Origin: Octopus bimaculoides
Taxonomy: Eukaryota
Reading direction: 5' to 3'
Length of the DNA: 64,000 nucleotides
NCBI RefSeq assembly: GCF_001194135.2
Contig: NC_068985.1
Span: forward strand, 21,973,425 to 22,037,424
Shown: piece by piece, positions 1-64,000 of the stretch
Layout: each line of letters starts with the position of its first letter
Numbering within the stretch: the first letter of the stretch is position 1
Notes under the pieces: model-generated
The model's database searches: none
What the model was told of the DNA's origin: nothing
The model's input: only the letters and a program-made list of their open reading frames with translations
Translations under genes and position numbers: made by a program

Positions 1-187
1 GCACATGTGCATATATATATGCACATGTGCATATATATATATGCACATGTGCATATATATATGCACATGTGCATATATATATATACACATATGCATATAT
101 ATATATACACATATGCATATATATATATATACACATATGCATATATATATATATACACATATATATATATATACACATATGCATATA
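1..187. repeat. Minisatellite of GCACATGTGC(AT)n units grading into ACACATATGC(AT)n
   Basis: Directly visible tandem units of 20-24 bp. Confidence 0.95.
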
Positions 188-189
188 TG

Positions 190-516
190 GATACAGGATG
201 TCACCAACAGTAAACAACATGAAATATGAAAACAAATGTTTGATATGCAAACAATTAGAGAAACGAATGGAAAACAGGACAAGTAACACAAAGAACGACC
301 CTTCATCAGTTGTAAGCTGTCTGTCCACTCCTCATTTTGAGCACTGAACGACAATATGAGTCTTCGAAGACAATTACTCCCAAAAGTACCAAACTAAAAT
401 TTGGGATTTATGGAGGGTCAAAGTTGGGAACAAAAACAGGACAGTGGAGAAATTCAAAGAAACCGAATGAAAGCAAACATGGAGGGTCGTTAGACCAGAA
501 TGAGGGTAAAATAACA

Positions 517-520
<4 letters not shown>
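190..520. repeat. Unclassified dispersed-repeat-like segment with internal direct and inverted motifs
   Basis: AACGACCCTTCAT (294-306) is inverted at 479-491 (12/13). ATGGAGGGTC and AAAACAGGACA each occur twice. Bounded by TA-rich microsatellites. Confidence 0.45.
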
Positions 521-571
<51 letters not shown>

Positions 572-3009
572 CATTGGAGCTCAATACAGTCCTTGGACAC
601 ATTGGTTTCTGTCAAGCCATCCAACCCATGCCAGCATGGAACATGGATATATGTATATATAAATTTTGAAACCATTTTACTATTTTTCAAACTGAAAACA
701 AGCTTGCAGAGATGGATAGTTAAGAACTTATCTATACTCTACTGCTCACCTTTAATGTAAGCCTTTGACAAATGAATTAAATGTTTATATGTTTAATTTT
801 GATTTGTAGAAAGTTATATGATAATGGAATACTAGTGAACAGCACATTGTTGCAATACTTGTTAAATTGTAAAGTTAAATCCATAATACAGGGCAGCAAA
901 ATGGCAGAATTATTAAAGCATTGAAGAAAATGCCTTGCAGTATTTATTCCAGCTCTTTATGTTCAGAATTCAGATTCTATAGAAGTCAGCTTTGCATTTT
1001 ATCCGTCTGAGGCTGATAGAATAAATAAAGTACCAGTCAAGTACTGAGATCGATTTAATTGACTAATTCCTCTTCCCAAATTTGTGGCTTTGTGCCTATG
1101 TTAGAAATTATTATGAAGTTAATATATAAAATGAAACAGATTGTTTTACACCCATTTTCACTTGTCAACATAGATGAGATAGAAACTAATCCTTATGTTT
1201 AACCTAAATTTTCTCAAGTGCTAAGTGAATGGCATAAAATCTTGTCTTTGAATAGGAAGCTGGCCCATCACCTTTTACCTGACATTAGACTGCAGCCATG
1301 CTGGGGCACTGCCTCCAAAATTTTTTAGTCAAATGAATTGACCCCCAGGACTTGTTTTTTAAAGCCTGGTACTTATTCACATGCACAAATATATACACAA
1401 CAGGCTTCTTTCAATTTCTGTCTACCAAATCCATTCTCAAGGCTATAGTAGAAGATACTTGCCCAAGGCACCATGAAATGGGACTGAACCCAGAACCATA
1501 TTTTGTTGGTAAGCAAACTTCTTCCTACACAATCACCCCTGCACCTATCATATGTGGCTTTCCTACAGGAGAAGTTGAACTTTGCATGCAACAAGTATTC
1601 AGAAATGTTACTGTCTTCAGTGGTGAATTATAAACACCCACTGTACTTACTGCTTATTTTGTTTAGAGTTTTTAGGAGCCAATGAGGGAAGCCTGTACAT
1701 GATTGTTTGGCATGCGATAAAATAGCAGCGAAATCGCCCTCACATCACACTTTATAATCTTTTGTAAAGAAGTTGTTAGCTAGGTAAACAAAACACACAC
1801 ACACACATATATATATAGAGAGAGAGAGAGAAAGAAAAACAGAGATGAGCTTCCACACAGTTTCCATCTATGAAATTTGCTCACAAGGTATTGATCAGCC
1901 TTGAGCTATAGCAGAAGGCACTTGCCCAAGACACTGTGCAATGAGATTGAACTCAGAACAATGCAGTTACAAAGAGAGCTTCTTCACTTACACTGTTATG
2001 TCTGCATCTATGGTCACAATTTAAAAAATTCAATTTGAAGAAACAGGTCAATGCCCACTGACTGTATAAATTCTCTCCCATGGGTGCAACAGGAAAGTAA
2101 TGGGTTCCATCTGGCTAACTTGCCCTAAATACATAAAGATGACTGATTTGAGGGAGGAGCATCATGAATTTTATATCTTTTATCTGGCACACTTTGGAAG
2201 ATTTATATGTATCTCAAAATGGTAGCATCTAAACCTGGTAAGATATCTTCTAAATATCCTTGACACTCGAGTAATTCTCATGGTAGTTAGGAAATCATCA
2301 CTTTATATACTAATTGTACAGAATCTACAATGATAAATGCCAGTAAAGTTGATATAGGCATTGGTATCTTCATAAAGCCATCCCTGTTTATCAGTACAAA
2401 TAAAATATGACTTTAGCTAGATATCAGCAGACAGACTTCTATCCAGTTTATGTCAGCATAGAAAACACATTAAAACAATAAAGAAGCTTGGAATTAATAG
2501 GATGCCATATATCTGCACTGAGTTGCTTTTTATTGACAATTATACAGGATAATTTGACAGTAATGAAAATATGAAATATCTCAGTCATATATCGATCAGA
2601 TCTGCACTTTATATTTCTGTTGTTTGATGTTTTTCATGTGAGTGAGATGATTTTTGTAAATTTGAATGCATAGAGCAAGAGGTTTTTTTTTTCTGTTACC
2701 AGGAGTCCAGCACCTTACTAACGTCATCTCATTTCTAGAGAAATTATCAAATCATAACGAAATCAGACAAACTGCATGGGGTGCTCCTATAACATGCAAT
2801 CTTTGGATGTAAATATTATTGTATATGATTTAGTTGCTAACATTTGCTGATGTGATGTAGTAAAGAATGGGAAAGAAAAGAGGTCTAGTGGGATGCTTAT
2901 CTGTTGCATCATGGTCTAGGGGACTGGTATGAGGTGCCATTTTTTTTTGGGGGGGGGTTCTATGGAGCTTGATATGGTGTTTACCTTGAAAGTTGTAATA
3001 AATGGACTA

Positions 3010-3225
3010 AAGGTGGCATGCTAGCAGAAAGGTTAACACGCCAGGCAAAATGCTTAGCAGTATTTCATGTCTTCACATTCTGAGTTCAAATTCCACTGAG
3101 GTTGACTTTGCCTTTCATCCTTTTGGGGTCAATAAATTAAGTACCAGTTGTGTACTGAGGTCAATCTAATCGACTGCCCCCATCCCCCAAAATTTCGGGC
3201 CTTGTGCCTAGAGTAGAAAAGAATA
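3010..3225 (+). mobile_element. tRNA-derived SINE, same central domain
   Basis: Head and central domain align with the 9.5 kb copy. Further copies at about 890-1110, 18040-18175, 23640-23770, 29070-29250, 52630-52950. Confidence 0.85.
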
Positions 3226-3237
3226 AATGGACTAAAC

Positions 3238-3610
3238 CAGTGGTTCTCAACTATTTTTTGCCTATAGACCCCTTTGATTTCTATTTTACTCTGTGGGACT
3301 TTCATGTTATAAAAAAAATTGTATTCTATTTTGCGTATTGTTGAAATGAGTACCTGTTGGGCACTGGTGGGGTGGGGGGGTCGATGTAATCAACTTACCT
3401 CCTCCCATGAAACAGCTGGCCTTGTACCAAAATTTTGAATCTATTATTAATTTATGTTGTACATAGCTACTGTACTACTTTCTTGCATCTAAAGTGTATA
3501 TATACATGCAAACACCCTACATATCGCCTATATATATATATAACAAAAGCTTATATAGACTGCACCCCTCTTTCCCCAAGGGTCATATGGACCCTGGTTG
3601 AGAATCACTG
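3238..3610. mobile_element. hAT (Charlie/Buster-type) MITE
   Basis: Termini CAGTGGTTCTCAAC and GTTGAGAATCACTG; 8-bp flanks GACTAAAC and GTCTAAAC; contains a SINE fragment. Confidence 0.8.
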
Positions 3611-5149
3611 GTCTAAACCTTACATTATGGACTGCAAAAATTCCTACCTTCCATTTATATCCTCACATTTATGGCAATTAGGAAACAAATTTCAGCAACT
3701 GCAAAACTCATTAAGCTATGTTTTTGCTTTCTTTTAATAATCTAATTACTTGCTTGCTTGAACTGTTTCTGTAGAACTTTCTAGAAACTGTATAGTACAG
3801 GTTAAAAAATTTCTGCCATGAATATTTTTGAATTCTTAACTGGGTTCTTGATTGTTATAAGAAAAATGTATAAAGTGTGTGTAGTTAAAGTGCAAGGCAC
3901 TGTGCTAGAGGTTTATATCTTATACAAGATTCTTGGCTAAAACATTCTAATTACTTGGTTAAAAAAAGAAAAATGTATTTCAAGTCTATTTATGGAATTA
4001 TCTTGTAGAAGATATGTGTATTATCTAGGGACATATATATATATGTTATTTAAAGAAATATGTTCTAGTTTTGTGTGCTGAGTTTAACCAATCGCATGTC
4101 CCAGTTCCATTCTTTAACAGAGAACCACAAAGAATATGCAAAATCTTCAAATTATATGTGTATATATCAAAATAGCTACATGACTGTCAATTATTTTAAT
4201 TAGGAGCACTTGAGGGACAATAAATATTCTTTCAAGGAGCCTATTGTAATGTATACACATTAATTATATGGTGGCACCCATCAACTGATGGAAGGATATT
4301 GTTTGGTGTTGACAGAAATGTAAAAGAAAATCCATTGATTTATGGAATTTCAGATCCATAAGAAGTTAAAATTTTCAGTTTTGATTAATGTAGATGTGGA
4401 AGGGTTTACTAATAAAAATTCATTTTGTTAAGCACAAGATATTTCAGTTCTAGAGTTTTAAAATGCACACTTAAAATAGTGTAGGAAAATCATTAACAGA
4501 AGTAGTTTACGAATATTATAAAATTTCAAATTGAAATCATAAAACATTTTGTGATTTTAATTTTAAAATTTTGATTTGAAAGGAAAATAGTCAATTCTAA
4601 TTCTGGTTATTATATTACTTCTACAAAACATCACGAAGAAATCTCGTGTCAAATTGGTATTTATTCAAATTCAAATCAATACAATCAGCAACATACAAAC
4701 AAACATACACAGAATTGTCATGTATATATGATGAGTGCTGACAAATATAGAATATACATCACAACAGCTAATCCAAAAATTCTAAATAAATTCTATTCAG
4801 AATTTTAATTGGGTAAATAGCATATTTTAGAATTCATATCAGTAGAATGTTATTGTGATATATGCACTGACATGCATGCAAAGAATTCAAATATTTAGTT
4901 CAGGACTGAAAGATACAAAGACACTCTTCTCTGCTAAACCACTACAGGAATAACGCAATAATTAGCCTTATTTTCAAAAGAATTTACAAGATGAACATTC
5001 TATATTGAAAAATCCCAACCAATATCTCTGGATCTTTTCAAAACTTGCCACTTTTACCCAATGTAATTATCAAAAAGTAATTTTTGAAACTGTGAGTTAC
5101 AAACAGTTGATGAAAGCTTGAATTGTATCTAATTGTCGAACCTTTTATA

Positions 5150-6390
5150 TTAAACCCAGCAAAATGACCGGTGGGAATTTAAGGCAGGAGGTATTTATTA
5201 ATTGGCTATTTTCTATAGAGAAATTACTGGCTAGCATGCAAATAGTTAGTCCAAGACAATGCCGAAAGGTCAAGTAAGGAAAAAATTGATGCTGGACACC
5301 TTAATATATTCCCTGAGCAGAAATACATCACATTCCAAAGGTAGGAAAATTAAGATGTGGGAGAATCAGTTGTCGTGACTAACATTCCTGAGAAGAAAAT
5401 ATTAGGAAGAGAAAAGGACACGTAAATGCTCATCCAGTGTCAATGACATATCACTCTGGGTTATCAGGCGTCAATTATATGGCACTGCACCAACAGCTGT
5501 CATACTTAGCAGCAGAAGCATGTTCCTTGAAGAGAAAATAAAAAAAGAACCTAGAAATGCTAGTAGACTGACACCAGCCAATTATATTATTTAATGTCTC
5601 ATAATTCATTACTTGAGTGTAAGGTGGCGCCTTCATTCTCATTAACTATCAAGTGGCTCTGATAGGGAAGAAATATCATTAACAGTAAGAAAAAGAAGTT
5701 TCAAAAACATAGAAGGTTAACACTATGAAGCTGGAAGGAGCCAGGAGCTGTAACACAAATAGAGTTGTACACCAATATTGTAGGTATCATTAAGAAGATA
5801 ACAGAAACAGCATATAAGAGAAACATATTGCCACAGGGAAGATTCTTCTTCATACAATAGCAGCATATGTTTAAGAAAGATTTGGGAAAATTGGCAGGTG
5901 AAGAAAGCAGAATTCTTTGTAATTAGGTGAAGAATCATATGAAAATGGAATGGGCTTCTGTCCAACTGTTATATACAATAAAACCACATGCATTATGGAA
6001 TTTTTTTTCAGTTGGTCATGTTTTATAAGTATACTTTCTTTCACTGCTATCTTTTGTGAACCAGAAGAATATTTAATGTGCTTATTTAAGAAGCAACCAA
6101 TCTAAATATTGTGCCCAAAGCACAAACTGCAATAATACATAGATAATAATAATAATACTAATAATAGAGTGCCTGCTAAAAGAAATTTCAATCCCAGTAG
6201 AGGAAAGCCTTTATCTGAAAGAGAGAAACTAAGTACAAAGGAATAGAAATAAATGGTATATGGAGACTGAAATCTCAACAGATCCCAGTAATAGTGCACC
6301 AGTAGGCCAAATAAAAACCAGTACAAATAAACATGATCACAAGATATTCACGTTACATCAAATATAAAAAATATAGAAGCATTATAATAA
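5150..6390 (+). mobile_element. R4/Dong-like non-LTR relic with restriction-like endonuclease (RLE) C-terminus
   Basis: At 6165-6390, CLLKEISIPVEE..LKER..YKGIEI.GIWRLKSQQIPVIV matches the RLE motif CxLIDxSIP...KExEKxxKYxDL..EI.RMW.LK...IPxIVGALG across frameshifts. Upstream pieces (EEKIKKE, IVGIIKK) are weaker and the 5' boundary is uncertain. Confidence 0.6.
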
Positions 6391-6404
6391 AATTATATAT
6401 AGGC

Positions 6405-6433
6405 ACATGTGTATATATGTGTATATGTATGTA

Positions 6434-6528
<95 letters not shown>

Positions 6529-6530
6529 GG
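6405..6530. repeat. Compound (TA)n(CA)n microsatellite, representative of many in the window
   Basis: Directly visible. Other major tracts near 8480-8620, 17560-17765, 20125-20175 (CTTT), 24250-24380, 24955-25050, 28100-28200, 37850-38060, 55245-55415, 59995-60050, 60475-60670. Confidence 0.95.
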
Positions 6531-7622
6531 CATTATCATCAATTAATATTTGTTTCCAATGTAAGTCTGTTTTATATATATATGTGCATGTATGTGTGAA
6601 ATAATACAGGTTTGTGTCTGGATAGATCATAGGTTAAATGAGCACTCAAGTCAAGTGTTAGGTAGGGTGTTTGTATGTACACACACACATGCACGTGCAC
6701 ACACACAGACTGAATTATTCTGTATACACTTTAGGTGCAAGAAGGTAACACAGTAGATATGTACAACATAAATTATTAATGATAATAATCATGTGACTGA
6801 AATGTTTGCTCATAACTATGTGGTTCCAGTTTCAATACTACAGGTAAGCACTTTGGACAAGTGTCTTCTGCCAATGTTTCAGGTTGATCAATAACCTTGT
6901 AAATGGAATTTGGTAAACAGAAACTGGAATTTTGTCATATGCATGGGCGTGTGGAGTATATCAATGAAAGACATAAGTATTACCAAAAAAGAAAAAAAAT
7001 GAAAAAGACCACAGCAAGAAAGAAAAAAAAAACCCTGAAACAGCAATTTTCTTCAAGCGATGTCTCCTGTGATATTTCTTCTATATTGAATTGTTGAGAT
7101 ATAATCTTGTCACACTCAGTATTAGAAATGACCTGACCTGAATGGAAAGCTTGTCACTAACCATGCTACAGTTTACCAATTGTGATATAATGTTAAAAAA
7201 TAAAAAGTTATTTACCATTAGCTTCCAGTAGTTATGACTTACAGAATATAAATATGATCATTCGAAAACAAATGATGATTTCTATGATTGGCATGAGTTT
7301 ACATAGATTTATACTGGAGAGCCACAGTCAATTGAAATTACCTCAGTACTTTTCTGGCATTTATTAATATTGGAAAGGGGAAAAATACATCTAGGTAGAT
7401 TTTGAATTCAGAATGTAAGTAATAAAATGATGATGATGATGACTATCTTTTTCTTTTTATTATCATGTGAGCAACAGATAAAGGGACATTATAGGAGCAA
7501 GTTTAAAAAAGTGGGTTTACAAGGAAATCAAATGAATAAAACAACAAACATTTTTTTAAATGGTATTTGTTGTATACAAATGTGTGATAAGGTCTCCAGA
7601 GAGGAAGATCTCCCTGATACGA

Positions 7623-7880
7623 TTATGCCCAATCAATGCACACTACTGTTCCTGGATTATTATAACTAGCAAAGGTAAGTGCTGTCTCCAGCTTATATCT
7701 TCTGACATAGCTGTGCATGCTGAGTGTAGGCTTGCCTATTCAGTTAAGCTCTGGTTATCATTCTCAGATCTCAACAAATTTACTGGAGGGAAGCACCAAT
7801 CTCCATTTTCATCTTCCTCTCCAGCTGGGATTTGAAAAACTTATTTAGAGCTTGGTGAATGTGTACTAACCGCTGTATGT
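7623..7880 (-). CDS. Candidate two terminal exons (7880-7784 and 7665-7623), product unknown
   Basis: Phase-compatible join across a 118-nt GT-AG intron gives DIQRLVHIHQALNKFFKSQLERKMKMEIGASLHYNNPGTVVCIDWA*; minus-strand AATAAA at 7456-7461. Confidence 0.25.
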
Positions 7881-8535
7881 CTTTGCAACAAAATTGCTTG
7901 GATAGTAGTAACACTGTAGAGCCATGTGGCTTGGTGGTTGGGGTGTTGCACTCACCATTGTAAGATTGTGGTTTCAATTCTTGGACTGGGTGATGTATTA
8001 TATTCTTGAGCAAAACATTTTATTTCATACTGCTTCAGTCCACTCAGCTAGAAAAAATGCGTGATTCTGCAACAGACTGGTGTCCCATCCAGGGTGGTGA
8101 CTATATACACCATAGAATCCAGAAAGCTGACTGTTGATCCCCCACCACTTTTTTTTTTTTGAGTAGTAATATTAGTTTATGTCCTGCAGTTTGATGGTTT
8201 GATGTATGAATGATCAGTGAATACAGTCAGTACCTTACTTGAAAACAAGAAATGGTTGGTATTAGGAAGGGCAACCAGCTGAAGAAACCATGACAAAGCT
8301 GATACCAGAGTACAATGCAGCCTTCGGATTCTGCCAAACTGTTTAGCCTGTGCCAGCATGGAACATGGATTTTAAATCAAGGTGGTGATGATGATGATGG
8401 TGACGATGATGAAGATGATATTATTATTAAACTAACACTTGACCACTTAGTAGAGTTTATCACAAATGCCATTTACAAGCACACACACACACGTTTGTGT
8501 GTATGTATGTATGTATGTATGTATGTATGTATGTA

Positions 8536-8624
<89 letters not shown>

Positions 8625-9498
8625 TATACAGATGTTTGTATAATATGCTTGATATGTTCCTATTCATAGTTGAATTTGATTTGCATAAGTAGCTGGATAA
8701 TAGCTTAACAAATAAAGAAGTATTTTTAATTTATTCAAAAAAAATTAAAATTGATTTTTATACATGGGAGAATATATGATAATATTAAATGCATATTAAT
8801 CATAATATTGATTTGATTATATATTAAATTTATTCTGAGCAACATGTAGTAAATATTAAATATCTGAAAGATTCGGGAAATTTCTTGGCTATGAAAATGA
8901 TTTTCAAAGTTTATGCATTACACATATCAGTTAATTTCATTGTTAAATAATTAATGCTAAATATGCAAGTTATTTTCGTATGCATATATATAAATATGTA
9001 TATGTTTGTGAGCATCTACTAATATATAATCAAACATTCAAACCCATTTCTATATTTGAATATATATCAATATACAAGTGTGTGTGTGTGTGTGAATCAA
9101 TACCACTTAAATTCATTGATTAAACATACTGTATTCATCTTCATATAAAGCTTGTGATATTTTTCTTTACACTAATGATAATGATGATTAGCATTCTCAT
9201 CATCATTTTTATGTCCACTTTTTCCATGCTAGCATGGGTTGGATGAAACTTCTTGAGACAGTATTGTGTGGTTAGATGCACTGCCCAACATCAATCTTTA
9301 CTTATTTTCACTGGTCTTTTGTATATGAAACCACCAAAATTTAGGACACAAAAAAATGTTACTATCACCCAAGAAATTTTATTGCAAAGATATGCTAAGA
9401 TAAGCACACACACATGAATGTACCAACCACCTAAGGCTCTTTTACCCACAAGAGAAGCTACAGGAGGAAAGCCTACACTTCTTATTTCTTTTTTTTAA

Positions 9499-9718
9499 TT
9501 TCTTTATTTCCCACAAGGGGCTAAACATAGACGGAACAAACAAGGACAGACAAAGGGATTAAGTCGATTACATCGACCCCAGTGCAACTGGTACTTAATT
9601 TATCGACCCCGAAAGGATGAAAGGCAAAGTCGACCTCGGCGGAATTTGAACTCAGAACATAGCAGCAGACGAAATACCGCTAAGCATTTCGCCCGGCGTG
9701 CTAACGTTTCTGCCAGCC
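9499..9718 (-). mobile_element. tRNA-derived SINE, young copy (central domain GACTTTGCCTTTCATCCTTTCGGGGTCGATAAATTAAGTACC)
   Basis: A-box-like TGGCAGAAACG, B-box-like GAGTTCAAATTCC, CpGs retained, A-rich tail. Confidence 0.85.
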
Positions 9719-10444
9719 TACACTTCTGCCAACCCTACAACCTTGACAACAACAACAGAAATAACAAAACTAACAATAGCAGAACAAAAATAGCTGTAAA
9801 GACCAATAGCACAACTCATAAGAGCATTTTTTCACAATCACCACAATGAAAAAACCCTTCCACTACCACCTTACCTCAACTATTCCACCAAAATACAAAC
9901 TCACACACATCTATCTGCTGCAGATTTCTCTGATTCCAAGACCTCAACATGTGACCGAATTTCAATAAACTGATGTCAGACACCATGGGGGGTGGGGGGT
10001 GAAGCGATCAGCACCATTCTAAGGGAATATGGGTAGTGAAAGGAGCAAACATTAACTCAAATTAATAGGCTTATTGCTTGGCACCTGGAGAACTAAATAG
10101 ATGCCATCAGCCGGTATTGTACGGTACGGGATTGACTATTTAAGTTACTTGGGGTTTGATTTAGACTGGACCTCTAAGTGGATAGGAACAGAGATGAAAT
10201 TATAAGCAGAGTGGCCAATACCACTCAAAAACAAAGAGGAAGAAAATTGGGTGAGTACCCTTACATGACAGAAAAGAAAGTGGCCAGCAAGCCTCTACAG
10301 AGAATAGAACCCTGTACCTCTCAAATTCTAGCTACAATTTACCCGATTTTCTAAGCTGTCTTCACAGCTATCCTGCAATTGAGAATTCCTTTATTTTCTG
10401 CAGAATGAATATATATATGCACACGCATATACGTAGATAGTTAG

Positions 10445-10477
<33 letters not shown>

Positions 10478-10960
10478 TAGATATGAAACTAACTCTTGAC
10501 CACTGAGTACCACTTGCCACAAACATAAATGAACCTTACTGAGTCTATATTGATATGCAAAAATGAATATATTTTCTTACAAACATTCAAAGCAATGAAC
10601 GACTAGGATCCAAAAAAATGATTTGTGGTTGTTAGTATCAAAATTAATTGATTAATGGTTCATTAATTTTTTTTTTTAATGCTAGTAAAGGTTGGAAAGT
10701 CTTAAGTAAATTGTTTACTAACTGAACACAACCATTAGAAAGGAAATGAATGCTAAAAGAAATTATTTAATGCAAAAATCTATTTATTTTAAGAAATTTT
10801 TTAAAAGTTTTATTTCATTAGCTTTTAATTTCAATTATTCATTTCTAAAATTTCAATTGCTGTTGAGATAATCCTCAGGAATAATGTTAAAAGAATTTAC
10901 CATTGTTGTAAAGAAATCTTTAGACTTTAACATTTATTTTATTCTATACTGTGTTGAATT

Positions 10961-11355
10961 GGTGCAGGTGTGGCTGTGTGAGTAAGAAGCTTGCTTCCCA
11001 ACCATGTAGTCTTGGGTTCAGCCCTGCTGTGCAGCACCTTGAACAAGTATCATCTACTGTAGCCCTGGGCTGATCAAAACCTTGGGAGTGAATATGGGAA
11101 ATGGAAACTGAAAGAACCCCACCATGTGTGCGTATGCATGCACACGTCTGTGTGTATGCATATGTATGCGTGTATCTTTGTGTTATGTCTCTTCCCAACC
11201 ATTGCTTGCTTGACAATTGGTATTAGTTTGTTTACATTTCTGTACTTTAGTAGTTTGGCAAAAGAGACAGATAGAATAAATGCCAGACTTTAAAAATAAG
11301 TACAGGTTGGTGATTTGTTTAACTAAATCCTTCAAGGTAGTGCCCCACCATGAAT
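10961..11355 (+). mobile_element. tRNA-derived CORE-type SINE (OR-like)
   Basis: tRNA-like head followed by GCACCTTG(G/A)(G/A)CAAGT..CT.CT core-like block. Related copies at about 1290-1550, 1840-2005, 6770-6935, 14990-15150, 17380-17535, 20400-20530, 26327-26554, 29585-29700. Confidence 0.75.
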
Positions 11356-11363
11356 GAGACAAG

Positions 11364-11437
11364 TCCCAGATGCATTTCTAGCTCTTTAGCCATTATCACT
11401 GATAACAGCTAAAGAGCTAGAAACACTGTATCTGGGA
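11364..11437 (+). other. 74-nt near-perfect hairpin
   Basis: 11 bp, a 3-nt bulge, 16 perfect bp, a 2x2 internal loop, then TTATC/GATAA. Confidence 0.7.
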
Positions 11438-13301
11438 ATCTGACAGGGGGCAGCACTGGGAAGATATCGTGATTTCATATCTTTTACCATAAGGGAGAAT
11501 TTTTCTTCCATGGTGTATGTGTGTTATTGTTTCCTTGTTTTGACATCTTGTGATAGTTGTAAATGAATGTTACCATCATACAAGTCACGTCCTTCATTTC
11601 CAATATTCTGTGAAAACATGTCTAGTTATGGAAAATATCAAAGAATATACCTTTCTTGGAATCAGGTGAGAGTTGGCAAAAGAAGGGCATCTGACTGTAG
11701 AAAATTTGCCTCAACAAATTACATCTAACCCAAGCAAGCATGAAAAAGTGGTCATTAAATTGAGAAGGATAATTTGGCCATAATTAGAAAATAAGTAATA
11801 ATCTATCATAGATGACTAATTTAGCTGTGATAGGGAAATTAAATTTCTTACATTTAAGATAAATAAAGGTAGCTAATATAGAAAAGATTAAAAAAAACAA
11901 AAAAGAGACCATATGCTTGAAAACTTTAACAAATAAACAATTTTTAAAGCTAAAACCAGATAACTTTGTTAACAAAATACTTTTATTTAAGTGTGAAAAA
12001 TAACTATTTAATGATTGATTATTAATGATAGTGTGGCTATGTGGTTAAGAAACCTGTACCAAAGCCTTGGGCTGACCAAAATCTTGTGAGTGGATTTAGT
12101 AGATGGAAACTGAAAGTATATGTATAAATATGTGTGTGTGAGTGTGTGTATAGCTTGACATCACATGATGGTTGTAAAGGAACACCACCATCATAGAAGT
12201 AATATTGTTTGCCTCCAATCTTCTAAGAAAAACATGCCTGGCCATGGGGAAATATCACCTTACTTGGAAACAGGTGAGAGTTGTGATAGGAAAGGCATCT
12301 GCTCCTAGAAAATCTGCCTCAATAAATTGCATCTGACCTATGCAAGCATGGAAAAATAGATGTTTAATAACAATGATGATAATAATAAGATACAAATGTT
12401 TTGTCTTTTTACATTTAGTTTTTGTTTTCCTACACAACAACTGTATTTTCAAAATGTTCAAATTAAATAATAAAGAAAATATAATAGCAAATATTTTGTC
12501 TGTAAGCACGAAACAAGTTTGCAAACAGATATCATCATCATCAAAGCGGTGTCCTTTGTTTACAATTTTCCATGATAATATGTCTGGCCAGTGGGAATAT
12601 ATTACATTACTGAGAAACAAGTAAGAGATGGTGACAGGAAAACCATAGAAAATTTACCTTAATGAATTCCATTGGAGCCATGTAAGCATGGAAAAGTGGA
12701 TGTTAAAAGGAAGATGATGATGATGTTGATGATAACAGGCTAGACTATATTGAATAGATGTCAAACACACACACTCAGGTCAGCTACTCTGTTCATTTAG
12801 TCAAGCTTTAATACTTTTCTGTTGTAGTGATCCATCAGTGAATCACAAGAAAGGTTCAAAGATATTCTCTGTTGTTGATATGAAGTAGATATTAAGCTGT
12901 CAAGTTTCCAAGTCAATAAGTCAGCTACTGCTAAAACTGCAAGCAAGCCATCTACTAGAATTTATACGCAAGTTGGTAACAGGAATACAATATTACAAGG
13001 TGGCTCAGAAATCTAGGTCATTTTATAGATGGATTAGATGTTGAACAAATAAAAAAAAAATGGGGAAAAAAGGTGATTGAAAAGCACTAATTACAAATAG
13101 CTAAAAGGATGCTGGAATCCAAATATTTGAAAAATGTTTATAATTAATTTAAGTGTTTCACTAGGTCAGTAGATAATATTGTAATAAAAATATTAGTAAT
13201 AGTATCTACAACAATTATGATTATTATATTTATTGCTGTTTTTTTATTATTTTTATCAGTATAATTATCATCATCATCATCACAAATTTGGTAAATATGT
13301 T

Positions 13302-13700
13302 AAAAGGTGCAGTGATTGAGAAGTTTGCTTCCCAACCACATGGTTTTAGGTTCAGCACCACTTCATAGCACCTTGGGCAAGTGCCTTCTGCTACTGCCCT
13401 GGGCTGACCAATATCTTGCAAGTGGATATGGAAAATGGAAGACGCTTGTCATGTGTGAGTGTGTGTCTCCTTGTTTTGACATCACATGATAGATGTAAAT
13501 GATGGTCACTCTCATACAAATGGTGTCTTTTGTTACCAATTTTGTGTGAAAACATGTCTGGCCAGTGTGAAATATTACATTACTTGGAAATAGCTGAGAG
13601 CTATCAACAGGAAGGGCATCTGACTGTAGAAAATTAACCTCACTGAATTCCATGCAACTCATGCAAGCATGGAAAAGTGGATGTTAAAATGATGATGATT
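13302..13700 (+). mobile_element. CORE-type SINE ending in an RTE-like 3' tail
   Basis: Head and core followed by GGAAGGGCATC...CATGCAAGCATGGAAAAGTGGATGTTAAAATGATGATGAT. Similar copies at about 11510-11770, 12030-12380, 12510-12730, 58815-59135. Confidence 0.75.
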
Positions 13701-16471
13701 ATGATGACACCAACAATGGTGATAATGATGACGACTAAGCTAAGTGCCTTACAATATTTAGTTATGTCCTTTTATATTTTGAGTTCAAATATTGTTTGGA
13801 TTGATTTTACTTTTTATTCTCATGGAAATCATAAAATAAACACCAGTTATGTACTAGATTTGAGGCAATTGACAATAGCACCCTCCTATAAATTTTCTTT
13901 TTGGTGGGAAAGGGGAGAAGGAGGAAACATCCAATGCAAGAACATATTGTTACCCTCTTCACTGTAATCCTCATCATCATGATAACAGACAAAGAGTAAT
14001 GAAAACCCCTAGAAGGAACTGTTACCAACAAATGTATTTTGCAACATAAGATGGTTTTGAAATTAAATCAACAGCAATGTATTTTGCAAAACCATGATTG
14101 TTACTCAAAGAAATCATTTACCAGTTCCCTTTTGTTAAGATATCCATACATTAGAATATATTTTCTCTTCATGTTGAACATACTTCTTTCACTGATTATC
14201 TATAGATTACAGAAGCCTTTTCAATTGTTTAGAATTGCCATCATATGAATTGAAAAATTCGTCTTTCAACATGATTTTCTCATCTCACACTTAACAGGAA
14301 TATGAGAAATGAAATAGCATCTACATTATATTGAGATTGCCTACCCAGCCTATCAATATGATGAAAGATGTTTTATCATTGTTGTTTAATAAACAACAAT
14401 GGTAAATCATATCAAAAAAGGCTAACTTAGTTTTTCAAGGTTAAACAAAAATATCTTGAGTCAGTTCTGAATAAACAAACCATAAGCAAATGCATAGGAG
14501 CAAGCCTTTGCTTTCTACAGATATAAAATATCTTATATGCCAATTTTTGGATGAACAGCACTGTTCAATCAGTCATTAGAAATAGCCATCATGTTTTTAT
14601 TGCAAGCATTTAAGACACTATTTCCATTATAAAGATGGTAAGGGAGTTTGTTGATGGAAGATTTCAATACTGTATTGCTGGTTTGGGCATTTGTGCAGAA
14701 GATCCCTTTTCGGCATTATTTCTTCACTTACTTCTGACAAAATCAAACATTTATAAATTTTTTGCAAGTTTCAGACAGCGGCTATGCTGGAGTACTTCAA
14801 AGATTTAGTCACTCATATAGACTCCATATCTTTGTTTAGTGTTTATTTTATTGATCATGTAGGATACAACAGTTAAGTTGACCATGGCATAACTCAAACA
14901 AAACTAAACACCACAGTGTACTTATACTCAACATATCAGTTTTCTTTGACTTCCCAACACCACTATACATTTATATATATGCACATATGATGCTCTTTCA
15001 CACAGCTTCTGACTGTACCAAATTTCCCTCACAGTATTTTAGTTGAATCGAGGTAATGGTAAAAGAAACTTGTACAAAGTCCCATACAGAAAGATTAAAC
15101 CTCAAATGATTGAGAAAAAAACTTCTTAACCACACAGCCATATCTACACCTACATAGCTACTTGAGTTATGAAAACTTTCTTTACAGTCATATAACAGAG
15201 TTTGCTATGGTTATGTCTTGAAGAAAAGAAAAACAGTGCTTTGTTTATTAATTTATTAGTACACTGATGCTACAGAAAGAATGGTTATTTATAAAAAATT
15301 TTTTAATTTTCTTAATTTTTGGACAATGTAATTTGTGCTTCTTTTCATCACCATGGGAAAATGTTAAACTAATAGAGTAAAGATGCAATGCAGTAATTTT
15401 TAATTTATTTTTAATTATATCAACTACTTCATTACTCCATTATTAAAAGAACTTAAATCATTAAAAATTTGATGAAAGCATATTTTCCTAAAAGTTGTCT
15501 TATAATGTTTAGAGACAAAAAAAACTTATTCTTCGTCAATAGACTAAACTCTTTCTGAATTACCAAATATGCTTACATAGATCACTGTGAACAGAGACAA
15601 ATAAAAATATATTTGATTTTCCACAAAGAAATATTGTCTTAGATTGCTGTTCTTCATTTGTTGGGTCATTTTGATTACTTGAGTTATTTAGAAACAATGA
15701 GCAAATGTGCATCTAGTTAATCTAGTTCACTTATAAATACTTTTGTAATTTGTAGAATGCATACCGATATAGCATCTATACAATAATTACCTTAACAGAG
15801 TAGCAATTATTTGAAGAACAAAGATATATAATTGTATGTATGTATATGTGTGTGTATGTGTGTGTGTGTGTGTGTATGTGTGTGTGTGTATGTATGTATG
15901 TATGTACGTATGGACAGCCGGATGGATGGATGGATAGATATGTACTGGTTTCTATTCATTTCCTATACATTTTAAATTGAAAAAAAAACTGTAATCTAAG
16001 GGATTTTCTAAAGAAGTCAGCATAAAATAAAATTAACTATATAATAATAATAGAATACAGATGAGACTGGAAAAGAAATATGAGGAAACAAAGGAAATAA
16101 AGAAAGAGAAAAAGTGTACATGAACAAGAAAAATATTTTTAAAAAAAACTTTCACTAAATTGCATTGATAGAGTTTGATAAAAATTATTTTTTGTTTTAT
16201 AGTGTGGAAAACAGAAATCTACAAAATTGAAATACTAAAGACTTTGTAAAATAAAAATTTATTGTATTGGCACAAGGCCACAATTCTTAAGGGAGAAAAA
16301 GTAACAGTGTAGTACAATCAACTATCACTCATCAGTGAACATGGCTTGGTAACATGTACCATACTTCCATGAATTCTTTTAAATGCTTCTGTTGTCATGA
16401 GAAGACATAGACATCACTTTAGTTTTCTTTATCCTTAACACAATGGTATGTTCAAGATATCACACTTGGAG

Positions 16472-17100
16472 ATCATCATCATCATCATCATCATCGTTTA
16501 ACGTCCGCTTTCCATGCTAGCATGGGTTGGACGATTTGACTGAGGACTGGTGAAACCGGATGGCAACACCAGGCTCCAGTCTGATTTGGCAGAGTTTCTA
16601 CAGCTGGATGCCCTTCCTAACGCCAACCACTCAGAGAGTGTAGTGGGTGCTTTTACGTGTCACCCGCACGAAAACGGCCACGCTCGAAATGGTGTCTTTT
16701 ATGTGCCACCCGCACAANNNNNNNNNNNNNNNNNNNNNNNNNNNNNNNNNNNNNNNNNNNNNNNNNNNNNNNNNNNNNNNNNNNNNNNNNNNNNNNNNNN
16801 NNNNNNNNNNNNNNNNNNNNAAGCCAGTCCAGGGGCACTGGCAACGATCTCGCTCGAAAATCCTACAGGAGCCAGTCAGGCGGTACTGGCAACGGCCACG
16901 CTCAAAATGGTGCATCTCATGTGCCACCCGCACAAGAACCAGTCCAGGGGCACTGGCAACGATCTTACTTGGCTTGCCGGGTCTTCTCACGCACAGCCCA
17001 TTTCCAAAGGTCTCGGTCCGTAGTCATCGCCTCGGTGAGGCCCAATGTCATCGCCTCGGTGAGGCCCAATGTAGTCATCGCCTCGGTGAGGCCCAATGTG
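16472..17100 (-). mobile_element. Young 5'-truncated RTE LINE copy (ORF end, repetitive 3' UTR, (GAT)n tail)
   Basis: Minus strand encodes LGLTEAMT...DRDLWKWAVREKTRQAK*. CpGs are retained. Possible 7-bp TSD TGGAGAT at 16467-16473 and 17099-17105. N gap inside the element. Confidence 0.85.
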
Positions 17101-17135
<35 letters not shown>

Positions 17136-17593
17136 TAGCACCTAGTTGGAGCATATTGCAGCTGAGTATGGTAGAAAAATGAGAAATGAAGTACCTGGTT
17201 CTAGAATACAATGCACTACTTGGTCTAGGAACTGAACCAACAACCTTATGATTATGAACTGGAACTCATAACCACTGCACCACATGCCTTCACAAGGAAA
17301 GGTAACAGATTGAATCACTCAGATAATATGACAGGGTTTTTCATTTTTATACACGCGTGCACACATATACATATATAGAATGGCCTTCTTTCAGTTTCCA
17401 TCCACCAAATCTATTTGCAAAGCTTTGGTAGGCCTGAGGTAATAGTAAAAAACACTTGTTCAAGGTGCTGTACAGTGAGATTGAACACAAAACCATGCAG
17501 TTAGGAAGTGAACTTCTTAACAACAAAGCCATACCTGTGTGTACATACATACCTACATACATACATACAAGCATGCATGCATACAAGCATGCA

Positions 17594-17652
<59 letters not shown>

Positions 17653-17685
17653 AGTTTACAATCAGTATTTATGTATGTATGTATG

Positions 17686-17748
<63 letters not shown>

Positions 17749-18761
17749 ATGTGTATATATATATATATGGTTAGATTGTTTAGGTAACAAAAGATATCAA
17801 CAACTTCTATGGAGCCTTCTAAGCTTTGGAAAGAATTATTTTATTGGTGCTATGACTGCTAGCTATTCCTGTACATCTGACACATACAAAGTCTTTATTC
17901 ACTTTCAGCTTGCTTGTGATCCCATACACTTATTGTGCACGTATAGTTCACACCGGAGTTTTTACCTATTTCTTTACTGCATAATGAACACAACTTTTTT
18001 TTTTCATACATGTATGTATATTTGGGATGGCAGCTTAGGCAATACTGTCGACTTTGAAAGGATGAAAGGGAGAGTTGACTACATTGAGATTTGAACATAG
18101 AACATAAAGAGCTAGAAAAAAAAATACCGCAAGGCATTTTTTTTCTGACACTCCAGCAATTCTGCCAATCGACTTCTCATGATGATGATGATGATGATGA
18201 TCTAGACATGTCTTTCTCTTCCATTACAGGTGTGGTAGCTAGGACTTGCAGTAGTAATAGGGGTTATTGAGAAGATTTTCTACAGACTTGTCACTAACAA
18301 CAATTTAAAGCTGCATTCCACTTTGAACAACAATGAATAAGGAATAATAATTAGCTAGGAATTTCATGAATTCCACCTTACAAAATCTCTCTCTAATGGA
18401 AGCATAGGAAGAGTGGAGGGGAGGGGGTATGTTGTATTATTATTTTAAATATAGAAAACATTGGAAAAGAGCTGTGGGGTGGGGGGTCGAGATGTGAGTG
18501 GAGAGAAAGTTTTCAACCACTGTTATCAGTCAGTCTCTGTTATTTGTTAGGTGCCTGCTATTTAAAGCAAACAAACAACAAAACATAATTCCATAACAAT
18601 CATGGCTTACAGTGAGTCATAGATATAGTAAATAAATAAATAAATAAATAATTTGTGTCTGGTTTAGAAATTCTGGACAACTGAGCAAGAGCATGTACAG
18701 TGTACGCATAATTGGAAAATTCTACATAATCAAGATTTTCCCACAAAAAAAAAAGGACACA

Positions 18762-18808
<47 letters not shown>

Positions 18809-19239
18809 NNNNNNNNNNNNNNNNNNNNNNNNNNNNNNNNNNNNNNNNNNNNNNNNNNNNNNNNNNNNNNNNNNNNNNNNNNNNNNNNNNNNNNNNNNNN
18901 NNNNNNNNNNNNNNNNNNNNNNNNNNNNNNNNNNNNNNNNNNNNNNNNNNNNNNNNNNNNNNNNNNNNNNNNNNNNNNNNNNNNNNNNNNNNNNNNNNNN
19001 NNNNNNNNNNNNNNNNNNNNNNNNNNNNNNNNNNNNNNNNNNNNNNNNNNNNNNNNNNNNNNNNNNNNNNNNNNNNNNNNNNNNNNNNNNNNNNNNNNNN
19101 NNNNNNNNNNNNNNNNNNNNNNNNNNAGAGAGTGATGAATTAGTGATGAATTAGTCCATTTTGACAATTTCATCTGGACTTCAATATTCTTATAACAAAT
19201 ATCCAACATTTTTCTGGGATTCCAAGCAACAAGCAAAAT

Positions 19240-19745
19240 AATCAACAGTATATTGATGGTTTCATGTTCCTCTTCAAGACCTTATGTGACAGTCATTTCA
19301 ATGGTACCAGCCTACTAGCACTCTTATATGCAAGTGAGATGTGGATTACGATATGGAACAAAGAATATCAATTGTCTATGGCATAAAAGGCCATGGAAAG
19401 ATCCATACTAGGAATATCATTGTGAGAGCATATCTGAAATGAGGTCATTCGTGAATGGAGCAGAATAAATGATGTGATCACAGAGTATTGAAAGTACAAG
19501 TTCTGCTGGGCAGGGCATATCACTGGGTCCACAGATAACAAATGGACCTATGTAGTTGCTGAGTGTTGTCCAAGAAATCAGAAAAGGCCATTCAGAAGGC
19601 CCCCATAAGAATGAGAAAATGATTTAGCCAAACGATTTGAACTAAGATGAAAATAAAGTGCATAATCAAGAAGGAATTGGTGCATTGTAACCAGTGGTGT
19701 ATAACATCTGATAGTCTGACCAATACAAGTGATACAAGTGATATT
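19240..19745 (+). mobile_element. RTE LINE 3' fragment, second lineage (GATACAAGT-type tail)
   Basis: LLYASEMW...AMERSILGISL*EHI*NEVIRE...FCWAGHI...DNKWT...PRNQKRPFRRPP in one frame with stops; ends in tandem ATACAAGTGATACAAGTGATA. Confidence 0.85.
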
Positions 19746-20122
19746 GATGCATACACTGTTATCTTCTGTCTCACAAGGGAAATCTTATAATATTCACCAT
19801 ACTGTATGGGTTTAGCTTTTTAATACTAACTGGTCATAGATAAAGAAACTAAAAGTTACCATGAGACAAACATTTTATGGATAAGGTTCATTATGATTAA
19901 AAATTAAGAAAAAAATATCAGGTGTTTAAATGCTCAAAATATTTTATGTTAAGCTTTCTTGCTCACACACACACACACATCTGTAAACAGGTATGTACAA
20001 TATTCATTATCCGTTTAGAAACCTATTATGTTAACTTCCCAATAAAAAAATCTATTGTAAATATTTCAACAATTTAATAGAAACCTAAATCTAACAGAAC
20101 ATGTAATTAGCATCAGTCCCTG

Positions 20123-20173
<51 letters not shown>

Positions 20174-21464
20174 TCCTTGTTTCTTTAAATGACTTAATTA
20201 GAGAAGAAAAGGTAACACTTGTTGACCTTTTGAAAGCCTCTGAGATGGGCAGGAGTATGTGAAGAAGTTATTCTCAGGTTGGAGATCTGACCTGAGTATG
20301 AAACAAAGGACCAGAAGGTGGAATTAAACTGAAGGATGGATTAAGCCTACCGTCCAGGAACAGGAATCAGTGGACTTCCAACACTTTCTGTCTATTAATT
20401 TTCCCTCACTAGACTTCACTCAACCTAAAGCTATGGAAGAAGATTCTTGACCAAGATGTTGTACAGTGGAATCGAACCTGCGACATATAGTTGTGAAACA
20501 AACTTCTTAACCACATGACCATGCCTGCAAGAATTAAATATCTAATACGACTATTAAGTATACAGTATTTTTTTTTTTTTTAAATTGACAGTCATTAAAA
20601 CTTCTTATAAAACTGTAAGAGCCAATTATTTCTGAGAAATAAAACTTACAAACTAACTCAAAATAATGTTGCACAGATACATATTATCAGTAATAAATTT
20701 TGGAGTTTCTAACTCAAATTTAAAGTTTATTTTTGTCTGGATTAGACTAAAACATCTCCAGGGAAATCTCTTTGAAAATGAAATAGTTGAAATATTTACA
20801 ACAGACTGATTTGTTGGTAGGTTTACATTATACAAATATAGGAAATCTAATTTTATTTTTTTATTGTTTTGTTACTATGACATTAAAGCTAAATTATAAG
20901 AAATCTTTTAAAATGAGATAGCTGAGGAATTGTCAAGATAGTATTTGTTAGTTGTCAACTTGTTTTCTTCAATTAACCATTCTGTATCCTTTAAAATAGA
21001 AACCCACCAAGAGTAGGCAATACTTCCAGATAAATAAATAAGCAGGAAAGATAAGAAAATAAGGACTTACCAAACAAATTTTCAAAATATCACTTACCTA
21101 AAATAAGAGAAATAAAGAAACAAATTAGAAGAGTAATTTATTTTTCAGACAGGATTAGATGTAGTGTGGAATTTTTTTAATGAAAAAATTTAATTAAAGT
21201 TTTAGAGGAACAAATTAGTAGATGACATGATTAGATAGTAAATATAAAATAGCTTAGAAGACAGAAACATGGCTACAACATCCATAACAAGAGGAATTCT
21301 GAAACAAAAATATTTCACTATTTAATCAGTGGAAAAGACAGACAAAGATCATCTGCTTTGTTAAATTAGTTTCCTTTAAAATAATAATGATAATAATGAT
21401 AATAATAATAATAATAATAAATAGTGAATGTCAACCCATTGCAATTAAACATGTAATAATGATA

Positions 21465-22020
21465 ATCCTTTCTACTATTGGCATAAGGCCTGAAATTATG
21501 GGGGAGGGGGTAGTCAATTACGTTGATCCCAGTACTCAACTGATACTAAATTTATTGACCTTGAAAGAGCGAAAAGCAAAGTTGACCTCAGCAGAATTTG
21601 AACTCAGAACATAAAAAACAGAAGAAATGCCGCTAAGCATTTCCCCTGGCATGCTAATGATTCTGCCAGCTTGCTGCCTTTTATGGTTTCAAATTTTGGC
21701 AAAAGACCAACATGTTTGGGGGAGGGGCTTAGTCAATTACATCGACCCCAGTGCGCAACTGGTACTTATTTTACTGACCCCAAAAAGATGAAAGGCAAAG
21801 TTAACTTCAGCAGAATTTGAACTCAGAATGTAAGGATAGCATTTTGCTCGGCATGCTAACAATTTTGTCAGCTCATTAATAATCCTTTTTAAGATAGGCA
21901 GAGAGGAGGCTAGTCAATTATATTTACCCCAGGGTTCAACTGGTACTTATTACACTGACACTGAACGGATGAAAATGGAACATAAAGAGCTGGAAGAAAT
22001 GCAGTTAAGCATTTTGTTCA
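21465..22020 (-). mobile_element. Cluster of three same-orientation copies of this SINE
   Basis: Three successive GACCCC-AGT...AACTGGTACT...AAAGGCAAAGTT blocks at about 21470, 21705 and 21905. Confidence 0.8.
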
Positions 22021-22403
22021 AAGCTTATTGTGTACAGTACTCAGGTACATTACATTTTGTGAGAAAAAGGTTAAAAGAGGGTACAAAATGCAGCAATATG
22101 TAAAGAAAGAAGGCACTGATAGCCGAAACTGCAAGCATATGTTATAGAATATATATGCTACTTCCAGCAACCCCTTTGAAGAGAACTTTGATAATTAAAA
22201 CTGTTTATTACAACAGAGGCTAAAGCACAAAAGAACAGTGTAGAGCATGCTAAGGTACATCAAGAGTAGTGTTGGTGAATTTCAGGAAGCTTGGAATTTT
22301 TGATGAATAAAGTGTCCTGAGAACTAGCAATTGACATGAGTGGTTCATTCCTTACGGCAACAGTTCTGAGCACAAGAAAAGGTTTTTGGAAGTCAGCGTG
22401 GCT

Positions 22404-22623
22404 GTTGCCAGTACCATCTGACTGGCCTTTGTGCCGGTGGCACGTAAAAGTACCCACTACACTCTCGGAGTGGTTGGCATTAGGAAGGGCATCCAGCTGT
22501 AGAAACTCTGCCAAACCAGATTGGAGCCTGGTGTAGCTATCTGGTTCACCAGTCCTCAGTCAAATCGTCCAACCCATGCTAGCATGGAAAGCGGACGTTA
22601 AACGATGATGATGATGATGATGA
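22404..22623 (+). mobile_element. RTE 3'-tail-only insertion
   Basis: Nearly identical to the tail of the 16.5 kb LINE copy; ends in (GAT)n. Others at about 560-650, 8240-8400, 9190-9310, 23843-24022, 27730-27930, 50345-50560, 52960-53200. Confidence 0.85.
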
Positions 22624-22939
22624 TAGATAGGTACAGTACTGCTTTTTGATTTTATAAGCAGCTTGAGCTTATAGTATCAATACTTTACATGCAACTTCTT
22701 ATAAACTTGATTCTTTTTTTCCAGCTTGTATTCCTGGAGTCAAGATTTATGAAAGGCAAAAAATCAAAAAGTTTATTGGTCAAGTACACTTCCAATAAAT
22801 ATTCTGCAAACAGTTTCCAAGACAATCTATTGAAATCAATAAAGATTAGTTGATTATGACTGGAAAATTATCAACCTGATAATTAAAGAAAAAAAAAGAC
22901 TATTTTTAATAACGGTATTTTCAAATCAACCTTTAAATG

Positions 22940-23200
22940 TTCATTCTAACTGCATCCCAGGTTTTCATAGTTGGCTTACCAGGCTGTACTCTCTTCCAGA
23001 ATATATCATCTAATCATATTACAAGTCCATACCAACCACCATGGCCAATATTTTCGATACCCAGTTATTTTCTCAACTCATTTTCACTGAAACTTTCACT
23101 CAAGCTGTCATTATATATATATCTAGCAGACTCTGCACAAATCATTCCAACTCCAATTTTAGGAGACTTTCTGAAATTGTAACCTATTTCCATTACTAAT
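22940..23200 (-). mobile_element. Old RTE LINE C-terminal relic
   Basis: ELRK*LGIENI...WYGLVI*LDD...GKPTMKTWDAVR resembles LGI...WYGHVMRMD...GRPRKTWDEV. Confidence 0.6.
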
Positions 23201-24043
23201 TATATATTCTACTTTAATCTGGAGAGAGAATCCCTAGATGCTATTAGAGGCTGTAATTTTCTAAATTTCTAGCCAACATGAAACCTAGATATTAAGCTAT
23301 AACTTGCTATCACTGGAACAAATTGTGCCATTTAGGTTATAGAATATATACGCTACTTCCAGCAATCTCTTTGAAGAGAACTTTGATAATTAAAACCATT
23401 TATTACATAAACTAAATTAAATAAATATATAGAATGGTGAAATTGACAAGATGAATTTTCAAAATCTATTTATCTAAGAAAGATTTTTTTCAAAGTAGAA
23501 AACTATATTAATGATATGCCTTGCCTTCAACTTGTTGATGGAGTAGCAAGGATATTGTCATGATGTATGACATTCTTAGATATTTTTTCTTTGAATTCAA
23601 AAAGCCCATTCCCCTCCAGGTCTGACTACAGCTGATTTCTTCCAGAAGAGAAGAAGAAAAGAACCAACCCCAGTACATGACTGGTACTTTATATATCAAC
23701 TCTGAAAGGATGAAAGGCAAAGTTGACCTCGGTGGAATTTGAACTCAGAGCACAGGAGCCAGAATGATAACCACAAAACAAGCTACCCAGAGGTGTAATG
23801 ACTGTCTATCAGCCACCATATCAATATACATGTGTGTGTGTGTAGCACCCACTACACTTTCAGAGTGGTTGGCGTTAGGTAGGGCATCCAGATGTAGAAA
23901 CTCTGCCAAATGAGACTGGAGCCTGGCATAGCCATCTGGTTTTCCAGTCCTCAGTCAAATCATCCAACCCATGCTAGCATGGAAAGCGGACGTTAAACAA
24001 TGATGATGATAATGATGATGATATGTATATGTATATGTATATG

Positions 24044-24083
<40 letters not shown>

Positions 24084-26269
24084 ATATATGTATGTGTATT
24101 TTCTGCATTTATTTTTCTTTTTAAGATAGATGTCGCTACCTAAGAGAAATTTATGTCAATGTTTAACTTCTCAGAATAAAAAGAAATTTTACAATTATGA
24201 AATTCAAAGGAAAGTTCCTAGGTCATCTATAACCTAAGTTATAAAGACTGTTGCTACTCTCTCATTTTCTCTCTCTCTCTTTCTCTCTTGTCTTTCCTCT
24301 CTCTCTCTCCCTTGTCCTTCCTCTCTCTCTCTCTCTCTCCCTTGTCTTTCTTCTCTCTCTCTTTCTTTTTCTCTCTCCTTTTTAATTACTAATGCTTTAA
24401 CCCAGAACATAAACACTTTAATAATAAATGAAGATATAACACTTTCCAGAGGTCAATCAAATAATAAAGAAACTCACTTTGGTGTTTTTAGAAATACTTT
24501 ATAAACGGGTAAAAATAAAAAAATAAAAATTAAAAATGTAAACAGATTTCAAAATATCTCTTTAACAATGTTAGATAACAAAAACAAAAAGAAAACAAAA
24601 ATGAAAAACAAAAAAAAAATCAACAGACGATATAGTTTGCTTTTTAGAAAACCACTTAATCGACAAATTACTTTAACAGTGCGTGTATGTAGAGGAGGAG
24701 ATGCAGATGGAAGAAGGGAAATCATTTAACTAGTATAACTTGGTGAAATTATATCAAGGATGTGTTTCTATAACTTCTGAAACTGAAGACATACATACTA
24801 AAATCACTGATTGAAAAACTGACATAATTTTCATTAAAGTGAAGTTGAACTTGCTGCTTTAATTATTGCAACGTCGGAACTTGTAAGAGTCACAGTTGAA
24901 ACTTAATAGATAAATGCACATCACATAATGTCTGAAGCAGTCAAAGGACACATGATAGTTGGTGGTGGTGATGTTGGTGATGGTGATGATAATGGCGGTG
25001 TAGGTGATGGTGATGGTGATGATAGTGGTGGTGTAGGTGATAGTAGTGGTGGTGAATATTAATGATATGAACACTGTATTAAGTTGTAAACAGAGCGTTC
25101 TTTTGATTAATTACATTAAAAAAAAAAATTTTTTCCCTTCTGAAAAGTTCATTCAATGTCTTCTAAGATTTGTGCAGGAAACAAATAAAAAAAAAAACAA
25201 AACAAAACAAGAAAAAAAGATTTATTTACAGAACCATCAATTCAAAGATAAAGAAAAGAAAAGAAAAAAGGAAGGTAGGGGAAAAGCATAAGCTGAAATG
25301 TTGAAATGTTTCATTTTCAGAGTTCATAAATCTAAATATGGATTGAAAATAAATGACTGGAACATCAGGAAATAAAAAGGTCATAATAAAATACACAATG
25401 TTGTAATTATTTAATGCTAAAACACTATAAATATTCACTAGTCTTTATAACTATTAATTGAAAAGAAGTTCGTTCTGAAATTGAAGTGATCTCTACTAAA
25501 TGCAAAGTAATTTCATCATGTTTGCAGGAAAGAGGAAGGAGGAAGAGAAGGTGAGAGAGAAGGAGAGATGGGGAGAGGGATTGCATGTGTGCTTGTGATG
25601 GCATGAGCGTGTGCATGTGTGTGTACGAGGAGAGGGAGGAAGGGTAAGTCATTATAAAATAATGGCTAAGATTTTAATATAAAAGACATTATAAGCACTG
25701 ATCATGGCCAAATAAAGTACAGGCCAGCCAACATGGCTTGAACTGCATATTTATCATATTCCAGGTAACTGTACCCACAATGTCTAACATAATCGAAGTT
25801 AAAATGTTAGCCATTTATTAATAATCACTCATATTCTTGGGAGTTAATTCTTGTTATAAATATTGAATGGCCATATGTGATACTTGTCTAAGAGAAAGAG
25901 TAGCAGAATAATAACCTATCGAAGTGACTGACAAATTATCTGCCAAACGAATGGGATATTTGAAGAGATAGAGGTGTTAGTTTACACCATAAACCATTTA
26001 TAGCTAAATTTGACAGAAGAACGTGGTTAAGTGCTCTCTATAATCACAAACACAGTAGGCCTGGACATGATAGATATGAATTTTAAGTCCTGTTAAAGAT
26101 CCAGATGTCCTTCACCAAATTAAGAACCACAACTCCAAAACGGAGTTATGTAGTTCTTAAAGGCCCATAGTAAAGAAACTGTAAAATCTAATACAAGTAA
26201 ATGACTACAATAGGAAATTGGATATGTTCAAAGATGAGTCAACAGCCACCAACATATATACATATATAC

Positions 26270-26307
<38 letters not shown>

Positions 26308-26964
26308 TGTGTGCGCGCGCGTGCGCTCATGCAGGCACAATTTGGTTGAATGGTTAAGAAGTTCACTTTACAGCCATAAAGTATCGTGTTCGGTCCCACT
26401 GCATAGCATCTTGGGCAAATGTCAGCAGTTTCAGAAATGAAACCAACAGAATAAATATTAGACCTCAGACTAAGTCCTGGGGGGGTCAATCTGTTCGACT
26501 AAAACCCCTCAAGGCAGTACCCCAGGATCCAATGACTGAAACAAGTAAAAGATAGATCTCAAAATGACCAGAAAGCATGTAACAACAACAGGGATGAAAA
26601 ATCACAGTCATATTTATACCTACTTACCATCTCTACTACTAATCTTGACAATAAATGGGAAGGAGTAGTTGCCATTAATCTATCACAAAAAATTCTGTTG
26701 GTAGCTAAATGCCCCCTCCCTCTCCTACTTACATCATGGATACAGTCTCATTCCCCACTGCCTCAGACTACAACTCTTAGCCTCACCCTCCACTTACATA
26801 GCAGAAGCAACCTTTATGCTCAGCTGGCTTACACCACAGTCATACACTCTCCTACATCACAAAGACAACCTTTATTCCTAGTGGTATTAGGCTACTGTTA
26901 TGAGTCCCCTAGATATAATTTTGAGAGGTGCTTCTCAGCCATAGTGATGACAATCCATCTTGGA

Positions 26965-27222
26965 CAATGGTTCTCAACCAGGATCTATATGGCCCTTAGG
27001 TGGAGGTCCTTTTAAGATTTTGTTGTTAAAATTTATGTACAATAAAAAGCTTATACATCTACAATACACAAATTATTTTAACTCTTTTACACAATTCCTA
27101 ATACTATTCAATTATAAAACTACAGTAGACTATTATTGTATACGGTGAATGGCTATGGAGGTCCAATAGAGTAAAATAGGAATTAAAGGGGTCCATAGGC
27201 AAAATATGGATGAGAACCACTG
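26965..27222. mobile_element. hAT MITE, same family
   Basis: CAATGGTTCTCAAC ... GATGAGAACCACTG termini; internal sequence similar to the neighbouring copy. Confidence 0.75.
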
Positions 27223-27247
27223 AGGTAGGAAGCTGGACACTCTAGAC

Positions 27248-27488
27248 CACTGGTCCTCAACTGGGGTCCATATAGTCCATCAATTGTTAAAATTGATGTG
27301 CAATAAATTGGTTATACTTCTACAATATAGAAAATATTCAAATTTTTTTCAATTCAATTCTTAATGATATTTAATTATAAAAATACAGTAGGATTAATTT
27401 TTAATATACAGTGAATGGCTATGGAAGTCCAATAGAATAAAATAGGTGCCAAAGAGGTTCATAAGCAAAATATGGTTGAGAAGCACTG
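27248..27488. mobile_element. hAT MITE, same family
   Basis: CACTGGTCCTCAAC ... GTTGAGAAGCACTG termini; flanks CTCTAGAC and ATCTAGAC. Confidence 0.8.
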
Positions 27489-28365
27489 ATCTAGACAAAT
27501 CCCAGAGTATAAGAAAAAGGTTCTTCCCTAACAACACACAGGGCACATGGACTCTGCAAGCCACAGTAAAGCTAACCCATCTAGGTGAGAAGTAACTTCA
27601 AAGAAAAACTGCTATAAGACAAAGATAACTATTTAGTCTTGTCACATACAACTGCTCTAAAGTTCTTAGCTTGATAAACCAATCCATGCTGTTAAATGGT
27701 TGGTGATAGGAAGGTACCCAGCCATGTATGCATCAACATTTAATGTCTGTTTTCCATGCTGGCATGGGTTGGATGGGTTGACAGGGACTGGTCAGGTCAA
27801 GAGCTGCACCAGGTCCCATTGCCTGCTGTGACATGGTTTTTATAGTTGGATACCCTTCCTAACACCAACCACTCTATAGAGTGTACTGGGTGCTTTTTAT
27901 GTGGCACCAACACCCATGCTAATGCTTTTTTTATGTGGCATCTTGGTTCCAGGATCTCAATCATCCACAAAAAAAAAAAAAATGTGACATGTGCAACAAC
28001 AAATGTTGGTGATTTCTTTGCTGCTGTGCTTGGTAGATGATAAAAGACTGTTGACAAGTTGTAAGACGTTGTGAGACACGCCAGCATTGAAAATTGAATG
28101 TTAAATGATGATGGTGATAATGGCGGTGGTGATGGCAGTAGTGATGGCGGTGGTGATGGCAGTAGTGATAGTGGTGGTGGTGGTGGTGGTGGTGGTGAGT
28201 TGCAGCACTTTTCAAATTTTCCGAAACCATGAACAGCTTTGGTAATAAAACACTCAAGCAGAAGAAACCTTTTTAATTGAAAAGTACATTTCATCCGTTT
28301 AATTTTGGTAAGACTTTTATATAGAGAACTTCATGAAATAAAATTCTTACTTTGACACATCAAAG

Positions 28366-28438
28366 ACGTCTAGTGCTTGAACGGGAAAATGATTACTTCA
28401 TGCCAGCAATGGAAAACTTGATAAAATATTTCGTAGGA
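28366..28438 (+). CDS. Candidate isolated internal exon (RLVLERENDYFMPAMENLIKYFVG), product unknown
   Basis: AAG acceptor, 73-nt open frame, GGA|GTAAGT donor, non-repetitive sequence; no recognisable homology. Confidence 0.3.
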
Positions 28439-29330
28439 GTAAGTGATTAACTCAGTTATAGCCACACTTCTCCAGCTTTTCTCTATACAGCAAGCAGCTT
28501 CTCAATCAGTCTGTTTTATTGATAAACTGTCAATGTGTGGCAACTGTACACAAGATTAGCTAAGGAAAATATTATCCCTTGGGGCGAGTATTTGACTTCA
28601 ACTGCTTAATTTGTTGGCTTATTCAATCTCTCTTGAAAACTTTAATAAAACAGTGAGGGGTGGGGGAACACTACAGCTAAAGTACACATGGTTTATAAAG
28701 AGAAAAAAATATGTATAGTTATAACTAATGAAATATATAGACATAGAACTATTTGCATAAGATTAAAAAAGAGGAAAAAATATACCATATGAAAATAAAA
28801 GAAATAAAATGAAGCAAACAATGAAGTGGGAGATATTAATTCACTATTTGATGTCAAAAGGTGAACACTATATAGAATTGAAGCAAGCTGAATCTATATC
28901 CCAGTTCTGATTACTGGCCATAGTCATGTCTCTCTGCTTACTATTACACTAATGTTTTTGAAAAAGACATGAATGCCACAGAATCTTATTTTCCTTCTCC
29001 TCTAAAACTGAGGCTGCATATTTATGTAGGAAATCAATAACTGACGTCAAAGTTTGTGTAATGAAATAAGGCCATAAATTTGGAGGAGTTAGTCAATCAA
29101 ATTGATCCCAGTACTTGACTGGTACTCTTTTTTTTTTATCAGTCTGGAGGAACACAGAGCAAATGTTGACTTTAGCGAAATTTGAACCTAAAACATAAAT
29201 ACCATAAATCACTCTAACACTCTAACAATTCTGCCAATTCACCACCCTGTACAGTAATATAATTAAAAAAGCACTGGGTCATCTGGCAGTTTATAACCCT
29301 TTAGTATCAGTTTATAACCCTTTAGTATAA

Positions 29331-29544
29331 CCCTTTAGTATTACTCTGTCAAATGTAATGCTTATATATTCACATCATTTTAAATTAGTCATGCAATATT
29401 TCATAGCTTTGAGATTTCGATGATGTGATTGTTTATTTTAAAAATGACAATGTAGGGTAGGTGTGAAAGGCCAGATCTGACTGGTTTGAAGCTAAAACAG
29501 GTAAACTATTTTGGCTGGTTATGACTGGTTTAAATGCTAAAGGG
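29331..29544. mobile_element. piggyBac-like MITE
   Basis: CCCTTTAG ... CTAAAGGG termini; TTAA at the right end and ATAA at the left. Confidence 0.65.
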
Positions 29545-29749
29545 TTAAACTATTTAAAGTCAGTTTTCATATATTCTATGTTCTATAGAGCAGGCATAGC
29601 TGTGTTGTTCAGAAATGTATTTTACAGTCATATGGATTCAGGTTCAATCCTACTATGAAACACCTTGAGAAAAGTGTCTTCCACCATAGCTACAGGTAAA
29701 CCAAAACCATTTATCCTCCTATCCATCTTCATAACCCACTACTTCCATG

Positions 29750-30200
29750 AGAGTCATGGGACAGAGTTCTCAGATGTGCCCTCTAAAGGGTCCTAATAGA
29801 ACTATCAACAATTATTTTGGATGCCCCTCCATCCAAGCCCAAGCAAGACTAATAGAAGCAATGGATGTTATCTAACCAAATTTCTTGTGGTCTACCCCTA
29901 GGTCAGCTGCCAGTTGACCTTGCCTGATAAATAAATCTGTCCCCTGACTTTTTCCTCAAACATTCTCACCACATGTCTGTAATATCAAACTGCACGAGAG
30001 AAATTTTGTAGACAGAGACTGTGTAAGTGTCCGTTGAGGTGTTCTTTCCAGCTCTTTTTGTATACTGAATCTGTTGTTCAGTTTAATGCCTGCCTCCACC
30101 TGGCTTTTAGGTGCCTTTAGCAGAGTCTACTCTGTTGCAAGTATTTGGGCTAGATCTCTAGTGAGGATTCTGTCATAGTCTCCAGCATTTGAGAGAGGCT
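29750..30200 (-). mobile_element. RTE LINE 3' relic, same lineage as 63.1 kb
   Basis: YYRHVVRMFEE...GS*PRGRPQEIWLDNIH on the minus strand. Confidence 0.7.
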
Positions 30201-33200
30201 ATGAAAAAAAATCAAGGGTGTCACTTAGATGTTCTCTCCTGACTTAAGAAAAAAACCTCTCTTTAAAGTAAAGTCAAATTGTTCAACTTACAAACTGAAA
30301 GTAATTATTAACAGAAAATATGTTACACACAACAGAAGTAGTATTAGATTAAAATGGTCTGGGCAGCTAATTTCAACACCAATGATTGTTCAGTCTCTGT
30401 TTTCTTATATCAGAGGCAATAGATTTTGTCCTAGTAAGCAGTTGGCAGTGAGTACATGCTACTGACAAAGCCCAAAAAGGCAGAAATGCACATCTGGCAT
30501 TCTCCCCATCACTGCTGGACAATTTTCATCTGTTACTGATTTATTCATGTTTCTAAATATAGTATGTCTATATGAGATGTTATCTCAGGATGAAAACTGA
30601 AGTAAATTTGACTTTATCACAATGCATTTGCATTAAAATATAATACCCTGATGGCTATAATTATTAATAGACTCCTTTGCAAAGAATCTGTTTGAATTGG
30701 TCATATCATGATCACTCTCAAATGTCAAATAAACCATTCTTTGGTCTTGTCCAATCAGAATTAAAACACAGCAACACATGTGCAATTTATGCATGTGTTA
30801 GTGCTAAAAATTATTAAGCAGTGGCTCAAACTTTTAGATGGAGATTAAAATAAAATATAAGGTTTGCAAAGTTTATTTTAAAACCAGGAAACTGCTGAAT
30901 GGCATAACCATTTTAGAAAAATAGTTCTCAGAGAGTAACCAAAACATTTTATTTTTTATTTATTTGAATGAATGGTATCGTGAATCTTTTAAGTATAATC
31001 AGCACCATTTTAATGGTGTGATTGAAGGCAACAGCAAAAGTAATTTAAGAGTTATAATTAGATCTATATGGTTTTGAATAAAAAAAAAAAAATCAACAAA
31101 ACTGCACAGATATTCCACACATGAGTCATAGGTTGAGGACCTCCTTATTAATGGGTAATTTTTAGAAAGATTTTATTTTCAGAAATGTATTGAAAGATTC
31201 ACACACACGCACACACACACGTTCAAATATACACACAAAAATATACATGAAGAATGATAGAAAAAAAAAACACTGGAAGACAAGAGATCTAGTTAATGGT
31301 AGCTATGTATTTTGATCTGACTATGTCACTTGCCATATTTTTCATTTCGTTGCTCGTGGCTGTTCATGACATATTTTAATGTCGAATACTGATACACATG
31401 CATAAATGCTTGGAAGGTTCTTAGTTGCTAGTGGGAGGGTGGGGTGAGGAGAAAAGGGGTAAGTGTGTAGGGAGCTACACACTAAAGAAAGAAAGACAAA
31501 AACAAACACTTATTCACGACTTTCCTGAACTGCTTTCAATATTTTCTTTCTGCATGCAATGCATGTTTGTCATGAAGCCAGCGTTGGTATTCAACCCTGA
31601 AACAACTTTGTTGGTTTGATTAACTGTGTTGCATTGTTAGCTGAAGTGAAGCTATTCCTTGTACAATGCATATCTGATTCAGCAAACCTGATAATTCCTG
31701 CAAGCTAAATTCATGGAATAAGGAAACAAAAACTAACATGCTGATTAATTTTAGATATTGTATGAAAATGTTAGGGCAAGCCCAGCTTTAATATGTAAAT
31801 AGAGATACAATTTTTACTTTATTTTGTAATTTAGTCACTAAATTTGTTTCTTTTGATTAATTGATAAATTTAATTTTCTCTAATTTACTGTAGTCATCAT
31901 AAACCTGTACTACTATAAAGTATATTTCTATCTGGCAATAGATTCATCAGCAAAAAACTTTACCAGACAGCATTTATGGGGACAGGAGGGAGAGCAAAGG
32001 AGGCCCATAGTGTAGATATTTGAGAATGCTCAACCCAATAAAGGGTAGATCAAATGTAAAAGGGGCTTATTTGGTAGTAAGTAGTATAAGAATGGATGGT
32101 ATGATGATATAGACTAAATCTTGTGAAAGAAACACACACACACGCATGCACACACAATAGGCATCTAATGATGCAAAGCATGTTAGCACTGAAATGACAT
32201 GGTGAGTAAATGTTGTATAGCCTATAATATTGAATATTTGTGAAACGATTAATATGATTAACACAAAAGTTAATGTACCTATTATATCTAAAAGGAAGCT
32301 TGGTATGTACAAGACAGACATGGTCCTTCAACCAGACTAGGAAACCAATAGCACCAAATAGAAACTCATATAGACTATAATGATACCACCTCCACCTCCA
32401 ACCCTTGCTAGCATGAAAAATGGACATAAAAATGATGAAAATGATGGTGATGACTAAATTCTGTTAGATATAGCAATCTATACTGTGACAATTTGGAGTT
32501 GAAAGTAATTAAAAGTGAAGCATGCAATGCCTGGTAAAAATAATGAAATTAATATTATTTACTTGATATTAAATGTTGCCCAAGGGATACATTGAATGTA
32601 GATGTACTGAATGTTTGAGAACTTTAGGTATCACAGGTTGTATACTGTGGGGATTATGAAAAATGGGTTAGTAAACAATAGTGTCTTGTATTTGGCAGTG
32701 ACTAAAATTGAGGTAAATCAAAGAAAACCTGGATAATGCAGTAAGGCCCGAGGTAAATGAATTAAATTGATTATATAGAAGAAGAAGAGGAGAAAAAATA
32801 GATACGATTGAGCAAACAAATTCTGTCAATGTCAGCTTCAAAAATCTGATGATGATGAAAATTACATGCTATTAGAATAAAACTATGTAGTCAAATAGTC
32901 TAATAGTCTAGCAAGTAAACAATGACATATACAGAATTCTTATGTTTCTGACTTTTCCAATTGTGTAAAAACAAAAATCCTTTCAGAAAAAAATAAATAA
33001 ATAAATAAATTAAAAAAATTGTTAATATATTCCTTCAAGTGAAACAATCAATTTAAAAGGCTCTGCATCTGGGCAAAGTTAAATAATGCAAGCTGTGAAA
33101 GAATAACCTAATTTCCTGTCATGGCTGTTGAAGACGTCTGATATCAAAGCAGCAGAGATTAACAGTGAAAAAGTTATTAAAAGACAGAGGTGGAAAAAAG

Positions 33201-33588
33201 GAGAAGAAAAAAAGCAAAAAAAAAAGGAGGGTGCTTTCTTATCTCTTTAAGCAATGGGGTGCAATGCAGCAATGGCAGGATGCTACTGAAGAGTTTTGAT
33301 CTAATGATGCAGCATTCCGCATGGAAATCTATTTTTAAAAAATCATCCTCATTATTATTCTACTATTAACTCATCTACACGTGCTTTGAAAGTCTTAATA
33401 GTTTGTGTTGTCTTCAATAGAATTTATATAATCTGGTAGACTTTATTGAGAAAAAAAAAAATTAGAATATGAAATAAGAAAATAAAAGATATTGATGAAA
33501 AAAGAATAAACAGCAATATAATCATCTTTGTCAACAACAACATATATATGCATGCATATATCATCACCATTACCACTACCACCACAAC

Positions 33589-33621
<33 letters not shown>

Positions 33622-34481
33622 TTAATGTCCATTTCCCACCCTGACATGGGTTGAACAGTTTGACAAGAGCTAGCCAGCTGGAGGGCTGCCCATGCTTCAA
33701 CCATCTGTTTTGGCATGGTTTCCTATGGCTTGATGCCCTTCCTAATGCCAACCACTTTACAGAGTATACTGGAAGCTTTATGCATGACACTGACACAGGT
33801 GCTCTTTATGTGGCCCCAAACATGTTCTTTTATATATGGCCCTGAATGGGTACTTTTCTACATGATACTGGTATGGGTGTTCTTTATGTGGCACAATCAT
33901 GAGTGCTTTTTATATGGTGCCAGCACAGGTGCTTATTATGTAGAACCAGCATCTGTAAGTCAACAATGCAAGGACTTCTTGGCTGAGAGAGTCACATTCT
34001 TGTATGTATAGATGACCATGATTTTACCTAGCTTAACATGTCTTCTCATCTACAGCAAATTGCCAGAAGTCTTGCTCTCTTGCCTTCTCCTCAGTGAGGC
34101 ACAATGTCTGAAGATCCTTTTTCATCACTTCTTCCTGAGTCTAACCCTTCCACATGTTCCCTTCACAATTAGAGATTGATACTTATTTATGCAATTGTCC
34201 TCATCTGTATGCATCACATGACCATATTACCACAGTCATCTGATGCCTCTTATACCCAATTTTTTTCTAAAATCATTAACACTCTGTTGTACATGCACAC
34301 TAACATTACCCATCCAGTGGAACATAATGACTTCATTTCTTTCAAGTCTTTGCATGTTCTCTTTATTCACAGCCCATGTCTTACTACCATATAGCATAGT
34401 TGTTTGTACACAGGCATCAAACAATCTGTTCTATATTTAAGAGATGAGGAATTATGTACATTATTTACATTATTTACATTT

Positions 34482-34491
34482 NNNNNNNNNN
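34482..34491. other. Assembly gap flanked by an exact 168-bp duplication
   Basis: 34314-34481 equals 34492-34659. Other gaps: 16718-16820, 18809-19126, 53625-54009, 55304-55364. Confidence 0.95.
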
Positions 34492-34691
34492 CCAGTGGAA
34501 CATAATGACTTCATTTCTTTCAAGTCTTTGCATGTTCTCTTTATTCACAGCCCATGTCTTACTACCATATAGCATAGTTGTTTGTACACAGGCATCAAAC
34601 AATCTGTTCTATATTTAAGAGATGAGGAATTATGTACATTATTTACATTATTTACATTTGACGGATATTTGTCCTCATCTTGTTTGTTGTT

Positions 34692-34737
34692 AACACAACG
34701 TTTTAGCTGATATACCTTCCAGCCTTCATCAGGTGTC
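34692..34737 (-). ncRNA. Minimal hammerhead motif with G12-to-A core lesion
   Basis: Minus strand reads GACAC CUGAUGA A GGCUG GAAGGUAUAU CAGCU AAAA CG UU GUGUU. Stem I GACAC/GUGUU and stem II GGCUG/CAGCU form, but GAAA reads AAAA. Confidence 0.6.
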
Positions 34738-34770
34738 TTGGGGAAATTTTGAACCTGGGTTAGAACCCAC

Positions 34771-34841
34771 GGGCATACGACATAGTGGTTAAGAGCGCAG
34801 GCTACTAACCCCAAGATTCCGAATTCGATTCCAGGCAGAGA

Positions 34842-34843
<2 letters not shown>
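34771..34843 (+). promoter_or_regulatory. tRNA-derived Pol III internal promoter (A/B boxes); SINE head, not a functional tRNA
   Basis: GGGCATACGACATAGTGGTTAAGAGCGC (A-box/D-arm-like) followed by GAATTCGATTCC (B-box/T-arm-like), then (AAT)n. Confidence 0.7.
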
Positions 34844-34898
<55 letters not shown>

Positions 34899-34950
34899 CA
34901 ACATTGAAAAACTACCTTATGAATGAGAACCCAGGTTTGAAATTTTCCCA

Positions 34951-34991
34951 AGACTGAAGGCTGGAGGGTATATCAGCTGAAACGTTGTGTT
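34951..34991 (+). ncRNA. Minimal hammerhead motif with a 6-nt deletion through CUGAUGA
   Basis: Reads AGAC-UGAA GGCUG GAGGGUAUAU CAGCU GAAA CG UU GUGUU. Relative to the other arm, ACCTGA is missing while GAAA is intact. Confidence 0.55.
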
Positions 34992-35298
34992 GACAACAAA
35001 GATGAGGACAAATATCCATCAAATGTCAATGATGTAGATAATGTATCAAACAATCTGTCTTTCACTGTGAGGGAGAATCCATTTGTTACCAACAAAGATA
35101 GCAACTCTCTGAACTTTGTCCAGCCTGTTTTTATTCTAGCAATTATGTTTCCAGAGCTTCCTCCTCCACTGCTAACTTGGTCACTTAGGTAATGGAAACT
35201 ATCTTCTATTTCTGAGGATCTCCCCAGATATTTGAGGGAGTCTATTTACACAAATACATACACACACACAAACACACACATGTGAATTTATGTGTGTA

Positions 35299-36165
35299 CA
35301 GGGTCTGATCTATAAGTATCTGGACTGTTGCTATAGTAACAAAGCTAAAGCACGAAGAGTGATGCTGCTTGGCACAGATTGACCTTGAACTCTGTTGTAC
35401 TTGCACACTAAGTTTTAACATTCTAGCTCACTTCCGTTGTTTATAGCAGTACTTGGAAGGAAGGTGTGTAGCGTGTGATCATCACATTGACCATGACAGA
35501 GAAAGTTGAGCAGAGAATCTGCATCAAATTTTGCCAAAAGCTTGGCAATACCTGCTCAGAGGCCTATGCAAAGTTTTCAAAACACAATCAAGGAAATCTT
35601 GTTCAACTGAAACCCAAGTGTCTTTTTGGTCAGCTGAAAGCAGTTTTGGCACAAACTTGGCAAATACTTGTCTCATACCTAAATCTTCAGTGATAATGGA
35701 CTGAACTGAAGTGTAACTAATCAGCTCATCTTCTGATAACTCACGGATGGTGATTCAATGATTTCCCCTCACAGCTGCACGCACATCTGCAATATTTTTT
35801 TCAGTTCTGCTGTTTGTGCATCTCCTAGAATGTTCGTCAACATCGACATTTTTTTTGACTATCTTGGAAATGTCTCAACCACTCGTACACTTGCGTGCAG
35901 CTCATACATTCCTTTCCATACACTTTCTGCAACTTTTTGTAGGCCTCTGAGCAGGCATCGCTATGACAACTTTCTCTGTGATGGTCAATGTGATGATCAC
36001 ACACTACACACCTTCCTTCCAAGTACTGCTGTAAACAGCAGAAGTGAGCTAGAATGTTAAAACTTAGTGTGCATGCACAGCAAAGTTCAACATCAATGGC
36101 TTTACTCTGCATGCTTTAGCTTCATTACTATGCCAACAGTATGGATATTTATTAATCAGATCTCG
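35299..36165. mobile_element. Non-autonomous mariner derivative made of two left ends in inverted orientation
   Basis: TA on both sides. Arms of about 280 bp are inverted. Plus arm encodes MTEKVEQRICIKFCQKLG; minus arm encodes CSEAYKKLQKVYGKECMSCTQVYEW and continues to AKFVPKLLSADQK. Confidence 0.85.
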
Positions 36166-36504
36166 TATGTGTGCATAAATATATCATCATCATCATCTTA
36201 TCATCATCATTTAACATCAGCGGTTGGACAAAATAATGGAAACATAACCTATTTCTTCTACTAGCAATGTGGCATATTCAAAACTGTTCCTGTTTGTACA
36301 TATGCTCTCACATGCATGAGAACATATGTCTTGTACTTCATGATAAAGCCTTTTGTTTTTCTTTTTTTGCAGACATTTCCAAAGAGGAAAAATTGTTGGA
36401 GCACAGATGGCTGCGGTTTCAGCCTTTAAAACTGCTGAATTGTTTTGAGAGGTACAGTCCCTAGAATCATGGTGGGATTCCAAAGCCAAGACAAAATCAA
36501 CTCA

Positions 36505-36845
36505 GACAAGCATAATTCTGGACAGAAGGTAAAGCTCACAGAGAGTGAAATGTATTGTGCCTAAATGTTATCAAATTATGGAAGCAAAAATGATAACAAA
36601 GTTAAACCACCATCTTGCCAATCCTGTCAACCAAAACCATTCATCATGAGGTCGAGAAAGCTGGATATCACGAGAGAGCTGCAATTGCTAAACCTCTCCC
36701 ATCCTCCAGGAACAGTCTCATCATTACATAGAGTTTCAAATTTCTCATTTCTATTGTTGTGAAAGACAGAAGAGGAGAACTCAGAATATCGACTAAGGAA
36801 AAGATCACACCTTCAAATAAACATGGTGGGGGGGAGACTGCAAAC
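36505..36845 (+). mobile_element. Tc1-like transposase relic
   Basis: NSGQKVKLTESE...KTIHHEVEKAGYHERAAIAKPL...PSNKHGGG match the Tc1 HTH region and the PTVKHGGG motif. Confidence 0.8.
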
Positions 36846-36869
36846 ATCACATTTCAAAATCTTCAAGTC

Positions 36870-37620
36870 ATGTACTTTGGATATTAAGGTCCATGTTTCT
36901 TGAGCATATATTATGATAAGGAGAACAAAACTTTGAGCTGCTGGCTGGTACCTCTTACTTCTTCCAGATCATGTTTCTTAGTCTTTCAAAATGCTATAGA
37001 TGCCAGAGCAACCTGTTTTTTCACATTCTCTGATCCACTTTGTAGTATACTGCCAAGAAATAACTCTTTGATGTATTATACTTCAGAATCATCAAGTGCA
37101 ATAATTTTTTAGCTAGATGTCAAGATGCTGCATTTTGTAACAATTATTTCATACCATATTTTTTACATGCTTCATGTCTCCACGTTTTTATCTCTCATAA
37201 GAATTGAAAAAGTAGTTGAAAAGACTGGAGGATAGCATTTAACCTTGTTCAGACCCATCAGACCAATATATCACTTGACCATCTATGACCATAGTACATT
37301 CAGTACTGTTATATAGTGCCTCTATAATTTACTCATAGGGTCTACACATATTGTTCCCCCACCCGACCATCTTCCATGGAGCCTTCTTCTAAATCCTATC
37401 AAAGGTAACTTTTAAAGTCAATGAAACTGAAATGTATAAAAGAACTTGATGTCCTTTTGCTTTTTCAATTATCTGTTTGACTATAAAAAGGGTATTGACT
37501 GTACCTCTGCCGGGTCTAAAATTGAATTGGTTCTCTCTTAATAGTTCTTTTGGTTTTACTTTAATTTTGTCAAGAAGGATTCTATTGAAAACTTTTCCTG
37601 GTATTGACAAGAAGGAAATT
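36870..37620 (-). mobile_element. RTE-clade reverse transcriptase relic
   Basis: MSIPGKVFNRILLDKI...LRENQFNFRPGRGTVNTLFIVKQIIEKAK (RT N-terminal domains), followed by degenerate QG-LSP and FLGS...VKKQVALAS segments. Confidence 0.9.
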
Positions 37621-37848
37621 TCCTTTGGTTTCTCCGTTTCATATATTCAAGTTATCTGCATATGGGTTCAGCCAGTTGGAGTCTTCTTTGTTTTTCATGC
37701 TATGTTAGATAATATGTGTAAACATATTAACCATGTGCTGTTTACTGTTCTCCTGCTGTTGACATCTTGCGTTTGCAATATTTGGGGCTAATAGCCCGTA
37801 AGGTGCCCTTCTAGAGCAGATGTACTCATTCTCAACTGAGTGAACATG

Positions 37849-37884
<36 letters not shown>

Positions 37885-38004
37885 ATGTAAGTGAACATCC
37901 AAGCCAGCAGGAAAAGCAGACATAAATGATAATGAACACACACACATCTACATACAGATCTAAGCACATACACACACACACACATATATAGATACATAGA
38001 TACA

Positions 38005-38057
<53 letters not shown>

Positions 38058-38621
38058 ATGCACATAAACACACATTACATACACACATATATAGCCATTC
38101 AGAAATACAGTCATTTTTATTTCATACAAAATAGAGTAAAAAAAAACATTAATATCTGCATCTTCAAAAGGCAGCCACAGTGATTACCATTATGCAATGC
38201 AAAAAAGTAAAAAGAACAAAGAAAAAGAGAGTGTAAATTTTAAAATAACACTAACAGAAGGTTATGAAGCATACAACCTCCTCCACCGTCACGCAAAAGA
38301 AGAAAAGGGCACACAAATGATGAAAATAATATGGCATATGCCTGAATTGAGGAAAGAGAATTGAAAATAAATACTGGGAGGAAAATATACAAAAATGCAA
38401 ATGTCTGCAACAGCTCAAAGGCATAGACAAAGTTGAGAGCTGATAAATATTGAAAAAGGAAAGGGGATGCAGAAGATGTAATATGGAAAGAAAAAAGGAA
38501 GGAATATGTTGAAACAGTGAGATAAAAGATGTAGATAGTCATAAAGAATAAAGGTAGAGAGAGGAAAGGAATAGCAAGGGAGAAAGTTGTTAAAAGGGAG
38601 AAAGTAGGAAGAATGGATAGA

Positions 38622-38660
<39 letters not shown>

Positions 38661-41067
38661 AAAGGAAGGGTAGAGAATTTCATTATTTAGGGCAGTATGA
38701 CCAGAATATTCATTTATATGGATTCTGAGTCGAATATTGGGAAAGCTATAAAGCTAAGAAATATCCACAAATAAAGTAATTACCTGGAAAAAAGAATTCT
38801 TTGAAGAACCAACTTTACAATTGCAAGCTTATCTTTTAAAGCTTTATAGTCAGAGACTTTTTAATTTCTAATCAGAACGAGTTCCTTGTAAAACCTTTAT
38901 CTCTTTTAATACTTAGAGCTTTCCATTGATGAATATATTTAATGTAACTGGCAGAACCCTAGATAGATATTCATGAAACTATTAATGATGGAATGATAGA
39001 CAATGATGATAGGCAAACAATTAGATGAATTTCTATTTTTTTTAGAAGATAAATTTACAATTAAAATATTTTAATGCACAATATATATATACACATATAT
39101 GCATGTATGTATGTAGTTATTAAGTGAGGTGTTGAAGAATGAAAGCAGACTCAACGTGGGTTTATTACAATGTCTTGATCTAAAGTGACATGAGCAGGAA
39201 AACAAATTTTATTAATTAAAAAAGAACAAACGAGCTTGAAAATATTTTAGGAAAGACAATACTTTCTTGCTAATTATCATTTTTTTGCTTTGCTAAAAGC
39301 ATTAGCAATGTAAATGACAAGATATAGTTTCAAAAAAGATTGCCAAGAGAAAAAAAATACAACAGTAAATTTTTGTTAAAAAATAAATTCAAGAATAAGA
39401 AGCAATTGGTGCAAAAACAATGCTTTGTGCTTTTATTTACCTCACTGCCACTAAGTATTCTTATTAAACAAAACAACAGCAATAGGATAATGTTTTTTAG
39501 TCCCTGGCTTTGTTGTAGGTGTGTAAATGCTTGAATTTGCATACTTCTCTAAAACATGACACTTTTATCTTCAAAATAAAGATGTTGAAAGTTTATGCAC
39601 TTCAGAACTAAAGCTTGTAAATAATAGTAGAACTATATATCTCTTTGAAGAAAAAAAAAAAAAGAAAAAAATTTCATTTCTAAAGATTATTCCATGAATT
39701 ACATTGCAACGAGCTACATGCTAAATTTAATTAATTACAGACCTACTTTCAGATTCTCATTAAATTTAATAGTATACCAAATTTACAGATCATATCAAAG
39801 GCCAAAAAGAGACCACTGATAATAAATGTAACCTGAGGAAGTTAACATTTAAGAGTATGTATCAAAACAGAGGAATGGAACAATTCAATGTATTATTGTA
39901 GGCCAAGTTGATCAAATGTCATGGTATTTGCTGACTAAGGAAAAGGGGAAAATAATAAGAGATTTCAACAAGAATGGTAGACATCAATTCAGCTGTTTAC
40001 TAATGGGGGGGGGGATTCTTCACCTCAACTGAACCACTTTCAACAATATTCACCTCATGGCATTCAAGATTTTCCAATGCATTTTAATGCCATCAAGATG
40101 CTTTACAGTCAATAATGTTGTCAGAAGTGACATTTCTAATGGTAAAATTCCTCAGCATGTAGCTAATGGCAAAAATTCCACTGATTCTGCTTATGGAGAG
40201 AATATTTTATTCTGTTATGATTATCATTCTTTCATGTTTTTGTGGTTTTGTTTTTCCAAACTTCTATACTGTTTTCTCAAAAGAAGAAACAAAAAAAATT
40301 CTCCAATAAATATAAGCAGAAAAGCCAAACTGACATTCCTGGAATTTGGCTAATAGTTTTGCAGGGGGAAAGAGAAATATTATTATATTTATTAATGAAG
40401 ATTTGTTTTTGCTCTTGTTTTATAGCAGTTTTATACAACAAACTTGACATTTAGCTGCCAACATTATATTACTTTTACACCTAAAAACTGGCAAGAATGA
40501 AGCAAGACATGTATAAACAGGAAAAATATAACATTTACCAAACAATAATAATTTTATAACCATCAATGCAAAAATGACCAGATAAAACTGCAGTGACAAA
40601 AATAATATATTTATGTAGGGAGTATTGATTGATAAACCAGAGAGACTTGTTCATATTAGAATTTGTTGTCATTCTATATCAACTTGGCAATTTTTTTTTT
40701 TTTTTTGCTGGAAAAATAAATTTGAATATTTGAATATGCATTTTTTTGAGCAATAGTTTTTCTCAATGGAATGCTTCAATTTGAAAATCTAAAGCAAGTA
40801 TAACAAGGGATATTGCCTAAAATTTTTTTTTAATAAAAATCTGTGATCTATCACTACAAGATATAGAAATAGAGAAAGAATTTTTCTTCAATATCATTCC
40901 ATCAGTGTAATGAAATCAATAAGAATTGATAACAAAATATTTGCATACATGTACACACCTTTGGAAGGAAAAATATTAAAAAGATGTTATAAGCTAATCT
41001 GTTTCAAACAATTAAAGAGCCTCAAACTATTACGTGATTATTAACAACATATCTCTTCTGAAAATAT

Positions 41068-41547
41068 ATAATTATGCAATCCCATAACATTCCACCTTCC
41101 GATCAGTGTCAAGAAAATGAATGTATGCATATGTGTAGATATATATAAACATTTATACATGTATGTATTAATGTATACACATGTGAATATGCATGTGCAT
41201 AGATGTATAGATGTGTGCATATGTCTGTATTAATATATATGTATACACACTCACACTCTTATGCCTTGAGTTATATCTCTCCTGTTTGTTCCACCAGACC
41301 TATAATATATATTTACATATTGATTTCTTCATGTATGTATACATTCACACACACATGCATAGACATATATTTCAGCAAGTATGCATAGACACACATACAC
41401 ATAATTATACAATCTTCAGAACATTCCATCTTCTGATCAGTGTCAGGCAAGGAGTGTGTGTATATGTGCTGATATATATATATATTTATATATGCATGCA
41501 TTCATAAATATATGCAAACATGTGCATATAGATGTATGTGTGTATAT

Positions 41548-41599
<52 letters not shown>

Positions 41600-41654
41600 A
41601 CACACACTTATGTACTGAGTTCTATTTCTCATGTTTGTTCCACCAAACCTATAT

Positions 41655-41722
<68 letters not shown>

Positions 41723-41894
41723 AATATATATATCTATTCATACATATATACATTCACACACACACACACACACATTTACACGCAGAGAAATATGTGCAAA
41801 TATATACAAATACATATATACCCATGCATGTACACACAAACACACTCACACAGATACAAACACACACACACACATACACACGCGCGCGCACACG

Positions 41895-41939
<45 letters not shown>

Positions 41940-41990
41940 ATATGTGTATATAGCCATATATATATTTACTTGCATTTATATATATGAGTG
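41068..41990. repeat. Compound (TA)/(CA) microsatellite field containing a diverged tandem duplication of about 340 bp
   Basis: Unique blocks at 41068 and 41259 recur at 41401 and 41608. Confidence 0.8.
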
Positions 41991-42879
41991 AGTATGAATT
42001 TGTGAGTGTGTGCATCTTTTAATGTTGATAGGGTTCAAAAATGATAGTTTTGATAAGGATAAGCCAGCCATTCATTATTTTCCACAATATAGCCTTGACA
42101 GCCAGTAAAACCATTTAAAACAACAGCAAAAAAACTCAAAAGCAAAGAAAAGCATAATTAGAATAATCAACACAAAAACAAAAATTCCCTGAAGATTTTT
42201 TTTTAAAGAAAATGTATGTATATTTATTCAAAAATTTGATGAGTTTATTGAGAAAGTGAGTGAAGGAGAAGAGAATGGTTGTGTGTGTAAGAGAGAGGGA
42301 GAGAGAGAGAGAAAGAAAAGGACAAACTCATTATTCTAACCATCAACAAAATATTTCCTCCATGAATATTTCTCTGCACATTGTGTAGAACAGCAGCCTT
42401 ACACACACACACACACACACACATGCACACACGCACACACACACACACGCACGCACACACACAAGTGAAAAAGAGATTGAGAGAGGATGTAAATATAGTT
42501 TATGATGATGATATTGAGTTCCTTGGATACTAAATCCATGTTAAAGTTTCAATTTCCAGCTACAGACATTTTACTTAATATTAATGTTGAATTAGAGTTA
42601 AAAAAGAGCTTGAATGCAACACTATTTTACTCCACCTCCCACCGAAATCTGAAGGAGTAGAACCACAAGAACTACAATTACTACAACCTCGTCATCATCA
42701 TCATCGTCATCATCATCATCATCATCATTATTAGTAGTAGCAAACTTCTGAACTGCATTTTATACATTTATTCATATATATCTTAAGCAAAGTAAGAGCA
42801 TCCTTATCTCTCATGCCTACTTGGAGAAAGCAATGAGAAATTACTATGAAGGATTTCCTTTAAAAAAATCCGGCAGATA

Positions 42880-43400
42880 AGGCATATACAGGATCATCAG
42901 TTGTCTTGCGTGATGTTGTGTGCGAGTCAAAATATATGAGATTATTGTGACAGAATAATTAAGATTAGGCTAGTCATAGGCTCATAGGCAACATTACTAT
43001 AGTTGTTATCTCTGCTTATGTGCCACAAACAGGACTGACAGATGAGCGAAAGGGCTGTTTCTATGAGACTTTCCTAGAGACTCCATTGATCATAAATGAC
43101 AGAGACTTCCTAAACATGGCTGGTGAGGTTTTATAGACATACTGAACAGTAACAAGGTAGCTACTCCAGTGTATATGTCTACAAATGAGAAGGGATCGAG
43201 GCTCTGTTGTGCAAATGACCCAACCATTTGCAATGCTAATTTCAGAATATCAGTCAGCTTCTTGATCACCCGCCAATCTGATGAACACATGAAGAAAATA
43301 AATTTCATTCTCATCAAGAAACAGAACAGACAAGTAGTTGTGAACATTCAACTTTAACAGAAGTGTCTTTTAGCAGACAGGATGATCACAGATAGGATGG
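42880..43400 (+). mobile_element. APE endonuclease relic of an RTE LINE
   Basis: DRIIKIRLV...ISAYVPQTGLTDERKGCFYE...AGE...NEKGSRL...ICNANFR...INFIL follows the APE motif order (SAYAPQ, GDFN, N-G-RL, NT-F, IDYIL). Confidence 0.85.
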
Positions 43401-43623
43401 CAGTAAAGGAAGACTGTATGTGGAGGGTGTACAAGAGTAGTTAAAAGTAAGGGCATCTGTGAAATAAATTCTATCTAATTGCTCTGAGCACTACATAAAA
43501 GTAGTTGATAGCCATTGTAACTTAGACGATCTAGGGGGTTTTGGAATACCCAACCTCCAGTCAACAGTAGATGTGAGTGTTCTGAAAGCATAGCAACCAA
43601 AGTTAGAATGGGATGCATATGCT

Positions 43624-43958
43624 GAGACCCCCTTCGGTCATGACTGACCATGGGATTGCACCCAGAAAGTTACCCTCCGAGGCACAAGTCCGGGCAAGGT
43701 TGTTTATGGAAGACCAGCAGTCGCCCATGCATACCAGTCTCCCCTCTCCACACCACCAGTGTTATCCAAGGGAAAGGCAAAGGGGCCGATACAGCTTGGC
43801 ACCAGTGACGTTGCAACTCATTTCTACAGCTGAGTGAACTAGAGCAACGTGAAATAAAGTGTCTTGCTCAAGAACACAACACGCAGCCCGGTCCAGGATT
43901 CAAACTCACAACCACGCGACCATAAGCTCGACACTCTAACCACTGAGCCATGTGCCTT
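43624..43958 (-). mobile_element. Near full-length tRNA-derived SINE of a further family
   Basis: Minus strand begins GGCACATGGCTCAGTGGTTAGAG...GTTTGAATCC (A/B boxes), then GTGTTCTTGAGCAAGACACTT. Relatives at about 7910-8100, 44830-45135, 46500-46740, 59330-59470. Confidence 0.8.
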
Positions 43959-44159
43959 CATTGGGATGCATAAAGTTTAAAGAACTATTACTTCTGGCAA
44001 CAAAGTGTTTCTGTCTTCAAACAAAGGATGAACTGTATGACACTTGAATCAGAAGTGTAACATTGCATGGGAGTAAAACGGGTATTGAATACTAAGGAAG
44101 TGAAAAGGCTAAGAAGAAATGAAGCAAGCAAGCTATGCTGGATGTGTAATTGTGTAATG

Positions 44160-44710
44160 ATAATGTGCATGAATGATGAAACAGAAATGAACTGGAAGAA
44201 AGATTAGGTATAAAAGGCATCAAATGTGGTGTACCATAGGGAAGACATTGAAGGAATGGACATATAATGTGAATGGATAATGATAAATGTGTAAAGAAGT
44301 GTCATAAAATCCAAGTGGAAAGTAACTGTAGAAGAGAAAGACTAAGAAAAAAATCAGGCAGAAATGGTGCAAAGTTGTTTCAGGAGGATCACTATCACAA
44401 AAATGATAAAGGAACACAACATGCTGTGTTGAAGAAGATCTGTCAAACTCATAGCACCTGTGTTGGCACCATGTGAAAAGCACCTGTGCTGATGTCACAT
44501 AAAAAGCACCAGCACTGGCACCATGTGAAAAGCACCCAGTACACTCTATCAAGTGATGGACATTTGGAAAAGTATTCAGCCATAGAAACCATGCCAAAAC
44601 AGATGACTGGAGCCTGGTGCATCCCTGCAGCTGGCCAGCACTTGTCAAGCTCATCAACTCATGCCAGCTTGAAAACTGAACATTAAATGATGATGATGAC
44701 AATGATGACA

Positions 44711-44744
<34 letters not shown>

Positions 44745-44826
44745 CGATGATGACGATGATGACAATGATGACAATGATGATGATGATGATGATGACAATG
44801 ATGATGATGATGATGATGATGATGAT
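44160..44826 (+). mobile_element. RTE LINE 3' fragment, (GAT)n-tail family
   Basis: MDNDKCVKKCHKIQVESNCRRERLRK aligns with the ORF end seen at 33.9-34.2 kb; same 3' UTR and long (GAT/GAC)n tail. Confidence 0.75.
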
Positions 44827-45311
44827 GTAGTGGTTAAGGTATTTGGCTGATGATCATAAGGTCATGAGTTTGACAGCCGGCAGCATGTTGTGTCTTTAAG
44901 CAAGACATTTTTATTTTATGTTGCTCCAGTTCATTCAGTTGACAAAGGGGAGTAGTACCTGTATTTAAAAGGGCCAGCCTTGTCACACTGTGTGGCATAC
45001 TGAATCTCCCCAAGAACTACATTAAGGGTACATATGTCTGTGGAGTGCTCAACCTCTTACACATTAATTTCACGAGCAGGCTGTTCCATTGATCAGATCA
45101 ATCGGAATGCTTGTCATAACCAACAGAATGCCAGTTAAGTTAAGGTATATACATATATATGGATATATATATAAACACACACATATACAAATGCAAACAC
45201 ATATACACAAATGCACATGCATATTCAGCTACCTTATTGCTGTATAAACAATAAAATATCAATATGCACCATCTGCTAGTATGCACACACACACAAACAT
45301 GCACACACACA

Positions 45312-45347
<36 letters not shown>

Positions 45348-46049
45348 CACACACACACATGTTAATATCTCTTCAGATTTGGTTGTTTAGACAATACTGA
45401 AGACATGTAATGTAGTGATTCAAGAATGCACACATAAGACTGTAGTCCTGTTGTCTTGCCTTGCAAAGCTCCTGAGAACCTAGCAATGCAAACTAACAAT
45501 GCAATGTATTAATCATGCAGCCCCTTTCACTATCCAGTGTTCATGGCAACTATGTATAGCTTCATGAACTGGGCCAGTAAGAGTTAATTGTTCCTACTAG
45601 TGACACACAGTGCAATACCAATAACATGAAATGTTATCCTTAAGTCTCTTTATATTTTTCCCCTCCTAGTGAGTTGTTATGTCTTCTTTAGCTTAGGCCA
45701 CAGGATGAATTGAATGGTACAGCACTGGACTAAATGCTCTGTGATATTTAATTAAATGCCAAATATTTGAAATATAACTAAAGCTGACTTTGCCTGTCAT
45801 TTTTAGGGTGTTAATGAAATAAGTAATGCTGATGAAACCTTTTTTTTAAAACAGAACATTTTAAATGCCTTAGTAGGTTCTGACCATTATTAGATGACAT
45901 TTACATGTACATACATATATGAATGTTCAGACTGGGATTGGACTAACAAACTTTTGTTTCACAAGGGTTTCAACACATTTATCCTTTAAGGATAAAAGTA
46001 AGCACAAATATATGTCAATTCATGTGATAATTAACATAATTATTAACAG

Positions 46050-46460
46050 TGAAAGCCATATATGAGATTGAATTTGGTGTTAGGTTTAGAAGATCAAGTT
46101 CTCATTCAGAAAGGCTTTCTATTTTCCATATTGTCTGTTATAGTTCTTTGTTGCTAATGAAAATGCTAAACCATACAGGAATATCATTTCCATTCTCATG
46201 CCAGACATGTTTTGACATTAAACTTCATTGTTTCCTTTCTGATTAGAACATTCTGATGTCACAATATTCTAATGTTTACATATGGATGAGATATTATATG
46301 TACAATCAATTTTTCTATGAATAGGTTTAACTTTGGTGAGATATTTGTTAAGTTTAGTGTTATTCGTAAACACTGTTCTGATGTTATACTAACTACAAAT
46401 ACATTGTATCTTTTTAACAACTTTACTACAATAACACAGTCACAGTAGATTCTGGTTCCA
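46050..46460 (-). mobile_element. Highly degraded LINE RT relic
   Basis: FNVKTCLA*... weakly resembles F-VKTGLRQGD-LS; many stops. Confidence 0.4.
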
Positions 46461-48419
46461 ACCATAGTTTATCCTTCTGAGAGTTCACTGGTATTAGGCA
46501 TTATGGCTAGTCCACATTACTCAGTAAGGAGCATAGGGCCAGTTTCCTGGTTTCTGTGGCATATATATTCCTCCCTGGATGGGACGCCAGTCCATTGCAA
46601 GATTACTCATTTTTACCCACTGAATAGACTGGGGCAATGTGAAATTAAGTGTTTTGCTGAACAGCACAACACAGCACCCAGTCCAAGAATTGAAACCACA
46701 ATCTTACAATCATGAGTCCAACACCCTAATCATTAAGCCTCCATGGTAGTAGGCATTACAGAAGGTATTTATTTTGTAGGGATGCTCATTTTAAATAGTA
46801 TATTTCTTATCTTTAGGCATCATTATTGAAGCTCAATGCTGTAAGTACCTGGTATTACTTTTCTTGATAACACAAAGATGGGGGAAACTCATACTTTAGA
46901 TAGAGTCCAAAGGATTTGGGTTCTTGATACAGAGATGTTTTGATACCTACTTCATTGCATTGCACCAGAACATCTAAGTATGGCACTGATTATTATGTTG
47001 CTTCTACATAATATCTTTGGTGTTAAAATATTCTGCTCTGGTTAAAAGTATATAAAAAGAAGCAGGATAGGTTTCAGATTAAACCTAGAGCATAAAGATT
47101 ACTTTTATCAGAAATTCCAATCAAATGGAAGACATGAAAGTTGACGTTAGTCACATAGATATGAAAATGTATGTGGTGGGAGGAGGAGAGATAAAAACCT
47201 ATATAGAATGATAACTACTTGTCTGATTGTAAAAGAAGAGAGAGAGAGAGTATGAAAAAGACAAACAGAGAGAGCATGAGAGAAAGTATAACACACACAC
47301 ACACACATAGAGAGAGAAAGAGAGAGAGTAGAAGAAAAATGAGTCCTTAAATGAGGGAACAGGTGTATTAGCATTTGCTTTCACAACTGTGACAATCTTT
47401 AATAACTAATAATGTAAAAAAAAAAAAACCTAAATAAAGAAAATACACATACAGTTTATATTCAACAGAAAAGCTAACTTAAGCAAATATGAAAATAATT
47501 TTCAATATAAATGCTGGAGAAAATAAAGTTTTGATAAAGCAGCAGCTGTTAAAAAAGTATGTTGTTCTGTAAAAGCTGTTTGCATTATGCAAGTGTTGAG
47601 TAAATACATCAGGTAAACTTGAACAGCATTTTATGAAATAAATTGTGCATGTTTAAATAAGAGTATACTATTTATATAAGAAATAATACCAAAAAATATG
47701 AAAGAAAATAAATGGAAAAAATTGTATAAGCATATTCATGAAAACTAAATATAATATTCCTGCTTTTAAAGGGGTTCAAACAAGACTATTACTACTTATA
47801 CTATCTAACTACAATATGACCTCACCACCACTGCTGCCACCACCTCAGTTTTATGCTTCTTTCCAAGTATGCATAATTATCATCTGTGCACTGATTTCTT
47901 CAGTGACAGTTCCCCTTCAAGGTACACATGGCCCTGTTTATATATCTACACTGCTATTTCTATGAGCACTTAATGATTTACTGGTTATCTTCTTAAGCAG
48001 ACACATCTTCTCAATTCTGACCCATAAACACATATGCAAATACATATTCACACATAGACTTTCAGTGTCTTATATTAGAAGTGGCTGCTTGGATATGATA
48101 CTGGACTTCTATCACATAACTGTTGAATTTAAATCAGCTGTAGGCATTTTGTCTATTTGAACAGAATACAATTTTATGTCTCACTTCACCTAGCTGTTTG
48201 GAATAGGTGCTAATATTTCTGTGAATTTTATCAGTGAGAGAATGGAATTTTATTCTGAAAGAAATTTATCTCTCATCTATTTAAAATCATGAAACCAAAG
48301 CTAAGCACTGTCTTTGAAGAGTCTCTGAGAGTTACTTGGAGATATGTACATTCTTCAATTATTTTATGCTAAAAATACACTGTGTATTTTCTTTCATCAC
48401 TATTACTATATTATATACA

Positions 48420-48925
48420 CAAGCAGGAACACCTACCCACCAGGCAGTTTGTGCTAGTCATCTTGTGAAAAACACAAATCTCCATCTCAAACTCATCAGG
48501 CATTCTTTGAGCAATTTTCATCTTGGTTCTCATAAATAAATTTTCATGTTTCATGAAACAATAGCACCATGATGTATGGCCAGTAAAATCTTCTAAACAA
48601 TTATCACATACAACCCTCTTGGCTTCAAAATTATTATATATGTAGAAATGGCAAGTCTTTGCCATCTCTGATTCACAACTTATTGGTACAATTTATTTTC
48701 AAGATCTTGCCAATTTGGGTCTTTTTTTTACCTTTGAAAATTACAATTACTACTTTTCATCATTTTTGATTTTCCTTCTTGATCAAACCAATAACAATTT
48801 TTTTCCCTCATGATGGAGAACTAAAATTTCTTTCGGCAGCTCTGTTTTCATGTTTATTTTTTTTGCATGATTAATCACTTAATTTGAATTTAGCAGTGTA
48901 TGACAACCTCTTTTGTTTAGACATC
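48420..48925 (-). mobile_element. pogo-like transposase relic (Brinker-type DNA-binding region plus CENP-B HTH)
   Basis: MMSKQKRLSYTAKFKL...HENRAAERNF then TSWCYCFMKHENLFMRTKMKIAQRMPDEFE, like POGK-type RSY.A.FKL...NRAA.R.F and W..RFM.R..L..R..T.IAQK.P. Confidence 0.7.
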
Positions 48926-49772
48926 ATGAGGTGGGTGAAAAAATAGATTGGAAAATGAAACAAACTTTTTTGTACGTATGCCTAAAATACAGTACTTGAA
49001 CTTTTGGTTATGCATCCAACATGAGAGCAAGCAGGTATCAAACTGCTGAGTAGCCAATAAAAATTTTAAAAACTGATTAGGAGATTGCTGATGTTAATTG
49101 CATTAAGCACTTTGATTGGTCAACCATTTTCATGTTTGAAATCCAAGGCAAGCACTCAGAAATGGTTTTTTATTTGTTAAAAAAAGTTAGGCCTGGAAAT
49201 TCTTCAATACTGAAAATGGTCTTATTCTACTCTGCATTAAACAGCAATTGCTGTGTATTTACAAGCTTTTTCACTCTCATCCATTATTATAAATTGTTTT
49301 TAAAATTTTTTTAGGGAACATTATAAAGAGTTATGTTTTTGAAAGAAAAAAGGATTACTGTAAAAGTATTACTATTGTTACAGTGCATTCAAATGAACTG
49401 TGCTGTGCATTCTTATTTAAATATATTTACACACGGCTTGTGTATATCATATATGTACTTACCTTTAGTGTACAGCATGCAAGCAGATTTTTACATTAGG
49501 TTTTGGGGTAAAAAAAAGTCATCTTATACACAAAATACACAAAAAACAAAAAAAAAAAAGATATATATATATGGTTGTGTGTGTGCGTGTGTGTGCATAT
49601 ATATATATATATATATAATTATGTTTATTTCTTCTATCTTAATGAATAAAAATTCTTCTGATAGAATAAATGGGTTAATAGAAACCAATGTAGCAAAGAA
49701 CACAAAATAACTGTGGTTAGCTCCTGTTTTTAAGGCAGGAACTCCTTGAAATTTTGGGTGTTTGAGTATATT

Positions 49773-49997
49773 TAAGAATTTAAGGATTGGAGAAAACGCA
49801 TGTTATAATTGCATACTTTATTCCTACATATGTTTCAAAGGATTACAACCTGTGTGATCCATGCTTTCCCTGATGAGAAGGTTACAATTTTAATATCAAA
49901 GATCCCTATGGATCACACAGGTTGTAATCCTTTGAAACACATGTAGGAATAAAGTATGCAATTATAACATGCGTTTTCTCCAATCCTTAAATTCTTA
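49773..49997. mobile_element. Fold-back element with 90-bp inverted arms, carrying the hammerhead; likely PLE-related non-autonomous element
   Basis: 49773-49862 is the reverse complement of 49908-49997 with one mismatch. Spacer is 45 bp and contains CTGATGA. AATAAA lies at 49948-49953 and a (TA)n tract follows the right end. Confidence 0.75.
49860..49958 (+). ncRNA. Type I hammerhead ribozyme, core apparently intact
   Basis: Folded by hand. Core CUGAUGA at 49870-49876 and GAAA at 49934-49937. Stem II: GAAGG-UUACAA (49877-49887) pairs with UUGUAA-U-CCUUU (49922-49933), with an inner GAUCC/GGAUC hairpin. Stem III: A-U and C-G closing loop ACAU. Cleavage triplet GUA at 49943-49945. Stem I: UUCC/GGAA, a UAA bulge, then CAUGCU/AGUAUG. 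Confidence 0.8.
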
Positions 49998-51255
49998 TAT
50001 ATATATATATATATATACATATATATATGTGGTTGTGTATATAAAGTTACATTTCCAGTATACCCTTTGCTGTTTTAATATGCTAGTGTGTGATTTAAGA
50101 GAAATTTTAGCTTTTCTTTGTTCAGTACACAAAAACTTGTGTGTGTGTGTGTACGCACATGTGTGTGCGTGTGCAACTATGTACACGTCCCCATTTAGGT
50201 ATCATAACAAAAATTATCATTGGATTCTATCACCATTGCTGTATTATGACTCTTACTTCTTATGTCTACGATCAAGACACTTAGGCCTCAAATGGTGAAA
50301 TTTAGCACTTAGCTGTAAAGAAATATCTATCTACTAGTATAAATATCATCAGCATCATTTGACATCCATGTTTCATGTAGGCATGGGTTGGATGGTTTGA
50401 CGGGATCTGATGAACCCAAGGACTGCATCATGTTTCAGTGTCTGCTGTGGAATGGTTTCTATGGCTGGATGCCCTTCCAAATGCCAACCATTATGCAGCA
50501 TGTACTGAATGCTTTTCCCATGGCACCAGCACTGTTGAGGTTACCATGCAACTTGCAGGACTACAAACTCAGTAGAAGCAGTAGGGACTTTATACTAGGA
50601 GAATAATGAGTACAGAGAGATAAAGTATAAGAGAAAAGGGTCAAACCGGAACAGGTTTCTTGCTGTAGAGAAGCTACATGACTAGTTACATTTTAGAGAA
50701 GAGGAAGCTGGAAACTAATAAAAAAGTGGTTGGGTTTGATTATTCTTTAAGCATAGACTGAAGAAAGATTTGTTATTGTAAGCTGACTAGGTACAATACA
50801 TGGAAACCACATGAGCAGAGTACTCTTTATTACTATCATATATGCAAACATCACATTACAGGCATACACATTCACCACATCAATCACATTTTGAAAGAAC
50901 TAAATATCACTTAGAAAGTGACAGCTATCAGCAATAACAGTGGAGAGAGGCGATTCTTTCTATCTGTTGGGTCTTCGTTTATTTGAAGCAGCTCAAGTTT
51001 GAGTGTTTGCTTCCAGACAATACAAAACAGTTATTGGCAATGAACTAGAACAATTTTGCAGATAAAAGCATTACCTGCTGTAGCAAATATGACATCACAA
51101 TGCAAATAAAAACTGCAGTAATTATTCTTTACTCCCATACACAGTAAACCTATGGTGACAGACTGCTGATATTTTAAAGGAGAGTATGAACGACCCTCAA
51201 GTACATCCTGTCTAGCAAAATGACAGTAAGATTTCTTTGTAGACATTGCATTCTC

Positions 51256-51299
<44 letters not shown>

Positions 51300-53512
51300 T
51301 ACATACATACACATACATATGCACTCACAAGAATATACATATAGATAAACATATAAATATCTACGTTATGAATTTGTGTGTACACACATCTGTATGTATA
51401 TACACATGTAGAGACAGGTAGGTAGAAATAAATAGCTGTAAATGAAACTGCACATGCATATATAAATATTTAAATGTCAATGTATACACATATGCATGTG
51501 TGTGTGTGCATGCATGCATTTGTACATGTTTACATATACATTCATGCAGACATGTAGACATATACATTCATGCAGACATACAGCCATGCAAATATCAAGC
51601 ATACAAACATACACAGTGGAGGATATATCACTGTGGACAAGTGAGATTAAGCTTATGGAAACATAAGAACTTGAGAAAAAGATACCTCATTGAGTATACA
51701 TTTAAATGATTTGCCAAGGGCATAATTGAAGTGGAACAAAGAATGCTTGTTATTGATTAAGGTTCATACAAAAGGTCAGCAAGACAAGTCTGATCCAAAT
51801 AAGCAAAGAATATAATTACAATGATAATAAGAATAAAAATGTTGCAGGAGAAACTACAAAAGGTTAGGTCATAGAAGTGACTGTAATGGCTACCAGATAG
51901 CTAGGTTTGAAAATTAGAGTTGTCAGTGTGCAATTTGGTTCTGTATGAGGGTGTGAAACTATGCTAGCTGTACTCCTAATAAAATAACTGCATGAGTAAC
52001 ATTGCACTAACAGCAAATAATTGAATTCTGTTTTGGTCATTCAAGACAATGCATTTGATTCCCATGTCATTGAGCCAGTGAGAAAGGCTTTCTGATTTTG
52101 TTTCTCTTTAAATGTAGAAGTCAGAAGGGGATTGTATAGATAAAACAGACACATAATTTCTGAGACTTCATGTGAAGATGGGAAAGAAAAAAGAAAGGTG
52201 ACAGTCAGATCACCAAGAAAGAAACATAGGCTAGGTTGTGATAGAAAACTATAGCAACTGTGGGGGGTGGGATGGAGGTGGTGCTGACAATGCAATCACA
52301 AATCTTCAAGCAAAAGTAGATTACATGAAATATATATAGTAGAGTAGAGAAGCAAGCAAGAATAAAATTTATTGAAGCATTAACATTTCCTGTCAATGAA
52401 AGTGTCAGAATACATCAGGTATGATATAATAAATAAATAAATAAATAAATAAGAAAAAAATCATCATTATTATCATCATCGCCATCATTACCATCACTGT
52501 TATCATCATTCACAACAACAATAACAGCGACAATGATTTATAAGCACAGCAGATGACAATATGGGTACAGTGGTATACAAAGTGCCTTGTAGTGTTTAGT
52601 TACATTCATTTGGTTATGTCTGTGATCAAATCCCGTAGGAATTGGCTTTGCCTTTTATTTTCAAGGGTTGATAAAATAAGTACCAGTAAAGTACTGGGGT
52701 TCAATTTAATTGACTATACTCTCATAGAATACATGACCTTGTACTAATAGATGAAATCATCAATTATCATCATTATTATTAAAAACAAAAATGTGGTTAG
52801 TTGGCAGAATTCTTGGAATATTGATCCAAAATGTCATACAATAATTAGTTACATTCCTTTATATTCTGAGCTGAAATTCCATTGAGGTCAACTTTGTATT
52901 TCATCATTATGGGGTCAATAAAATAAAATACCTCTCAAGTGTTAGGGCCAACTATACCATAATCCTCGTTATCACCATTTAACATCTATTTTCTATATTG
53001 GCATGAGTTAGATGGTTCAACAGAAGCTGGCAAGCCAGAGAATTGTAGCTTGCTCCATTATCTGTTTTGGCATGGTTTCTACGGCTGGATGCCTATCCCA
53101 ATGCCAACCACATGACAATGTATCCTGAGTGTATTTTACATGACACCAGCACCAGTGAGGCCACCTGGTAATTCACAAACAAGACCCTCCAACAGAAGTG
53201 GGGGAGTAGTATTGAGGGAGATGACTTTGTGTCAAATGATGTGAGGTTAAAGTATGATCTTTACAAAAATATCCGTGGCTTTGTGCCAATGTTAGAAGTC
53301 TTTAGTATAATTCATAAGGTGGATACAATAATTTTTCTGTAGGGATTGATACAATTGTTTACATTCCTCCTTCCAAATTTTCCAGTCTTGTGCCTACACT
53401 AGAAACTGGTATTTCTATTATTATATTAATAAGTTGTAGTGCACCTGAGCACTGTATACAATAATTTCATTCATTATTATATTATTATATATCCCATTTC
53501 CAAAGTCAATAC

Positions 53513-53555
<43 letters not shown>

Positions 53556-54024
53556 ACTTGGGGATGGTCATATTGCCAGTTTAGCCAATAAAAACACACG
53601 CACTGTATATTTGGTGTTAATTTTNNNNNNNNNNNNNNNNNNNNNNNNNNNNNNNNNNNNNNNNNNNNNNNNNNNNNNNNNNNNNNNNNNNNNNNNNNNN
53701 NNNNNNNNNNNNNNNNNNNNNNNNNNNNNNNNNNNNNNNNNNNNNNNNNNNNNNNNNNNNNNNNNNNNNNNNNNNNNNNNNNNNNNNNNNNNNNNNNNNN
53801 NNNNNNNNNNNNNNNNNNNNNNNNNNNNNNNNNNNNNNNNNNNNNNNNNNNNNNNNNNNNNNNNNNNNNNNNNNNNNNNNNNNNNNNNNNNNNNNNNNNN
53901 NNNNNNNNNNNNNNNNNNNNNNNNNNNNNNNNNNNNNNNNNNNNNNNNNNNNNNNNNNNNNNNNNNNNNNNNNNNNNNNNNNNNNNNNNNNNNNNNNNNN
54001 NNNNNNNNNTTCCAAAGTCAATAC

Positions 54025-54068
<44 letters not shown>

Positions 54069-54425
54069 TCAAATACTAGGCTCATTTAAATTGGTTCTTC
54101 TCTCTTCAAAAATCTGTGGCTTTATGCTTATATTAAAATAACAATTATTTTTAATATTCAATCAGAAGGACGTCTTCAAACTTGAGGAGAGATAACAAAT
54201 TTTATAGACACAAGTAAAATCTCTACATAAAAATACCACTATCAATTATTTTTACAGACACAAGAAAAGGCTAAACATAAAAATACTGCTATCAGTTATT
54301 CTGGAAAATACTTGAACAAAAGTGTAAATCATAATAAGGTAAATCATAAAGTGAAAATCATAAAGTGTAAATCATAATAGACAGAAACTTTGTTGGCTGT
54401 AATCTGCTAGCGTACTGTTGACAAG

Positions 54426-54659
54426 ATGGCAGCCACCCAAGGCCAAATAGTTGATGTGGAAGAGCTGTCAGCTGCCAAGAAGTTTCAGTAGCTGAAGATA
54501 AGTGAAAGTAACAGGAAAAGAAAAAGAATAAGAAAATGGCTGGAACAGGCAAAAAAATATGAAGAACTTCTTGAAGTATTAACAACAAAAACTGGTAATG
54601 TTGTCGACACAAAATGTTTCTTGGAAATGGAGAAAAAGACATTAATTTATATGTGCTAG
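54426..54659 (+). pseudogene. Disrupted 77-codon frame, possibly a PIF/Harbinger transposase N-terminus
   Basis: ATG to TAG with one internal TAG (54489). RIRKWLEQAKKYEELLEVL...KCFLEM loosely resembles WVR.WL..R..Y..LL.EL...NFLRM. Confidence 0.35.
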
Positions 54660-55242
54660 TATAGTTATAGTATAGTCAGTCTATCAGATGACAAAATGGC
54701 GGCTGTCTTCAAAGGAACGTGGGGGAAATGATAGACTGCATGATCTTCCTTGACTTTTGAAAAAAAAAAATTTAGATTTAGGAATATAAAAGCTGTGATA
54801 GAAAAGGCATGAAAAGTGGTTGAAATAAAAATAAAAAATAAATAAAATTATTGAAGCCATAGAATATGAATAAACGATTACTAATAACCATCATTGACCA
54901 ACAGTGGGACATCAATATGTGCAAGTTGGTGATAATTTTGAAACAAATTGGTAAATTTAATGGCATCATTGAAAAAGTAAAGGAAAGGTAGGAAACCATT
55001 TACATGGTGGTTGGTTGTATGTTTGTAGTGGAAATTTCCAGAAATTTCTGAACTTTAAGAAACTTGCTTACCGGAATGAAACAGGATATCTATTTCCCCT
55101 GCCACTTCAAATGCACAGTAAAAGCAGTCAAAGTATTTCAAATGTGAATGCTGAGTCCAACAACTCCTCCCCAAGATTGAAATATAAGCAATTACTTCTC
55201 AGTCTCTATTATCTCTAATTACAGATTACTAGAATAACACCC

Positions 55243-55303
<61 letters not shown>

Positions 55304-55364
55304 NNNNNNNNNNNNNNNNNNNNNNNNNNNNNNNNNNNNNNNNNNNNNNNNNNNNNNNNNNNNN

Positions 55365-55419
<55 letters not shown>

Positions 55420-56668
55420 AAATTTTACTAAAATCATTAGTCCAGTTGCTGCTTTCTATAAAGGAGAAAAACACTGAAATTCTTCTTTTCCTTCAAACCC
55501 TTTAACATTCCTGTGTCATGGAACCAAGCTAGGAAGGGCATGTTAAAACTTCTTTCCCAAGAAATCATCATAACTATCAACTACAATAACTATAGGAAAA
55601 TAAAAAGTAAGAGAAAAAAAACCTTTTCTCTACCTTTTGGACACAAAAAGCAATAAAACTGAACTTTAATAGTTCTTTTAAAGTGGGTTATTTCACAACA
55701 ATTAAAACTAGTAGTAAAATTTCTCAGGTTGTGGACAATGAAAAGCCACCTAAAAGTGGCAGGTGGCTTAAAACTGTGAAAGGTTTGAAAGTGGTAAAAA
55801 TCAACTTTTAGAAGAAAAAATTGAAAGGCTCTTCTCATAAAGATGCTGAAAAAGTCACTCATAGGCTGCCCTTGTGGAAACAGCAAAGAACAGAAGCAAA
55901 GTGGATTTTTCTCACTATAGTATTAGTCAGAATAGTGATTGCACATTTTTTTTTTAATGTCAGACTAAGTTTCTGTTTTAAGCAAAGAAGGCTGTTAAAT
56001 TATTTTAGAACTTCATAAATACACATTATTATTATTATTATTTTATGTTTGACTTTTGCTTTGCATTTGTACAAGTTGGATCCAAGTCTCACCCAGAGAC
56101 CTCAAGAGATAACAAGTTAGAAGTTCATGTAGGTGTTATGCCTAGGGTACCATATATTTGGATTTGTACATAGTGTTGTTCTAGAGAATGTTTAAGAAAC
56201 CATAAGAAAATTATGTGTTTGTTTTATTATTATTATTATTATTAGTAGTAGTAGTAGTAGTAGTAGTATTATTATGCTGTCTGACACTTACTAGTTGACC
56301 TTCAATTAATGACAATTGAGTATGACACAGTAAGTTAAATCCAAGAAGAGCAGTTACTCCAATAAAATGGTATTTACTGATTTATGTTACACTAGTATTT
56401 TTGGTTCTAATTGATGCATTAGTGCAGTTGGTATCAATGGTATAGAAAAAGCAGTCAGAGTAGTGGCAGTCTATACACTTTGTATGAAGTAGTGAGCTTC
56501 CTTCACTGAATTGAAAATTTTTGACTTTGTATCATCTAATTTCTTATTGTAAAGGTGACTGAAATACAATTTTCGCTGCAATTTTAGACAGAGAGGAAAC
56601 TAGAAAATAAATCATGAAATGTAAAGCCCTTTTAAGTCTGTTCCCTAACTTCTGTTTGATGAATTCAG

Positions 56669-56713
56669 ACTGGAACTCTCAGAGAGATCTTGTGTGAATT
56701 TAATCCAATAAGG
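56669..56713 (+). CDS. Candidate 45-nt exon (TGTLREILCEFNPIR), product unknown
   Basis: CTAAC branch-like motif, TTCAG acceptor, AGG|GTAAGG donor; only one frame open. Confidence 0.3.
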
Positions 56714-57786
56714 GTAAGGAAAAGGTTATTCAGATATAATATTTGTTAGTTCAGGTAGAGAATTAGCTTGCTTTCCAAAATTTAAGGGTGTAACCTATTT
56801 CAACCATAAAATGCAGATCAGGGAAGTTAGATTAGACAAAAATCCATAAATGTAGTCTTGACACAGAAACTGCCTAGAGGCCAGGACATTTCATCTCAAG
56901 TCAAAAGAACAGAAAGAAGAAGGGTCTGTTGCTTAAGGTGTTTCCATTTACTCATAGAATTCTATAGAGAATTAGAGAAAATTAACAATGAGTTTTTGGG
57001 AGATGAGTTAGATATGGCCAAGAAAGACCCACAAAAGCTTTCTGACAGACTTTTGATCTGAGCGTAAGCTCTCTCTTACAAATTTGTAAAGTTTACTATG
57101 TAGTAGAGTATCAAGAACAGTGACTTATACACAGGGTCTCAGTCAGCTTTTTTGGGATACTGTCACTGATACCACTTGTTGGACTTGTAGGACCAGTCTC
57201 GCACCGTAAGTAATTTTGTTGAATTTACCAGATCAGATAGATATACAGACCATAAATTTATGTTTCAATATCTTATTGACCAGTGTATCCAAGGGGACTG
57301 CATAGACAGATAGATTGAATAAGAGAGACTTATAATTATTAAGATCCTGTGTCACATTCATTTTATACAGATTAAAAAGATGAGTTAGAATAGATCCCAT
57401 GCACACACCTGCCATGAGAGGTTGGTAAATGGGGTCAAATTGATATAGATAGATCAGATCTGGATCTTTCAATGGATGTATTCATCTGAGATAGTAAAGA
57501 GAGATAATTTAGCATAAGTATGTTAATATTTCAACTAATTAAAAATCTTTAGTCTTTCTTTGATTTACATTTTTTAAAACTCTTACATGTGAAATAAATT
57601 GGTTGTACTTCTACACTAAACAAAATATTTTAATTTTTTTATGCAGTTCTTAATGATATTTAATAGAATTGTTTAAATATTGAATAGCTATGAAATTCCA
57701 CCCAGGTAAAATAGGAATTAAAAAGGATCCATAGGCAAAAATAGTTGAGAACCAATGCTTTAAAGGCTTTGTGACTGATAAAAAAG

Positions 57787-57839
<53 letters not shown>

Positions 57840-57841
<2 letters not shown>

Positions 57842-58135
57842 ATTCAAGACTGGAGCAAAGTGAACAATATGGATCACAGAATATCAAAAGCACAAGTTCC
57901 ACAGGGCCAGACATGTCATAAGGTTTAAAGACAAGGGAACTTGAATGGTTTCCAAGAGATAAGAGAAAAAAAAGACACTCAGAAGGCCTCCATGATGATG
58001 CAAAGATGATTGAGTCAAATAATTTGGTTCAAGATAAGAAGGGTTAAATCAAGAATGAATTGGAAGTGCACTGTGACCAGCAGTGTATAACAACATCCAG
58101 TAGTCATGTTGATACAGGTGATACACACACACATA
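57840..58135 (+). mobile_element. RTE LINE 3' fragment, same lineage as 19.3 kb
   Basis: RHVIRFKD...EWFPRDK...RRPP and a GATACAGGTGATAC tail. Confidence 0.65.
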
Positions 58136-59280
58136 CACACGGTGTGTAACACACCCAACCCACCATCACTCTTCTAATTACAACACTATTTACTCAGCTG
58201 CTAATTATGAGAACAGAGATGCACATATTTCATCCCCCACTTTTGTGCTATCAGTTTACCCTCTCCTTAGAGCCACCTTCCCTTGTCATTCACCCTGCAT
58301 TCTCAATACCATTTCTTACCATTGTATTTTCCATTGAACACTTTCTCATATTGGCTATCAATACCTCATCCCACCTCATTCATCACACTTTATATTCACC
58401 TCTACATGCCTCTGATCTCTGCCCCTGTCAATGTGCACCCTTCCTTTTCCTTCCCTCCACTGATTATACAAAATAAAGTAATGACTACTGCATTAATGCA
58501 AGTGATAAATATCCTTCTGTATTTTTATAGTATTAATTAACAGTAGTAGAAGTAGCAGCCAAGAATAATGGGAGGGGGAACTTTCAAATGATTCTCAGTT
58601 GTATTTTGTATAACCAAATATATTTAGGAAGTCATGATTTACAAAACCCTTAGGTAGAGATGTAAAGAGAACAAACTTTGTTTATTTAGGTTAGTAATTT
58701 AGATATTATTTACAGACAAAAAATACCCAGAGAAAGAAGTTGCACAAAACAACTGACCCAATGTATAGGAACACTGAAGTGGTCATCATCATCATTGTCA
58801 ACTGAGAATTTTAAAGACAGTGGTTGTGTGGTTAAGAAATTTGCTTCCCAACATGGTTTTGGGTTCAGTCCCACTGTGTTGCACCTTGAGCAAGAGTCTT
58901 CTACTATAGCCATGGACTGAATGGATTTGGTAACCATTGAAAAAAGCATGTCATGTACACGCACGTGCATGTGTGTGTGTGTGTGTGTTTCTGCATCTTG
59001 ACATCGCATGATAGTTGTAAATGATTGTCACTGACATATAAGCAGTGTCCTTTCCAGAATCCTGTGAGAACATGTTTGGCCATGGGCAAATATTTCCTTG
59101 CTTGGAAATAGGTGAGAGTTGGCAACAGGAAAGGCATGACTGTCACTCGAAAGTATATACATGCGTTGATAGCAAGTATATGAATTTGTTTTAGATGCCT
59201 ATGTAGCAATGAGCAGACATATACACCTGCTCAGCAGCCTCCTCCCCACCCAACCTAGGGAAACAATCTGGGATGTGAAA

Positions 59281-59319
<39 letters not shown>

Positions 59320-59992
59320 TTCACTTGTATTAAATTTCAGTTGAGTAAACTGAAGGAATGTGAAATGAAATGCCGTACTTAAGAACAAAATATGCCACTC
59401 AGTCTAGGAATCGAACCCATGACCTTATAAACATGAAGCAATCTCCTACCACTAGGTCATGTGCCTTCGCTTCAGTACATAAACTGCAGATTATTATAGA
59501 AGACCCTTTTGTTCCTGATATGAGTTTAGATGATCAAAGAGAATGGTTCTACGTTTGGCAGCTTGCCTTTGGCAGCATGTGACTATATAACAAATGACTA
59601 AGTATAAAGTTATATGCAATGAGATTCATTCAAGTCGATCACTTTTCTAAATGGACATAGGAAATTTCTTATCAGACATTTTGTATTTCTTTTTCTCTGT
59701 TCAATAAGTTGTAGAAGCAGCCGTTATTAGTTAGATTATTGAACCGCTTGGTTTTTAATATCGTGCCATTTTACAAATTGCAAAAACAAATACTTGATAT
59801 TTATTTATTTTCTAGGCAAAACAATATCAAGTATCTAATAAAATTTTTTTTTTTTTAATTATTTTCAGGATAATGGTAAAAATAAAGGAAAACATCGAAA
59901 TATCTTTAAAGAATCTAAATTTTCATTTTTTTATGTATTTGAAATATTTTAAGTAACAACATGTTTAAATAAACATACACACATATACATAC

Positions 59993-60055
<63 letters not shown>

Positions 60056-60576
60056 TTCTGGAAGTGGTGTGTGTTCCACCCATGTGTAACATTAAATTTT
60101 TCACACACCCTACCCCAATAAACCAAACATCCCTTCTTCTCTTCCTCCTCACATCTTTTCTTCTTCATGCACTGTGTTTATCTCTCCCTCCCTAATCCTG
60201 TCCTTCCTGTCACCTGTATCATTGCTAACCTGTCTTTTCCCCCTATATACCCAGGTATATAGGGGAAAAACAGTCACTGTATCCCCACCGCCCTACTTTT
60301 TGCATTCACATGAACCCCATACTCACACACCCTGGGCACTCCTTTAACATTCCATTTATATTCACATCCTTGTACCTTTGGAGTATGCTCTGGCACATTG
60401 CTACCATCTCTCTCGCTTTCTTTTACTCTTGCTCTCATTCTCGCTTCAAAAGGTTAACACAACTCCTAATCGAGGTATATATATATCTATATCTATATAT
60501 ATATATATATATATATATACATACATATATATATATATATATGTATGTCATATGTGTGTGTTTGTGTGTGTGTGTG

Positions 60577-60651
<75 letters not shown>

Positions 60652-63069
60652 GAACACACACACACATATTATTTATATATATACCCACATACATACATAT
60701 ACATCCCAAATTTCATTTCCTATATATTTGTTTGCCTTTTCATTTGTAGTGCTTTTATGTGTATATACATAAATGTAAAATTTTCTTAAATAAATCACAC
60801 TCCATATTTGAACTCCAATGAAATTATAGTGTGATACTCAAGCACTCAACTATGTCTGCGTTGTATCTTATCGTAGAAACAGCTGTAATCTAATGAAGTT
60901 CAAGACAAATTTTTTATTTGTTTAATCATCCCAACTTAATCATCATTACACACACACAAACTCACACACATACACACATATAATGCATGTGTACAATATT
61001 TAATTAAAGCTGAAGTTCAATCCATATTAAAATAATGCTGACATATCTGGGGTGGTACTACTGCTGCACACACAAACATACTAGGACTGCACATTATCAA
61101 AGACCATCCAGCTGATTAGTTAAAATTTACTCACCGTGACACCCTCAACCTCTAACTAATCCATGTAATGTTTCTACTCTTCCTATTACCACTATTATAA
61201 GGATTTTAGCCTATCTAAACAGACAAGCAGTGTACAACCTCCGCCCAAGCTGATCCAATACCCATGCTGCTTTTTTCTAATTTTCCAGTTTATCTTCTGA
61301 AATAAGAACATGGAAAGTTATCTTTTTAGGAAGCGTAACATTTATACCTTTCCTTATATTGCGTAACGTATATGCCATTACTATCTAGAAAAATTGTTAG
61401 GAAACTTATAAGCTTACTTTGGCATTTGAAAACACCATAACAATTGCTACATAGACCAGACATCTACAACATTTTCTTTCTCTCTCTCTCTCTCTCTCTC
61501 TCTCACTCAAGAAAGTGGCAATGTACCAATCGTTGAATTACAAGAAGAGAAGCAAATTGCATTGGGAATTTCAATTGATATATGAATTTCTGCGGTAATA
61601 TCTGGACCTTTAAGTTAAGCAAACTAGATATTCAGTCTTGCTTGTTATGATTGTTATTATCAGAAGTTTGTAGAGACAGAAATATGTTCATTACATTTCA
61701 GAATAAGAATCTCCTATAATATCTAAGTTTGTTTCAAAAGCAAAATTTGAAATAAGCCACTACAATAGAAAGAATTCAAAATGACACAAAAGGCATCACC
61801 GAGCTGATTGTATACTTGTCAGTGCACTTCAACAGTAAACTTGCTCTTTTATACACAACAAATAATAAAACATTTTAAGTATATAAAGATGTACAATAGA
61901 GCAGAACAGAAATAGCGATTACTATATAATGTAATATTGGTGAATGATAGATCATTTGGTGAAACTAGTCAAAATTACCTGACAATAATGGAAAGAAGTA
62001 GATTTGATATAGAAAATAGCTATTGATTAAAGCCACGAAAGTCAAGTTATTTCAATAGACTATTTAGTCGAAATATCCAGAAAATAAAAGGTCTGATGGG
62101 AATAAGATTTTAAACAATGAAGACAATTTTGGAAATGAAATTATATATTTGTTGCAATACAGTAGTTTATTCAGACTTCCATTTATACAGTCTTTGTTCT
62201 GCATTAAATTATGCATTTCACACACACAGACACACACACACAAACAAACAAATAAATAAACAAACAAACAAATAAACACACATACATACACACACAAACA
62301 AACAAATAAACAAACACACACACACAAAGAAATACACTGACACTCACATTTATTTTGACATTGCTAATATATTCAATACAGACTGAATTCAGAAGCTTTT
62401 ATTCTATCTATAAGGTCACTACAGTGTCAAAAACTGACAAACACACACACATAACAGTTGTGCATTGAATACAAGTAGCAAGAAGAATATAAAAAATATG
62501 AACCATATATGAAAATGAAACAGAAATTCACACACATACGAAGCATTCACATAGGAACCAGAGAGAGAGAGAAATCTATCAATGTGAATACATTGAGTGA
62601 AACAGTAATAGTTTATCCTTTTATATTGTATGGAAAAGAAAATTAAGACACGAGAATTAAATTCATACATTGGACCAGACATGTTCATCAGGGAAAGGTC
62701 AACTTCCCAAAACAGTTCAGTGTATATTAGTAAAAAAAAAAGAAAGAAAAAAATGAAAAATCTATACATATAAATGACCCTTGTCATTAACTCATGTTTA
62801 TTATCTGCATTTCTTGTCACTTTCACAGAAAAGAAAAGGAAACAAATAACAAAACAAAAAACTTTGCATTCTTAATGTATCCAAATTAATCATACATGTT
62901 TGTTTCATGAATATTTTGTGATATGACACCTTGATCAATTATTGTAACTGTTAAGGGTATGTTACTGTCTATTCCCATATGATGCACCACAAAACACACA
63001 TGCATTCACACACACACACATACGCGCACACACATATGAAGATATACACAAAGATATGTATTATATTTC

Positions 63070-63322
63070 ATTCCATTCCAACTACTTTGCCCATTATTCC
63101 TGGGAGTGTTGGAGGAGTAGAGTCCTGTCACATCTCCTCTATAGGGTCCTGACAGAATCAACTGTCATTAGATTTTCTGGATGGATTCCCAAGTGTGATC
63201 AGCTGGGACTACAGATATTATCCAACCATCTCATTCTTGATCTACCCTTAAGTCTTTTGCTGGTTGGCTTGGCTTGAAGAATCTGTCTTGTGATTCTTTC
63301 CTGTGACATTCTAATCACATAT
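63070..63322 (-). mobile_element. RTE LINE 3' fragment, third lineage (Expander/Rex3-like by memory)
   Basis: YVIRMSQERITRQILQAKPTSKRLKGRSRMRWLDNI...HSQE*, the RTE GHVxRM...GRPxxRW C-terminal motif. Confidence 0.85.
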
Positions 63323-64000
63323 GTATTATATACATACATGTAATGTACTCAGAAATACTGATATCTGTGAAATTACAAGTTCTTGTTAAGCATTTTATTC
63401 AAAATGTACCCCACTATTACCAGACATGGGAAAACCACACACACACACATGTATATATGTAGTATTAACACTTTGACTCAGAATTGCATTAAAGTTTTTC
63501 GAAAGTGAGAGCAGCATTCCAGATTGTTTGGATACCTGCTTGTGGTAATCAGAGCCTTTACAGTTTGTCATTTGGTGAAGAGTAAGGCTTATTCTTGTTT
63601 TCATTGGCTGGTCCTAGTTCGACTGTCTTTGAACAGAGGTCTGATTATTTAGTGCTGACCTGGGGGCTAAACAACAAAAGAAAAAGAACCAATGAGGAAA
63701 CCTCAATGCAATTGCTCAGCTTATTAGCAGCCCAACTCCCTCATATTATCCCCTACTCTCTTGAGAGAGAGAGAGAGAGGACACATTGGATAATGTAATT
63801 TTGGATGCACACTGTCTGGAGTAAAAACTAGTCATATTTCTGCTCAATTAGAGATTAGTTTGCTCTATACAACAACAAAAGTAGAAGTAAATGTCAATTG
63901 TATATGTTGAAGAATCAGACATTTGCATGCCATGATACGGTGTAAGGTGAACAATAAGTTCATTGTATACCATCTACATCTTGTGAATAAAATAATCTAA

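What the first reader, a model, noticed from the sequence alone, without database searches (positions are those of the whole stretch)
49860..49958. Apparently intact type I hammerhead ribozyme hidden in what looks like a MITE
Seen: every conserved core position is present (CUGAUGA, GAAA, A15.1-U16.1, GUA triplet) and three stems fold. Stem I carries a UAA bulge, stem II is unusually long with its own hairpin, and AATAAA directly follows the cleavage site. Established: type I HHRs occur in Penelope-like elements, in retrozymes and in schistosome Sm-alpha repeats, and short stem III forms often cleave as dimers. Inference: this is a catalytically competent HHR of a non-autonomous family. Caveats: the 10.1-11.1 pair is G-U and stem III has only 2 bp.
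Basis: partly seen in the sequence, partly recalled or inferred. Interest (0 to 1): 0.9.

Follow-up and report, generated by a model that had tools for sequence, protein, structure and literature searches.

The report
Atypical hammerhead ribozyme motif in octopus repeat
The stretch carries a complete, statistically non-random hammerhead self-cleaving-RNA motif with an unusually long second helix, lying across one half of a 237-bp inverted repeat in an octopus genome; it is probably a relic of a mobile repeat family, and it is not shown to be an active ribozyme or a true MITE.

Summary

**Not chance.**
- Random sequence would give a match this good about 0.2 times per octopus-sized genome.
- None of 719 composition-matched decoy motifs gave a comparable hit in 104.8 kb of octopus DNA.
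- A second, independent motif of the same architecture turned up in 40.8 kb of Octopus vulgaris: 4-bp helix I, CUGAUGA, a 77-nt hairpin as helix II, GAAAC, weak helix III.

**Cautions.**
- No Rfam hammerhead model scores either motif.
- The 10.1-11.1 pair is G-U.
- Helix II spans 57 nt instead of about 13.
- There is no tandem partner.
- The 3' half lies in the right arm of a 96-nt, 98% inverted repeat, which would lock it into a -157 kcal/mol hairpin in any read-through transcript.
- No other copy of the element could be reached, so family conservation, the MITE label and activity are all untested.

**Best reading (about 0.6).** A genuine hammerhead-derived motif from a dispersed, probably Penelope-like or retrozyme-related repeat, likely crippled at this locus. 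A chance match remains possible (about 0.25).

It is a new variant of a known kind, of moderate interest.

The parts
49767..49862 (.). Left arm of the inverted repeat. It is the reverse complement of the right arm, so on the minus strand it carries a second GAAAC-AUAU-GUAGG half-motif, but no CUGAUGA.
   Evidence: 96 nt, 98% complementary; arm sequences occur only here, once per strand
49863..49907 (+). 45-nt centre between the arms. It holds most of the helix I 5' strand, the CUGAUGA box and the 5' strand of helix II.
   Evidence: Its resemblance to the left arm is not significant.
49908..50003 (.). Right arm of the inverted repeat. It holds the helix II 3' strand, GAAA, helix III, the cleavage site, the helix I 3' strand and a 50-nt tail that runs into (TA)n.
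49860..49869 (+). Helix I, 5' strand (6 distal and 4 core-proximal nucleotides)
49870..49876 (+). Core box C3-U-G-A-U-G-A9
49877..49933 (+). Helix II domain, 57 nt. It has 5 bp (G49877-U49933 is the 10.1-11.1 pair), a bulged U49928, 9 bp (49882-90 with 49919-27) and an inner hairpin (49901-05 with 49910-14).
49934..49937 (+). Core box G12-A13-A14-A15.1, followed by C15.2, so it fits GAAAY
49937..49944 (+). Helix III: 2 bp (A-U, C-G) capped by tetraloop ACAU. C49940 is one of the two arm mismatches. The left-arm version reads AUAU, which makes the 8-mer palindromic.
   Evidence: (alignment)
49945..49946 (+). Predicted scissile bond: A17 (A49945), then G1.1 (G49946)
   Evidence: Position follows from the hammerhead consensus (RUH). 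Cleavage itself was not tested.
49946..49958 (+). Helix I, 3' strand, with the UAA bulge at 49950-52. It contains AATAAA (49948-53), which is not significant.
49565..49617 (+). Left flanking microsatellites, (TA)n-TGGTTGTGT-(TG)n-(TA)n. They include the left copy of a 16-nt direct repeat, ATATATRTGGTTGTGT, at 49565-49580.
   Evidence: the only two exact matches in the window
49996..50038 (+). Right flanking (TA)n, with the right copy of the 16-nt direct repeat at 50023-50038

Best explanation
**What it is.** This is a genuine hammerhead-type (type I) self-cleaving motif of an atypical kind, with a very long hairpin as helix II. It was inherited from a short dispersed octopus repeat, most likely debris of a Penelope-like or retrozyme-like retroelement. 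In this copy the last 96 nt are also present as an inverted twin immediately upstream. That twin creates the 237-bp palindrome and the MITE look.

**How it would work.** This mechanism is inferred from the established hammerhead mechanism, not shown here.
1. In a transcript lacking the left arm, helices I, II and III bring CUGAUGA and GAAA together.
2. The 2'-OH of A49945 attacks the next phosphate.
3. This leaves a 2',3'-cyclic phosphate on A49945 and a 5'-OH on G49946.
4. In the parent element this would trim read-through or multimeric transcripts to unit length.

**At this locus.** The motif is probably inert, for three reasons:
- The left arm traps the 3' half in a 96-bp duplex.
- The 10.1-11.1 pair is G-U.
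- Helix III has 2 bp and no tandem partner to extend it.

A read-through transcript would instead be a long double-stranded hairpin.

**Shown versus inferred.** The motif, its statistical rarity, the second example and the inverted repeat are shown. Descent from a retroelement, the cleavage chemistry and inactivity here are inferred.
For: **Motif and chance**
- The full core and three helices are present.
- Random sequence gives 0.038 loose hits per Mb of strand. Only 0.10% of those are as stable in the hammerhead fold, at -17.9 kcal/mol. That is about 0.2 expected per 2.7-Gb genome; the genome size is from my own knowledge.
- On real octopus DNA, none of 719 permuted decoy box pairs gave a full hit with a long helix II, against 2 loci for the real boxes.
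- For boxes plus hairpin alone, 1.4% of decoys hit the independent 40.8 kb, and 0.14% gave two or more hits overall.
- Reversed sequence gave none. The real box is only 1.3-1.6 times commoner than the decoys.

**Second example**
- It is on the L005 minus strand, with C3 at 8292: uaac-CUGAUGA, a 13-bp G-C-closed helix II in a 77-nt hairpin, then GAAA-cacguu-U-C|guua. It is likewise flanked by microsatellites.

**Positive control**
- Validated coral, mussel and axolotl hammerheads have the same low nearest-neighbour probability of the hammerhead fold (4e-6 to 1.4e-3) as the candidate (1.5e-4).

**Literature**
- Metazoan type I hammerheads have a helix III of 1-2 bp. Those of Penelope-like elements have a helix I of 4-5 bp and an enlarged helix II, one variant has a bulge in mid helix II, most are solitary, and they vary greatly in sequence (PMC4209133).
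- Insertions of Penelope-like elements often carry an inverted 5'-truncated copy and favour microsatellites (PMC8557442).
- Penelope-like elements are abundant and recently active in O. vulgaris (PMC13282606).
- The host is an octopus.
Against: - No Rfam hammerhead family scores it, even at E<=10 in a 115-nt search. The L005 motif is missed too, so this shows distance from the curated families, not absence of a hammerhead.
- The G10.1-C11.1 pair, called highly conserved in PMC4209133, is G-U here.
- The stretch 15.2-loop 3-16.2 (CACAUG) is not palindromic in this arm.
- Helix II is about four times the usual length, so the usual loop 1-loop 2 contact cannot form.
- There is no tandem copy and no ORF of a Penelope-like element nearby.
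- The two octopus motifs share no sequence outside the core.
- No other copy of the element was available, so there is no conservation or covariation evidence at all.
- The descriptor that captures L005 was loosened after I had seen it. The decoys had the same loosened descriptor, but some post hoc inflation remains.
Confidence: 0.6

Rival explanations
1. This is a chance hammerhead look-alike. The element is an ordinary young palindromic repeat, either a MITE or foldback element or a local inverted duplication. A stretch of its centre happens to pair with the right arm on both sides of a fortuitous CUGAUGA, and the arm happens to read GAAAC-ACAU-GUA. Nothing is cleaved, and the only RNA-level behaviour is a long hairpin.
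For: - Rfam reports no hammerhead match.
- The motif departs from the conserved G10.1-C11.1 pair and from normal helix II size.
- It is single-copy and not tandem.
- The first 29 nt of the centre can be aligned collinearly with the left arm: CATGCT---TTCC--CTGATG..AAGG-TTACAA against CATACTTTATTCCTACATATG..AAGGATTACAA. The shuffle p is 0.018. This would explain helices I and II as by-products of a decayed arm copy.
- The minimum-energy fold of the isolated 99 nt pairs CUGAUG with CAU-GUAGG.
- PMC6155905 warns that relaxed minimal-motif searches give mostly false positives.
Against: - Random expectation for a match this good is about 0.2 per genome.
- None of 719 decoys gave a comparable hit on real octopus DNA.
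- The independent L005 motif has the same architecture.
- Over the whole centre the arm-copy similarity is not significant: p is 0.23 against shuffles and 0.13 against random pieces of the window.
- Validated hammerheads also fail to be the minimum-energy fold.
Confidence: 0.25
2. An active hammerhead is an integral part of a true MITE family moved by a DNA transposase. Every copy would then carry both terminal inverted repeats and the ribozyme.
For: - The 96-nt arms, the 237-bp size, the absence of an ORF and the TA-rich ends all fit a MITE.
- The outer 8 nt on each side (TATATTTA and TATATATA) could be read as an 8-bp target duplication.
- The L005 motif is itself a 110-nt hairpin unit lying between two exact copies of TTATTCTA.
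- Other inverted-repeat elements and a mariner-like fragment lie in the same window.
Against: - If every copy had both arms, the ribozyme could never fold: -157 kcal/mol for the hairpin against about -18 for the hammerhead fold, and a hammerhead share of 1e-41. Selection could then not maintain it.
- The target duplication cannot be told apart from the (TA)n flank.
- No second copy was found.
- The held literature describes no hammerhead in a DNA transposon.
Confidence: 0.12

Closest known systems
Canonical type I hammerheads of metazoan non-LTR retrozymes (coral, mussel, axolotl HHR_Amex2; Rfam Hammerhead_1)
   Same: - The strand order is the same: helix I 5' strand, CUGAUGA, helix II, GAAAY, a short helix III hairpin, RUH, helix I 3' strand.
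- The sequence context is low in G+C.
- Helix III has 2 bp plus a tetraloop and is followed by GUA, as in axolotl Ax353 (GAAACACGUGUA). That ribozyme also has a non-canonical 10.1-11.1 pair (U-U) and cleaves weakly as a monomer.
   Different: - Helix II is 57 nt (14 bp plus a bulge plus an inner hairpin) instead of 4 bp plus a 5-6-nt loop.
- No loop 1-loop 2 contact is possible.
- Helix I has 4 bp next to the core, not 6.
- It is not in a tandem array.
- The Rfam models do not score it.
Minimal and atypical hammerheads of Penelope-like elements (Cervera & de la Pena 2014, PMC4209133)
   Same: - Helix I is short (4-5 bp).
- Helix II is enlarged, and the D. virilis variant has a bulged nucleotide in mid helix II.
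- Copies are mostly solitary and vary greatly in sequence.
- The host genome is rich in Penelope-like elements.
- The inverted-copy arrangement and microsatellite flanks match how these elements insert (PMC8557442).
   Different: - No pseudo-LTR and no RT/GIY-YIG ORF lies nearby.
[quoted passage not shown]
- The 10.1-11.1 pair is G-U, not G-C.
- Helix II is far longer than the 6-8 bp reported.
- Helix III is present.
Miniature inverted-repeat or foldback elements
   Same: - It is 237 bp long, with near-perfect 96-nt inverted arms, no ORF and TA-rich ends.
- Its transcript would be a long hairpin. Rfam gives only weak matches to hairpin-type miRNA precursor models.
   Different: - No demonstrable target-site duplication.
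- No second copy.
- The termini do not match any transposon superfamily I can name.
Discontinuous hammerhead in rodent Clec2 3' UTRs (Martick et al. 2008; from my own knowledge, cited in PMC4209133)
   Same: It is an isolated, non-tandem genomic hammerhead that tolerates a large insertion in a peripheral element.
   Different: There the insertion separates the substrate and enzyme strands, not the two strands of helix II. That motif is conserved between species and its cleavage has been shown.

Membership tests
Hammerhead ribozyme (general) | Conserved boxes CUGANGA / GAAAY / RUH in type I order | tested here: met
   The boxes are at 49870-76, 49934-38 and 49943-45. The consensus is as stated in the supplement of PMC7229834.
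Hammerhead ribozyme (general) | Three helices around the core, with the A15.1-U16.1 pair | tested here: met
   Helix I has 4 bp, then a bulge, then 6 bp. Helix II has 5 bp, then a bulge, then 9 bp. Helix III has 2 bp. The constrained fold is -17.9 kcal/mol, which is the 0.1% tail of planted random hits.
Hammerhead ribozyme (general) | G10.1-C11.1 pair | tested here: not met
   The pair is G49877-U49933, a wobble. The left arm has the same base, so the change predates the duplication.
Hammerhead ribozyme (general) | Site-specific Mg2+-dependent self-cleavage | not testable with these tools
   This needs in vitro transcription.
Hammerhead ribozyme (general) | Conservation of the core and covariation of the helices among related copies | not testable with these tools
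   No other copy could be reached. A second, non-homologous octopus motif keeps the same boxes.
Rfam hammerhead families (Hammerhead_1, _3, _II, HH9, HH10) | Covariance-model score at or near the gathering threshold | tested here: not met
   There is no hammerhead match at gathering in 64 kb, nor at E<=10 in 401 nt or 115 nt.
Metazoan non-LTR retrozyme | Tandem repeats of 150-450 bp, each with one type I hammerhead | tested here: not met
   It is a single copy. No second copy occurs in the window.
Metazoan non-LTR retrozyme | Helix I of about 6 bp and helix II of about 4 bp, with loop 1-loop 2 tertiary contacts | tested here: not met
   Helix II spans 57 nt, so its loop lies far from helix I. 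A bulge-bulge contact cannot be assessed.
Hammerhead of Penelope-like elements | Lies in a pseudo-LTR next to an RT/GIY-YIG ORF | tested here: not met
   No such ORF lies near. The only RT domain in the window is a LINE-type fragment 12 kb away. Truncated copies would lack the ORF, so this is weak evidence.
Hammerhead of Penelope-like elements | Short helix I (4-5 bp) and enlarged helix II | tested here: met
   Shown. The family description is from PMC4209133.
Hammerhead of Penelope-like elements | [quoted passage not shown] | tested here: not met
   There is no extra nucleotide. CACAUG is not self-complementary, although the left-arm version CAUAUG is.
MITE | Terminal inverted repeats, small size, no ORF | tested here: met
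   The arms are 96 nt and 98% complementary, and the element is 237 bp. The longest ORF across it is 45 aa.
MITE | Target-site duplication | tested here: inconclusive
   The ends merge into TA repeats. Both TA and TATATNTA can be read as a duplication or as part of the inverted repeat.
MITE | Multiple dispersed copies | tested here: not met
   No copy occurs in 64 kb of the window or in 40.8 kb of O. vulgaris. Whole octopus genomes could not be searched.

The most novel reading that the evidence does not exclude
Octopus genomes may hold a large, undescribed class of short hairpin-shaped (MITE-like) non-autonomous elements. Each would carry an intact type I hammerhead whose helix II is a 55-80-nt hairpin. 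The curated hammerhead models and the usual RNAmotif descriptors would not see them. Such elements would either be moved by a route not yet linked to hammerheads, such as a DNA transposase, or be a new retrozyme design. [quoted passage not shown]
Probability: 0.25. Interest if true: 0.75.

Novelty: new variant of a known kind. Interest (0 to 1): 0.5.

Why it matters
Hammerhead motifs scattered through animal genomes are well known, in retrozymes and in Penelope-like elements.
- I found no description of them in cephalopods in the held literature.
- I also found none with a helix II this long.

If the two octopus motifs represent a family, three things would follow.
- The standard models and descriptors would be missing a whole class of genomic ribozymes.
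- The tolerated architecture of natural hammerheads would be wider than assumed.
- The palindromic setting would raise the question of which mobile element carries them.

If it is only a relic at this locus, it is an ordinary piece of repeat debris. Its main RNA-level property would be a 96-bp perfect hairpin, a likely substrate for double-strand-RNA pathways such as the A-to-I editing that is prominent in octopus. That last point is inference.

Tried and rejected
1. **Rfam at three search sizes.** No hammerhead match for the candidate. Only weak matches to hairpin-type miRNA precursor models appeared, and these reflect the palindrome, not homology.
2. **'The isolated RNA does not fold as a hammerhead'.** I first took this as evidence against. 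I dropped it after validated coral, mussel and axolotl ribozymes behaved the same way.
3. **'The centre is a decayed third copy of the arm'.** It is suggestive for the first 29 nt (p=0.018). It is not significant for the local alignment (p=0.29) or for the whole centre (p=0.13-0.23).
4. **Looking for other copies.**
   - BLAST within the window found none.
   - Two metagenome scans gave no hit, then three chance 21-mers with no further homology.
   - The viral and prokaryote-genome scans found nothing.
   - A protein-word search with the three-frame translation found nothing.
   - Exact ORF look-ups found nothing.
5. **Trying to reach more octopus DNA through repeat-derived proteins.**
   - Only two O. 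vulgaris loci were obtained.
   - The third protein search gave one O. bimaculoides protein with no contig on record.
6. **Allowing one core mismatch.** No further octopus motifs were found.
7. **Homology between the window unit and the L005 unit.** None: the 3' tails give p=0.055, and the upstream sequence and helix II are not significant.
8. **AATAAA as a signal.** Rejected, because it occurs about once per 448 nt.
9. **Assembly artefact.** I considered a palindrome with a 45-nt spacer. The spacer does not resemble the long-read or mate-pair adapter sequences as I remember them, and both arms continue into unique flanks. I did not pursue it.

Full report
**What is in the sequence**

- CUGAUGA is at 49870-76 and GAAA at 49934-37, followed by C, so it fits GAAAY.
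- Helix III has 2 bp (A49937-U49944, C49938-G49943) around ACAU. GUA ends at A49945.
- Helix I has 4 bp next to the core (49866-69 with 49946-49), a UAA bulge (49950-52) and 6 further bp.
- The helix II domain is 57 nt. It has 5 bp starting with G49877-U49933, a bulged U49928, 9 further bp and an inner GAUCC/GGAUC hairpin.
- AATAAA (49948-53) starts 2 nt after the putative cleavage site. It occurs 143 times on this strand of the window, so it means nothing.

**The setting**

The motif is not free-standing. Positions 49767-49862 and 49908-50003 are a 96-nt inverted repeat, 98% complementary, with a 45-nt centre.
- The helix II 3' strand, GAAA, helix III, the cleavage site and the helix I 3' strand all lie in the right arm.
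- The whole element folds into one hairpin of -157 kcal/mol, z = -27.7.
- As soon as the left arm is in the transcript, the equilibrium share of the hammerhead fold drops to 1e-19 to 1e-41.
- The arm sequences occur nowhere else in the window, so there is no tandem partner for a dimeric ribozyme.
- The unit is bounded by (TA)n and (TG)n microsatellites. An exact 16-nt direct repeat, ATATATRTGGTTGTGT, sits 458 bp apart on either side.

**Host**

The window has 33% G+C, is full of microsatellites and contains assembly gaps.
- The translation of its commonest interspersed repeat matches 'Hypothetical predicted protein [Octopus vulgaris]'.
- Two O. vulgaris loci fetched through those proteins share the window's repeats at 80-93% identity.
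- The host is therefore an octopus.

**Is it chance?**

I tested this several ways.
1. A type I descriptor (helix I of at least 4 bp, helix II of at least 4 bp with a span up to 80 nt, helix III of at least 2 bp, U16.1, non-G at 17) finds only this site in the window.
2. In 500 Mb of random sequence of the same composition the descriptor hits 19 times. That is 0.038 per Mb of strand, or 0.005 per window.
3. Among 145,000 planted random hits, only 0.10% reach the candidate's hammerhead-constrained energy of -17.9 kcal/mol. That gives roughly 0.2 such matches per 2.7-Gb genome (size from my own knowledge).
4. Real genomes have more hairpins than random sequence, so I also used 719 decoy box pairs on the 104.8 kb of octopus DNA in hand. 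The decoys are all permutations of CTGA-GA and of GAAA.
   - With the full descriptor and a helix II of at least 10 pairs, the real boxes give 2 loci and the decoys give none.
   - Reversed sequence gives none. The real box is only 1.3-1.6 times commoner than the decoys.

**A second, independent example**

The second locus is in O. vulgaris: L005, minus strand, with C3 at 8292.
- It reads uaac-CUGAUGA, then a 13-bp G-C-closed helix II inside a 77-nt hairpin, then GAAA-cacguu-U-C|guua.
- I fetched that locus for an unrelated reason.
- For boxes plus hairpin alone, only 1.4% of decoys score in those 40.8 kb.
- It has the same peculiar architecture as the candidate: a 4-bp helix I, a long hairpin as helix II and a weak helix III. 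It too is flanked by microsatellites.
- It shares no sequence with the candidate outside the core.
- I loosened helix III to 1 bp after seeing it. The decoys had the same freedom, but some post hoc inflation remains.

**Arguments that turned out weaker than they looked**
- The isolated 99-nt RNA does not have the hammerhead as its minimum-energy fold; the share is 1.5e-4. Treated identically, the experimentally active coral, mussel and axolotl retrozyme hammerheads give 4e-6 to 1.4e-3. Their sequences come from the supplement of PMC7229834. This is therefore not evidence against.
- The idea that the centre is a decayed copy of the arm, which would make helices I and II trivial, has only patchy support: p=0.018 for 29 nt, and 0.13-0.29 otherwise.

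**Arguments that stand against a canonical, active ribozyme**
- No Rfam hammerhead model scores the candidate, even at E<=10 in 115 nt. The same holds for the L005 motif.
- The 10.1-11.1 pair is G-U. PMC4209133 lists G10.1-C11.1 as highly conserved. However, the active axolotl Amex2 ribozyme has U-U there.
- Helix II is about four times the normal length, so the usual loop 1-loop 2 contact cannot form. The field uses that contact to accept bona fide motifs (PMC7229834 methods).
- The motif is not in a tandem array.
- The stretch 15.2-loop 3-16.2 is not palindromic in this arm.

**Comparison with known kinds**
- The 3' half, GAAAC-ACAU-GUA, is nearly identical in form to axolotl Ax353, GAAAC-ACGU-GUA.
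- Hammerheads of Penelope-like elements are described as follows (PMC4209133):
  - helix I has 4-5 bp;
  - helix II is enlarged, with a mid-helix bulge in D. virilis;
  - most copies are solitary;
  - the sequences are extremely variable.
- Insertions of these elements often carry an inverted 5'-truncated copy that forms an inverted repeat, and they favour microsatellites (PMC8557442).
- These elements are abundant and recently active in O. vulgaris (PMC13282606).
- On that reading, the centre plus right arm (141 nt) is the 3' end of a truncated copy, and the left arm is its shorter inverted twin.
- I could not confirm this. No ORF of such an element lies nearby, and no family consensus was available.
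- The MITE reading fits the shape. It lacks a demonstrable target duplication and a second copy. It would also leave the ribozyme permanently unable to fold.

**Verdict**
This is most likely a real hammerhead-derived motif of an atypical, long-helix-II kind from a dispersed octopus repeat (about 0.6). It is probably inert in this palindromic copy.
- A fortuitous match remains possible (about 0.25). An active ribozyme built into a true MITE family is the least likely reading (about 0.12).
- The decisive test is a nucleotide search of whole octopus genomes for copies and for decoy-controlled enrichment. It could not be run with the collections available.

Noticed in passing
L005 8195-8313 (minus strand), O. 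vulgaris GCA_951406725.2 OX597822.1: A second hammerhead-like type I motif lies here. It has a 13-bp G-C-closed helix II inside a 77-nt hairpin, a 4-bp helix I and a 1-bp helix III. It sits in a 110-nt unit between two exact copies of TTATTCTA, is flanked by (CA)n and (TA)n, and lies antisense within the range of a DIS3/Rrp44-like gene.
   Followed up: partly
window 49565-49580 and 50023-50038: These are the only two exact matches in the window to ATATATRTGGTTGTGT. They lie in direct orientation 458 bp apart and bracket the whole unit plus its (TA)n flanks. This could be a long target duplication or a microsatellite-mediated duplication.
   Followed up: partly
window 50345-50500, with further copies at 16484-16629, 22471-22615, 23866-24011, 27731-27871, 33608-33762, 44561-44699 and 52973-53110: A SINE-like interspersed repeat with at least 9 copies, 70-80% identical to one another. 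Its translation matches O. vulgaris 'hypothetical predicted proteins'. It contains a CTGATGA of its own, which partly explains the slight excess of that heptamer.
   Followed up: partly
window 35378-36097: An inverted-repeat element with 131-nt arms, 92% complementary. It encloses a mariner-type transposase N-terminal fragment (35527-35754, minus strand), so it looks like an internally deleted mariner-like element.
   Followed up: no
window 34239-35245: LINE reverse-transcriptase C-terminal fragments on the minus strand (34239-34430 and 34976-35245; identified by eye, no Pfam hit at E<=0.01). They are interrupted by a roughly 410-bp inverted-repeat element (arms about 34635-34728 and 34955-35045), a likely nested MITE insertion.
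   Followed up: no
window 37392-37646 (minus strand) and 42969-43133 (plus strand): Further retroelement debris. The first is an RVT_1 fragment (Pfam E=1.7e-5). The second is an endonuclease-like fragment.
   Followed up: partly
window 9498-9717: Another abundant repeat. It is 86-92% identical to at least six places in the two O. vulgaris loci.
   Followed up: no
window about 16.7 kb, 18.8 kb and 53.6 kb: Runs of N, 877 in total, each next to TA microsatellites. The window therefore comes from a scaffolded draft assembly.
   Followed up: no
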